Shown here in pieces: positions 1-64,000 of a stretch of 64,000 bases of DNA. Positions within the stretch are counted from its first letter, which is position 1. Each line of letters starts with the position of its first letter. Source of the stretch: Octopus vulgaris (Eukaryota). A program made the position numbers and the translations under genes. The DNA is taken from positions 99,758,001-99,822,000 of the forward strand of contig OX597819.1 in assembly GCA_951406725.2 (NCBI GenBank), in the 5' to 3' direction. The notes below the pieces were generated by a model that worked only from the letters and a program-made list of their open reading frames with translations, had not been told where the DNA came from and did not search any database.

Positions 1-1319
1 GTCCTAGATATATAGTGACCGAAAAGAAGTAGTCGTTACTCGATTGCTTTGTTTCAAAGTTCTTATTTATCTACGTAAACCTGGAGCTGAATAATATTTA
101 AAGCCAGCTTTCACCGGATAAGTCTGGCTTGGAAACGTGTACTATACTTTTAGTATTTGTTTCAGACGCCTTTGTAGTTGCAAGCAGACCTAGACACTCA
201 CTCAATTGTCCCACACTTGAGCTAACAGTACATTCAGGATGCAAAATTTAAAAGGCAGGCTGCATCATTATTTCACTGATGCCCGTTTATAGGTGAGTAA
301 AGTAAAACTGTGTGAAATGAAATACCATCTTAAGAGTATATAGCAGTCCCTGGTACACGAACTGATCACCCGACATGATTTTCAACCTAAGTAGCAACAA
401 CATCGATATCAACAAGTGTATGTATACTTGAGATAGGGCGAAGATGGCAAAAAGGGAAAGAGGTGGGGGAAGAAATTGTACTATGTGTGTAAGTATGAAT
501 AATATATCAGCTCGTCAGTTCGTTCTCAGAGATAAGCTTAAATTTAGATTATTTAATCGATTTCCTACATTGGATAAATCACAGATTTATAGAGAAAGGT
601 CGAGAAATATTTGCGTGATCACACCATTTAGCATTTTGTTAAACCATCTGCACACTTCGTTGTTGATGTTGTTAAACTCTATGGCAGCCCTGTTCCAATA
701 CGGACGTTCTGTCCAAGATGAACTCATTTTCTTTTTGGTGGGGAGTAGTTCTAATTCAGAATCGTGTGCTACTTCTTGCTGATCAAGCGACTACGTAGCA
801 GATCCTTTGTTTAACTTACGAGAAGAAAGGTACAGTTGACAATGTACAAATTTCAATTGCTACTTTAATTACAGTGAAATGTTTTAGCGGATCTCTAAAA
901 TATCGCCGATGAGAAATCTTCTACGTAGTTGTGCAGCCTGCTTGTCAGGGCAGGTAAATCTCTGAAATCAAACTCTACAGTTGTTTTAGACGGAATGTCA
1001 TAATTGATAACGAAATACAAGTTTAATTATCTGAAAAGGCATAATGTCTTTCCTTTTAGATTTGTTCTATCAGAACCAACCTAGCATTAACGAACCTTGT
1101 CTTTCTATGAACATCACGATTACCATTAAAATAACATGCTCCTAAAATTCATGGAAAGCTCACTATAAAATCTAGAAACGCTTTCAGTTACTCGTGAGAA
1201 TGTTTCTCTTTTTAATATAGTTAAATAACCTAGACGCTAAAAGCATAAACATTGCACAAACTTACATTTCTGCTTTTGACAGAATCCAAAACTTTGTACA
1301 AAGACAATATCATGCTTAC

Positions 1320-1552
1320 CATTATCAGTGGCACCAATATTCAGTAGATGGACATAATTGGTTAACAAGTCTCGAGTAGAAGGTCCAATTACATCTCTCC
1401 AACCTTTCCAGGCCCATAACAATTGTCTGGGATCTCGACTAACTGACATCATATTTATAAGATCTGGTTCCAAAGACAAGCATTTGCGGGCAGCACAAAG
1501 TTTCGATTTCGAATAGGTTCTCGACATTTGCTGTTGAAACACTTTTTGTTTT
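1320..1552 (-). CDS. ACE-like (peptidase M2) gene, coding exon; gene continues past the left edge of the window
   Basis: Encodes KQKVFQQQMSRTYSKSKLCAARKCLSLEPDLINMMSVSRDPRQLLWAWKGWRDVIGPSTRDLLTNYVHLLNIGATDNG, which matches the ACE segment M..IYS...C..LEPDL...M..SRD..LLWAW.GWR..G. Acceptor tttattag|A is phase 2 and fits the upstream exon. Donor is G|gtaagc (phase 1). Confidence 0.9.
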
Positions 1553-2500
1553 CTAATAAATATACAGTGGGTTTCTGATAAAATATACAGCAGCAACAAC
1601 AATTATAAGTAATAATAGTACCCAAGGAAATTTCACGGTTCAATTTAGTGGTACTGTATCAGCCATAAAACTCTTCCCTTGTCGGTCGGAATATCTTGTT
1701 ATTTCGTTCATAATGCTTAAATGAACACTCTGCTGCTTACTTGAATGAATTGTATTGATTCAGTGAATAATTATACTATAGTTTGATAATAATTGAAAAT
1801 AGATTTGAGCGGTAATATTTCTGATACGTTTCATTACTAGAGGGAAGTTTTCTGTCTGACACTGTACTTATTTTTATTCCTTATGCATGAAAATATATGA
1901 GATAAAATGCTGCAATTTTGATTACACAATCATTTATATGCATGAACAATATACATAATACATCAATAATGTAAAACAAGGTAAGTAGAACTAATTATGC
2001 ATGCATATCAAAATTGCAAAATATCCATGTCTATATATGACTCAGCGTTACCAAACGGTTAATGTGCGCACGTGTAGTTGTGTTTTTAACTATGTTAAGC
2101 ATTTACATATATATGTGAGTATGTTAATGTGTGTGTGCCTCTGTGGCAGTGTTTCTATATTTTTCTAAGATACTTGAATTTCACTTGTTGTCCTATGGTA
2201 TGTAAACATACTATACATGTTATATATATTTACAATATTTCCTAGTTTCAGCATACTTGGATTCCTCACACTTTATTGCAATCTTAGTGTAATTATGGCC
2301 CATATAGCTTCAAGATGGGAGTTGTGAGATATATTTCTGGACTCAGGGTCTCCATATCTGTAAAAGATATGTTTTATATACAAGTACTCAGTGGTGAGAA
2401 GAAAGAGATAAGTTATCGCTCAGCAGGATGCCTATGTATGTACGCATACATTTATATTCGTGTGTTTATATGTATGCATACGATTGCATATATACATACT

Positions 2501-2567
<67 letters not shown>

Positions 2568-2739
2568 GTATATATATGTACATATGCCTCTCCGTTTCGT
2601 ATTTCTTATTTCTTTTTGCTCTTCCTCTGCTTCTCGACTCTCCTTCCCTAAGCCGCCAGCATCCTCCTCTCTTCCCCTTCTCCCATTCAACCTTTAAATC
2701 TCCTGCATCACGATATCAACTGCTATTTGCCAATTTTCA

Positions 2740-2891
2740 CTCCTGACGAAGGAGGTCAGTATTTCGGTAATATCTTTCTATGTACATGCATCTACTGGTT
2801 TCCATATTTATGACTCTTTGCACATTCCATCTGCTGGTTATAAATAGCAGAACTCTTAGGTAATTTCGAACTCCCAGAAACAGCTGTTGAG
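2740..2891 (+). ncRNA. type I hammerhead ribozyme motif with long stem II insert
   Basis: ctc-CTGACGA-aggag...(~110 nt)...ctcc-ca-GAAA-cagctg-t-t-gag. Stem I is ctc/gag, the stem II base is ggag/ctcc, and stem III is the palindrome ACAGCTGT. Confidence 0.6.
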
Positions 2892-3568
2892 CTACGCAAT
2901 CCTGTGTTAGCTTTCTATATTCTTGTATACTATATAAAAGTAGATTTACTCGTCAGCGTATATAAATAGCTATATGGCTTGTACATATGTGCTTACCTTC
3001 TGAATATATTTAAATTTTGTATCTACATATATCACTGTATATGTCTATATATGTATATCTATGTATGTATGTTTATATATATACATATATATATATGTGT
3101 GTGTGTGCGTATGTGTGTGTATGTGTGTATGTATGTATATATTTATATATGAAGCCTAAACGTGTTCACTATCTCCATATCAGCTCACCTGGACTTCTCT
3201 TATAGCCACACTTTACCCAATGGGCCTAGTCCTCGATAAAGTTATCAAACTATCAGTTCATTCCCTTTGATCACTACTGCGTGTTCCCTATATTGCACTT
3301 CTATAGAGTTCAACTATTGAGATTTATATATTAAAAAAAAAACGGTAGTCAGCATTTGGATAAATATCTATTTGTTTAGCGTTTTCATCCCTTTGAAGGA
3401 TTAACTTATCATGAATAATTCATGAAGAATTAATTCCTCAAAGAGATGAAAGTACTAAATGAACAGTTTTTATCCTAATTCTGACTACCCACTTTTCCGT
3501 AATATATAAAATATGTACTAAAATTCAAACGATCTGTACATACATAAATATATACATACATAAATACA

Positions 3569-3605
<37 letters not shown>

Positions 3606-3617
3606 GTATATACATAC

Positions 3618-3929
3618 ACACAAATATGAGAGAGAATCCACTATGTGGACGCTCTTACGCTAAAAATAGATCCGCAATGGTCTCAACCACTAATAATTGT
3701 TCTCGAGAAAAATTTAGCACAGCTATGAACAATTCTGGAGAACAATTCTTAGTGGTTGAGACCATTGCGGATCTATTTTTAGCGTAAGAGCGTCCACATA
3801 GTGGATTCTCTCTCATATTTGTGTATTAATATTTACTGAATCTCAGTTTTTTATGCGCTAAACCACTGGTGTTAAATTGATGTTATTAAATTAATATCCA
3901 ATTTTTCACCCTTATTTTGATTATTTATT

Positions 3930-3930
<1 letters not shown>
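3618..3930. mobile_element. short fold-back insertion between microsatellites
   Basis: 3618-3704 is a near-perfect reverse complement of 3738-3824 (~87 bp). The right arm runs ~100 bp further and ends in (TA)n. Confidence 0.8.
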
Positions 3931-3961
<31 letters not shown>

Positions 3962-3986
3962 CGTGTATGTGTGTGTGTGTGTGTGT

Positions 3987-4200
3987 ATACTTGTACTTGC
4001 TCCAGTCATTTCACTACAGCAATGGTGGAGCGTCGATTTTTAGTCGAACAAATCGACCCCAGGACTTATTCTTTGTAAGCCTAGTACTTATACAATCGGT
4101 CACTTTTGCCGAACCACTAGGTTACGGAGACGTAAATACATCAACATTGGTTGTCAAGCGATGGTGGGAGGTCAAACAAAGATATGCAAACACACACACA
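3987..4200 (-). mobile_element. SINE family A fragment (3' part)
   Basis: Shares the ttagtcga.caaatcgaccccaggacttattctttgtaagcc motif with 13859-14238 and 57450-57863. Confidence 0.75.
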
Positions 4201-4206
4201 CACACA

Positions 4207-4247
<41 letters not shown>

Positions 4248-4323
4248 GTATATATGCGTGTGTGGTTGTATATGTGCATGTATGTATATGTAAATATCAT
4301 ATGAATGAATGTAAGAATATATG

Positions 4324-4381
<58 letters not shown>

Positions 4382-4404
4382 ATGTTACATTACTCGGTAG
4401 TCAA

Positions 4405-4465
4405 GATAAAACTCTGAGTTTCAGATGCCGAAGTGGAAATCCACAACACCATCTCTTCGGTTATC
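4405..4465 (-). ncRNA. hammerhead ribozyme in PLE 3' region (left arm copy)
   Basis: Reverse complement of 7003-7063. Confidence 0.7.
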
Positions 4466-4660
4466 TGGCTATTTGAAAACGTTATGAAAAAATACCGTTA
4501 AAAATGAAGGGAAATTACTCTGTTATAACTCTGCTTTGCCTGCGTACTTATACATCGCTCGCATTTTTCGTCATAAAAATTATATAAAAATACATAAAAA
4601 TATATAAAAATATATAAAAATATATAAAATCTTCTTGGGACATAACACAGAAAGCATGTT

Positions 4661-5643
4661 CTATCCGTTTTCTTTAGGGGACCAAAAACGTAACAGAAAT
4701 TTAGTCACATGTGGGCATGATCCGAAAAGCTCTGTCCTTGTATTTAGACATGTGGTAGGGTCTAAGCTGCTTTTCCAGATAAGCCATCTCTCCATGTCGC
4801 ATAAACCGCACCTTCCGCTGCCGTTAGTATAGGGCTTACATCTGGCCAAAATCTTCCATTGTATGTTATAATCGACACCTTTATCTCTTAAAGACCAAAT
4901 ATGATTGGATAATTGTGTCGCTTTTCTTTTGTTCCAGTGCCTAAAGCTCAAAGTGTGGTTATTGAACCTGGCCTTGAAATTACCCTCTGTCAGGCCCACG
5001 TATTTCTTCGTCGAAACGGTGTCTTTAGTGGTTATAGATTTTACGGTAGCTTCATATATGATGGTCTTGGACATGCAAGCTCCATTTAGCGGGCACAATT
5101 CTTTATTCCTGCATGAACAGCTGTTTTCTTCTTGTGTTTTTTGTATGTTATGATTGATTATGTTTTTAAAATTGGTAGTTGAACTAAAACTAATTTTTAA
5201 ATTGTGTCTATTGAAGAGTTTCCTATAAGCATGGTTAACTGGAAAATGTCTATCTATCAGTGCTAGGAAATATTTACCTATATTGAAGGCCACCTCGGGT
5301 GAGTAAGGGGGCGTAAACCAGATGACCTTCCTATTTCTATTATTCCTTTTCCTTATTGTTGGGCTGGTGATAGGTGTATATTTTATTTTTTCGCTAAAAC
5401 CACTATCTTTTAAAGCTTTATTATAAACTGGGGCAACGCTATTGAAGATGTCCTCATTAGATGAAAGGCTAGAAATCCTCTTACTAATATTTTTAACTAA
5501 ATTTTTGAATACTATATGGGGATGGCATGAACCTACATTAATATAACTTAGTCTATCATTGGGCTTCCTATAAGGCTTATAAATATTATTATTAAGATCT
5601 AAGGAAACGTCTAAGAAATTGACAACCGTCAGGTTAGTGTCTA
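4661..5643 (-). pseudogene. PLE RT-thumb/GIY-YIG fragment, inverted copy
   Basis: ORF 4661-5293 is nearly identical to the C-terminus of the 5797-6807 protein. Confidence 0.85.
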
Positions 5644-5700
5644 GATACTAGACACTAACCTAGATATCTCCTAGATACCTTCGGTAATACATTCCCTAAC

Positions 5701-6807
5701 GTACATTTCGCCATCTACAAAGGTGATGCCCTCGCCTTAACAGCTAATACAAATGGACCAGCACAAGATCGTTTTAGGAAGGATATTATCCAGTTAATGA
5801 AACACTTCGGACTTAGTATAACTATAGACACTAACCTGACGGTTGTCAATTTCTTAGACGTTTCCTTAGATCTTAATAATAATATTTATAAGCCTTATAG
5901 GAAGCCCAATGATAGACTAAGTTATATTAATGTAGGTTCATGCCATCCCCCTATAGTATTCAAAAATTTAGTTAAAAATATTAGTAAGAGGATTTCTAGC
6001 CTTTCATCTAATGAGGACATCTTCAATAGCGTTGCCCCAGTTTATAATAAAGCTTTAAAAGATAGTGGTTTTAGCGAAAAAATAAAATATACACCTATCA
6101 CCAGCCCAACAATAAGGAAAAGGAATAATAGAAATAGGAAGGTCATCTGGTTTACGCCCCCTTACTCACCCGAGGTGGCCTTCAATATAGGTAAATATTT
6201 CCTAGCACTGATAGATAGACATTTTCCAGTTAACCATGCTTATAGGAAACTCTTCAATAGACACAATTTAAAAATTAGTTTTAGTTCAACTACCAATTTT
6301 AAAAACATAATCAATCATAACATACAAAAAACACAAGAAGAAAACAGCTGTTCATGCAGGAATAAAGAATTGTGCCCGCTAAATGGAGCTTGCATGTCCA
6401 AGACCATCATATATGAAGCTACCGTAAACTCTATAACCACTAAAGACACCGTTTCGACGAAGAAATACGTGGGCCTGACAGAGGGTAATTTCAAGGCCAG
6501 GTTCAATAACCACACTTTGAGCTTTAGGCACTGGAACAAAAGAAAAGCGACACAATTATCCAATCATATTTGGTCTTTAAGAGATAAAGGTGTCGATTAT
6601 AACATACAATGGAAGATTTTGGCCAGATGTAAGCCCTATACTAACGGCAGCGGAAGGTGCGGTTTATGCGACATGGAGAGATGGCTTATCTGGAAAAGCA
6701 GCTTAGACCCTACCACATGTCTAAATACAAGGACAGAGCTTTTCGGATCATGCCCACATGTGACTAAATTTCTGTTACGTTTTTGGTCCCCTAAAGAAAA
6801 CGGATAG
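5701..6807 (+). pseudogene. PLE reverse transcriptase C-terminus plus GIY-YIG endonuclease (5'-truncated)
   Basis: The frame is open from at least 5701 and reads IYKGDAL (degenerate YxDD), NFLDVSL, YRKP, S.HPP, W.TPPYS, a CxCx5Cx5C linker, IIY...KYVGLTE..FKARF..H (GIY-YIG), and C-terminal CGLC...LN.R.E...CPH. Confidence 0.9.
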
Positions 6808-7002
6808 AACATGCTTTCTGTGTTATGTCCCAAGAAGATTTTATATATTTTTATATATTTTTATATATCTTTATGTATTTTTATATAATTTTTATGACGA
6901 AAAATGCGAGCGATGTATAAGTACGCAGGCAAAGCAGAGTTATAACAGAGTAATTTCCCTTCATTTTTAACGGTATTTTTTCATAACGTTTTCAAATAGC
7001 CA

Positions 7003-7063
7003 GATAACCGAAGAGATGGTGTTGTGGATTTCCACTTCGGCATCTGAAACTCAGAGTTTTATC
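7003..7063 (+). ncRNA. hammerhead ribozyme in PLE 3' region
   Basis: gataa-CCGAAGA-gatg..gtgga-tt-tccac..catc-t-GAAA-ctc-a-gag-t-t-ttatc. Stem I is gataa/ttatc, stem II is gatg/catc, stem III is near-palindromic. The core has a U4C variant. Confidence 0.7.
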
Positions 7064-7160
7064 TTGACTACCGAGTAATGTAACATATTGTATAGATAAA
7101 TTTCCTCTATTTACATAATATTGAAGTCTCTTTCTTTCTTTTGTTATCTTACCGTTTTAT

Positions 7161-7210
<50 letters not shown>

Positions 7211-7585
7211 GTTCGAATGTGTGCGTGCACGAGTGTTTGTAACTTCGTGAACTGTAATAGGCGATAAATGAGGATTCCACAAAATGCCGAACAAGTTGCA
7301 CTGATGATTTGTTTATAATAATCAAATATTCATGCTGTACGCTAGGTCACTCTCTCCTTCGAACTGACTTTGCCAGTACATGTGCATAGTGTGCGATGAA
7401 TCAGATGCTAAAGGAACCACAGAGTCTCATGAAGTTAAAGTTTCATTCAAGTAAGCAATGCATCGCCGCCAGTCCAGGAATCGAAATATCGATCTCGCAG
7501 TCGTGAATGTAATATTATATCCTGTAGGACTCGCTCCCTCATACATACATACATACATACATACATACATACATACATACATACA

Positions 7586-7618
<33 letters not shown>

Positions 7619-8076
7619 GCATGTACCTACAAATAAATGTATCTATGTTTGTATGTATGTACCCATGTATTATACTTATGTATACACCAGTGTATGTCTG
7701 TGTGGGGGTGCAGATAAAGGCATGACCAAGTGGTTACAATTTTCGTTTCGCATTAATGAGAACCTAGAGTCGATCCTGCTACCTAACATTATTGTCGAGT
7801 ACATTTTACCATGGCTTCAAGACAATATAAACGTCTGAGGGAGAGTGAATATGCAGAAACTGTGGTAACCCATCACGTAGAGTGCCTTGCAATTCAAAAG
7901 AAGAAAATTGTTACCTCCTATGCAATTCTTTCTGCATTTTTTAAAGATACAGTATAAGGAAGGTCCTAACGGAATAAAACCGACATTGTTGGTGATGGAA
8001 TTCAACGGTGAATTGTTTTGGAGCTATCAGTACCTTTTATTAAAAATCATATTAAGTGTTGCTATTCACCACTTAC

Positions 8077-8234
8077 CGGATGATGGCATCACTCTCAGGT
8101 ACTGCTGTTACAGATTTCAATCTAAGCTGTCTCTTCATATCCAAATCATCGAAGGTAAAATGGTCGAGTAGCAGTCTGGAAAATTTTGCTTGTTTTCTGA
8201 ACCATGCGTCGCTTTGTATAGAGACAGAAATTAA
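8077..8234 (-). CDS. ACE-like gene, coding exon
   Basis: Acceptor cttttctactgttacag| (phase 0), donor CG|gtaagt (phase 2), 158 bp. Encodes LISVSIQSDAWFRKQAKFSRLLLDHFTFDDLDMKRQLRLKSVTAVPESDAIIR, similar to the ACE lid helices (D..LKRQL). Phases match both neighbours. Confidence 0.8.
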
Positions 8235-8884
8235 CTGTAACAGTAGAAAAGTAGGAACATAGTGATCGTCTTGAGAAATGCATGAAGAGTCATTCACAAA
8301 GGAGCAAGTAACCTGAATAATTTCATAAAATCAGAAATTCTTATATCACACCTCTGAGAATAATAAAATACCAGTTAATGTAGAAGATTCTCCACGGTCA
8401 TTCCATATTCAAGAAATAGCAGTTAAATCTTTCTCATATTACATTCTATCGTCTTAGAAAACTGGAAGGACTCATTCGATAACGTAGCCTTATATGCATT
8501 TTGCATGTTACATTAAGGCTGATCTAGGGTTAAACAATAACCATTGAATATCTCACTAAACGTTTCAGGATTCTAAATTCAGTACCATTTGTAGCTCTAT
8601 GAATATTCTTACCATTATATTTATGAGGAAGAAAAAAATTAAAAAGATGAGCGACCACCTCTATCGGGAGAGTTAATTCACCCAATCATGGCGTAAACGA
8701 TCATTTATAGATAAGGAAATATAGTAATGTTACATCTGTAGAACCAAATGTTATATTGACATATGTCGTTTCAAATAAGAACTGATGCTGGTTCGGAGTT
8801 AACGTGAAAGAGAATTTACTGTTACATTAAGTCCCGTAACTGGAGAATATGATTATATTTGTAGTTAAATGTTTGACGCCTAGG

Positions 8885-8990
8885 TATTCACTACTTACCG
8901 GATGATAGCATCACACTCATGAACCGCTGTTAGAGATCTCAAACTAAGCTGTCTCTTCATATCCAAATCATCGAAGGGAAAATGGCTAGG
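8885..8990 (-). pseudogene. degenerate partial duplicate of the 8077-8234 ACE exon
   Basis: Reads HFPFDDLDMKRQLSLRSLTAVHECDAIIR|gtaagt, with the same donor context. In-frame TGA (9009-9011) and TAA lie upstream. Confidence 0.8.
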
Positions 8991-9528
8991 CATTCTTCTT
9001 TGTTCTCTTCAGACGGTTTCCAGCTTTTAAGTTATGTCTTTCTTCGTATTGAAAGAAAGGCGATTACACGTTGGGATTTTTATTAAACATTTAGTCTCTT
9101 TTTGTCTCTGTTATGATATATCGTTAACTAAAAATATTAAACGATCTTCTACATTGTCTCGTGTAAATAACTCAGTTGGTTTGCTCTAAGTTATAGTTCG
9201 TAGCTCAATCCTTACTGCAAAGTTTAACTTTTATGGGAATGGACTTCTATAAATAGTTTCCTATAAACTGTAGAACATTTTTATTTTTATTTTTTATCCT
9301 TCTGGTTTAAGTCGTTTCCTTGTTATTCCATGAAGTGAAAGGAAAGGGAAAATAAATCTAAAGTTACACCCTGCAAAAAGAAATTATTCCTGATTATAAA
9401 GATCATTATAAGTCATTTGTGTTAAACACTACTTTATTTTAGTATACATGGGGCAAACTTCAGCTTGCTAATCTCCCTGTCTCTCTAGCTTACTAGCTCA
9501 ATTGATCTTATATTTATAGTCTATATAC

Positions 9529-9747
9529 CAGTGCTTTTCAAACTTTTTGCTAGAGCTGAACCCCAAGGAAACATTCCACTGGCTCGAGGAACCCCTGTGC
9601 AATAGTTTAATAGTCTTATGCACACATATCTGCACAGGAGAATTAAAAATTACTGCCGATTTTAGCAGTTTTGTAACTTTTTGCGGAACCCCTGTACTGT
9701 ACTGGTGGAACCCTAAGGTTCCGTGGAACCCTGGTTGAAAACCACTG
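9529..9747. mobile_element. hAT-superfamily MITE
   Basis: TIRs CAGTGCTTTTCAA / TTGAAAACCACTG, a perfect 8-bp TSD CTATATAC (9521-9528 and 9748-9755), and internal GGAACCC subterminal repeats. Confidence 0.9.
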
Positions 9748-10152
9748 CTATATACGTTTAATGTCAGGGTTCAAAACATTTATTACAATTTGATATATAT
9801 AATAAACAATGAAATCATTGTACGATGCATGCTAACCAATGTCAACAAGCACTACAGATCATACTAGAAATTATTTTCTGCGATTTATTAATCCTATGTA
9901 CGCTAGTATGCTCTACTACATGATATTTAGTATTTATATTCTGAGTTAACGTTCTAATCTCAAGTAAAAATCTTTTGAAATCGGGATTTCTATTTTGAAA
10001 AGATAACAAAAATGAAAATAAAAAGGGCCGAAATTGATTGTATATTTGATAAGAAAATTCAAAAGAGAATAATTTGTCAACACATTTTGAAAATGTTTTA
10101 CCGATTGAGTAAGCGTTTCTAAATATTCAATGTAAGTTAAATTGATTCTTAC

Positions 10153-10301
10153 TTGATTACTGTTTTCTTGAGAAATATTCGTCTCATAACGCCATTGAGC
10201 ACTGTTCAGCCTCTCGTTCCAAACTCTGCTAACCTCATTGCTGTGTTCTAACCATCTTTGCACAGTCTCCTTTGTTACTGAGTCCTTTAATAATTGAGGG
10301 C
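10153..10301 (-). CDS. ACE-like gene, coding exon
   Basis: Acceptor ttttgaacgcag|GC (phase 1), donor CAA|gtaaga (phase 0). Encodes PQLLKDSVTKETVQRWLEHSNEVSRVWNERLNSAQWRYETNISQENSNQ, containing the ACE N-terminal A.W.Y.TNI...N motif. Confidence 0.88.
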
Positions 10302-10408
10302 CTGCGTTCAAAATTAATGAAAAAGAAAAAAGAAATACAAAGAAAAAATAGCTCTTTGTAAATTTGTGATCTGCGACTAAATTGCAACTACTTTTAAGAA
10401 AAATACAC

Positions 10409-10496
<88 letters not shown>

Positions 10497-10605
10497 GTCT
10501 ATCTGTCTATCTGTCTATCTGTCTGTCTGTCTGTCTATCTGTCTGTCTGCTTGGCTGTCTGTCTGTCCGTCTGTCTGTCTACCTGCCTGTCTATCTCTCT
10601 ATCTC

Positions 10606-10671
<66 letters not shown>

Positions 10672-10730
10672 CGTGTGTCGGTGCGTGTAATATGTGTTTA
10701 TGTGTGTGTGTATGTATGTGTGTATACATA
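10409..10730. repeat. compound microsatellite (ATCT)n/(GTCT)n/(TA)n/(TG)n
   Basis: Directly visible in the sequence. Confidence 0.95.
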
Positions 10731-11037
10731 GAAACTATTCCCTTACGGTTTGCATCATCCAAATTCCACTCAAATGATCATCGCTATGTTATATAAGAAG
10801 GAAGGACACCATCCTATCATTCAGTGCAATTCAACCTACACATCACGATTTGCAAAGTGAACCACTTTATCACACATGTTCGCGCCTATGTATGAAATGT
10901 GAAGATGGTTGCAGCACGATCCTATTTTTTCATAAATCCCATTGTTCAAGGACGACATCGGGTTTAAACAACAAAAAAGGCTAACTAACAATAAGCAACA
11001 TTCAGTCATAGAATATTGGTATGCGTAAAGTTATTAC

Positions 11038-11164
11038 CTGCTGCAAAATCCTCAAAGCTTTCCAAAAGTTCTTTCTGATTTGTTTCTACGGTGGAAGAAT
11101 GTGTTAGACTTGAGAAAAGGACGGTACACATCAACAGAACCATCACAGTATACAACTGTATATT
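11038..11164 (-). CDS. ACE-like gene, signal-peptide exon (ATG at 11143, or the frame enters from an upstream exon)
   Basis: Acceptor tttttatattttcag|, donor G|gtaata (phase 1, matching the next exon). Encodes NIQLYTV-MVLLMCTVLFSSLTHSSTVETNQKELLESFEDFAA, a hydrophobic signal-peptide-like start. Too short to appear in the ORF track. Confidence 0.75.
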
Positions 11165-13858
11165 CTGAAAATATAAAAATAGACTAATGAACTCAATGGA
11201 GGTTGCTCAATGAACCATTGGCGAGCGACTTACAATACAATTCTAAATTGAAATTAGTACTAAATTTGTACCAGGTGGTTCCATATGTTTGTCAGATTTA
11301 GCCTTGAAATTTGTCACTGAGTAGAAAAAAAAAGACCGGTCATGATTATCCCACGTTTTGTTATTTTTCAGACATCTTGAACTGCATTATTCAATGAGTA
11401 CTTTCTTTCTAAGATGGTAATACATATAATTTGAAAGACATTTTGGCGCTATTTCTAGCAATTGAAGCAACCATAATCGGGCTTCCTCATTGACTGTTGA
11501 TGATTTAGACCCAAATCAGCTTTGCTTTAGCGGATTTATGAAGGAAAACATTCGTTTTATGACCCCTCAGATTTTTTATCTACTTGCGAGGAATTCAAAA
11601 CCCTATTACCAAACATGTTTGAGATGGCGAAATGTGGTTTGACGAAAATTTAGTTGCTATTTCTATAGATTGGCCTACCAAGCATAAGTTCCTTAACAAG
11701 TAAAACGCGTCTCTTGTTGGTATATTCGGTGGGTGACATCAGCGATGTATTTCCATTCACCTTCGTGTCAATTTTGGGGTGGAGATAAGGGAAATGAAAC
11801 TATGGACCTGTCGTTAATGTTTCCGACAAAGGCAGAGTTCGTAGTTCGAGCATACTTACAAACTACCTCTTAATTGTATAACAGCTTTGCTGCTTATAGC
11901 AATGAAGTGTTTCATTATGTGACAACTTACAGCGTGGGGAATTGGCCGTTGAATGTTAGGTACCATTTTAGAGGCAGTACACCGCAAGTGATAGCATTAC
12001 ACACTCCACGGTTATCTACAAACATATTGGCGTGGACAACTACAGACCTTGAACATATTAGTGATAGAATATTTTCTAAGAAATGAAGTTGTGACTCCAA
12101 AGCTCTTGACGATATTTTTCAGGGAAGTGTACAAATATATACAAAAACAAAAATACAATGAACTTCATTGAAAATATATTTAGCATGGATACAGTGACAT
12201 TGTTTCTAAGAGATGTGGATACTTAACTGAAACGTAAAAGTTGAATTTTAGATGGGAAGGTTAGTAAAAGATACATCGTCTTTCACAATTTACACAACGA
12301 TAGGGATTTTAAGTTTTAAGTTTTAGAGTCTCCATATCAAAGGAAATTGACCCTATAAGCTAACATTGCACTCTTGTCTTCTAAAAATACTCTTTCTTAT
12401 TCATACAGGAATAGCTGAAATTATTATCGAGATTATTATGGACTTCAGCGAATTCGAACCGACTCCAGAGTTAGTACCAAATATAAATAAACGGTAGGTT
12501 AGTCCAAGTCCCATACATTGGTACTGTATGCACGTTCCTAAAAAGTACAACATTAAACGAAACAGTACCATGCGAGTCCTTTATAATACCGCCCAGTTTC
12601 AAGTTAATTTTAACAGTGATGTTAACTCAAGGGAAACTGAGAGACTATGATAAATCTAAAGACTCACCGTTGGACCCACCAAGCACTTAACATATATAGC
12701 TAAATTAACATGTAATGTTCTACGTGTAATATTAGGTCATGATAATATTATAAAACATCTAATGTTATCATAAAACTATGAAGCAGTTTAAATTTACTCC
12801 AGTCTCTGGTACACTTTCCACACCAACATTAGTTCATTTGAGTAGCAGCAGTGAGAACTAGGTCAGAATCGGCTAAATCTGGAATTAAGGACGAGGTACA
12901 TTCATTGTTTTCGAGGAATGCATCTAATGCTGTCATTTTCTCGAGGCTTCTCCCATGAAATACTTCGTGATAGCAGGATATCATGCTCATATCACCTCTC
13001 ATTAACACACTGCTAACATCTGCATCAGAGTAATTTTCAATAAAATTGCCAATGACTCCGTAATTTTACTGAAACCGTAACTAAGGAATTCAGTAGTAAG
13101 AATTTTTCCGGTGTTACAGTAGGGTCTTCAGATACATTTTAGTTGTTTGGCCGTGCTAAATCCCGAAGACTATCAGTAAACTCCATGAAACTCTATCAAC
13201 TCAGTCAAATATTCTGTATTGACATTTTGTACTCTCCGTTTACTGAACCCTTCAACGGTGTCTTTCCCCATCGCTGGCTATATTGATATTATTTATGTTT
13301 CCCATGATATATAGTTATCTATGACTGACCATCTGTTTCCTTAACAATTTTTTAACAAGTCTCAAAGTACGGTGAATGCAATAGGTCTTCATATTAGAAA
13401 TTACATCAATTGGATAAGAAATTGGTGTCTCGTGGTCAATAAACTTCTGTAGCAATGCAGGTTTGAAGGCCAAGATGATAATGCTGAAATCTAGAAGCGT
13501 TTTTCTTGGAAAAGGTTGTACAAATACTTTGATTTTCTGGATAATAGTCAGAACGAAGTGATCATAGACATTTTTAAAGTTGGTGTATGTCTATGAATTG
13601 GCTAGCATTGTCATCAATATGTTTCAATCAGGTGATCCAAATGACATTGATCAGTTGGTGGTAGTGGTAGTGGTGGTGGTAGTGGTTTCAGTGGTGGTGG
13701 TGGTGCGAGCACAGTTTGGACAGACTGAAAAGTTCTCCATCGAAGCGATTCATTGAAATAGGGTTTCCAGGCACAGGAAGAGGAGGGTTTGATTACCTAT
13801 ACAATCTTGCAGTAATCCATTGTGATTGGATATCTTCAGAGATGTTTTAATGAAGTAT

Positions 13859-14238
13859 TACTCTTTTACTTGTTTCAGTCATTTGACTGTGACCATGCTG
13901 GAGCACCGCCTTTAGCCGAGCAAATCGACCCCAGGACTAATTCTTTCTAAGCCTGGTACTTATTTTATTGGTCTCTTTTGCCGAAACTTTAAATTACGGG
14001 GACGTAAACACACCACCATCGGTTGTCAAGCGATGTTGAGGGGACAAACACAGACACACAAATATACACACACACATGCGTATATATACATATATACAAC
14101 GAGCTTCTTTCAGTTTCAGTCTACCAAATCCACCCACAAGGCTTTGGTCGACCCGAGGCTATAGTACAAGCAGTGGAACTGAACCCAGAACCATGTGCTT
14201 CGTAAGCAAGCTACTTACCACACATCCACTCCTACGCC
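13859..14238 (-). mobile_element. tRNA-derived SINE family A
   Basis: Colinear with 57450-57863, with a B-box-like GGTTCAGTTCC on the minus strand. Confidence 0.8.
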
Positions 14239-15448
14239 TATTACATGACCATAAATGATAAGAACTCCTGAAATTGGACTCTCAGAACCATAAATGCCTG
14301 GATACCACCTGGGTTAGTTGCTCATGTACTCAAAGTGATATTCCTCACAGCTAGCTACTTCCTGTTACGTTCACAGACATTTTCCCGTCTGGAGACACAA
14401 GAAAGCACAGAAGATGTGAATTCACTACCATACAACAAACGGAAAAGTCTCCTTATATTCTCAGAACCTGATAGGAATAACTGCCAATTTACACTTAAAT
14501 TATATCCTGCCGTCTTAAATAAGGAAAAGTGGAAACGGTAATATTAGTTTTTCTAAGCATCTCTAAAAGGTCGCCATATCTATGGGGGGAATAATTTCCA
14601 TTATAAGTCTGGTCGATAAGATAATATCTAGGCGTAATTAACAACAATGACAACATCCACTACTCAGTACCATACGGTTGTCAATATTTAATAATTTATC
14701 CACTTGGTCATGGTGCCTTTACTGGAGACGTAATGTCTACTAAAAATCAATACATGTATCAAGGCATACCAACAATGATAGACAGTAGTGAGTGGGCATT
14801 AGACTACGAACGAACGATATATATGCGAATATGTATTATAAGAGTATGGCAGTCACGATAGAAGTAGGAACCAGCATTGACTAGATTGAAACAGGAGAGC
14901 TATAAAACAGAAATACAGCGTTGGTATAACAAGAATCATCAGAATGCTCATTATGTATAACAATTTTAGTAATAAAAGACCAGATATTATTAATTTAAAT
15001 CAGTTCCTAATACACTCAGTACTTTATTTTATTTAGTGGAAGGATGGCTTAATTAAGTCCTAATGTGCAGAATTTACATCCCGAAATAAGAGCGAAATAA
15101 ATAAACACTGTAAAGTATGTCTTTTAGTGTTCCATCTGTTCGCACAATTTATTTCTTGCTTGATCTGATATAATATAATTACAAAAATATTTCACCATAT
15201 CAGCTGCACTTTCACTCTGAAATGCACGTGTTTTTTCAAATTTGGTCTCATAAAGATTAGCTTGAGGGGAGATTCTACTTTAAAGTAAAATACTCAGTGG
15301 AGTACATACATTTCAGAGGGAACATTTTCAACTTCAAATTGTGGTTTATAATTTAGGAAGAAGGCCAGCAGATTTGAACGGAGGTTGTTAGTCGATGCCA
15401 TCCATAGAAATGCTTTACCGATGTATCCTTTTTTCGAGTCCAGAGTGT

Positions 15449-15619
15449 TTTGTAGATATTTCCATAGTCTTTAAATAGGTAAATATTTCCATAGATGAAT
15501 TCTTCTTTTTCCTCTTCTTTTTCCTCTTCTTCTTCTCTCTCGGCTGCGCTATCAACTCTCTGTACCCAAACTATTCCTTCAGATTTACCACTAGGGACCT
15601 ACGAGGCATTCACAAAGGA

Positions 15620-15685
<66 letters not shown>

Positions 15686-15889
15686 ACTGACTATCTGAAG
15701 GCTATTGAAAAATTTACTTATTCAAAGACTATGGAAATATCTATAAAATATTTGACTTTATTATTTTTTTCCAATCTAATTGTTTTTCTTATTTTACATT
15801 TAGTTGAAACAGTCTTAAAGGCGGAAACCGGTATTAAAATGTGCTTCGTGATAAAATTATTTTAGCATTTTTTACCTTGTCTTATTTTC

Positions 15890-15890
<1 letters not shown>
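15449..15890. mobile_element. old fold-back insertion with a degenerate hammerhead remnant
   Basis: 15449-15485 is an inverted match of 15712-15750 around a (GA)n tract. The right arm extends to (CA)n and contains GAAA-ccgg-ta near 15825. Confidence 0.5.
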
Positions 15891-15920
<30 letters not shown>

Positions 15921-16031
15921 GTACAGGGGAGCACATAACGGCAAAACAAGGTGTAAAAAATAGTACTCTTATACCAGAGGTCGAGTAATATGATTTCATC
16001 ACAACTGTTCGAAGTAGGGGAATAATAAAAG

Positions 16032-16066
<35 letters not shown>

Positions 16067-17104
16067 ATATATATGAGTGTGTGTATGTTTGTATGTGTAT
16101 TTGTGTGTGTGTGTGTGTGGTATAAAATGAATGTGGGCAGCTGAGCGGAATATAGACGGTAGAGTCAAAACTTAGTCGTCACTAATTGCGACTGTATGTG
16201 CTACAAGTATATATATTGCTAAAAATAAGAGTCAAACCACTTATAAATTATAAAACCACATTTATATATACTGACAGGATAGACAACAGCCCCATGAGCA
16301 AAGCAAAGCTAGAATACTAGATGCACCGTTTCATCTTAGTGGGAATTGTCAACAGTAAGCCTCCATTGCTTCTATTTCCAGACAAAGGACCATAAAATAA
16401 GAAAATAATATCACTGAAGTGAAGAAGGTCGATATACATAGTGCGTGTGCTTATTTGGCAAAAAACAAAACAAAAGAAAAACAAAAGAAAACAAAAAGAT
16501 TCCTTATTGTTCTTATTCTATTGTCTTTTGTCCAAAAAATTCTCGTTGCACCTCCTGTGACCTCTTCAGAGACGCTCCATCCCATGTGTCTCCTCCTGTT
16601 CTGTTTAGTCCATTTGAACGAATATGGACTAAACCAACGTACAATAAACTCTCATACCTTGAGTCACTCTGTTACTTCTTCAATATATAACTTGTTTGGA
16701 TTAAGATTGATACTTTCTATAGCATCGTGGAATCTTTGCAAGTTGCTTGATAATTTAATGTTTGCAACATTTAACTTTTTGTGTGCCCAGTTTGTGGCAG
16801 ACCATGCCTTTCTTTTCTGGGCTCAAATCTCATTTGTGAACCTATAGAAAACTAACGTCCATCAACTAATCTGCTTATATGTCTGTTCACACCTTTCAAT
16901 GCAATGTGTGCCAGAGGGATTGCAAATCTAAGGGAGGCCTCAAAAGAGGGAAAAAATAAAGAACGAGATATAAACCGTGTATACACTAACAATATATAAA
17001 TAGACAGCCCTCGGCACACCATTATATCTATACTCACATTTTTCCCACTCAAATTGATTAAATGATTAAAAACTGCAATCTTGTACTAAATGCTAAATTT
17101 GATA

Positions 17105-17321
17105 CTCATATTAATGAAAAGTTCGTGGTTTTGTGTAAAAGAAAATACAGGAGGAACAGTTAATTATGGTTTTATTCAACATATTCCCCTCTAAGATTCA
17201 CACACTTATTGCAACAACCCTTCAATTTTTCTGAGCCCTCTAAAAGAGTTCCGAAGCTTGGTTCTCCAACCAGGCCTTTAGCTATACCTTAAACCCAGGA
17301 ACTTTTCAGCACCCCTTAGTA
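17105..17321. mobile_element. mariner-derived MITE
   Basis: Imperfect TIRs tgaaaagttcgtgg / ccaggaacttttca. The interior contains the reverse complement of a mariner C-terminal KCV.L.GEYVE* coding end. Confidence 0.6.
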
Positions 17322-17394
17322 TTAAAGTACATTATTTTGTTTTTAGAAGTAATTATTTAAAAATATGATGGAGTGTATTTACTTTTGACGTCAT

Positions 17395-17459
<65 letters not shown>

Positions 17460-17570
17460 GAGAGAGAGAGAAATGGATAGATATGTATAAGTATGTATAT
17501 ATGTGTGTGTGTGTGTGTGTGCGAATGTTTATAGATAAGTATGTTATTCTTTTCTACTTTTTCTTGGGAG

Positions 17571-17930
17571 GGGGCCAGTCGATTAAATCGACCCCAGTAC
17601 GCAAGTGTTACTTAAATTATTGACCCCGAAAGGATTAAAGGCAAAGTCGACCTCTGCAGAATTTGAACTCAGAACGTAGCGACAGGCGAAATACCTATTT
17701 CTTTACTACCCACAAGGAGCTAAACACAGAGGGGGACAAACAAGGACAGACAAATGGATTAAGTCGATTTCATCGACCTCAGTGCGTAACTGGTACTTAT
17801 TTTCATCGACCCCGAAAAGATGAAAGGCAAAGTCGACCTCGGCGTAATTTGAACTTAGAACGTAACGGCAGACGAAATACGGCTACGCACTTCGCCCGGC
17901 GTGCTAACGTTTCTGCCAGCTCGCTGCCTT
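17571..17930 (-). mobile_element. tRNA-derived SINE family B (one full copy plus one adjacent partial copy)
   Basis: Reverse complement of 34597-34827 (gagctggcagaaacgttagcac...gttcaaatt.cgccgaggtcgac). Confidence 0.8.
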
Positions 17931-18499
17931 ATAGACAAGTATATATATACACGTACAGACATGTAGCTATATACACAATAGTACATTATATCACATATTA
18001 CATTACATTATATCATATATACTCCGAAGGACCCTTTTTCTTTGACCATAATATATTATGCAAAACATATTTACTACGTCCTTTAGAAATATATAGTTTT
18101 GTATAAATAATTAAATACTAACTACTATATTACCCTTATAAGTTACATGCCTTATATTGTACACAATTTCCAATCTGGTAGAAGCGAAAACTATTGTCAT
18201 TCAAATTACATAATGATCAGTTATAGATGAGAACAGGTTTTTTGTACATTCATAAATATTACATTAGCAATTATGCATAGTAACTGTTAGAACTCCTTAA
18301 CTCAACAGAAAGAAACGAAAGTTAGTGTCTTTAATTTATTCGTAATGATATACAATTTTCTGAACGAAAACCAGACGTCTGTATTAAGCAATTTTTAAAT
18401 AAATATGAGTTTAACTATCTCATGTGTGTGATATATGAAATATGTGAATGTAATGTATCTATCTATCTATCTACATATCTATCTACATATCTATCTACA

Positions 18500-18590
<91 letters not shown>

Positions 18591-18677
18591 TTATCTATCT
18601 ATCTGTGTGTGTATTTATACATACATTTACATATACAAATGTATGTATATAGGCATATATATATTATATGTTTTTTT

Positions 18678-18950
18678 GGTCAAGCAAATCGAACCTAGGA
18701 CCTATTTTGAGCCTATTTCTTATCCTATCAACTCTTTGGTCGAACCGCTAAGTTATGAAGACATCAACACAACATCACCAGTTGTCAAGTGGCGGTGGGG
18801 ACAAAGACACTTACAAAGACATACACAAAGAAACACACACACACACACTCAATGACACACATACATACCTACATATAAGTGTGTATGTGTGAGTGCACGC
18901 GCGTGGATGTATACGAGGGGCTTCTTTCAGTTTCCGTCTACTGAATCCAC
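18678..18950 (-). mobile_element. degenerate SINE family A
   Basis: Retains the caaatcga, gttgtcaag and gggcttctttcagtttccgtcta blocks. Confidence 0.65.
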
Positions 18951-19363
18951 TTAAATAACTTTGAACTTTTTTAAGAGAAGGGGAGAATAAATTTATACTC
19001 TATGTTTATATGTATGACGAGTAAAAATATTTAGGTCTGTTTTCACAGAATAAATGTTTTCGTATTATAATTCCACTGAAAATAAATTAGTACACATTTT
19101 CTTAAGGTGTGTTTGACATATATAATGAATGCAAACATATATTACAGATGTCAAAAGGACGAGAAGGAGTAAGGAAAATAAAGGTTTCACAAATTGTTTC
19201 GAGTCTTTTGCAGTGGAAAATATTTTAGGGTATATACTGTTTGAATTTTGCGGCAAAAAGTTTTTTTGTGTTTTTGTAATATAGGAAAGATGTCAATTTC
19301 TTCTGACACAGATCCGAATTTATGCTTTTTTTCTTATTTAAAACCATGTACGGTTTGTATATG

Positions 19364-19445
<82 letters not shown>

Positions 19446-19852
19446 TGTGTGTGCATACATATACATATGAGAGAGAGAAAGAGAGATGCATACATGCATC
19501 CATCCATCCATCCATACATACATACATACATACACACATGCATGCATGCATATGAGTTGCCATGCTTTGTGCCTTCAACTCCTTGACGGAATAAGAAGAG
19601 TGCTGTTGTGACATAGAGAGTGTCTTGGTCAAATATTAGATATGGTAGAGCCTATCCATTTTCATGTCTGACCACAACTGATTTCCTCGAGAAAAAGATG
19701 ATGAGCGGCAGAAAGTACGAAAAAGTATGAGATAACGAAGGCTGAACCCCCAGGAAAGTCAAAGTTTACAATAGTGAGATTTGAATCTAGAAGCCAAAGG
19801 GCTGATACTGTCATCACAAAGCACTTTATCCGTTATGTATGCATGTATATAT

Positions 19853-19909
<57 letters not shown>

Positions 19910-19980
19910 AATCTATCTGTTTATCTGTCTATCTGTCTATCTCTCCATCTATCTATCTACCTATCTACCTACCTATCTAC

Positions 19981-20054
<74 letters not shown>

Positions 20055-21569
20055 GCCAGTCCGTCTACCTACCTACCTACCTACGTATGTATGTATATAT
20101 GTATGTATGTTCGTACGTACGTATGTATGTATCTATCTATCTCCAAACTTATATTCATATACATGTATGTAAGTGTGTGTGTGTGTATGTGTGTGTATGT
20201 GTGTGTGTGTGTATGTGTTTGTTTTTTGTGTATATGTGTTTGTGTATGTGCCCGCGCGTGTGTGTGTAAAAGAAAGTTAGAAACTTACCATCATGATTTC
20301 TGGCAGAAATCTTTTCACATTACATCAGAAAATCACGTTCTGTAATCTGCTGACGATTCATAGTAATGCTGGGGTCGAGTTTCCAAATATTTATGATATT
20401 GCTTTCCTTCCTTTCATATGAACTTGGAGAGAAAAGAATAAATGTAATGTCAGATGTCGACCTGGCTGTATTTTACTACCTCAGTGCGCATGACCAATTT
20501 ACGTTATTCAATTTTTAATATAAAGCAATGTTCACTTATTGAATACAATAGCTTCCTAAATTCGATTTCCGATAGTGGTTCTACAGAATGACGAACTCAG
20601 AGCTTTTCCCGAGGGAAAATTTCAGCGCGAATCATCAAGTTTACATTTTTGATGTTTCTAGATTGGCTGCCATTAGTAAAAAGATCAGCCAAGCAAAGTA
20701 ATACTGACAGTTTATACCTCGAGGGAATATGGCGGTAGCGCAACATTGAAAACTTTTCTCCGAATAAACTACTCCAAAGCCCTCGACAGGAGTCTCAGAA
20801 ATGAAACTAAGATGGCGTTTGTCGACAATAAGCAAATGATTTCTGAAAAAAAATTTCCCGTGAGATAAGAAGACAAGGAACTTTCCAAAGCTTTACAGCA
20901 AACATGGCTGCTGCACGATGAGAAATATATCGCCGTATCATATACAACTAACTGTGAAGAAAATAGTATGATGATGCTGATAATTGTGATCATGATCACG
21001 AGAACGATGATGACGAAGGAGTTGATAGAGATGATCGTGATTGTGATCACGATGGTAACGATAACGACAATAATGATGACGATGATGGTGATGATGTTAA
21101 TGGTTGTGGTTACGATAATGATGCTGATAATGGTTCAACGTTAAAAATCAGATCGTATTATTTTGGACATTTTTTTTTTATAAAGGTGACATATTTCTTG
21201 TCAACGTGGGAGAAAAAACGAAGGCGATGAAATCAGTAAACACACAGAGTGCTGTTTCATATAAAAGAAGAATAAAATCTATCATACATTTATGATATTT
21301 TCGCAGATACTTTTTTTGGCGAATCAGAATTTTTTTCTTGTATGTTTTTTTTAGAGTTGTTTTAACACAAGGTTTGTACTTTAGTCACCGTTACGAAACA
21401 TGGTCAAAAATCTGTGACACAAATATTTATGTATCAGGGTTTTTACGCACGCACGCACAGACACACACACACACACACACACATACATATACACATACAA
21501 AATCTTTACTCGTAGATATATCTATCTACATAAATATACGTACACACACAGACACACACAAATACACAC

Positions 21570-21611
21570 ATGTATATATATATGTATGTATATGTATGTA
21601 AATGAATATAT

Positions 21612-21666
<55 letters not shown>

Positions 21667-21806
21667 TATGTATATATATATGTATGTATATATATGTATA
21701 TATATATGTATGTATATATATGTGTGTATATATATATATGTGTGTATATATATATTTATATATATGTATGTATATATATATATGTATATATATATGTATA
21801 TATATG

Positions 21807-21838
<32 letters not shown>

Positions 21839-21918
21839 TATATATATATATGTATATATGTATGTATATATATATGTATGTATATATATGAACGTATATA
21901 TATATGTAAATATATATA
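21570..21918. repeat. (TA)n/(TATG)n microsatellite
   Basis: Directly visible in the sequence. Confidence 0.95.
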
Positions 21919-22415
21919 GGGTGCTTTGCATAAACTGCCATCTAAATTATGCAAAAATGAAAATAACACTGATATTTCATTTTAACAGTGGCTTTTTATA
22001 TGGTCGAATATCCCAGGTTGTTCTTCGAAATTCACGATAGGGTCTTTCTCCCGCATCAAACTTGCGTGATACCAACTGAGATTGGCGGGTGGGCGGATAT
22101 CTAACTAGAGTTGATAACATTCGCTAGCAAAAGTACAATGGAACCCACTCTGTGAAAACCAACGGCATTGAGGTTAGCGCAAAAATGGGAGTGGAATAGG
22201 GACCTCCGACATTTCGTCTGGAGTAGAACTTGCTAACCAGAATTGTCCTCACTACATTTCTTTCCCACCCGGTTCTAGTACGGATGGAATGATGGTTGGA
22301 CCATTGAACCGTGATTTTCCACCCCGTGTTGTAACTACAGGTCTTCTGTCGATTTCCTCCAGGCAGGTTTCTAGTTTTGGACTAACATTGTGCACAAATG
22401 CGAAGTGAAGGTGCA

Positions 22416-22545
<130 letters not shown>

Positions 22546-22564
22546 GCAAGCTAGCTAGCTATCT

Positions 22565-23545
22565 ACGACGATGAGCTCGAGGCGAACCTGGACATCGACG
22601 AGGAATACCTGACCCACCTGTTCGGGATGACTTTCGGGCCAGGGCCCATGGACAACTTCCAGAGATCACTGGTCTGGCAGTGCTACCGAGAAGCGCGACC
22701 CGTTCGGGATAACCTCTTCAGACACGGCTCGAGAAACACGGGGCCGACCTGCTCGAGATGCGGTCAGAGCGACGAAACCGTTCTGCACGCACTCGTGCAG
22801 TGTCCAACAATTTCCGACCTGTGGACTTATGTCGAACAACTGCTGTCACGTGTGGGACGAGTCGGTTTATCAACTGAGTCTATCGTCAATATTGTCACGC
22901 CTCCTTCCTTCAAATGGGAAAGAAGAGCTATTTTCATCATCCTTGTGACTATGGCGAAAGAATGTATCTGGTGGACGCGTCTGAAAGGATTGGAGACAAA
23001 CACTTTCCTCTCTGGTCAATCTCTCATCAACTTCTTCAAGTACCACTTGAAAAGGAAAGTGAGAGTAGAGAGGCAAGTTTTGTCTAGCGAATGTTCTAAA
23101 AGAAGATGGGTGAATGTAGCAAGGATGGCACGTATGAAAGACGAAGCCACCTTGAGCATAATCCTATGAACCCAGAAATTGAAAACAGAGGGTTATCCAC
23201 TTGCAAACAAATGTGGTAACATATAACAATATTGACCGAGGTTACCGTGGTCTTTTTCGTAGGCTTTTCTTCCCACGGATAAACCTTATCTGCTTCCCCC
23301 TTTACACCGTACATCATGACACTGTGATACACGATCCCTATTGATCGTTTTTTCCTCTTCCCCTTTTTTCTTCTTTTTTCTTTTTTTTCTTTTGTTTCTT
23401 TTCCTCTTTTCTTTTTTTCCTTTTACCATCCCTTTTGATCGAAAACCTACGCCACTTTTTTTTTCTTTTCATCCCCTAAAAGAAAAGCTCTACCTTGTAA
23501 TTTGTCCCATCTGTGTGCAACCCTGTGTGGCCAATAAAGAAATTT
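22565..23545 (+). mobile_element. Tx1/L1-clade LINE, 3' fragment with zf-RVT region and 3' UTR
   Basis: ORF 22627-23169 reads W..YREA.PVRD.L...C.RC...DETV.HALV.C...W (CCHC finger). It is followed by a pyrimidine-rich UTR, AATAAA and then tatctatcta. Confidence 0.85.
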
Positions 23546-23548
23546 ATC

Positions 23549-23597
<49 letters not shown>

Positions 23598-25628
23598 TCA
23601 CATACTTTTGCCTCAAACGACTTTTTGCATCCAGTTTTCCCACAAGCTATTAAATCATTAAACATTAGCTCATCGTGCACTAATGAATCCCCGTTTTTGT
23701 CCAGTGGCTTTCCCTATTCGTATTTTACTTTATTGTTTTCAGAAATGCGAATTTGCTTTCTCTTTTTTTCCTAACAAAAACCTTCGCGTACTGAGCAATT
23801 TTTGTAATTTAACGTCAATTTGTTGGCTATAAAGCAGAGCAATATTCTTTGGAATTGAACTAAAAATTGTAGAGGGAGACTGTTGTGTTCGTAGTTTACT
23901 CTCAAGACAACACTAACGAACAGACCTTTAATGTAGATGAGTGTTAAAGAGTTTCTTCATATTTGCTATATTGTTCTATAGAGTTCTATAATGTCTGATA
24001 CGCTGAGCTGCCATCGTCCACGTAACTATTATTACAATATAAGCCCATATTTCTTTGTGTATGATACATGACTAGTACCACAAGGAAACAACATTCTCAA
24101 TAAGATGGTCGTGAAATTACATTACGAAATTTAAAATTATTTTTTCATTTGCCTCCTTGTCATCTGCATCGTATAAGAAACTACTGCAGAAGTGTTTAAT
24201 AAATACCCATGTGACATTTTTTATTGTTTATTGAGGAGAAAAAGCCATAGAGCTAGAGTCACGACCGTGGCAGTATTTCCGAGGCTGGAGACTTTAACAA
24301 AATTGAAAAGGATTTTCAATATCTGTAAATCGACGACAGCAAAAAAATAATGGCGGGTGAACAAGAAGCGGACCGACAAAGCGACATCGATATTGTTGCT
24401 CGATCTTAGACATATAGTAACCTAGTCTCCCTCAATCTACACGTTCACATCTTAAGTAAGGATAGTACATGTTACATGTTATAGAATATAATCCTGTACA
24501 TAAAATACGGGATTCTTACGGTTAGAATGCCTTTTCAACTATGCTTAATCCAAGATTAAGCAACAACAAAAAAATGATAACGTGATTGAAAAGCCGATCT
24601 GGGGAGAACGTGTGGAGATAGTGGTTAAAGCATGGTCTGTGAAAGGAAATACAAAATGGCTGACAATTGGAAGAATGATGACTGTCGAATGCACTGGGTG
24701 GGGTGGTTTACAGGAATCAGAGTGATAGTGTTTGCGGACTAATTATTGAAATGTTTCGCTGAGTGGAATTTTGAGAATGAACGAAAGGATTATTTTTGGA
24801 TAATGTTTCAGATGCCCACAAGCATATCGGCCACAGTGTCCCAAATATGGGAACAATATTTCATTGCGAATTTCACTTGAGCTTTGCAGAAAGTAACAAT
24901 ATACTTTGTGCTCAAATATTGTTTTGGTCATGGAGGGGTTCGCTAGTCTCTTAGATGCAGAATTTGAAACGTTGTAAATGTGAATTTATGTTTGTTGATA
25001 GATGTCATTTCTATGCACAGAAATAGACATTCGAATTTTGTTCAGATAGATTTCTAGATGCGTAACATGAATACTCTTGGCATAACTAATCATAACTGAC
25101 GACAGCAGCCTATTGGATGTTAACAATCTGATATGGGAAACAAATATATTGAAAAGAAAATATTGTAGCCAAGCTTATATTTGATATTCATGTAAAGATA
25201 GCATCATAATTCAATACAACTGATACATTAGCAAAATGAAGAGTCGAAGCCTAAATAATTTCTTAAATTCTCATGTAAGGAAGAGGTATAGCCACCCGTG
25301 TATATTTCCAGTATTAGAGTGATCTAATTTGTTGATGTGTCAACGGCAAACAATGAGGGACATTATTGTTTCTCTCAGTTTAGAAAGTCAGCAACCGGTT
25401 ATAATTATAAAATAAGGATCAATAGGAGATATGTTATTAGCTATCGGGTCTTTTGAAGATCGCAGGGATGCACCTTTTATACTATGTGTTAAATACATTT
25501 CAGCTAGATGAGGATATTCACTGCAAATGATCATATATCAAAGAAGCATATGACAGGACTCCACTATTATGTTGATGCCGGCTGCTTAAATCTACTTCTA
25601 GAAAACAGATCTATATAAACTGCGATCA

Positions 25629-26020
25629 CGAAGTAGTATCAAAAAGTTCTCGGACTAGTTCTGTAGCGCACCAACAGATGGCATCACACGGTTGCCTGTG
25701 CAGTGAGAGATAGCAGTCAACTTCATGAAGCAGTGTGCCAAGTGACATCGCTTTATTTACTTGATAAGTTGTGAAACTCATGATTTACAACTGCATGCTG
25801 TAGTCAGCGATTTTGTCATGGAGAGAAACAAATAGCCAGCGTGAAATTTTGCGTTAAACTTGGGAAGTCTGCTAAAGGGACACTGAGCATGCTCAGCATG
25901 CTCATAGGGACGAGGTAATCTCACGGCGACGGGTCGTACGCAATGTTTCGAGTGGCACTTCAATGCGTAAGGACATCCCTGGAAGAGGATGAGCGATCTG
26001 AAAAAGCGGCCACGAGCGTC
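25629..26020 (+). mobile_element. mariner transposon 5' remnant
   Basis: TIR-like cgaagtagtatcaaaaagttctcggact, followed by disrupted coding for ASVKFCVKLGKSAKGTLSML and FEW..F (mariner HTH). Confidence 0.7.
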
Positions 26021-26039
26021 ATCTCCGGAAATGTGGTAT

Positions 26040-26355
26040 TGTTATTTCTTTATTGTCCACAAAGGGCTAAACATAGAGGGGACAAACAAGGACAGACAAA
26101 GGGATTAAGTTGATTACATCGACCCCAGTGTGTAACTGGTACTTAATTTATCGACCCCGAAAGGATGACAAGCAAAGTCGATCTCGACGATTTTGAAATC
26201 TATATGAACAAATTTCCACCAAAGAAATCCACACACAAGTTTTGGCCGATCTGGTTCTATAGTAGAAGAGATTTTGCCCACGGCACTACACAGTGACTGA
26301 ACCTAGGTCCAAAGGATTAAGCAGCAAGCTTCTTATTACACAGCCACGCCTGCGC
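26040..26355 (-). mobile_element. SINE B 3' part adjacent to a degenerate SINE A head
   Basis: Matches 17700-17860 and 57740-57863. Confidence 0.7.
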
Positions 26356-28250
26356 GGTTTTTTGTTTTTCATACAAAGGAAGTTTTAAGATGTTTTTTTT
26401 GTTTGTTTGTGCGAGTATGTGAGAAGGGAACACTAAATCATACTGATCTCCGTACTAGACTGGTTATTTATTTTATCGTGCTCGGAAGGATATACATTAG
26501 TATCGATATATCTATACGGAAGAGTTCTTTTTAAACAAATTAAATTAAGATTCTGTTACGATATCATATTAATATACAAAACAGAACATAATAAACACGA
26601 GATACGTGGAAGATTATCTTATAATATTGTATTGATATTAATACGATAGCATAAGCATATAATACTGATAATATCATAATTATATTACGTTATTAAAACA
26701 CCGCCATAGTCACGGTATTTGAGTCTAATGATATCAGAATGATATCGAGATGTATCATTAGTTATTTTTTAAAAAAAATCTGCTGCGCTAATCGACATGT
26801 CAATAAAAAGGAAATCGCAAAGAAAAAAAAGCAATGTTATTTATTGGATCTGGGATATAGCTAAATAAATAGTAATCTTCAACACATATATTTCACCTCA
26901 CATTTCTCTCAGCACACATTTCCTCTTACATATACTTTACACATACTCCTTCGCACAATTTTACTCTTATAATGCACACTAACACATTATTACAAATATA
27001 CAATGCGTTTCACTCTCTCTTATAGCCCCCCCCCCTCCACTCTTTCTCGCTCCTTGTCGTTATTTATCTTACTCATGTTACTTCTAACATATATACAAAC
27101 ACATGCATATACGCAAAAACACATTCATGATTGTTCTCAAACACTCAAACACACATCTGCAAACACATGCACACACCCAAAGAAACACAATATATGACTA
27201 CGTGTATGTCTTTATACACACACACACACACATACACACGTATATAATCTTATGTGTTTATGTGTCAATTGCTTACACACACACACACACACAGAAACAC
27301 ACACACACACAAACACATGCATATACATACATACATACACTTATGTGTGTTTGTGTGTCTGTGTATGTGTGTCCGAGTAAGTGCATGTATGTAACCTGTG
27401 TTATGTGTTGGTGAATGCATATGAGATTTTGTATGTGTGAATGTGAGTGTGTGTACGCATGTGTATATATGTGTGTATGCATGTTTTAATATGATTGACT
27501 GCACATGTGCTGTCCGTTTGAGACTGTGAATCTCCTTTCTCTCCTTCTCTCTCCCCACCTCTCTCTCATTCCTTTCTTTCTTTATTCGACATCTCCCTCA
27601 TTCTCTCTTTCATCATACAGTATTCACTGAGCAACTTGCGTATGATTCCAAAAAGTTCAGCAAGTCTTCATAAACGGAGGAAATGATGTATATGATGTGC
27701 ATTAAGCAAAAATTCTGATCATACGGGACATCCATTCTTAATGATTTTGTCCCGGTCATTAATGAAGCTTGCGAAAAATAATTGAAAAACGAAAACTGAC
27801 TGCATCCAATTCAGATGAGCAGCCAACAGAATCTACTAAATCCTGTCACGTGCTAACGATAATCTTTGAAACGCGTCAGTGAGATTTAAAGGATAAATTC
27901 GAGGCGCATTTATTACGACGGTTTATCACAACATGTAGATGATGACATTGTAAAGAAGATACGGTGAAAGAAGAAGAGAGATGGGAACGCATAGATATAA
28001 GTTGACAAGGATGATGATAGATGTGACTGCGTGTAAGAGACGGGGGTAGAGGAATACGGTTGTGTGGCTCTACGGAGATTATGGAGAATATGGAGAACAA
28101 ATGAAGGTATTTGGTAGTCAGACTTGTTTTGTGTGAGCTGACTTTGTTATGATTAACACGACACATATCATACCGTATAAACTACTGCTGCATCCAGAGC
28201 AAATATGAAGGATATTGTACATACATATCCACACCGACATGCACATTAAT

Positions 28251-28251
<1 letters not shown>

Positions 28252-28302
<51 letters not shown>

Positions 28303-28412
28303 ACATGCACATGCTACACACGTAAATACATATGTATGTATGTATGTATGCTTATATAAATATATATATGTATATATATGTATGTATATATATGTAAATG
28401 TATATATATATG

Positions 28413-28489
<77 letters not shown>

Positions 28490-28550
28490 ATATATATACA
28501 TATATATATGTATATATATACATATATGTATGTATATATATTCATGTATG

Positions 28551-28585
<35 letters not shown>

Positions 28586-29572
28586 ATATATACATATATG
28601 TATGTATGTATATATATACATATATGTATGTATGTATATATATACATGTATGTATGTGTATATATACATATATGTATGTATGTATGTATATATATACATA
28701 TATGTATGTATATATATACATATATGTATGTATGTATATATATATATACATATATATATGTATGTATGTATATATATATATACATATATGTATGTATGTA
28801 TATATATACATATATGTATGTATGTATATATATATACATATATGTATGTATATATACATATATGTATGTATGTATGTATATATATACATATACGTATGTA
28901 TGTATGTATGTATATATATACATGCATGTATGTATGTATGTATATATATATATACATATATATATGTATGTATGTATATATATACATATATATATATGTA
29001 TGTATATATATACATATATATATGTATGTATGTATATATATATACATATATATATGTATGTATGTATATAGATATATATATATACATATATATGTGTATG
29101 TATGTATATATATACATATATATATATGTATGTATATGTATACATATATATATGTATATATATATATATATGTATGTATGTATATATATACATATATATA
29201 TGTATGTATGTATATATATACATATATATATATGTATGTATATATATACATATATATATGCATGTATGTATATATATACATATATATATGTATGTATATA
29301 TATATACATATATATATATGTATGTATATATATACATATACATATGTATGTATGTATATATATATACATATATATATATATATGTATGTATGTATATATA
29401 TATATACACATATATATATATATATATGTATGTGTATATATATATATACATATATATATGTGTATATATTTATACTTATATATATATGTATGTGTGTGTA
29501 TATATTTATACTTATATATATATGTATGTATGTAAATATATATATATATATATATACTTATATATATGTATG

Positions 29573-29620
<48 letters not shown>
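28252..29620. repeat. ~1.37-kb compound (TA)/(TATG)/(TACA) microsatellite-derived minisatellite
   Basis: Directly visible. It is the source of the 243-407 aa Y/I/M/V pseudo-ORFs. Confidence 0.95.
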
Positions 29621-29622
<2 letters not shown>

Positions 29623-29869
29623 TGAGAAAGTTGGTGTGTGAAAGCACGTTGTTGAATATATAGAAAATAGTAAAAAGTGAAAAAACTACAGAAGGCTTGT
29701 TTTAAAAGGTTAAAAAATATATATTCGAGTCATTATGTCAGAAGAATGTTATAAATTTTTTTTCATACTGTAGGAAAAAAATTTATAACATTTTTCTGAC
29801 ATAATGACTCAAATATATATTTCTTAACCTTTAAAACAAGCCTTCTGTAGTTTTTTCACTTTTACTATT

Positions 29870-29880
<11 letters not shown>
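29621..29880. mobile_element. short fold-back insertion in (TA)n
   Basis: 29656-29763 is an inverted match of 29775-29880. The left arm extends ~35 bp further, and (TA)n lies on both sides. Confidence 0.8.
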
Positions 29881-29915
<35 letters not shown>

Positions 29916-30218
29916 TTGTATGTATCTATGTATGGTGGAAGCACGTGGCTTAGTGGTAAGGATCCTTGCATTCATGATCGCAAAGTTACCGTTACCATTC
30001 CTTAACCTCGCAATGCGCTGTGTTCTTCTGCTAAGCATATCATTTCACGTTCTACTTGTCTACTCAGCTAAAGAACATGAGCAATCTTGCTTTCGACCCC
30101 GGTCTCCAGTTGATAGACGGGGTTTATATGTTACAGAATCCATGAAACTAGGCATATGAACCTGTAACTTCAGAACAACCTTTGATCTGTGTTTTCCCTA
30201 TGTATGTACAGAAAGATA

Positions 30219-30249
<31 letters not shown>

Positions 30250-30271
30250 TGTGTGTGTGTATATGTATATG

Positions 30272-30321
<50 letters not shown>

Positions 30322-30333
30322 TATTTATGTATA

Positions 30334-30430
<97 letters not shown>

Positions 30431-30469
30431 ATTTCTATCTATCTCTTACTATATATACTACGTCTGAAC

Positions 30470-30990
30470 AGCCTGCACGTAAGTGGAAATGGCTGAGTGC
30501 TCCAGACACGTGTACCCTTAACGTAGTTCGCAGGGAGATGCAGTGTGACACAGAGTGTGACCAGGCTGGCCCTCTGAAATACAGGTACAACAGAAACAGG
30601 ATGACCGTGTGAAAGAAATTGTGGTGAAAGAGTACAGCAGGATTCGCCACCAATCCCTGTCTGAGAACGTGGAGCTTTAAGGGTTTTCGCTCGGTCTGTG
30701 AATGGAAACCGCGATCCTACGACTGCGAGTCCGTTGCCCTAACCACTGGGCCTCCCGTTGCTCCAGTTCACTCAGCTGTAGAAATGAGTTGCGACGTCAC
30801 TAGTGCCAAGCTGTATCGACCTTTGTCTTTCCCTTGGATAACACTGGTGGCGTGGAGAGGGGAGGCTGGTATGTATGGGCGACTGCTGGTCTTCCATAAA
30901 CAACCTTGCCCGGACTTGTGTCTAGGAGGGTAACTTTCTAGGTGCAATCCCATGGTCATTCATGACCGAAGGGGGTCATTACCCTTTAAG
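30470..30990. mobile_element. SINE family C fragments (composite)
   Basis: The blocks ctcca.agacacgtgtacccttaacg and cgtggagc.ttag/aaggtgtttt are shared with 33770-33950 and 55860-56160. Confidence 0.6.
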
Positions 30991-31002
30991 GGGGTATTTA
31001 CC

Positions 31003-31046
<44 letters not shown>

Positions 31047-31334
31047 GAGAATGGAGGATATACGGCTTTAATAGCAGGTCACAACATTTGTTTCTGTACC
31101 GTACACCATTATATAAACTCAGAAAATTAAAGGTGGTGTACGGTGCAGAAATAAATATTCTGTCTAGTATTAAAGCTTAATATCCTCTATCTTCATGTTA
31201 TATCATCCTTGCATTAATCTTATGCAAAGAAGAGTTGCACACGTGTATCCATCGCTGGAATACTGGAATACACCCTTCTGTAGGATAACATAAGGTTTCT
31301 AACATACACGTTACGATGTTTTAACCAAATTAAC

Positions 31335-31393
<59 letters not shown>

Positions 31394-31553
31394 TATATAT
31401 ACGCCCCTAGAAAACTTCATACATTTCTTAGAAGTGTATTATATTTTGAGCTACATTAGTAGCAACATGGATCGTTTCCCTTTTCTTGCTTTGTTAGAGA
31501 ATTTAAGTAAAATTATATTAATGTGTCCAACTGATTAACAATCCTATTTCTTT

Positions 31554-31641
31554 ATGCAGCTGAGGATAGTCCTGCTTTTAAAGTGATGAAATGATTGCAT
31601 TGTTTAATTAAATATAGCCACTTGAAACAGTCGTACTGCAT
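31554..31641 (+). ncRNA. type I hammerhead ribozyme motif
   Basis: atgcag-CTGAGGA-tagt...actt-GAAA-cagtcg-T-A-ctgcat. Stem I is a perfect 6-bp pair and the cleavage triplet is GUA. Confidence 0.7.
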
Positions 31642-32666
31642 CACCTCTTGATATCCTGTTGTTTATGATTCTATTCACATTACTTTAAAATTTTCAAGAG
31701 CAACACCATTTAAATTCTCAACAATCAATAGATCAGCCTCAGGAGATCTTGGCCTCTTTATGTGTTATGTTTGTATCTGTAACTCTTTTGGGGATACATA
31801 ACAAGTAACTCGATCACCTAATCATATATGCTCTTTTGAAGAAATGCCTGCGTAAGACACCTCTTCAGGAACATTGAAGACACTCATCGGATTTACTGAA
31901 TCTATATAAATGCATGCGAAGATTGTCAGGGGATTTATTGGGTTTATGTAATCACAAGACAAATATCGTTGAGTGCCAACCACTTATCAACTTTTTGTTC
32001 ATTTTTACGTCGACTTCAGCAACCCACGCAAACAATGTTTGAAAAATACAAACACCCGCACGCACTACGTACACGCAGACACACACACGCACACGCACAT
32101 GATCATATATGGGTATGTACGTATATTGTTTACAAAAATTTTGCATTGACATTTTCATGATCACTAAACAAACGGCATAGTTTCTAAGATATTTACTGAA
32201 AATCTTGAAACAATGTGAGAAGTGAAATGACGTCAAATGTAGCAATCAAAAAGATTCCCAAAGTCTGTGAAGAAGAACAATTATCTGTCATTGAGTTGGT
32301 ATTGTTTCATTTGAAACAGAACAGGAAATAGTGGTATTTAGATTCCTTTTGTTAACTAAAAATATTCCAACAATAAGAGACACAATTGTTTCAAGCGTGA
32401 AGACAATGAATATATTTATAGCCTTTATTTAACAGTATTCAAAATTATATTTCTTCAACAAGCACAAATACATACATACATACATAAATATATACATACA
32501 TACATATGTGCATATATATATATATATATATATATGTGTTGTGTGTGTGTGTGTGTGTGTGTGTATACGTGTGTATATGTATATATGTATATGTATATAC
32601 ATATATATATATGTATATATATATATGCATATCTATCTGTCTATCTATCTATCTATCTATCTATCT

Positions 32667-32713
<47 letters not shown>

Positions 32714-33769
32714 CCACATGCACGCATGTGCGTACATCTGTGTATGCATGTACCTGAGTGTAGTTTATTTGGTAAATTATGTACGATTATGCATATTCAC
32801 CTTCTCTATTGGTGAGGAGCTGTTGATACATATAACAAGTTAAATTAAATTACAAACAATGATGATTATTTCCTATGTATTCCTAATGTATTTTGTTATG
32901 ACTGTAATCCTTATCAACGGAACTTTTGAGGAAATGGTTTAAAATTCTAATAGGAAGGACTGTATATTATAAGCTACACATATAAGAAAAACTGAACTAT
33001 GCGCTTCGCAGATCTGAGTTAAAATTAAATCCAATTCATTGATATCCCTAATTTCAATAAAATAAATCCTAATTATGGACATTAGCTCTTTTAATTGCAC
33101 CTCCGCTATTCCCACCGATCCCATCCCCGCTTCCTCAGAAAAAAAAACGAAAAAAAAAAGCTTCATGCATAAGAAAAAGCACAACTAAAATTATTTCGGA
33201 TGGAATTTTGGAAACAGAATGACTATCTCATTGTAGAACAACTTAACAGAAATATTCTTACGAGGCCAGGGCTAATGTTGTTCGTTTCTTTTCTCTTTTG
33301 TCTTCAGTTGAGACAGTTGACATCTCACTTTCACATGACAAGATCAGATTTAATCTCTCGACACATAATTGCAAATGAAAGAAGTTGTGAAATGAAAAAG
33401 AAAATCTCATTTTATTTTTCCACACCTAAGTAAATTTAACAATCCAGCCTCTAGTGAAAGTAATTAAATATTTATCCCCTCATTGCTACTTACCAGATGG
33501 TTGTCACAACTTGAGCTGTGAGAGATTTTCTGCTAAGTTTCACGTTTACGGTGTATTTCTATTCAGAAATTGTATACGCCAAAAATACACAGAACTATGT
33601 GTATATGAATGTATACATGTATGCATTTTGCTTCTTGTTTAATTTCTTGAGTTTCTCACCAGTGGAGAAAGAGCTGGTTTCTTGCATACACACAAATAAC
33701 TTTAATTAGAATTAATACAGCGTAAAACATAGTAGAAAACTATCTATTTGCATACGCATGTATACATGG

Positions 33770-33950
33770 AATCGACGTGGCATTCCGTCGGTTACGACGA
33801 CGAGGGTTCCAGTTGATCCGATCAACATAACAAATTGCTCGTGAAATGAACGTGCAAGTGGCTGAGCACTCCACAGACACGTGTACCCTTAACGGGAGCC
33901 CCGTGGAGTCTTAGGTGTTTTCGCTCAATAAACACTCACAACGCCGGGTC
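33770..33950. mobile_element. SINE family C fragment
   Basis: Shares blocks with 30470-30700 and 56040-56090. Confidence 0.6.
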
Positions 33951-34596
33951 CGTCTTTAAAATGATGATATTTTGACAATATTAAATAATGTTTGTAATAT
34001 TAGATACTTTGAAAATACAACAGAAATGTGACTTACAAACATCTAATATATTTGGTAGTATATTATGGTTACAAACAGATATATTGTGTCCTTGCTAACA
34101 ATTAATATTAACGTACCAATTGATAGGAATGTGTTTAATATATACATTGGTCTAACCAATAGAGTTGCACCGCTAAACAACACGTGTATTTAAACCACGG
34201 GTTCGTGGGTAGTTAATGGGTTGTATATGATACTGATGAAAGAGCAATAACTCTTAACGTATATTTATACACAAATTACCTTCTTTTTAATTGTCGATCG
34301 CTTTGTTTATACAAATTTTCAATGCTGGCTTTGAATTCTATAGAGAGTCCTTAGAGATAAACATTATATTTATTTATGCATATTGATCGATAGATACAAA
34401 TACCAACAGACACGCATGTATCAGGTATAATAGTTGCAGTGTAATTCAAAATGCAAGAAACCTCTATAATGTAGATTAATCTACAGTTATATATTTGAAA
34501 ATTTTCTACAGCTTAAATCATGTTAAGCACACATCTCAATTTCTAAAGTAAACGACAGTATTTAGGAATTTTCTTTCAGCCCTGTTTCAACATGCC

Positions 34597-34827
34597 TGAG
34601 CTGGCAGAAACGTTAGCACGTCGGGCGAAATGCTTAGCGGTATTTCGTCTGCCGTTACGTTGTGAGTTCAAATTCCGCCGAGGTCGACTTCACCTTTCAT
34701 CCTTTCGAGGTCGATAAATTAAGTACCAGTTACGCACTGGGGTCGATGTAATCGACTTAATACCTATGTCTGTCCTTGTTTGTCCCCTCTGTGTTTAGCC
34801 CCTTGTGGGTAATAAAGAAATAGGTAT
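34597..34827 (+). mobile_element. tRNA-derived SINE family B
   Basis: A-box-like tggcagaaacg, B-box GAGTTCAAATTCC, and an aataaagaaatagg tail. Confidence 0.8.
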
Positions 34828-34961
34828 TGTTAAATAACCTGGAAACATCTAAACATTGGTCATGTATGTAACAGCAGTTTAATAGAAGTTAATATTTTTC
34901 AATCGTTCTGTTTGGATATAATATAGTAAGCAGTTACTTAAAAACAAAATAACCTGTATGC

Positions 34962-34992
<31 letters not shown>

Positions 34993-35067
34993 CATACATA
35001 CATACATACATGTATATTGTATATATATATATATATATGTACACACACACATCTATATATATATAGA

Positions 35068-35113
35068 TGTGTTGCGTTGTTGTTTTTTCTTGCTTGTTCA
35101 TGTCTGGATTGAC

Positions 35114-35188
<75 letters not shown>

Positions 35189-35385
35189 AATCCAGACATG
35201 AACAAGCAAGAAAAAACAACAAAGCAAGAACGTTGAATAAGTAGTGTTATTGGACGCTCAGGAAAGGAAAGAAAAGAAAGAGGTTTTACGTTTCGAGCGG
35301 AGCTCTTCATAAGAAATAAAGAAAAGGTCCAAAGAAGGGAAAACGGAGAAAGAAAATCGCCAGCGATATACACGCGGTTACACAC
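35068..35385. mobile_element. short HHR-bearing element (35186-35385, minus) with an inverted copy of its 3' end (35068-35113) across (TA)n
   Basis: Minus strand reads ttt-CTTATGA-a-gagc-tcc-gctc-GAAA-cg-t-a-aaa (~35285-35316). Same family as 42782-42985. Confidence 0.7.
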
Positions 35386-35419
35386 ACACAGACACACACA
35401 CACATATATATATATGTGT

Positions 35420-36860
35420 GTGTGTATGCACCCAAAAGTATTAGGCCACCCCAATGTTTTGGGGTTCTGCTATTTCAATGTTAATGAAACTCGTGCTAAT
35501 GGTAGATTATAGTATATTTCACAATATACATTAGTTTTAATATCTGGCTGACCCTCCTTTAGCATCAATTATCGCTTTTATACGGCTAGACATTGAATCA
35601 GCTAGTTTCTTGCAGGTGCTTGGTGTAATTTGACTCCATTTTTCTCTTAACGTTTGGTACAAATGCTTTTTATTTTGAATTGCTGTGTTCCTGATAGATT
35701 CACCAAGAGTTCTCCATAGGTGTTCGATCGGATTTAGATCAGGATTTTGAGCTGGACAGTCTGTAGGAACAATACCCTGTGCCTCAACCATTGAGGAGTA
35801 ATCTTTGCTGTATGACACGGAGCGTTGCCCTATTGAAAGATAATACTGTTTCTCGACACTCCTGGATGCAATTTAGCAATTGGTGGCTTTAAAACATCTG
35901 ATAACAGAAGCATAGGTAGCTATATTTATCCTTCCCTGACATAAAAACATTTCTCCGGGTCCTGTGGCAGACATGCAGGCCCACACCATGTTAGAATTAC
36001 TCCCATCTTTTATGGTTGGTACGAGACATTCGGCCTTAAATGCTTCCTCAAGTCTGCGACGCATGAAAGTTACACCAGATGTACCGAAAACCTGACTAAA
36101 AACATCAAAAATATTAGCTTTATGTTGGATTCTTTTCTATATATTTTGGGTAACAAACCAGTTACATTAAGTTTATATGTTGATTGAATGCATGCACGAT
36201 CTTACATAATAGTTACTTTCCTCAGACCATATGACTTTTGACCATTGCTCACTGAGTGGTTTTTGGCCTACAGAAAACGTTTTACCTTATTCGCTTCGGA
36301 AACCCATGGCCTCTTCCTGGCGTTACAGCCTTTCAGCCTGTATTCTACAAGCCTTCTTCTAAACGTTCTGGTTGATATTTGTGAAGTATTTGCCTTGTTG
36401 AAGTCCGCACAGAATTCAGATGATGTTTTTCTTCTGTTTCTGAGCGACTGACGGATGATGCATCTATAACCACGAGTTGATGTAACCTTTCTGCCTGTTC
36501 TTTGTATTGTCTTCATATCATTTGCCTCTCTGAAATGCTTGAGAGTCGTTTGTACTGCATATCGAGAACATTTCATCTTCTGAGCTACGATTTGACCTCG
36601 TTCACATTCACTCAACTCCCTTGTTTTAGGCATGTTACTGTTTATTAACCGTATCTACAATGTATTTTAGCATACAACTCTGAAATAATCAAGGAAACAT
36701 GAGTTAATTTTGGACATTGGTCTAAATCATAATTGGTTGCATATGTAGAGTACAGTATAAAAGTGGGAATTGATGCTAGAACCAGATAACAAAACTAATG
36801 CATATTGTGAAATATACCATAATCTGCTATGTGGCCAAATACATTCGGCCAAGGCTGTAT
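35420..36860 (-). mobile_element. Tc1-family DNA transposon, degenerate, with an intron in the transposase
   Basis: Fragments MPKTRELSECERGQIV...RKRPW (36268-36633), WSEES, MVWACMS and PAQNPDLNPIEHLW...IIDAKGG..RY* (35537). Imperfect TIRs aaaagtattaggccac / gtggccaaatacatt. Several stops and frameshifts. Confidence 0.9.
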
Positions 36861-36874
36861 ATATACATATGTAT

Positions 36875-36906
<32 letters not shown>

Positions 36907-36980
36907 TATATTATATGTATATATATATGTATATGGTAGTTATATATATACATATATATATACACATGTATATATGTGTG

Positions 36981-37040
<60 letters not shown>

Positions 37041-37244
37041 CGCAGTATATCTCAAATTAAAAGCGAAAATATATGGTATATATATTTGCCACTTAATTGT
37101 GGCTAACCACTAAGGGTGAATGGTACAGTAGCTTGTAGCCCCAGAAGAACATCTTCTCCAGCTGACTATTGACACACTTTCTGTGCCCTATCACTATTTG
37201 CAAAGGGAAGCCATCCTTCCCATCGTCGACCTGACGTGATACGC

Positions 37245-37283
37245 ACGGACCCGTGTGTCTGAGTATTTACCCGTCGTCAGCGC
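37245..37283 (-). ncRNA. hammerhead ribozyme motif with one core mutation
   Basis: gcg-CTGACGA-c-gggta-aa-tactc-a-GACA-cacgg-GTC-cgt. GAAA is mutated to GACA and the triplet is GUC. Confidence 0.6.
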
Positions 37284-37643
37284 AGGACAATCACCGGTCT
37301 TTAGAGATTTATTATTATATGGCATATAATTGTACGTAATTACATATATGTGTGTGTGTTAATGATCTAGATACATACTAGATATAGATACACACACATC
37401 CGCACGTGTATATATATATATGTATGTGTCTGTGTGTTTGTGTTTGTGTGTGTGTGAACGCACTTAGGTATGACTGCTTGTGCACACATATGCACATACG
37501 TACAAATGACAAAATATATATTCAAACAAAATATATATTCCCACAGTTGTTGGCTTGTGTTTGTATGGATATATATATATAATTATATATATGTATGTAT
37601 TACGTACGTACGTATGTATGCATTATTTTCTTTTATTCTTTTA

Positions 37644-37684
<41 letters not shown>

Positions 37685-37870
37685 TATAAAAGGGCTTAGT
37701 AAAATAAATTACTTTGCCGCATACTGAACTCATTAGAAATAGCAGCTAAAAAAACTTTTTTAAAACTATTTCCAATACTTAAAGAAAATCTCTCTCATAT
37801 AGTGTTTGCTCAATTCAACTCACGAAAGTATGAGGGTAGAAACATTAAAAAATCAAATGCAAAGGTTATT

Positions 37871-37923
37871 TGAGAACGTACGTTTCAAGATTAGTCAAAA
37901 TCGACACTTCTATCATCAGCTCA
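37871..37923 (-). ncRNA. minimal type I hammerhead ribozyme, array copy 1
   Basis: tgag-CTGATGA-t-aga-agt-gtc-gatttt-gac-taa-tct-t-GAAA-cgtacg-T-T-ctca. Confidence 0.85.
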
Positions 37924-38429
37924 GAACTCCCTGGTTTGGATTTGAAAACACTGAAAGTAGGAGCATACCTTTTCGGCTTCCCATCGCCTCTGAAGATCTA
38001 CTCGAAACTAACAGTGCCAGCAAATTCAAATGTGCAAGCGAAGAATTTCTGCTCTCCCCCTTCCACCAGCGTGGGTTAAAATCAGCAAACAACATGCTTT
38101 TTTTCGGTAAAATCCGAGGCATTAAATAGAGAGAGATGAATTATAATTTCAACAATTGAGGGTAAAATTAATTAATTAATCAATTTCACCAAGTATTCAG
38201 TATGCAAAGGGACCATTTAAGGCGAATTCAAATTATTACATTATATAAAAGGGCTTAGTAAAATAAATTACTTTGCCGCATACTGAACTCATTAGAAATA
38301 GCAGCTAAAAAAACTTTTTTAAAACTATTTCCAATACTTAAAGAAAATCTCTCTCATATAGTGATTGCTCAATTCAACTCACGAAAGTATGAGGGTAGAA
38401 ACATTAAAAAATCAAATGCAAAGGTTATT

Positions 38430-38482
38430 TGAGAACGTACGTTTCAAGATTAGTCAAAATCGACACTTCTATCATCAGCTCA
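38430..38482 (-). ncRNA. hammerhead ribozyme, array copy 2
   Basis: Same motif as copy 1. Confidence 0.85.
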
Positions 38483-38986
38483 GAACTCCCTGGTTTGGAT
38501 TTGAAAACACTGAAAGTAGGAGCATACCTTTTCGGCTTCCCATCGCCTCTGAAGATCTACTCGAAACTAACAGTGCCAGCAAATTCAAATGTGCAAGCGA
38601 AGAATTTCTGCTCTCCCCTTCCACCAGCGTGGGTTAAAATCAGCAAACAACATGCTTTTTTTCGGTAAAATCCGAGGCATTAAATAGAGAGAGATGAATT
38701 ATAATTTCAACAATTGAGGGTAAAATTAATTAATTAATCAATTTCACCAAGTATTCAGTATGCAAAGGGACCATTTAAGGCGAATTCAAATTATTACATT
38801 ATATAAAAGGGCTTAGTAAAATAAATTACTTTGCCGCATACTGAACTCATTAGAAATAGCAGCTAAAAAAACTTTTTAAAACTATTTCCAATACTTAAAG
38901 AAAATCTCTCTCATATAGTGTTTGCTCAATTCAACTCACGAAAGTATGAGGGTAGAAACATTAAAAAATCAAATGCAAAGGTTATT

Positions 38987-39039
38987 TGAGAACGTACGTT
39001 TCAAGATTAGTCAAAATCGACACTTCTATCATCAGCTCA
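38987..39039 (-). ncRNA. hammerhead ribozyme, array copy 3
   Basis: Same motif as copy 1. Confidence 0.85.
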
Positions 39040-39543
39040 GAACTCCCTGGTTTGGATTTGAAAACACTGAAAGTAGGAGCATACCTTTTCGGCTTCCCAT
39101 CGCCTCTGACGATCTACTCGAAACTAACAGTGCCAGCAAATTCAAATGTGCAAGCGAAGAATTTCTGCTCTCCCCTTCCACCAGCGTGGGTTAAAATCAG
39201 CAAACAACATGCTTTTTTTCGGTAAAATCCGAGGCATTAAATAGAGAGAGATGAATTATAATTTCAACAATTGAGGGTAAAATTAATTAATTAATCAATT
39301 TCACCAAGTATTCAGTATGCAAAGGGACCATTTAAGGCGAATTCAAATTATTACATTATATAAAAGGGCTTAGTAAAATAAATTACTTTGCCGCATACTG
39401 AACTCATTAGAAATAGCAGCTAAAAAAACTTTTTAAAACTATTTCCAATACTTAAAGAAAATCTCTCTCATATAGTGTTTGCTCAATTCAACTCACGAAA
39501 GTATGAGGGTAGAAACATTAAAAAATCAAATGCAAAGGTTATT

Positions 39544-39596
39544 TGAGAACGTACGTTTCAAGATTAGTCAAAATCGACACTTCTATCATCAGCTCA
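39544..39596 (-). ncRNA. hammerhead ribozyme, array copy 4
   Basis: Same motif as copy 1. Confidence 0.85.
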
Positions 39597-40092
39597 GAAC
39601 TCCCTGGTTTGGATTTGAAAACACTGAAAGTAGGAGCATACCTTTTCGGCTTCCCATCGCCTCTGAAGATCTACTCGAAACTAACAGTGCCAGCAAATTC
39701 AAATATGCAAGCGAAGAATTTCTGCTCTCCCCTTCCACCAGCGTGGGTTAAAATCAGCAAACAACATGCTTTTTTTCGGTAAAATCCGAGGCATTAAATA
39801 GAGAGAGATGAATTATAATTTCAACAATTGAGGGTAAAATTAATTAATTAATCAATTTCACCAAGTATTCAGTATGCAAAGGGACCATTTAAGGCGAATT
39901 CAAATTATTACAAAAAAGCATATTGTTTTGCTGATTTTAACCCACGCTGGTGGAAGGGGGAGAGCAGAAATTCTTCGCTTGCATATTTGAATTTGCTGGC
40001 ACTGTTAGTTTCGAGTAGATCTTCAGAGGCGATGGGAAGCCGAAAAGGTATGCTCCTACTTTCAGTGTTTTCAAATCCAAACCAGGGAGTTC

Positions 40093-40145
40093 TGAGCTGA
40101 TGATAGAAGTGTCGATTTTGACTAATCTTGAAACGTACGTTCTCA
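40093..40145 (+). ncRNA. hammerhead ribozyme, array copy 5
   Basis: tgagCTGATGAtagaagtgtcgattttgactaatcttGAAAcgtacgTTctca, read directly on the plus strand. Confidence 0.85.
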
Positions 40146-40649
40146 AATAACCTTTGCATTTGATTTTTTAATGTTTCTACCCTCATACTTTCGTGAGTTG
40201 AATTGAGCAAACACTATATGAGAGAGATTTTCTTTAAGTATTGGAAATAGTTTTAAAAAAGTTTTTTTAGCTGCTATTTCTAATGAGTTCAGTATGCGGC
40301 AAAGTAATTTATTTTACTAAGCCCTTTTATATAATGTAATAATTTTAATTCGCCTTAAATGGTCCCTTTGCATACTGAATACTTGGTGAAATTGATTAAT
40401 TAATTAATTTTACCCTCAATTGTTGAAATTATAATTCATCTCTCTCTATTTAATGCCTCGGATTTTACCGAAAAAAGCATGTTGTTTGCTGATTTTAACC
40501 CACGCTGGTGGAAGGGGAGAGCAGAAATTCTTCGCTTGCATATTTGAATTTGCTGGCACTGTTAGTTTCGAGTAGATCTTCAGAGGCGATGGGAAGCCGA
40601 AAAGGTATGCTCCTACTTTCAGTGTTTTCAAATCCAAACCAGGGAGTTC

Positions 40650-40702
40650 TGAGCTGATGATAGAAGTGTCGATTTTGACTAATCTTGAAACGTACGTTCT
40701 CA
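40650..40702 (+). ncRNA. hammerhead ribozyme, array copy 6
   Basis: Same motif as copy 5. Confidence 0.85.
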
Positions 40703-41207
40703 AATAACCTTTGCATTTGATTTTTTAATGTTTCTACCCTCATACTTTCGTGAGTTGAATTGAGCAAACACTATATGAGAGAGATTTTCTTTAAGTATTG
40801 GAAATAGTTTTAAAAAAGTTTTTTTAGCTGCTATTTCTAATGAGTTCAGTATGCGGCAAAGTAATTTATTTTACTAAGCCCTTTTATATAATGTAATAAT
40901 TTGAATTCGCCTTAAATGGTCCCTTTGCATACTGAATACTTGGTGAAATTGATTAATTAATTAATTTTACCCTCAATTGTTGAAATTATAATTCATCTCT
41001 CTCTATTTAATGCCTCGGATTTTACCGAAAAAAAGCATGTTGTTTGCTGATTTTAACCCACGCTGGTGGAAAGGGGAGAGCAGAAATTCTTCGCTTGCAC
41101 ATTTGAATTTGATGGCAATGTTAGTTTCAGTAGATCTTCAGAGGCGATGGGAAGCCGAAAAGGTATGCTCCTACTTTCAGTGTTTTCAAATCCAAACCAG
41201 GGAGTTC

Positions 41208-41260
41208 TGAGCTGATGATAGAAGTGTCGATTTTGACTAATCTTGAAACGTACGTTCTCA
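41208..41260 (+). ncRNA. hammerhead ribozyme, array copy 7
   Basis: Same motif as copy 5. Confidence 0.85.
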
Positions 41261-41765
41261 AATAACCTTTGCATTTGATTTTTTAATGTTTCTACCCTCA
41301 TACTTTCGTGAGTTGAATTGAGCAAACACTATATGAGAGAGATTTTCTTTAAGTATTGGAAATAGTTTTAAAAAGTTTTTTTAGCTGCTATTTCTAATGA
41401 GTTCAGTATGCGGCAAAGTAATTTATTTTACTAAGCCCTTTTATATAATGTAATAATTTGAATTCGCCTTAAATGGTCCCTTTGCATACTGAATACTTGG
41501 TGAAATTGATTAATTAATTAATTTTACCCTCAATTGTTGAAATTATAATTCATCTCTCTCTATTTAATGCCTCGGATTTTACCGAAAAAAAGCATGTTGT
41601 TTGCTGATTTTAACCCACGCTGGTGGAAGGGGGAGAGCAGAAATTCTTCGCTTGCACATTTGAATTTGCTGGCACTGTTAGTTTCGAGTAGATCTTCAGA
41701 GGCGATGGGAAGCCGAAAAGGTATGCTCCTACTTTCAGTGTTTTCAAATCCAAACCAGGGAGTTC

Positions 41766-41818
41766 TGAGCTGATGATAGAAGTGTCGATTTTGACTAATC
41801 TTGAAACGTACGTTCTCA
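41766..41818 (+). ncRNA. hammerhead ribozyme, array copy 8
   Basis: Same motif as copy 5. Confidence 0.85.
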
Positions 41819-42635
41819 AATAACCTTTGCATTTGATTTTTTAATGTTTCTACCCTCATACTTTCGTGAGTTGAATTGAGCAAACACTATATGAGAGAGA
41901 TTTTCTTTAAGTATTGGAAATAGTTTTAAAAAAGTTTTTTTAGCTGCTATTTCTAATGAGTTCAGTATGCGGCAAAGTAATTTATTTTACTAAGCCCTTT
42001 TATATAATGTAATAATTTGAATTCGCCTTAAATGGTCCCTTTGCATACTGAATACTTGGTGAAATTGATTAATTAATTAATTTTACCCTCAATTGTTGAA
42101 ATATATATATATATATATATACTCAAACCAACACATGTTGGTTGATAATTTAGCTTGCTTAAATTATCGTGTATATATGTGCATACGTGTGCGCCGCCAG
42201 ATATGCTTACGTGCGTTAATGTGCGCACGTGTGTATGCATGTGTATTGGGGATGAGTGGGGGTTGAAGGCATGTGTATTCTTGTAAGGCGAGCTAGTGTG
42301 AATGCGATTGATTTTATTACACTTACCATCAACACCACATTTAAGAGAGACATCCCTGTGTACATCAACACAATCACCACCACCGTCGCTGCCACTACTA
42401 CTACTGCTACTCGTAAGCAATGAAATTGCGATGGTGCCTTTTCAGTAAATATTGACTATGTTATGTAACAACTGTGTGAACGATCACTTACATAATTGGT
42501 GAAAACTAAATATATCCCTCATTTGAGCAATCATTACTTTCTCTATCTCTAAATATAATCACAACCATATGTGTGTGTGTGTGTGTGTATGTATATATAC
42601 ATATACGCACACACACACACACATGTATATGTATG

Positions 42636-42673
<38 letters not shown>

Positions 42674-42719
42674 TGTATATTCGTATATATACATATACGT
42701 GTGTATCTATCTATCTATT

Positions 42720-42781
<62 letters not shown>

Positions 42782-42785
<4 letters not shown>

Positions 42786-42985
42786 ATCCAAACATGAAAA
42801 CACAAAAAGAAAACGCGAGAACGTGGAACAAGTATAGTGTTATTGGATGCTCAGGGAAGGAAAGAAAGAAGGACGATATAACGTTTCGAGCGGAGCTCTT
42901 CCTCAGAAACATAGAAGAAGGAAAGGTCCAAAGAAGGGAAGACGGAGGAAAAAATCGCCACCGATACACAGGCGGTCACATATTG
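42782..42985 (-). mobile_element. short HHR-bearing element ending in (TA)n
   Basis: Minus strand reads ttt-CTGAGGA-a-gagc-tcc-gctc-GAAA-cg-t-t (~42878-42909). Homologous to 35186-35385. Confidence 0.7.
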
Positions 42986-42989
42986 AATG

Positions 42990-43022
<33 letters not shown>

Positions 43023-43192
43023 TGTATGTATGTATGTATGTATGTATGTATGCATGTCTGTATGTATGTATATATCACCGTGATCACCGTGACCGACCAG
43101 GCTATCACATGATGTTACATATCACGGGTCACAATGCGCTTCGCATTGTTTTAGCCTTCAAATGACGCCACCTCACTGGCTAAGCTAGCTGG

Positions 43193-43269
<77 letters not shown>

Positions 43270-43467
43270 TATATGATGGACTCTCCCATCGGTATCCACG
43301 TATTAGGCTCCGACAACGTACTTTTTCTTTGTCTGTCAGAATGCTTATGTCGAATGTGACATTTAAGACCCGCCACTCATTTGCAAACAAAGCTACAAAT
43401 GTTACAAGTTTGAGGATTACAGGTCAGTGTAGGTGGTATATTAGCAGCCGCTTTATATGCATGTATA

Positions 43468-43501
<34 letters not shown>

Positions 43502-43502
43502 C

Positions 43503-43562
<60 letters not shown>

Positions 43563-43564
<2 letters not shown>

Positions 43565-43778
43565 CAGAGTATGCATGTAAATGCGAAACAAGGTTGACAA
43601 ATTGTACCCGAATACCCGAAGGAAAAGAATACCCTATATCAAAAAGCAGCAAAAATATCATAAAAAGTGTCGCTCAGAATTTGACGGTCCTTGTCGTCGG
43701 ACAGTTTCCTGTCCGACGAACGAGAACGTGAGACTCTGAGTATTAGCTTTGTGATATTTTTGCTGCTTTTTAATATAG
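43563..43778. mobile_element. fold-back copy of a short HHR element family
   Basis: 43634-43704 is an inverted match of 43709-43778, and the left arm extends to 43563 at (TA)n. The right arm reads ctgt-CCGACGA-acg-agaa-cgt-GAGA-ctctgag-ta. Homologous to 50097-50245. Confidence 0.75.
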
Positions 43779-44012
43779 TATATATATAAAAATAAAGTCT
43801 TTGCTACCCTTGCGGCACCTGTCAGAGGGAGTGTTTGTCCAGGATAGTACTATACAGCCACAGCAGAAAATGTATTAGGATATGAAATGTAAAAGCCGGA
43901 CTAGATTATTTTATGCGCAACTCCATTGTCTCCCGAGACAAAAAGAATGCCAACAGAGACAAAAAGAATGCCAACAACATCAATATATATATATATATAT
44001 ATATATATGCAT

Positions 44013-44069
<57 letters not shown>

Positions 44070-44203
44070 TATGTATATATGTACACATACACGTCGTAAA
44101 CTCACAGGGAATTGCTATTTATTGGGTGAGAAAGAGAAAGAGAGATAGGGTGTGTGTGTGCGTGTATGTGTGGCCGTGTGTGTGTGTGTGTGTGTGCGCG
44201 CGC

Positions 44204-44298
44204 GCGCATACATGTGAGCGAGTGCATACATGTGAGCGAGCGCATACATGTGAGCGAGCGCATACATGTGAGCGAGCGCATACATGTGAGCGAGCGCA
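44204..44298. repeat. 18-bp minisatellite (gcgcatacatgtgagcga) x ~5
   Basis: Directly visible in the sequence. Confidence 0.9.
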
Positions 44299-46575
44299 AG
44301 CTTCTTATCAGACACCCACTCCTGCACCTATATATACATATATATATATTATCAACCATATATACTTAACGCACACGATTCACGTATTTCCCGGTAAGCT
44401 GCTGATCGTTGGTGGAGAAATCTCGGGTGTTAAAAACGTTAGTCATGGACAGACGAGATAACTCATCCTCCGCCCAATCTATGAGTGATGGACATTGATA
44501 TTTCGCCATTTTTGGTGCTTGTTAGCATCACGTAGCCGATCACAATCAGAGATGGATCACTTCGCCAGTCCACGACCTATATGCTCATGGCATGCAAAAC
44601 CATGCGCGGGTATTCCCGGACAATGCATACATAAAAATGAATTCAATACAAAACTATTCTAGAAGACCAGAATTAGTGGATCGAACTCGGAATAAATTGT
44701 TTGCAAGGGGTGTCATTCTATGAAGTACTGTATGTATAATTTGCAGTATAGAATGGGAGTCGACCACTTCTGTTAATACTATTATTCGTTGTACATAGCA
44801 AAATATGAAATATTGAGCTTTGATGGGTAAATCAGAAACTTAACATTAGCAGATTAATCATGTATAGTGAAGGGAAATTCCCACTATATTTATCGCTTAA
44901 TCAAAAGAGAAAGGCAGCTCTCGCGACCTTTTTATAGGTTTTCCTAGACTGGACGGAGACAAGGAGGAAAGTAGTTATGTAAATCTCCAGCATAACCAGA
45001 AAACTTGCAACAGAATGGACCTCGCTAAAATGCTTCAGAGTGCCGGTCAGTGGTGTTAAGCCAAAGCACAGATTAAATCTACCACCCTAGCAGGTCATGT
45101 CGCGTGTTGATCACACAACTCAAATTGTCGGAATATCGTACGACTTACATATCCTCCAGTTCAAGACTTGGGCTAGTGACTTTTTCTCGACCCTTGTAGT
45201 AGTAAATGCAAATTTGACTGCTGACTGATTTGAACTCAAATCACAAACTCGGAAAAAAGTCACGAATGTCATACTCATGCCTCTCCCATATGTGTTGGTA
45301 GCATAATATCTTAAGTTACATTCAGCCAGAGATTGAAAGTACACCGTTATATAGAGTTGCCAGGAGTTTTGACTTTGTTTGCTTGGCTCTACATCAGAAT
45401 ATTATTAACCAGCGTTGATTCTAAAATCACGAAGGGAAAAGGATCAACGTGTGAAAATCAGGATGAAGGATGTGAAAAAAGTGTGAAAACAGGAGACTGA
45501 TGGAAAGAATAAAAACGCCAAAGCTTTGAATAAAACATCGATATTTTGAAATAGAACTGTTAAAATATCTCTTCTGATCAATTCAGTTGAATCAGAGTTT
45601 TAGGTGAAGAAGCATTAACTATTCATTGTCAGGACATTCAGTGGACTGCATGAAAGTGCTTTTATTGTTTTCATTTTTTCTTTCATTTATTTTAACAATG
45701 TATTATTGAATAATTGAATTATTGAATGGATGGTGACTGCATGAAATAATTTGGGTAGGTTTATTTTTATACGCGTTCAGTTATGGAAAGAGGGGAAAAC
45801 AAAAACCATATTAACCACCATCACCACCACCACCACCACCATAACAACAACAGCAACAACAATATCAGAAAAAAATACGGCTGGTGACAGAATTAAGAGA
45901 ACGAGTAGAATAACATCAACATCAAGTACAACAACAACAACAAGACTCAAAATCAGCAGTAACAACATGAACAGGCACTCGATGAAAATAATCATAAGAA
46001 AAAACAAGACCGGATCGATAGCAACAACTACATCAATAACAGCAAGAACAACATGGTTTGTAACTGCGACGACAGCAATGGCCATAATAGCAAAGAGAAA
46101 ACTATAAAAGCGACAGAGTTAACTCAACATTACCAGCAACAGAAATACGCATATACATGGCATCAACAAAACATATACATATCAACACTATCAAAGTCAA
46201 AACAAATGTATGAACGACAAGGACAAGTGGAGTTGTAAAACTAACAGCAATAAGATTTAATTCAACTTCGAAAAAATACGAATGATTTCACGCAAATGTT
46301 CCTATAAGTTTTAAGGAAAGCAATTGAAGGACATCTATGTATTGAAAGCAGATCGTATCGTCGGCTTTCTCAATTTGTTTTCCGACGGAAATTACTTCTA
46401 TTATATTACAAAAGACGGCGATATTATAAAAAAATCATAATTAGTTTTTCGTAACTATGCATGATAAATTCTGGAGACAATGTTGTGAATAAATCAATGC
46501 ATTATATAATATATACATCTCTAATCTGCAAAGCTGGCCTTGTATCTAAGAAACGTAAACATACATGCACACATG

Positions 46576-46577
<2 letters not shown>

Positions 46578-46660
<83 letters not shown>

Positions 46661-46661
46661 G

Positions 46662-46694
<33 letters not shown>

Positions 46695-46771
46695 GTATGT
46701 ATATATATATATATGTATGTATATATATATATGTATGTATGTATATATATATATGTATGTATGTATGTATG

Positions 46772-46820
<49 letters not shown>

Positions 46821-46879
46821 ATGTATATATATATATGTATGTATATATATATATATATACATATATACATATATGTATG

Positions 46880-46910
<31 letters not shown>

Positions 46911-46972
46911 GTATGTATTTATGTGTGTATGTATCTCTCTCTCTATCTATCTGTATATATATATATATATAC
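46578..46972. repeat. (TA)/(TATG) microsatellite
   Basis: Directly visible in the sequence. Confidence 0.95.
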
Positions 46973-47775
46973 TACTAATATGGGATAAAAATTTTCATCA
47001 AAAGTGACAGCATATTAAAATACCTTTAAAGGTTAAAATTATATATATATATTTATATATATATGATGGCTTCACTCAAATTCACATTACTTAAAGTTTC
47101 GTGGGCGTGTAAGATACGTCCACCTCTTCAAATATTCGGAGGTAGCCTTCATATAGTTTGTAGGTGTTTACGCCTCTATTGGTCAGCTCCGACCATGTGA
47201 CTGTAATACTATCAAACGGACATAATTTTATTTTATTTACTTTTAGGTCCACATGTTGCGGACAGGTTGTTGGTATGACGCTATCGTCAATTTTATGGCA
47301 GACTGGAAGGTGGTAATTCATGTGACAGCAGTCTTTTTCTCATATATTAGGTAAGATGCTGGTACCAGTCATTCGAGTGGAGACTGAAACGAAACTGAGA
47401 TCGCTGGCCTCGTTGAGCTTCTCTATCACGGTTACCCAGAGAAACGCACACTCCTCGTAGTTCAGAACTACGGGCTTGAGTAAAAGCATCATCGTTTACG
47501 TTATTATGTAATTAATTAACTTAGGTTATTATTTTAGATATGACCAATTATCTATTTCCTCGGGAGAAAAGGATAAACAATAGAAATTAAGATAACAATG
47601 CTGTTTTAGTTATTTGATATTTATATAGGACATAAATTATTATATGCTATTTTCATGCAAGTTTATTTCATGTGTATATATTTGCATTGTAACATTCTTT
47701 AACGATACTTTTTATAACTAAGCTCTTAAATTCTCTGGTCACATTGTATAATGTGAACACATCAATCAAGTGTGG

Positions 47776-47808
<33 letters not shown>

Positions 47809-48451
47809 TGTACGTGTGCGAGCAGTGCGTGGATGTGTGTGTGGGTAAGAGAGAGAGTGATAGAGAGAGAATAGTGAAATCTCTTCAACCCTGCGAGACC
47901 ACGTACTCCTCCTTCAAATCGTAGCATTCCTTGCCAGTCTATCAGTGTAAGCGAAATTGGTACCAATGTGCACCACTCATGATTATCCAGCACATCTCTA
48001 GTGCTTTAACTTGTTAAACTATGTTATACGTTACACCCCCATATCTCAGGACGGCGTTATTTCTCATAACTAGCAGATGTTTCCTCGCTGATCTCGTTCT
48101 AGTCTCACGGTTATAGCTATTTCAGCCAATGGTTATAGCCATTTCAGAAGCAAATTTTGATTCTTTAAGCTACTAATATCAATATGTGAATCCACGATAT
48201 GTCATAGTGAGTACTATCCTTCATATCAAAAGAGTGTATTCTACTAACTTTAGTTAATTAACGTCAGAAGATATTGAATATGAATTCAGCGAAGTCACAG
48301 TCTCAGAATTGACGTTAAAATGTGGTCTATGTGTGTATGTACGTCTGTATGTGCATCTATGTATACATTGTATATACACACACGTAGATAAATAGATAGA
48401 TATATAAATATGTGTATAAACATGTATATCTATCTATATATATATATCTAT

Positions 48452-48545
48452 TTTTTTTCTCCCCAAAAAGAAAAACTCTACTTTGTAATTTGTCCCGTTT
48501 GTGTTCAGCCCTGTGTGGCTAATAAAGAAACATATCTATCTATCA
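48452..48545 (+). mobile_element. extreme 3' end of the same Tx1-like LINE
   Basis: Matches 23470-23553 (aaagaaaa.ctctac.ttgtaatttgtccc...ccctgtgtggc.aataaagaaa) and is followed by tatctatctatc. Confidence 0.8.
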
Positions 48546-48610
48546 ATCTTTCTATTTATCGCTCTACCCCTTCTCTCTCTCTCTGTATGTATGTATATAT
48601 ATATATATAC

Positions 48611-48661
<51 letters not shown>

Positions 48662-48889
48662 AATATGTATACTTACATAAGCGTAAGTACTGCTACTCTG
48701 TGAATGATATCGATATAGATGTGTCTGTATTATGGTGCGAACTGTGTTAGATATTCGTGTGTCTACATGATAGTCACTGTTCCCATTCTATCGCGTCTCT
48801 GTCTCTCCCTTTTCTCTCCCTCCCTTTCTTTCGCTCTCTCTCTTGCTCTCCCACTCTCTTTTTTGCTATCTCTGTCTCTCTCTCTGTAC

Positions 48890-48924
<35 letters not shown>

Positions 48925-49072
48925 GAGAGAGAGAGAGAAAGAAAGAGTTAAGTTTGCATGTATGTAAATATTTATATATGTATATATATGTATGTAAGTG
49001 TGTGTGTTCGTGTAGGTATATATGTGCATGTACATTCAAATCTTCGTACATACATATATATAACGTATGTAC

Positions 49073-49108
<36 letters not shown>

Positions 49109-49961
49109 ATACGCATGCATGCATACAAACATACACATATTTACATCTTAGTTATATATGTGAGATGTGGGTGTATGTAGGCGGATGTGAGTTGTATACA
49201 GTTACATTAAATGACATAAACAAATCACAGAAGGCAGCAGAACAGAGCTCAGTGTCATGGCTGCCACTCAGCTAATGGCTGATCAAACGGGCATGCTACT
49301 AATTTAATAAACAGTTTACTTAATTACCTGGTTCCTATAGAAACAAGCCGACATCTTTTTTTTTTATTGCTGCTCGTCAGTGAAGACTAATTTGATGTAG
49401 TGACTACAGAGATGGCTTTATCGTTTTTATATTTTAGGAGTTCGAGGGAAATGGCTCTAGTGCTTAGAGATGTTGTGTGGTATGTTGTGTACTACTGTTC
49501 TCGAATGTTCAATTGTACAGTGAGAGAGGTGGGGGACACATACACAAATACACTCACACATACATACACGTACAGAATGACACAAAACCTAACTTACGCA
49601 AGTACTAACATTTAGAGACATAACCACATATTCATGTATAGGTTAGAGGGTATGAGAGAGACTTAAAAGAGAGACGTTAGAAAGCCATAGAAAACCATCT
49701 AGACACCCCATTTCGCATACATGTATAGCCATAAATATATGCATACATAGAAAGAGGCACACGCAGGCGCGTGCAAATTCGTAGACAGGTGGATGCTGGA
49801 AGCAACATAATAGAGGGAGTAAAAATAGACTTTGTTCTGGCTATTTCTGTACGAGGACAAATTGGAGATTATTCCACGGAACCCGAATAGTAAACATCCA
49901 ACTATTGATGAGAGATATAGTATGATGTGAATATCTATTTATCTGTCTATCTGTCTATTTA

Positions 49962-50245
<284 letters not shown>

Positions 50246-50627
50246 TAAAATAGAACACAAATAACTATATGGTCAAAACTAGTTCAAGGACACACCTTTA
50301 AAAAATGGATTTGTTTCATTGGTCCTTTCAAATAACGGTCTTAAGCATGCGATGAACAAAATAAACAAAACATATATCTGTCTGTCTGTTTGTCTGTTTT
50401 CTAACAGACTAATACCTTGCCCGCCTCTTCTTCCCTATATGCATTTAGAGTTAGTGTGTTGTAAAAAGTGTATTCTACTATTGCCGCAGGCCACTGAAAG
50501 TTTGGTGAGTGGATTCGGTAAACGGTACCTGAAATGAACCTATAGTATATATATAAATGTGCATATAAATATATAATTGAAAAAAAATGGAGTCAACGAG
50601 GAGTACAGTTGGACATTTATTTTCAAT

Positions 50628-50730
50628 CACTACAATTGTTTCTACGCAACGTAGTTCTCCTGGCGTGCAGGTACTTGAATATGCAACCGTTTCCCAGCAT
50701 TGTGAGATCTAGTTGTGTTTCCTCAGGCTG
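50628..50730 (-). ncRNA. hammerhead motif with long stem II
   Basis: agc-CTGAGGA-aacac...tgcgta-GAAA-caattg-T-A-gtg. Stem III is the palindrome ACAATTGT; stem I is weak. Confidence 0.5.
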
Positions 50731-50836
50731 TATGTAAATATTGCTTCCGTAAATTCAAATTCTCGGCTCCAAGAGTATCCTCTCTGTTTGTTGTGGCCTG
50801 CAGTAAGTAGTGGACCACTGAGTTTATCACAATATA

Positions 50837-52570
50837 TCTCTTATTATAAAAGGCAGATTTTATCTGCCTCCCTTTGGGAGTTATAGAAATCTACAATATA
50901 GGATTTCTTCAATTACAATTTACCTACCATTTTTAAGAGTACAATGCATCGCGTCATGCCAGGTCCAGTTTTTAAAATTTAAACTCCAATTAAGCAAAAT
51001 TTACAGAAAACTCACATTCTGGTGTGTGTGTCAAATGCTTTTCTTAGTCTGGTTTACACCACACGCAAACGCACACACACAGTGTGCAACGAATAAAATG
51101 AAAGTAAATAGCGACAGAGTGATTTGAGGAAGACTAAACTGAAAGTATTTAAACCACTACTCAAAAAAATAAAAAAACACAGCAAACAGAAACAAATAAA
51201 TACATAACCATTTACTCCTCACACAATTTCTTCAATTACAATTTACCTAAGATTTTTCAGAGTACTTCAGTGGGTGATGCCATAAAAAATTTCTTTCAAT
51301 TTTACCACCAATTAAGACAAAATTCAAGAAAACTCAATATTTTAACATATCACTCCGAAAGCATTGATGTACATGTGTGCGTGCGTGAGTGTGTGTGTGT
51401 CATTTCTCACACACATGCATGCACATACATATACAACTACATACAACTACATACACATACAACTACATACAAACACGTGTGTGTTTGTTATTAGTAAAAA
51501 AGGCGCCAAAACTCAACTCACTTATCATTCCAACACATTTGCAAAGACACACGGACGGACAGAAAAGGTAAATTGGTTTTTATTTTACTCTGTATATATT
51601 TTATTATATAATATTATATATAGATATATGTATATATAATTGCAGTATGAAACAGTGTTAATGTATAAACAGACGACACTTATATATAGTTACCAAGCCG
51701 CCCGAATTTACCTATTCATATTTAAATGAGAATATCAGAGCAAATCTCTTTAGTACATTCGTGAAAACACGTATTAAACTTCGTAAACACTTCAACTACA
51801 GTTTTGTACAAAAATCAAAGTGTAATTTTAATTCCGTGAATTATGGGAGATTTTTTTCCGAAATTTGTTCCTATTGTGTTTTCAAAATTTGTAATTCTGA
51901 CAAAAAATGGATACGAATTTCATTATATCAAGCAGCGAGTCAGAATTCGAAGGATTTTCTACTGAAGACCTTCATAAATCTAACTCTATGACTGAAAAAA
52001 AAAAGCATCTTTATATAAGAGTGAAGTTGTGTGTCTGTCTCCTACGATTTAGATTCCTAACTACTCCCACATTTTGCGGTGCAGTTTAACCAAAACCGGG
52101 TATCTTATAGTCGTGATTCATATCGAGCCCTTCTGGGTATTAGCGTGCGTCTACGATGAGTCTACGATTTAAAAAATTTACCATCATATTTTTCCATTTT
52201 AATGCATTTTTTTCGCTTTTATATAAGGGAAGTAACTCTCTAAAAATATCTACGATGTGTCAACGATTAAAATAAAAATTTACCTTAATTTTTTTTAAAT
52301 TTTTAATGCATTTTTTTGCTATTTTTTGGCTATAATTCTCTAAAAATGCTTATATAGTTATTTCCCGCTTTTCTTAGTCTGGTTTACAGCACACGCAAAC
52401 GCACACACACACTGTGTAACGAATAAAGTGAAACTAGATGTAATATTTGTTTCTGTCTATCACGCTGATAGATACATGAGTAAAATGTATGGGAAGCTAA
52501 CAAATAAGAGTGAGTGAAAATGTTCTTGGAAGAGAGTAAATAGCGAGACAGAGTGATTTGAGGAAGACTT
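50837..52570 (+). mobile_element. composite non-autonomous Helitron-like region lacking a 3' terminus
   Basis: TC..TATAA-type 5' ends near 50837 and 52008. 52008-52365 is homologous to 53697-54296. Internal duplications include 51038-51100 with 52368-52430 and 51225-51250 with 50903-50930. Confidence 0.6.
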
Positions 52571-52680
52571 TACATTAAATAACCGTAGTGGCTTGTGTTA
52601 GTAATAAAGTAAACATACACTCATACATACATACATACATACATACATACATACATACATACATACATACATACATACAT

Positions 52681-52720
<40 letters not shown>

Positions 52721-52757
52721 ACATACATACACACACATACATACATACATACATACA

Positions 52758-52789
<32 letters not shown>

Positions 52790-53252
52790 CATACATACAT
52801 ACATAAACACACACACACATACACACACACACAGTATTGAAGCTTGAGAACAATCAGATACATTTGCAACACATCTGTTGAAAATATTATTGTTCACACA
52901 CATACATATACATATATACATACAGACAGACAGACAGATAGACACACACACACACATGATCCAGCATGGCCACAACCTCAAGGCTGAAACATATAAAAGA
53001 ATAACAGAATATAAATGTGTGCATGTGTGTGAGAGAGAGAGTGTGTGTGTATATGTATGTATGTATGTATGTATGTATATATATATAATAATGCGGTTTT
53101 TTCAACAGCTTGAACTAAAAGTCAGAGGGGAATGGGATAAACTACTTATATTAACTTGCTATAAAAGCAGGTAGTAATTTTATCTTGTCCTTATTCATAG
53201 TGCAAGTTTTGAAGAGTGCATTTCGATTTTAACAGCTATTTTTTTCAAAGAT

Positions 53253-53675
53253 ATGTTGGAAGTAACAAAGGAGCATATTTGGCATATTTTGCTTTATGAG
53301 TTCAATAAAGACAACAACGCAGCGGAAAGTACAAGAAATATTAATGCAGTATATGGGGATTGGACAATAAGCGTAAGGCAGTGTCAATGGTGGTTCCAGA
53401 AATTCCGAGCCATAAACTACAGCCTAGAAGACGAGCCTCATCCTGAAAGATCTGTAGAACTCGACAAGGACATCCTGAAAACCCTGGTGGAACAAAATCT
53501 CATCGTAACTGTTGAGGAACTAGCAGAGAAGTTTGGATTTGGTCATTCAACCATTCATTGAGACCTGTGTGCTATCGGAAAAGTCAGCAAATTGGGTCAA
53601 TGGGTTCCTCACGAACTTTCCGAGTCTAATTGCATGCAGAGAGTGAATGTATGCTTTTCTTTGCTGTCACATCTC
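53253..53675 (+). pseudogene. mariner transposase N-terminal fragment
   Basis: MLEVTKEHIWHILLYEF...INAVYG...QWWFQKFRA.NYSLEDEP (HTH). After the stop at 53561 the frame continues into KLGQWVPHELSE, the mariner WVPHEL motif. Confidence 0.88.
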
Positions 53676-53696
53676 ACCACTACTGCGCTATGTATA

Positions 53697-54332
53697 TCTA
53701 TATATATAAAACTGTAGTTGTGTGAGTGTCTGTCCCTTCGATTTAGATTCCTAACTACTCCCACATTTTGCGGTGCAGTTTAACCAAATTCGGGTAGCTT
53801 ATAGTCGTGATTCATATCGAGCTCGTCTGAGTATTAGCGCCCGTCTACGATGAGTCTACGATTTTAAAAATAATTTAACATCATTTTTTATTCCATTTTA
53901 ATGCATAATTTTTCGTGTGTCGATGGCGGCGGAGTTGGCGTCCACGCTCACACCTGCACCTGTGGGGAAGGGAGTGTAAGGAAATCAACGTCGTAATGCG
54001 TTGTCAAGGAGACCAGCGTTCTTTTTGAACAACGTCTTCATGGCTTGAAGACACCAAAACAGAAATGGCTAAGAAAGTGTCTACATGAGTCTACGATTTA
54101 AAAAAAAATTTACCATCGTTTTTTTTCCATTTTAATGCATTTTTTCGCTATTATATAAGGTAAGTAACTCTCTAAAAATGTCTACGATGAGTCAACGATT
54201 TAAAAAAAAATTTACCATCATATTTTTTCCATTTTTAATGCATTTTTTGCTATTTTTTGGCTATAACTCTCTAAAAATGCTTATATAGTTATTTCCCTTA
54301 CAAACCCGAGCAACGCCGGGCGATACTGCTAG
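53697..54332 (+). mobile_element. non-autonomous Helitron
   Basis: 5' A|TCTATATATATAAA, 3' hairpin CCCGagcaacgcCGGG, then CTAG|T. Confidence 0.85.
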
Positions 54333-54346
54333 TATATATATATATA

Positions 54347-54381
<35 letters not shown>

Positions 54382-54429
54382 ATATATATATGTATGTATG
54401 TATATGTATGTGTGAATGTGTGTCTTTGT

Positions 54430-54615
54430 ATAAGGGCTTGTTTCCCGCTACCACTGCCTGGCGACCGATGTTGGTTTGTCTACTTCCCCGTAATTAGTGT
54501 TTCGGCCAAAAGTATCAGATTTTTTTTTAAATAAGTACTGGGGTCGATGTGTTCAATTAAGCCTTTCAAAGTAGTGCCCAAATCCGGCCGCAGTCCAATG
54601 ACCAAAACAAGTAGA
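54430..54615 (+). mobile_element. degenerate SINE family A, 3' part
   Basis: Colinear with 58600-58790. Confidence 0.6.
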
Positions 54616-54699
54616 AAATAATGATACATCCATCCATCGCTCCATACTTACATACATAAATACACACATGCATACATACATACACACATACATACATAA

Positions 54700-54755
<56 letters not shown>

Positions 54756-54883
54756 GATCTCATGATTTCTGCAGAGACCTTGTTACCTTGTCTTGAGGAC
54801 GAAAACAATGTCCGAAACGTTACAATATTCATACAACCCTAGCTGCAACACTCACAGTCAGTCATAAACATATGCGTGTGTGG

Positions 54884-54930
<47 letters not shown>

Positions 54931-55859
54931 TGTGAGTGCGTGTGTGTCTGTACTAGAAGCATCTACAAGGAACCCTCAAAGATTTAGATACATCTGATAT
55001 CACCAATGATAAGAATCCAGTTCGGAAGTCAGGAGCTTAGGAAAATATAGGAGTTAACTCTTAATGAACACTACTTCCAGTTCTAATCTGGCCCAGGTGA
55101 CACTGCCTGTCAAGGGTCCGAGTTATGAGTGAAATATTAGAAGGTTGCTCTATAGCTAAGTCACACAAGATACAGTGGAGGGCTGCTACGTAGGAATATG
55201 CTACATGGACCCACCTGTTAGTGGATGGCATGTGAACCAATTCCTTTGCCAAAGTGTTAAATTGCACAATATCTCAAAGTGAAGCTCTGGAGTGCAGGAA
55301 ACAAGCGAAGTTAACCGTAAGTGATACAGCATAAGACGACAAGAGGCCATTAGTGTATACTTCCCAAGAAATCAAGAAAACCCAGACCAAGGTACGCAGC
55401 TCCATGATCTCCGATATCTGTAAGCATGACCTATGAAAAGGGATATTGAGATACAGAGATTCAAAACCAAACTCACTATAGTAGTTAATTGGGTTTCAGT
55501 ACATTAGATGTTGTAAAAGAAGTGGTTTAATGATGAGAACAACCATGTTATGAATTACTTAGTGTGATAAAAAAAAAATGGCAGAGCGGAGAACCCCATT
55601 ATTTGAATAAATGAAGTTGATTAAATCCAGACTATAGTATGAAAGTGTGTACAAAAATATACATAACTTCACACTACTCTCTCAATGCTGACTCAGAGTG
55701 CACACCGTGATAATAAGTATAACTAGAATGCATATCTCAATTCATGCACATAGCGAAGCCTATGCATATTCATTGTAGTACCATCTATACCACGTAGCTA
55801 AATCTCTCTCAAACTACAGTCTACTACCTTAAAAAGTAGAGGGACACATTGGGAAATAT

Positions 55860-56158
55860 TGTTTGTTCCTTCTCGAGCCATGCCTGGCTCATAAGTCCCG
55901 GTTTCCCGGTTTCCTTGACGTATAGGTTCCACACCTGGACCGGACGTCGGTCCGTCGCAGGTGCAAGACGCTTGAGGAAAGAATGAGAGAAAGTTTTGGC
56001 GAAAGAGTCAGCAGAAGTTCGCCATTACCTTCTGCCAGAGCCGCGTGGAGCTTAGGTGTTTCACTCATAAACACACACATCGCCCGGTCTTAAATTCGAA
56101 CCCGCGATCCCTCAACCGCGAGTCTGCTGCTCTAACCACTAGGCCATGTACCTCCACC
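55860..56158 (-). mobile_element. tRNA-derived SINE family C
   Basis: Minus-strand head ggaggtacaTGGCCTAGTGGttagagc...cgcgGGTTCGAATtt contains the A and B boxes. Confidence 0.8.
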
Positions 56159-57449
56159 TGGCCTAGTGGTCGGATTGGGAAATATAGCCCTGCGTAATTC
56201 CTAACAGACGGAATATTCAAAAGCTGTAGCTTAAAAGATAGGATAATTACGACCGGAATACATTTACCATAGTTGTACTCGATCCGAGTTGACATGTTAT
56301 ACATTAGTCAAGAATTTAAAGCAGTCTTGAGCAAATTTTTCGAGAAGCGGGTTGAATGAAACATGGCTGATCATCTGGTGGGCCGCACTACTAAACAACT
56401 AAACAATTCAAGTTAATTTCTCATTAGGCCTGCCATTCAGAAAGTACCACGGGCTGCACGCTGCCCATGATTGGTTTAAAGAGCTGACATGAAGGAGAGA
56501 TGTGGATAAAGACCAAAGATCTGATCCAGGTGGATTTGGCAGTCTATTGGATCCCTCTAAAGGCAGGCACATTCTAAATGAGATGATCAATACAGTAAGG
56601 AAAAACAGATATAGTTTTTAAGCGAATACTGTACATAGTGCTATACATTGAGTTATTTATTCACACGCATACCCCGCCACTTACAATATCCCACTTTCAC
56701 TATTATAACCGGCGCACAATATATCTCACCCACTATATATTCACACACGCATGAAACCTACTCCATACTCTGTCACACTTTTCCTGTAATAGCCTGTGCA
56801 CATTATAACGCCTACATTCTATAATATATGACCTCTCATACACATACAAACACTATACCACCTCCGTACAAATATACACACTGTAGCACATACACACACG
56901 TAATACATCACTTAGCATTATTATATATGCTAATACACCTATACACACACCTGCTATGACACCTACGCATTATTATGCATGCTATTACACACATACACAC
57001 ATTATAATGCTTCCATATCAATCACATGCTATCACACATGCACGCATAGATTAGACAATCTCTGTTGCATTGCACACACTATCACGCAGGCACACTCACA
57101 TGCACACACATTAACACCTACACACGTAATACATACGTTATACACACATATACACACACTACAACACTTGCGTAACTATGAACACACTCGCTATCACATT
57201 TATGCGATAACACACATTTAATTGTACTCACACACTATAATACCTCCATATCGTTATATAAACTATTACACACAGATACATACAACCACTGCATGCAACA
57301 AGACAACAAGCCATCGAAAACAAGTACACGTACTCAGATACAATCATAGCTAAACAAGAACAACAACGACAACTACAACAGCGACAATATATACAAAACA
57401 AAACTTTAAAATACACGCACAAATAGACCCAAAGTAATATAGTTGTATA

Positions 57450-57648
57450 CTTTTTTACTTTTCTACTTGTTTCAGTCATGTGACTGTGGCCATGCTGGAG
57501 CACCGCCTTTAGTCGAGCAAATCGACCCCAGGACTTATACTTTGTAAGCCAAGTACGAGGACGTAACCACACCAGCATCGGTTGTCAAGCGATGTTGGGA
57601 TGACAAACGCAGACACACGAACATATTTACACACAGACACACACACAT

Positions 57649-57709
<61 letters not shown>

Positions 57710-57863
57710 TACGACGGGCTTCTTTCAGTTTCCGTCTACCAAATCCACTCACAAGGTTTTGGTCGGCCCAAGGCTATAGTAGAAGACACTTGCCCAAGGT
57801 GCCACGCAGTGGGACTGAACCCGGAACCATGGTAAACAAGCTACTTACCACACAGCCACTCCT
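57450..57863 (-). mobile_element. tRNA-derived SINE family A, near full length
   Basis: Minus-strand head aggagTGGCTGTGTGGtaag...GGTTCAGTCCC, followed by a CORE-like block gtggcaccttgggcaagtg and an internal microsatellite. Confidence 0.85.
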
Positions 57864-58544
57864 ATTTATATATTTTTAAAAGTGATAGTGACTTCACTGA
57901 ATCTAGATTCTCAAACTCTTTGAGGTATTTACTACTGACGAAACCTCGAAATAACAGTTACCTTAATCTAAGATATCATTTTGTTTTTAACGCTACTAGA
58001 GGTTTTGTATTTTTTCTCTGTTAATGTCTTTATGGGGTTTATATATGTGTATATATGTTAGAGTTTTCTACATTGACATTATTAAAGCCCTACAGTGACC
58101 TGTAAACTATGACATTATTGACACGTTACGATAAAACGCAGGGTTTTTATACCCACAACTTACATGGTATTATTTATAGCTTTATCTGCTTCGAGATCTA
58201 CCAGTAAAGTAAAAAGAAGGAATTATTTCACTTTGTCTCGAAGTATATGAATTCTAATGATGCCAATAACATACAATTTTCGGTGGAAGGGATACGTTTT
58301 CTAAAATTGCATTGGTCCAGTGGTTTAACGCATGTCATGTTTACAGGTGATATGGGCTCAAATTCCACATGATACACACACACACACACACACACACACA
58401 TGATAACTGCATAATAATATAATAATATATCATAATATATTCATTCTCCGATTTAAAAGGACAAGATTTAAATACAAACAAGTGACCGAAAAATGATACG
58501 CTAATCTTAGGCAGAATCTTCTACAATAGCTTTCTCTTGGTAAC

Positions 58545-58804
58545 TTATAGACGGAAACTGAAAGAAGCCCGTCGTATATATGTATATATATATGCGTGTT
58601 TGTGTGTCTGTGTTTGTCCCCCTAGCATTGCTTGACAACCGATGCTGGTGTGTTTATGCCCCCGTCACAGTTCGGCAAAAGAGACCGATAGAATATGTAC
58701 GGGGCTTACAAAGAATAAGTCCCGGGGTCGATTTGCTCGACTAAAGGCGGTGCTCCAGCATGGCCACAGTCAAATGACTGAAACAAGTAAAAGAGTAAAG
58801 AGAG

Positions 58805-58805
<1 letters not shown>
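58545..58805 (+). mobile_element. SINE family A, 5'-truncated
   Basis: Reverse complement of 57455-57740. Confidence 0.8.
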
Positions 58806-58876
<71 letters not shown>

Positions 58877-59080
58877 TATACGTATTATCCTAATACATGA
58901 ATATTGTTGACAGTGATTTCGAATTTTCGGCCAGCTAAACCATCGTTGGATTGTAGCCGAAACTTCGGAGTCACTGTCAGCAACATTCTTGTATAAGAAT
59001 GATTAATTTGTGATCTACAAATGTATAGAGTAATAAATTTGTTTTTATTACAACTGAACATAAGTACAAGCAATATGTGC

Positions 59081-59141
<61 letters not shown>

Positions 59142-60085
59142 CGTGTGTACATACGTAGGTAGGAATAGAAAACTGTGTAGGCTGGAAACCTCATGACTTC
59201 TATAGACAGTCAGATATCTGAAGCATTGTTATGTAATTAGGTTTGATGTTATAAAACATGGCAACGACATGCAAACTGGTCTTTAAAGAGTCGAACAGCT
59301 AAATTTATACGCGAAAAAGAAAAACAAAAGCAAAAATCAAAATCAAACACACACACGCACAGAGAATGCGACTGTCATCTTCTTGGCATTACTTCAAATG
59401 TAAATCTACTTCCACTCCCTTAATATAAATCTCGCTTTGCTTCGAGACATAAGAGTGTGTTAAAGATACGCCAACACAACTTTCTGATGTATCACTCTTG
59501 TCATCAGTGAAGTGTTGATGGCAATCTTTGCATTTTCACTGAGAAGCTAACGTATTCCAATGATTCTTATTATTCTATGTAGGCAGAACAAATCCATTTA
59601 CCCACTGATTACCTATTGGAATTCGTGCTTTCAATTATTGGAGGCGTTGGAATACAATTACACTTGTATTTTGTCAAAGACTATAATTTAAAATATGCAC
59701 ACAATCACACATGTATACACAGTGACACATATGTATATATGCACGTATGTATGTATGTATGTATGTATGTATGTATGTATGTATGTATGTATGTATGTAT
59801 GTATACGCACACTCATTCACGTAACTTCATACACACTTCAAATATCATGTAAAAAAAAATTTCATTAAATGTATACTAACATATTTTCTGAATGCTTTAA
59901 TTTCCCAATTGTATCCATTTATTATCTCTTTAACTGTCAGTTACCATTATGAACACCTCTATCAGTCTTCGTATCTTTCCGATCTTCTGTCTTTCTGAAC
60001 ACACTCACACACATTCATATGTTGCTGCATGTACATATACATGTACCGTACACATAACTTAGCTACACTTACATACACAGACATG

Positions 60086-60130
<45 letters not shown>

Positions 60131-60137
60131 TTATCTA

Positions 60138-60171
<34 letters not shown>

Positions 60172-60955
60172 ATCTATCCACCTATTTATCTATCATCTAT
60201 CTATCCACCTATTTATCTATTTATCTATTTATCTGTCTGTCTATCTAGAGACGACATATCCATTTCTTTACCTCTCTATCCACCTATCTGTCTATATTGT
60301 TTTACCTGAGTGCCACGGCCATGCTGGAACACATGATATTGTTACGATTTCTACAGTTTTTTGTAGTTAGCTTTTGGTAAATGTATGAATTTGAGATATT
60401 GTGGTGTTTTTTTCTTCCGGTGTCACTGATAGCAAAAATCTATGCATTTATTCAATACATTTTCAACCAGTTCATGCAGACTTCTCAATTTCTTTGACAA
60501 GATATAGCAGAGCTGCGAGGCTTTGAACCATCAACTTTTATAGCATGATTTTGATGGGGAGTCTGCAACCTTGCAGACTATCTAATGAGGATATTTCACT
60601 TTTGACAGCAGAAATCTTTGAAGAGGTCAAGCACAACTACATTTCACCTAATATATTATTGTCTGTACCGTTATAAACAAACTTAACGATGTTTCACCGG
60701 TTCAACTAGACAAGCGTCTGAGTTTATGGACTAATTAATGAATGGAACTTGTGAAATGACCTTGTCAAGGAGTACAATTAAAATATCATTCTGCGTCTTC
60801 TTCGTTGGCGCGTATAATGAAAAATTCCTTGTTTCTGAATTTATTAAACACCTCCCAATACATCATCCTTTATCAGTCAATTCGTTTATTTTGAAACCGT
60901 ATTTATTTATTCACAAGGGTTATGGCTACGTGAATATGCGTCTACCATTGTAAAA

Positions 60956-62278
60956 TCTCTCTCTATATACAAAGCAGTTTGTCTGTCTGTGTGTCTGTCA
61001 GGTTGTACCCTCACCCTGACCACGGCTTTCAACCGATTCTGATGAAACTTGACACACACGTAGCCCAATTTCATAATTCAAAACTAACGCAGGGAAAATT
61101 TTGAAAAGTTCCCCCAGTTCTGAAAAAAATTGATAAATTCGACATGGGGTCGAGAATCTAAGCTTTTCATGTGCAACACATTTTCTGTTGTAGTTTTCGC
61201 AACTTGCAATCGATTTTCACCAAACTCATGGTGAAGCTTAATGTTACCCTAAGAAACTTAATTCTGTCGTTAGTTTTCTATGCAATACCTTACCATCAGA
61301 AAAAATCGATAAAATCATGCCAATTTGGGAAATCGCGTTCTAATTCAAGATGACATATTTTCGACAATATCTTTAACAAATTGGCGGGTTTTTTTTTTTA
61401 ATTCACAGCGAACATCATCTCTGCTCCAAGGAGCTATATGGCCCTTTTTATTCCAATAGGATACTTTATTACTGGAAAAAACCGGTTAATTAAATATGTG
61501 GCACACATAGCAAACCGATTTGTGTATTAAACACAAACCACAGACTGTCTAAGGGACGCAACTCGACCTACTTTAACTCTCTTACTCCCCCAAATAACTA
61601 AGCTACTTGAAGCTATTCCTGGCGATATCCACGTCTACAAATCTATAGATAGGACAGCAGACCCCGCCGAGCTTGCCGATTATCCTGTTGAATTCCTAAA
61701 TTCACTTGAACCGCCAGGCCTGCCGCCACACATCCTGAAGTTAAAAGTCGGTGCGCCCATTATGCTCATCGGGAATTTGGTTCCACCTAAACAGTGCAAC
61801 GGCACACGTCTGGTTGTGAAACATTTGGCACCACATTTAATAACGGCCACAATACTTACCGGTTGTGGGAAGGAGAGGACGTCTTCATTCCACGCATGCA
61901 CCTTCAATCGTCGGGCGCTGACCTACCAATCCACTTCAGGCGTTCTCAGTTTCCTGTTAAACTCTGCTTCGCAATGTCTATCAATAAATCCCAAGGCCAA
62001 ACACTACAAGTCGCTGGGTTACATTTGGGCGAACAGTGCTTCGCCCACGGACAACTCTACGTGGGCTGTTCATGCGTTGGGAGGCGCAATGATGTTTTCA
62101 TGTTTTCGCCCAAAGGAACAGCTAGGAACGTCGTATACACATAAGTATTGGAGTGAAGAGAAGACATTGCAAACTACACATGCGCCTTCGTTCCCTAGAG
62201 GGAAAGGTCTATATCGGGATTAGTCGTTGCCTACTAGGGGCTCTTACATACCCGAGCAACGCCGGGCTATGCTGCTAG
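60956..62278 (+). mobile_element. internally deleted Helitron
   Basis: 5' A|TCTCTCTCTATATACAAAG, 3' CCCGagcaacgcCGGG-N8-CTAG|T, with a PIF1-type helicase remnant inside. Confidence 0.88.
61600..62160 (+). pseudogene. Helitron PIF1-like helicase C-terminal fragment, frameshifted
   Basis: YPVEFLNSLEPPGLPPHILKLKVGAPIML.NL...CNGTRL, a frameshift near 61870, then VFIPRM...RRSQFPVKLCFAMSINKSQGQTL...F.HGQLYV.CS. Confidence 0.92.
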
Positions 62279-62831
62279 TATTAAATAATCAAGACGACAG
62301 TTTCATTGCTTTCTGCCATGACTTCACTCATATGCTGTGATTTGTCACTCACACGCTATTGAAACAACTACAAACCGTCGAATAAATGTAATTCCAACAA
62401 TATCATTCATATGTATATATGTTTGTGAGGAGTGTATTATGTCATTATTCAGTTTTATTTCAAGATTTCTTGTCAAAAGAGAAAGAGCCGGTTTCTAACC
62501 TAGATCCAAGGCTCCTTCATTGGAATTTCAACGTCAACAACAGGATAATTATGTATGTATGCGTGTATGTATGTATGTATGTATGTATGTATGTATGTAT
62601 GCATTGTGAGGAGGGTGTTCATTGGATACCCTGCGGGATGAAAAACAAAACCCGTCAAAGGGCGGAGGAATTCTTGAGAGTCAACGGCCATCCAATAAAT
62701 GTCTTACAGAAAATGAATATACCTTGTGATTCAAAAAACTACACTGTAGATGTAGCTGTATCTGTGTTGGTTTCAAATGTCAGCCAGCGAGAGATACATA
62801 CATACATACGTGCATATATATACATACATAA

Positions 62832-62883
<52 letters not shown>

Positions 62884-62889
62884 TTGTGT

Positions 62890-62958
<69 letters not shown>

Positions 62959-63478
62959 GCGTTTTAGGATCTGGTTTGCAAGATTCTTTATATGAGATGC
63001 TGTGTTGAAGCATATAGTGTTTAACATACTCACCGGTAAAATTTCCACTTATTTCCTTCTTTATTTTTCTAAAATTTTCGTTGCGTCATGCAAACTTTTC
63101 AATAATGTGTGTGCGTGTGTGTGAACGCGCGCGTTTGTGTGTGTTGCGGTTGTCCGGGCGGTTGTGTGTGTACATGTGTATGCGCGTATATGTGTGTGTT
63201 GTTGTCACATACAATATGAAACATACATATACACGCATACTCACGTATAGGCATACACACGTACACGCATACACCCCACTGATAAATATAACACATACAA
63301 TGCATACATACGTACACACACAACACCCTGACAACATATAACACACACATACACACACCATCCTGATAAATATATCACACAAAACTATAGAAAAATGGAA
63401 ATAAGTGGAAATTTTACCGGTGAGTGTGTTAAATTATAAGGTAGAAAAAGAGAATGACTCTCCCCAGACACAACAGTG

Positions 63479-63519
<41 letters not shown>

Positions 63520-63588
63520 AACATATGGTATAATCATAAACAGGGCAAATTTAGCCATTTCTCCGCAGACTGAAAAAAATTGAACAAA

Positions 63589-63628
63589 CTTAATCAATTT
63601 TCGAACCTTACTGGATTCTCATCAGAGG
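63589..63628 (-). ncRNA. minimal hammerhead motif
   Basis: ct-CTGATGA-gaatc-cagtaa-ggttc-GAAA-attgat-T-A-ag. It has a 5-bp stem II and a near-palindromic stem III. Confidence 0.6.
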
Positions 63629-64000
63629 AGCCTACATCATTCTGACAGTCTCCAGATAAACAAACAGCCATATATATATATATACATATATGTGTGTGTG
63701 TGTGTGTGTATACACATACTCACACACATAAACAAAGTAAAGTTGGGTTTACCACATGAGTGCATATATAAGGAAAAGAATCTTTAAATGCAGTAGTCTT
63801 TCTAAAACATTTATGAACTTAACCGGTTTCACTTATTTCAAAAGATTTTCAAAACTAAGGTATGAGGTTTTGTGCAATCTCCGTTATGTCATCTTGTATT
63901 TTAACAAGAAAAAGTTTGAGGCTTGACCTTGTGTATCGTCTGTGATGAGTCAAAAAATAGTTTACATAGAAACATTCAGATCAGGTAATAACATATTTTA

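Follow-up and report, generated by a model that had tools for sequence, protein, structure and literature searches.

A fold-back array of near-identical units in Octopus vulgaris is most probably a single young insertion from a dispersed family of non-coding, non-LTR retrozymes, likely mobilised in trans by a PLE that targets (TA)n. The array lies in the 64,000-nucleotide stretch of genomic DNA that we analysed, referred to here as the window. Its tandem hammerhead-bearing units, its non-coding nature and the dispersal of the family support the class to which the first-pass annotation had assigned it. Coordinates of the individual features are collected in Table 1, with unit positions numbered against the unit at 41542-42100 of the window.

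Table 1. Features of the array and of the neighbouring PLE (positions in the window)
Feature	Position	Strand	Remarks
Fold-back insertion, probable non-coding hammerhead retrozyme family	37678..42100	.	two arms, 3' ends outward
Short-end arm	37678..39912	-	unit positions 467-559, then three full units, then 1-470
Long-end arm	39912..42100	+	unit positions 45-559, then three full units
Central junction	39905..39930	.	5'-truncated ends of both arms meet, overlapping by 1 nt in an A run
89-bp tail	42012..42100	+	at the long outer end, missing at the short one
(TA)n target tract, left	37646..37683	.
(TA)n target tract, right	42101..42122	.
Type I hammerhead motif	37871..37923	-	predicted cut 37875/37874
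Type I hammerhead motif	38430..38482	-	predicted cut 38434/38433
Type I hammerhead motif	38987..39039	-	predicted cut 38991/38990
Type I hammerhead motif	39544..39596	-	predicted cut 39548/39547
Type I hammerhead motif	40093..40145	+	predicted cut after 40141 (GUU)
Type I hammerhead motif	40650..40702	+	predicted cut after 40698
Type I hammerhead motif	41208..41260	+	predicted cut after 41256
Type I hammerhead motif	41766..41818	+	predicted cut after 41814
Predicted cleavage-to-cleavage monomer, 558 nt	41257..41814	+	branched fold
Comparator fold-back, 5'-truncated Hydra-clade PLE	4374..7162	.	CxCX5C linker; outside the array

Architecture of the array and its predicted hammerhead

The array comprises units of 557-559 bp that are 99-100% identical to one another and, as first described, stand four in each orientation between (TA)n tracts. 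The ribozyme-sense strand is the minus strand in the left arm and the plus strand in the right arm; the outer end of the left arm corresponds to a short initiation site and that of the right arm to a long one. The right arm had been thought some 100 bp longer, a value that our measurements correct, with 2,189 bp (3.9 units) on the right against 2,235 bp (4.0 units) on the left. What stands of the outward asymmetry is that the right outer end lies 89 bp deeper in the unit, and the resulting 89-bp tail is a PLE-type signature. At the centre of the array, two base changes adjoin the A-run overlap. LTR-type organisation is absent, as judged from the pure tandem period, and no tRNA-derived part was found in the unit. 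ORFs of at least 90 aa occur on the antisense strand only; they measure 90-108 aa, gave no match in Pfam and are missing from a subfamily 77% identical to the array, in keeping with the earlier reading that no credible protein is encoded.

A type I hammerhead motif is complete in all eight units and identical among them over 78 nt, extending the initial observation of an unchanged core. Helices I-III are paired in 94.8% of cells, compared with 29-48% if slid by 1. Stem II is long and interrupted, with a U-U mismatch at its start. Stem III contains a 10-nt palindrome, AACGUACGUU, which permits a dimer (-11.6 kcal/mol); the palindrome and the possible dimer had been recognised before, but the stem is not loopless as then stated, since a monomer can form 2 bp closed by a GUAC loop. 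The axolotl ribozyme HHR_Amex2 similarly combines a 2-bp helix III and a tetraloop with a U-U pair at the base of helix II. Together, the U-U mismatch and the 2-bp stem III would predict weak cleavage of the monomer. A search of Rfam, at the gathering threshold and at E up to 10, returned no hammerhead match for the array; among predicted Xenopus retrozyme dimers, only one of nine cleaved in vitro.

Inherited variants point to constraint on the motif, as none of 77 variant sites falls within the core and helices (36 positions; P = 0.004); single-copy mutations number 7 at these positions versus 150 at the 523 others. This distribution shows purifying selection on the predicted ribozyme core. 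The 77%-identical subfamily keeps all core letters of the hammerhead; in its stem II, the U-U at the base is changed to A-U and a distal U-A to C-G, and it has a stem III of 3 bp and a predicted cut after GUA. Beyond the hammerhead, the 558-nt monomer has a predicted fold with z = -5.2 in linear and -5.7 in circular form (antisense, z = -3.1). In the 77%-identical subfamily, 20 pairs of this fold are broken, against 35.1 +/- 4.1 in 2,000 relocations, and eight pairs are compensated, against 3.3 (P = 0.01), with the covariation support coming mostly from one subfamily split. Purifying selection on the predicted RNA fold of the unit is shown by these comparisons.

A dispersed family with one long and one short end

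As anticipated, the unit is not confined to this locus and is dispersed in (TA)n at variable copy number. We recorded 1,457 first-look candidates across many contigs, 40 of which were scored, and genome searches with the family's subfamilies gave 1,323-1,562 first-look candidates per query. The family contains at least three young subfamilies, with units of about 545, 558 and 566 bp. Two of them are 89% and 77% identical to that of the array and each is 97-100% alike internally; a closed period of 545-567 bp is kept in all three, down to 77% identity.

Fold-backs were found at 37 of the 51 loci of subfamily 1. Their outer ends are one long and one short in 33 cases and two long in one, with another end in three and two short ends in none. 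Long and short ends also combine in 8 of 11 and 12 of 15 fold-backs of the other two subfamilies, counts that omit five loci cut by the locus edge, bringing the total to 53 of 63 fold-backs, again with no case of two short ends. In each of the three subfamilies, the outer ends fall at unit positions ~465-473 and 559. The 5' ends, by comparison, are uniform over the unit (KS P = 0.51, subfamily-1 arms). Just one arm in 88 has its 5' end at the predicted cleavage site, where the pile-up expected from linear monomer templates is absent, and 76 of the 88 cross that site. The median arm measures about one unit and the longest 4-8 units, in a set whose loci were picked by similarity to the full unit, so that long arms are over-represented. 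Because the short-end arm exceeds the long-end arm in 19 of the 33 long-plus-short fold-backs and the two lengths are uncorrelated, the second arm is not a snap-back copy of the first, and synthesis by that route is ruled out.

Both arms nearly always share one haplotype. At sites present in both arms, 196 shared variants occur in every unit of both, versus 34 in one arm only, and 19 variants private to one sampled locus are found in every covering unit of both arms. Other variants recur within an array without reaching every unit (8 private, 16 shared); in the array studied here, a C at unit position 116 occupies the five outer units. Inherited changes carry no trace of A-to-I editing, with 12 A>G against 8 T>C and no excess.

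Comparison with PLEs and published retrozymes

The Hydra-clade PLE at the other end of Table 1 has a hammerhead of its own, with a predicted cut after 7058, and one short and one long end that lie 36-40 and 104 nt past this site, giving a tail of 64-68 bp. In its family, long and short ends are combined in 17 of 19 fold-backs, two of the 21 being left out for want of a scorable motif; the long-plus-short rule is common to both elements, and the geometry that the first-pass annotation saw in array and PLE alike is supported. A Naiad identity for this PLE was ruled out by its C-terminal EN, RWK, DKT and CxCX5C, which identify Hydra; Hydra-1_Obim is named in File S1 of Craig et al. 2021 (PMC8557442). 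Hydra-clade PLEs share with the array (TA)n targeting, a 3' hammerhead, partial tandems, an inverted 5'-truncated second arm and a tail at one end (PMC8557442). Unlike the array, they are coding, and the array has no significant similarity to the Hydra families tested; the tail, typically 30-40 bp (PMC8557442), is longer in the Hydra element of the window and longest in the array. A short TAATGTAA occurs near the short end of both unit and Hydra element, out of register and not significant. Non-autonomous Chlamys PLEs such as MRC1 (Craig et al. 2021) are likewise non-coding passengers in head-to-tail multicopy form; they share 3'-end similarity with their autonomous partners and most have no hammerhead, whereas no partner resemblance was found for the array.

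In vitro, the Anolis Poseidon PLE initiates at two adjacent sites that define its tail, and both DNA strands are cut and extended, with a dimer predicted (Frangieh et al. 2024, PMC11167929). The array family resembles it in having two internal initiation sites and a tail. Poseidon initiates at an AC-rich site without target homology; in contrast, the array ends lie in AU-rich, (TA)n-like patches, which suggests microhomology-assisted priming.

Our comparison with metazoan retrozymes draws on parts of Cervera and de la Pena 2020 (PMC7229834) and of Li, Clavereau and Pollet 2026 (bioRxiv 10.64898/2026.07.22.740005). Shared features are tandem units that encode no protein and each contain a type I hammerhead, a GC content below 50%, dispersal, a range from monomers to multimers and a strongly self-paired unit; coexisting PLEs are proposed as the mobiliser in both papers. 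The unit had been judged longer than those of animal retrozymes, which holds against the 170-400 nt of the 2020 paper but not against the consensus lengths of 51-972 bp in that of 2026. Circles have been shown for metazoan retrozymes and are putative in the array family. Within the same parts of both papers, neither a cephalopod example nor fold-backs whose long and short ends are fixed are described, and our literature searches listed no cephalopod retrozyme and no twin priming in PLEs.

Origin of the unit and template for insertion

The unit could instead be a pLTR of a coding PLE still in the genome, or what an internal deletion has left of such a PLE, making the array a tandem pLTR, a reading that we regard as improbable. 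It draws on the Xenopus retrozymes, of which 24 of 57 families match Repbase repeats, nearly all of them PLE termini, on the many active PLE families in this genome, sampled in part, and on a hammerhead style (long stem II, palindromic stem III) similar to that downstream of Hydra-like ORFs. Against it, BLASTN of the unit with the window's Hydra family, a second Hydra family and other families found only array-family copies, as did a profile of 101 units run over 121 PLE-centred loci, themselves a sample of the genome's PLE families. The search for copies attached to a PLE ORF that was advised at the outset, run with four PLE protein queries over 110 array loci, some overlapping, revealed no PLE ORF (RT + GIY-YIG) joined to the repeat. 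ORF fragments lie nearby in nine of the 110, either closer than 0.7 kb and separated by (TA)n or at least 0.7 kb from the array; two arrays as close as 33 and 91 bp were rejected as joined copies on account of the intervening (TA)n. These comparisons support the conclusion that no coding PLE tested has the unit as its terminal repeat, and the closed period kept across three subfamilies also counts against a remnant. A distant PLE ancestry of the unit may nevertheless apply. Still less probable is a palindrome arising from local satellite amplification or as an assembly artefact of fold-back chimeric long reads. Palindromes are hard to assemble, and among the listed contigs none bridges the centre of the locus by at least 31 letters on both sides; junction-specific bases reach a depth of 60 in one run and zero in three others, a weak signal. 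However, the arms are not mirror copies, differing in outer ends, inner breakpoints and unit-specific variants, and the 89-bp asymmetry recurs in the 53 fold-backs counted above. Moreover, contigs from runs under four organism labels cover the unit, and one, from an independent run, contains an opposite-strand joint.

For the favoured insertion of a retrozyme by PLE machinery, we envisage that the PLE endonuclease would cut both strands of (TA)n, and that an RT dimer on one RNA would prime from both DNA ends of the break, using an internal AU-rich site at unit position ~470 for one end and another at 559 for the other. Each cDNA would pass the ribozyme site, extend for up to 8 units and stop at random, and joining of the two truncated ends would yield the palindrome. 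Because the template must span the cleavage site, it would be either a circle closed by ligation or a multimer left uncut. For the array a circle is plausible, and within the PLE-mobilised model we rate a monomeric circle at even or marginally better. Folding register cannot separate circle from multimer, since the consensus energy is alike wherever the unit is cut (-106 to -108 kcal/mol at every cut point). With the same element and machinery, the template could also be an uncut linear read-through of a tandem array, the ribozyme having another role and no circle being formed. We judge this somewhat doubtful; it is a live alternative because unprocessed RNA was the main template for Poseidon in vitro, no reads ended at the cleavage site and hammerhead cleavage was not needed for insertion (PMC11167929). 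The lack of a 5'-end pile-up at the cleavage site is consistent with it, as are the 24 variants found in only some units of an array, which a single monomeric circle would not give without later gene conversion or assembly error. On the other hand, many different haplotypes occur in near-uniform arms that reach 4-8 units, although the median arm is about one unit; with nothing but linear copying, arrays would become shorter and stay mosaic, so that a monomer-to-multimer step is needed. The avoidance of the ribozyme core by inherited variants also argues against an uncut linear template, as do the retrozyme circles shown in coral, mussel and axolotl (PMC7229834).

The literature already describes retrozymes, the origin from PLEs proposed for them, the tail and the inverted arms; animal retrozymes have so far been linked to PLEs through co-occurrence and sequence similarity. 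The array family presents a retrozyme that bears the PLE insertion signature, alongside a coding PLE that is active in this genome. Its many young copies constrain how tandem and inverted PLE insertions arise, with one long end, one short end and one RNA haplotype. It is not a new kind of element, and offers useful support and a convenient test system. We tentatively speculate, at rather less than an even chance, that a 558-nt RNA circle made by the ribozyme serves directly as template for a Penelope RT dimer with two start sites 89 nt apart at one double-strand break; both RTs would roll round the same circle, each displacing the cDNA of the other. If true, one circle-templated mechanism would explain the PLE tail, partial tandems and inverted arms, would also fit the coding Hydra element, and would make this family a compact, still active model.

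Array structure, predicted ribozyme and RNA fold

The palindromic array reported in the first-pass annotation, which proposed a retrozyme or circular-RNA replicon, is present between flanking (TA)n tracts, with small corrections to its layout. With unit numbering referred to window positions 41542-42100, the two arms meet at 39912; the outer end of the right arm extends 89 bp deeper into the unit than that of the left arm, and the arm lengths show that the right arm is not ~100 bp longer, as had been stated. All eight hammerhead motifs, first read as unchanged, are identical across 78 nt, and the lack of a credible protein was borne out: the unit ORFs (90-108 aa) are antisense, have no match in a Pfam search and are absent from a diverged subfamily. 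Of an angiotensin-converting enzyme gene, the first coding exon seen lies ~27 kb downstream of the array; the fold-back of a Penelope-like element (PLE) sits between two exons of this gene and is thus intronic.

Features of the array and its surroundings
Feature	Position in window	Strand	Extent in unit	Length
Array	37678-42100			
Left arm		minus-strand reading	467, three full units, 470	2,235 bp
Right arm		plus-strand reading	45, three full units, 559	2,189 bp
Hydra-clade PLE fold-back	4374-7162			
Two exons, angiotensin-converting enzyme (Peptidase_M2) gene	1240-1602, 9949-10410	-		
Decayed Tc1/mariner transposases, LINE zf-RVT fragment, Helitron-type Pif1 helicase fragment	35540-36654, 53178-53558, 22555-23166, 61531-62220	-, +, +, +		

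An Rfam search did not recognise the hammerhead motif of the array units. In the predicted hammerhead the core is complete, stem I is 4 bp, stem II is long and interrupted with a basal U-U, and stem III, first proposed as loopless, has 2 bp closed by a GUAC loop. The 10-nt palindrome of the stem III region permits a dimer form; the axolotl HHR_Amex2 shares the U-U and the 2-bp helix III, and its dimer cleaves better (PMC7229834). Of nine predicted Xenopus retrozyme dimers, only one cleaved in vitro. The 77 inherited variant sites of subfamilies 1 and 2 all lie outside the 36 positions of the core and helices (P = 0.004), although these positions do carry mutations in single copies. The subfamily of 77% identity keeps the core; U-U is replaced by A-U, one pair of distal stem II is compensated, stem III has 3 bp and the site is GUA.

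The monomer fold was far stronger than that of shuffled sequences, with z = -5.2 when linear (100 shuffles) and -5.7 when circular (40 shuffles); the antisense gave -3.1. In a structure predicted solely from the monomer of the window, the 118 substitutions that separate it from subfamily 3 break 20 pairs, compared with 35.1 ± 4.1 when relocated (0 of 2,000 relocations), and eight pairs are compensated, compared with 3.3 on relocation, which points to selection on the RNA and not on DNA alone. Unrelated short hammerhead-bearing fragments occur in the flanks of other loci of this genome, which is dense in hammerhead families (L031 ~6400, L113 ~3450, L151 ~3080, L026, L009, L027 and L107); some show the basal stem II U-U of the array unit.

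Family members and their ends

The predicted dispersed arrays were found on searching the unit against its own assembly (2.8 Gb, 227 contigs), with 1,457 first-look candidates, 40 of them scored. The locus sample took in all 38 other loci among the matches listed and 12 from a ribozyme-only search. Second (~545 bp, 89% identity) and third (~566 bp, 77%) subfamilies, each 97-100% alike internally, were met by chance beside PLE loci; since copies occur in five of 121 loci chosen for PLE proteins, the family is abundant. Contigs from runs with four organism labels map onto the unit, and one of them contains an opposite-strand joint. The largest array seen (L049, G000:C5:140708392-140716323) spans 8.0 kb and holds ~14.4 units; it has variants common to runs of neighbouring units and is suited to studying template heterogeneity or gene conversion.

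Subfamily 1, which holds the array, comprises 37 fold-backs and 14 single arms among 51 loci. The outer ends occupy two constant positions of the unit, a short one at ~465-473 and a long one at 559, each in an AU-rich patch running into (TA)n. One long and one short end are combined in 33 of the 37 fold-backs, two long ends in one and two short ends in none; with five loci cut by a locus edge omitted, the combination occurs in 8/11 and 12/15 fold-backs of subfamilies 2 and 3. The 88 inner ends, where arms are 5'-truncated, are evenly distributed along its length (KS P = 0.51); a single one lies near the predicted cleavage site.

Relation to Penelope-like elements

Tandems, inverted arms and a tail between the two end positions are described PLE features; in vitro, the tail was shown to be bounded by a pair of internal initiation sites, and both DNA strands are cut and extended (PMC11167929). 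The window's PLE is of the Hydra clade by RWK, DKT and CxCX5C, as set out in PMC8557442, and at least 150 copies are identical across the endonuclease region. Of its 19 scorable fold-backs, 17 keep the long-plus-short rule. The geometry proposed as common to array and PLE holds for this rule and not for a longer right arm; the tail is 64-68 bp in the PLE, whereas the ends of the array are offset by 89 bp. This very active PLE (also L099-L102) has a 717-aa open frame; its hammerhead core is the variant CCGAAGA, and the two ends of the element are 36-40 and 104 nt beyond the predicted cut. Further young Hydra-like families (778 aa, ~890-930 aa; L212, L214, L215, L217-L222) have no CxCX5C linker and carry RIRW instead of RWK and a ~60-nt hammerhead stem II region, with full ~3.6-kb tandem copies at L212. 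A young 781-aa family with C-terminal GIY-YIG and a CxxxxCxxC linker (L213, L225, L231) is Neptune/Nematis-like, and its 3' UTR is tandemly repeated.

As to whether the unit is a PLE terminal repeat, comparison with the Hydra family of the window, also at full length, gave no significant similarity, nor did a 101-unit profile match any PLE in 121 PLE-centred loci, a sample of families including several others with ORFs of 778-934 aa. Copies attached to a PLE ORF were not seen among 110 array loci, some of which overlap: a PLE ORF fragment lies near nine of them, and (TA)n separates those that are close. At L193 (2602-3111), the outer end of a subfamily-3 copy directly adjoins the outer end of a PLE of the 899-aa family, at the latter's inverted 3' end and without intervening (TA)n, probably through nested insertion or deletion. 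An autonomous partner was not found among the sampled PLE families.

A probable common template for both arms

At subfamily-1 sites covered by both arms, 196 shared variants occur in every unit of both arms, five in some units of both, and 34 are confined to one arm. Of the variants private to one sampled locus, counted over all three subfamilies, 19 are present in every covering unit of both arms and 121 in just one unit of one arm; the latter pattern is expected under later mutation. In 19 of 33 long-plus-short fold-backs the short-end arm exceeds the other in length, and the two lengths are uncorrelated; a snap-back origin of the second arm was therefore rejected in favour of separate priming on the same RNA or source.

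In the mechanism that we propose, a PLE complex would cut both (TA)n strands, and two reverse transcriptases on one RNA would start from the two DNA ends, one priming at the short site and the other at the long site, assisted by AU-rich microhomology. Each cDNA would pass the ribozyme site, run for one to eight units and stop at random, and joining of the two truncated cDNA ends would complete the fold-back. We found no two-ended priming model for PLEs in literature searches.

The RNA template must span the predicted cleavage site. Given a median arm of about one unit, a monomeric circle would account for arms of several uniform units across many different haplotypes. An uncut linear multimer would account for the 24 variants common to only some units, such as the C at position 116 present in the five outer units of the array, and fits the finding that cleavage was dispensable for a PLE in vitro (PMC11167929). 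Neither the multimer nor the circle matches the array's variant pattern exactly without later gene conversion or assembly error. In a read-through transcript of the fold-back, sense would pair with antisense, likely masking the transcript's own ribozymes.

We found no cephalopod retrozyme in literature searches or in the sections consulted of PMC7229834 and bioRxiv 10.64898/2026.07.22.740005, and passages of PMC13282606 do not mention ribozymes. Judged by sequence, the array family has every testable feature of a metazoan non-LTR retrozyme. It belongs to an already described kind of element, and the strict end rule, together with the single-template result, is the portion of most worth to specialists.
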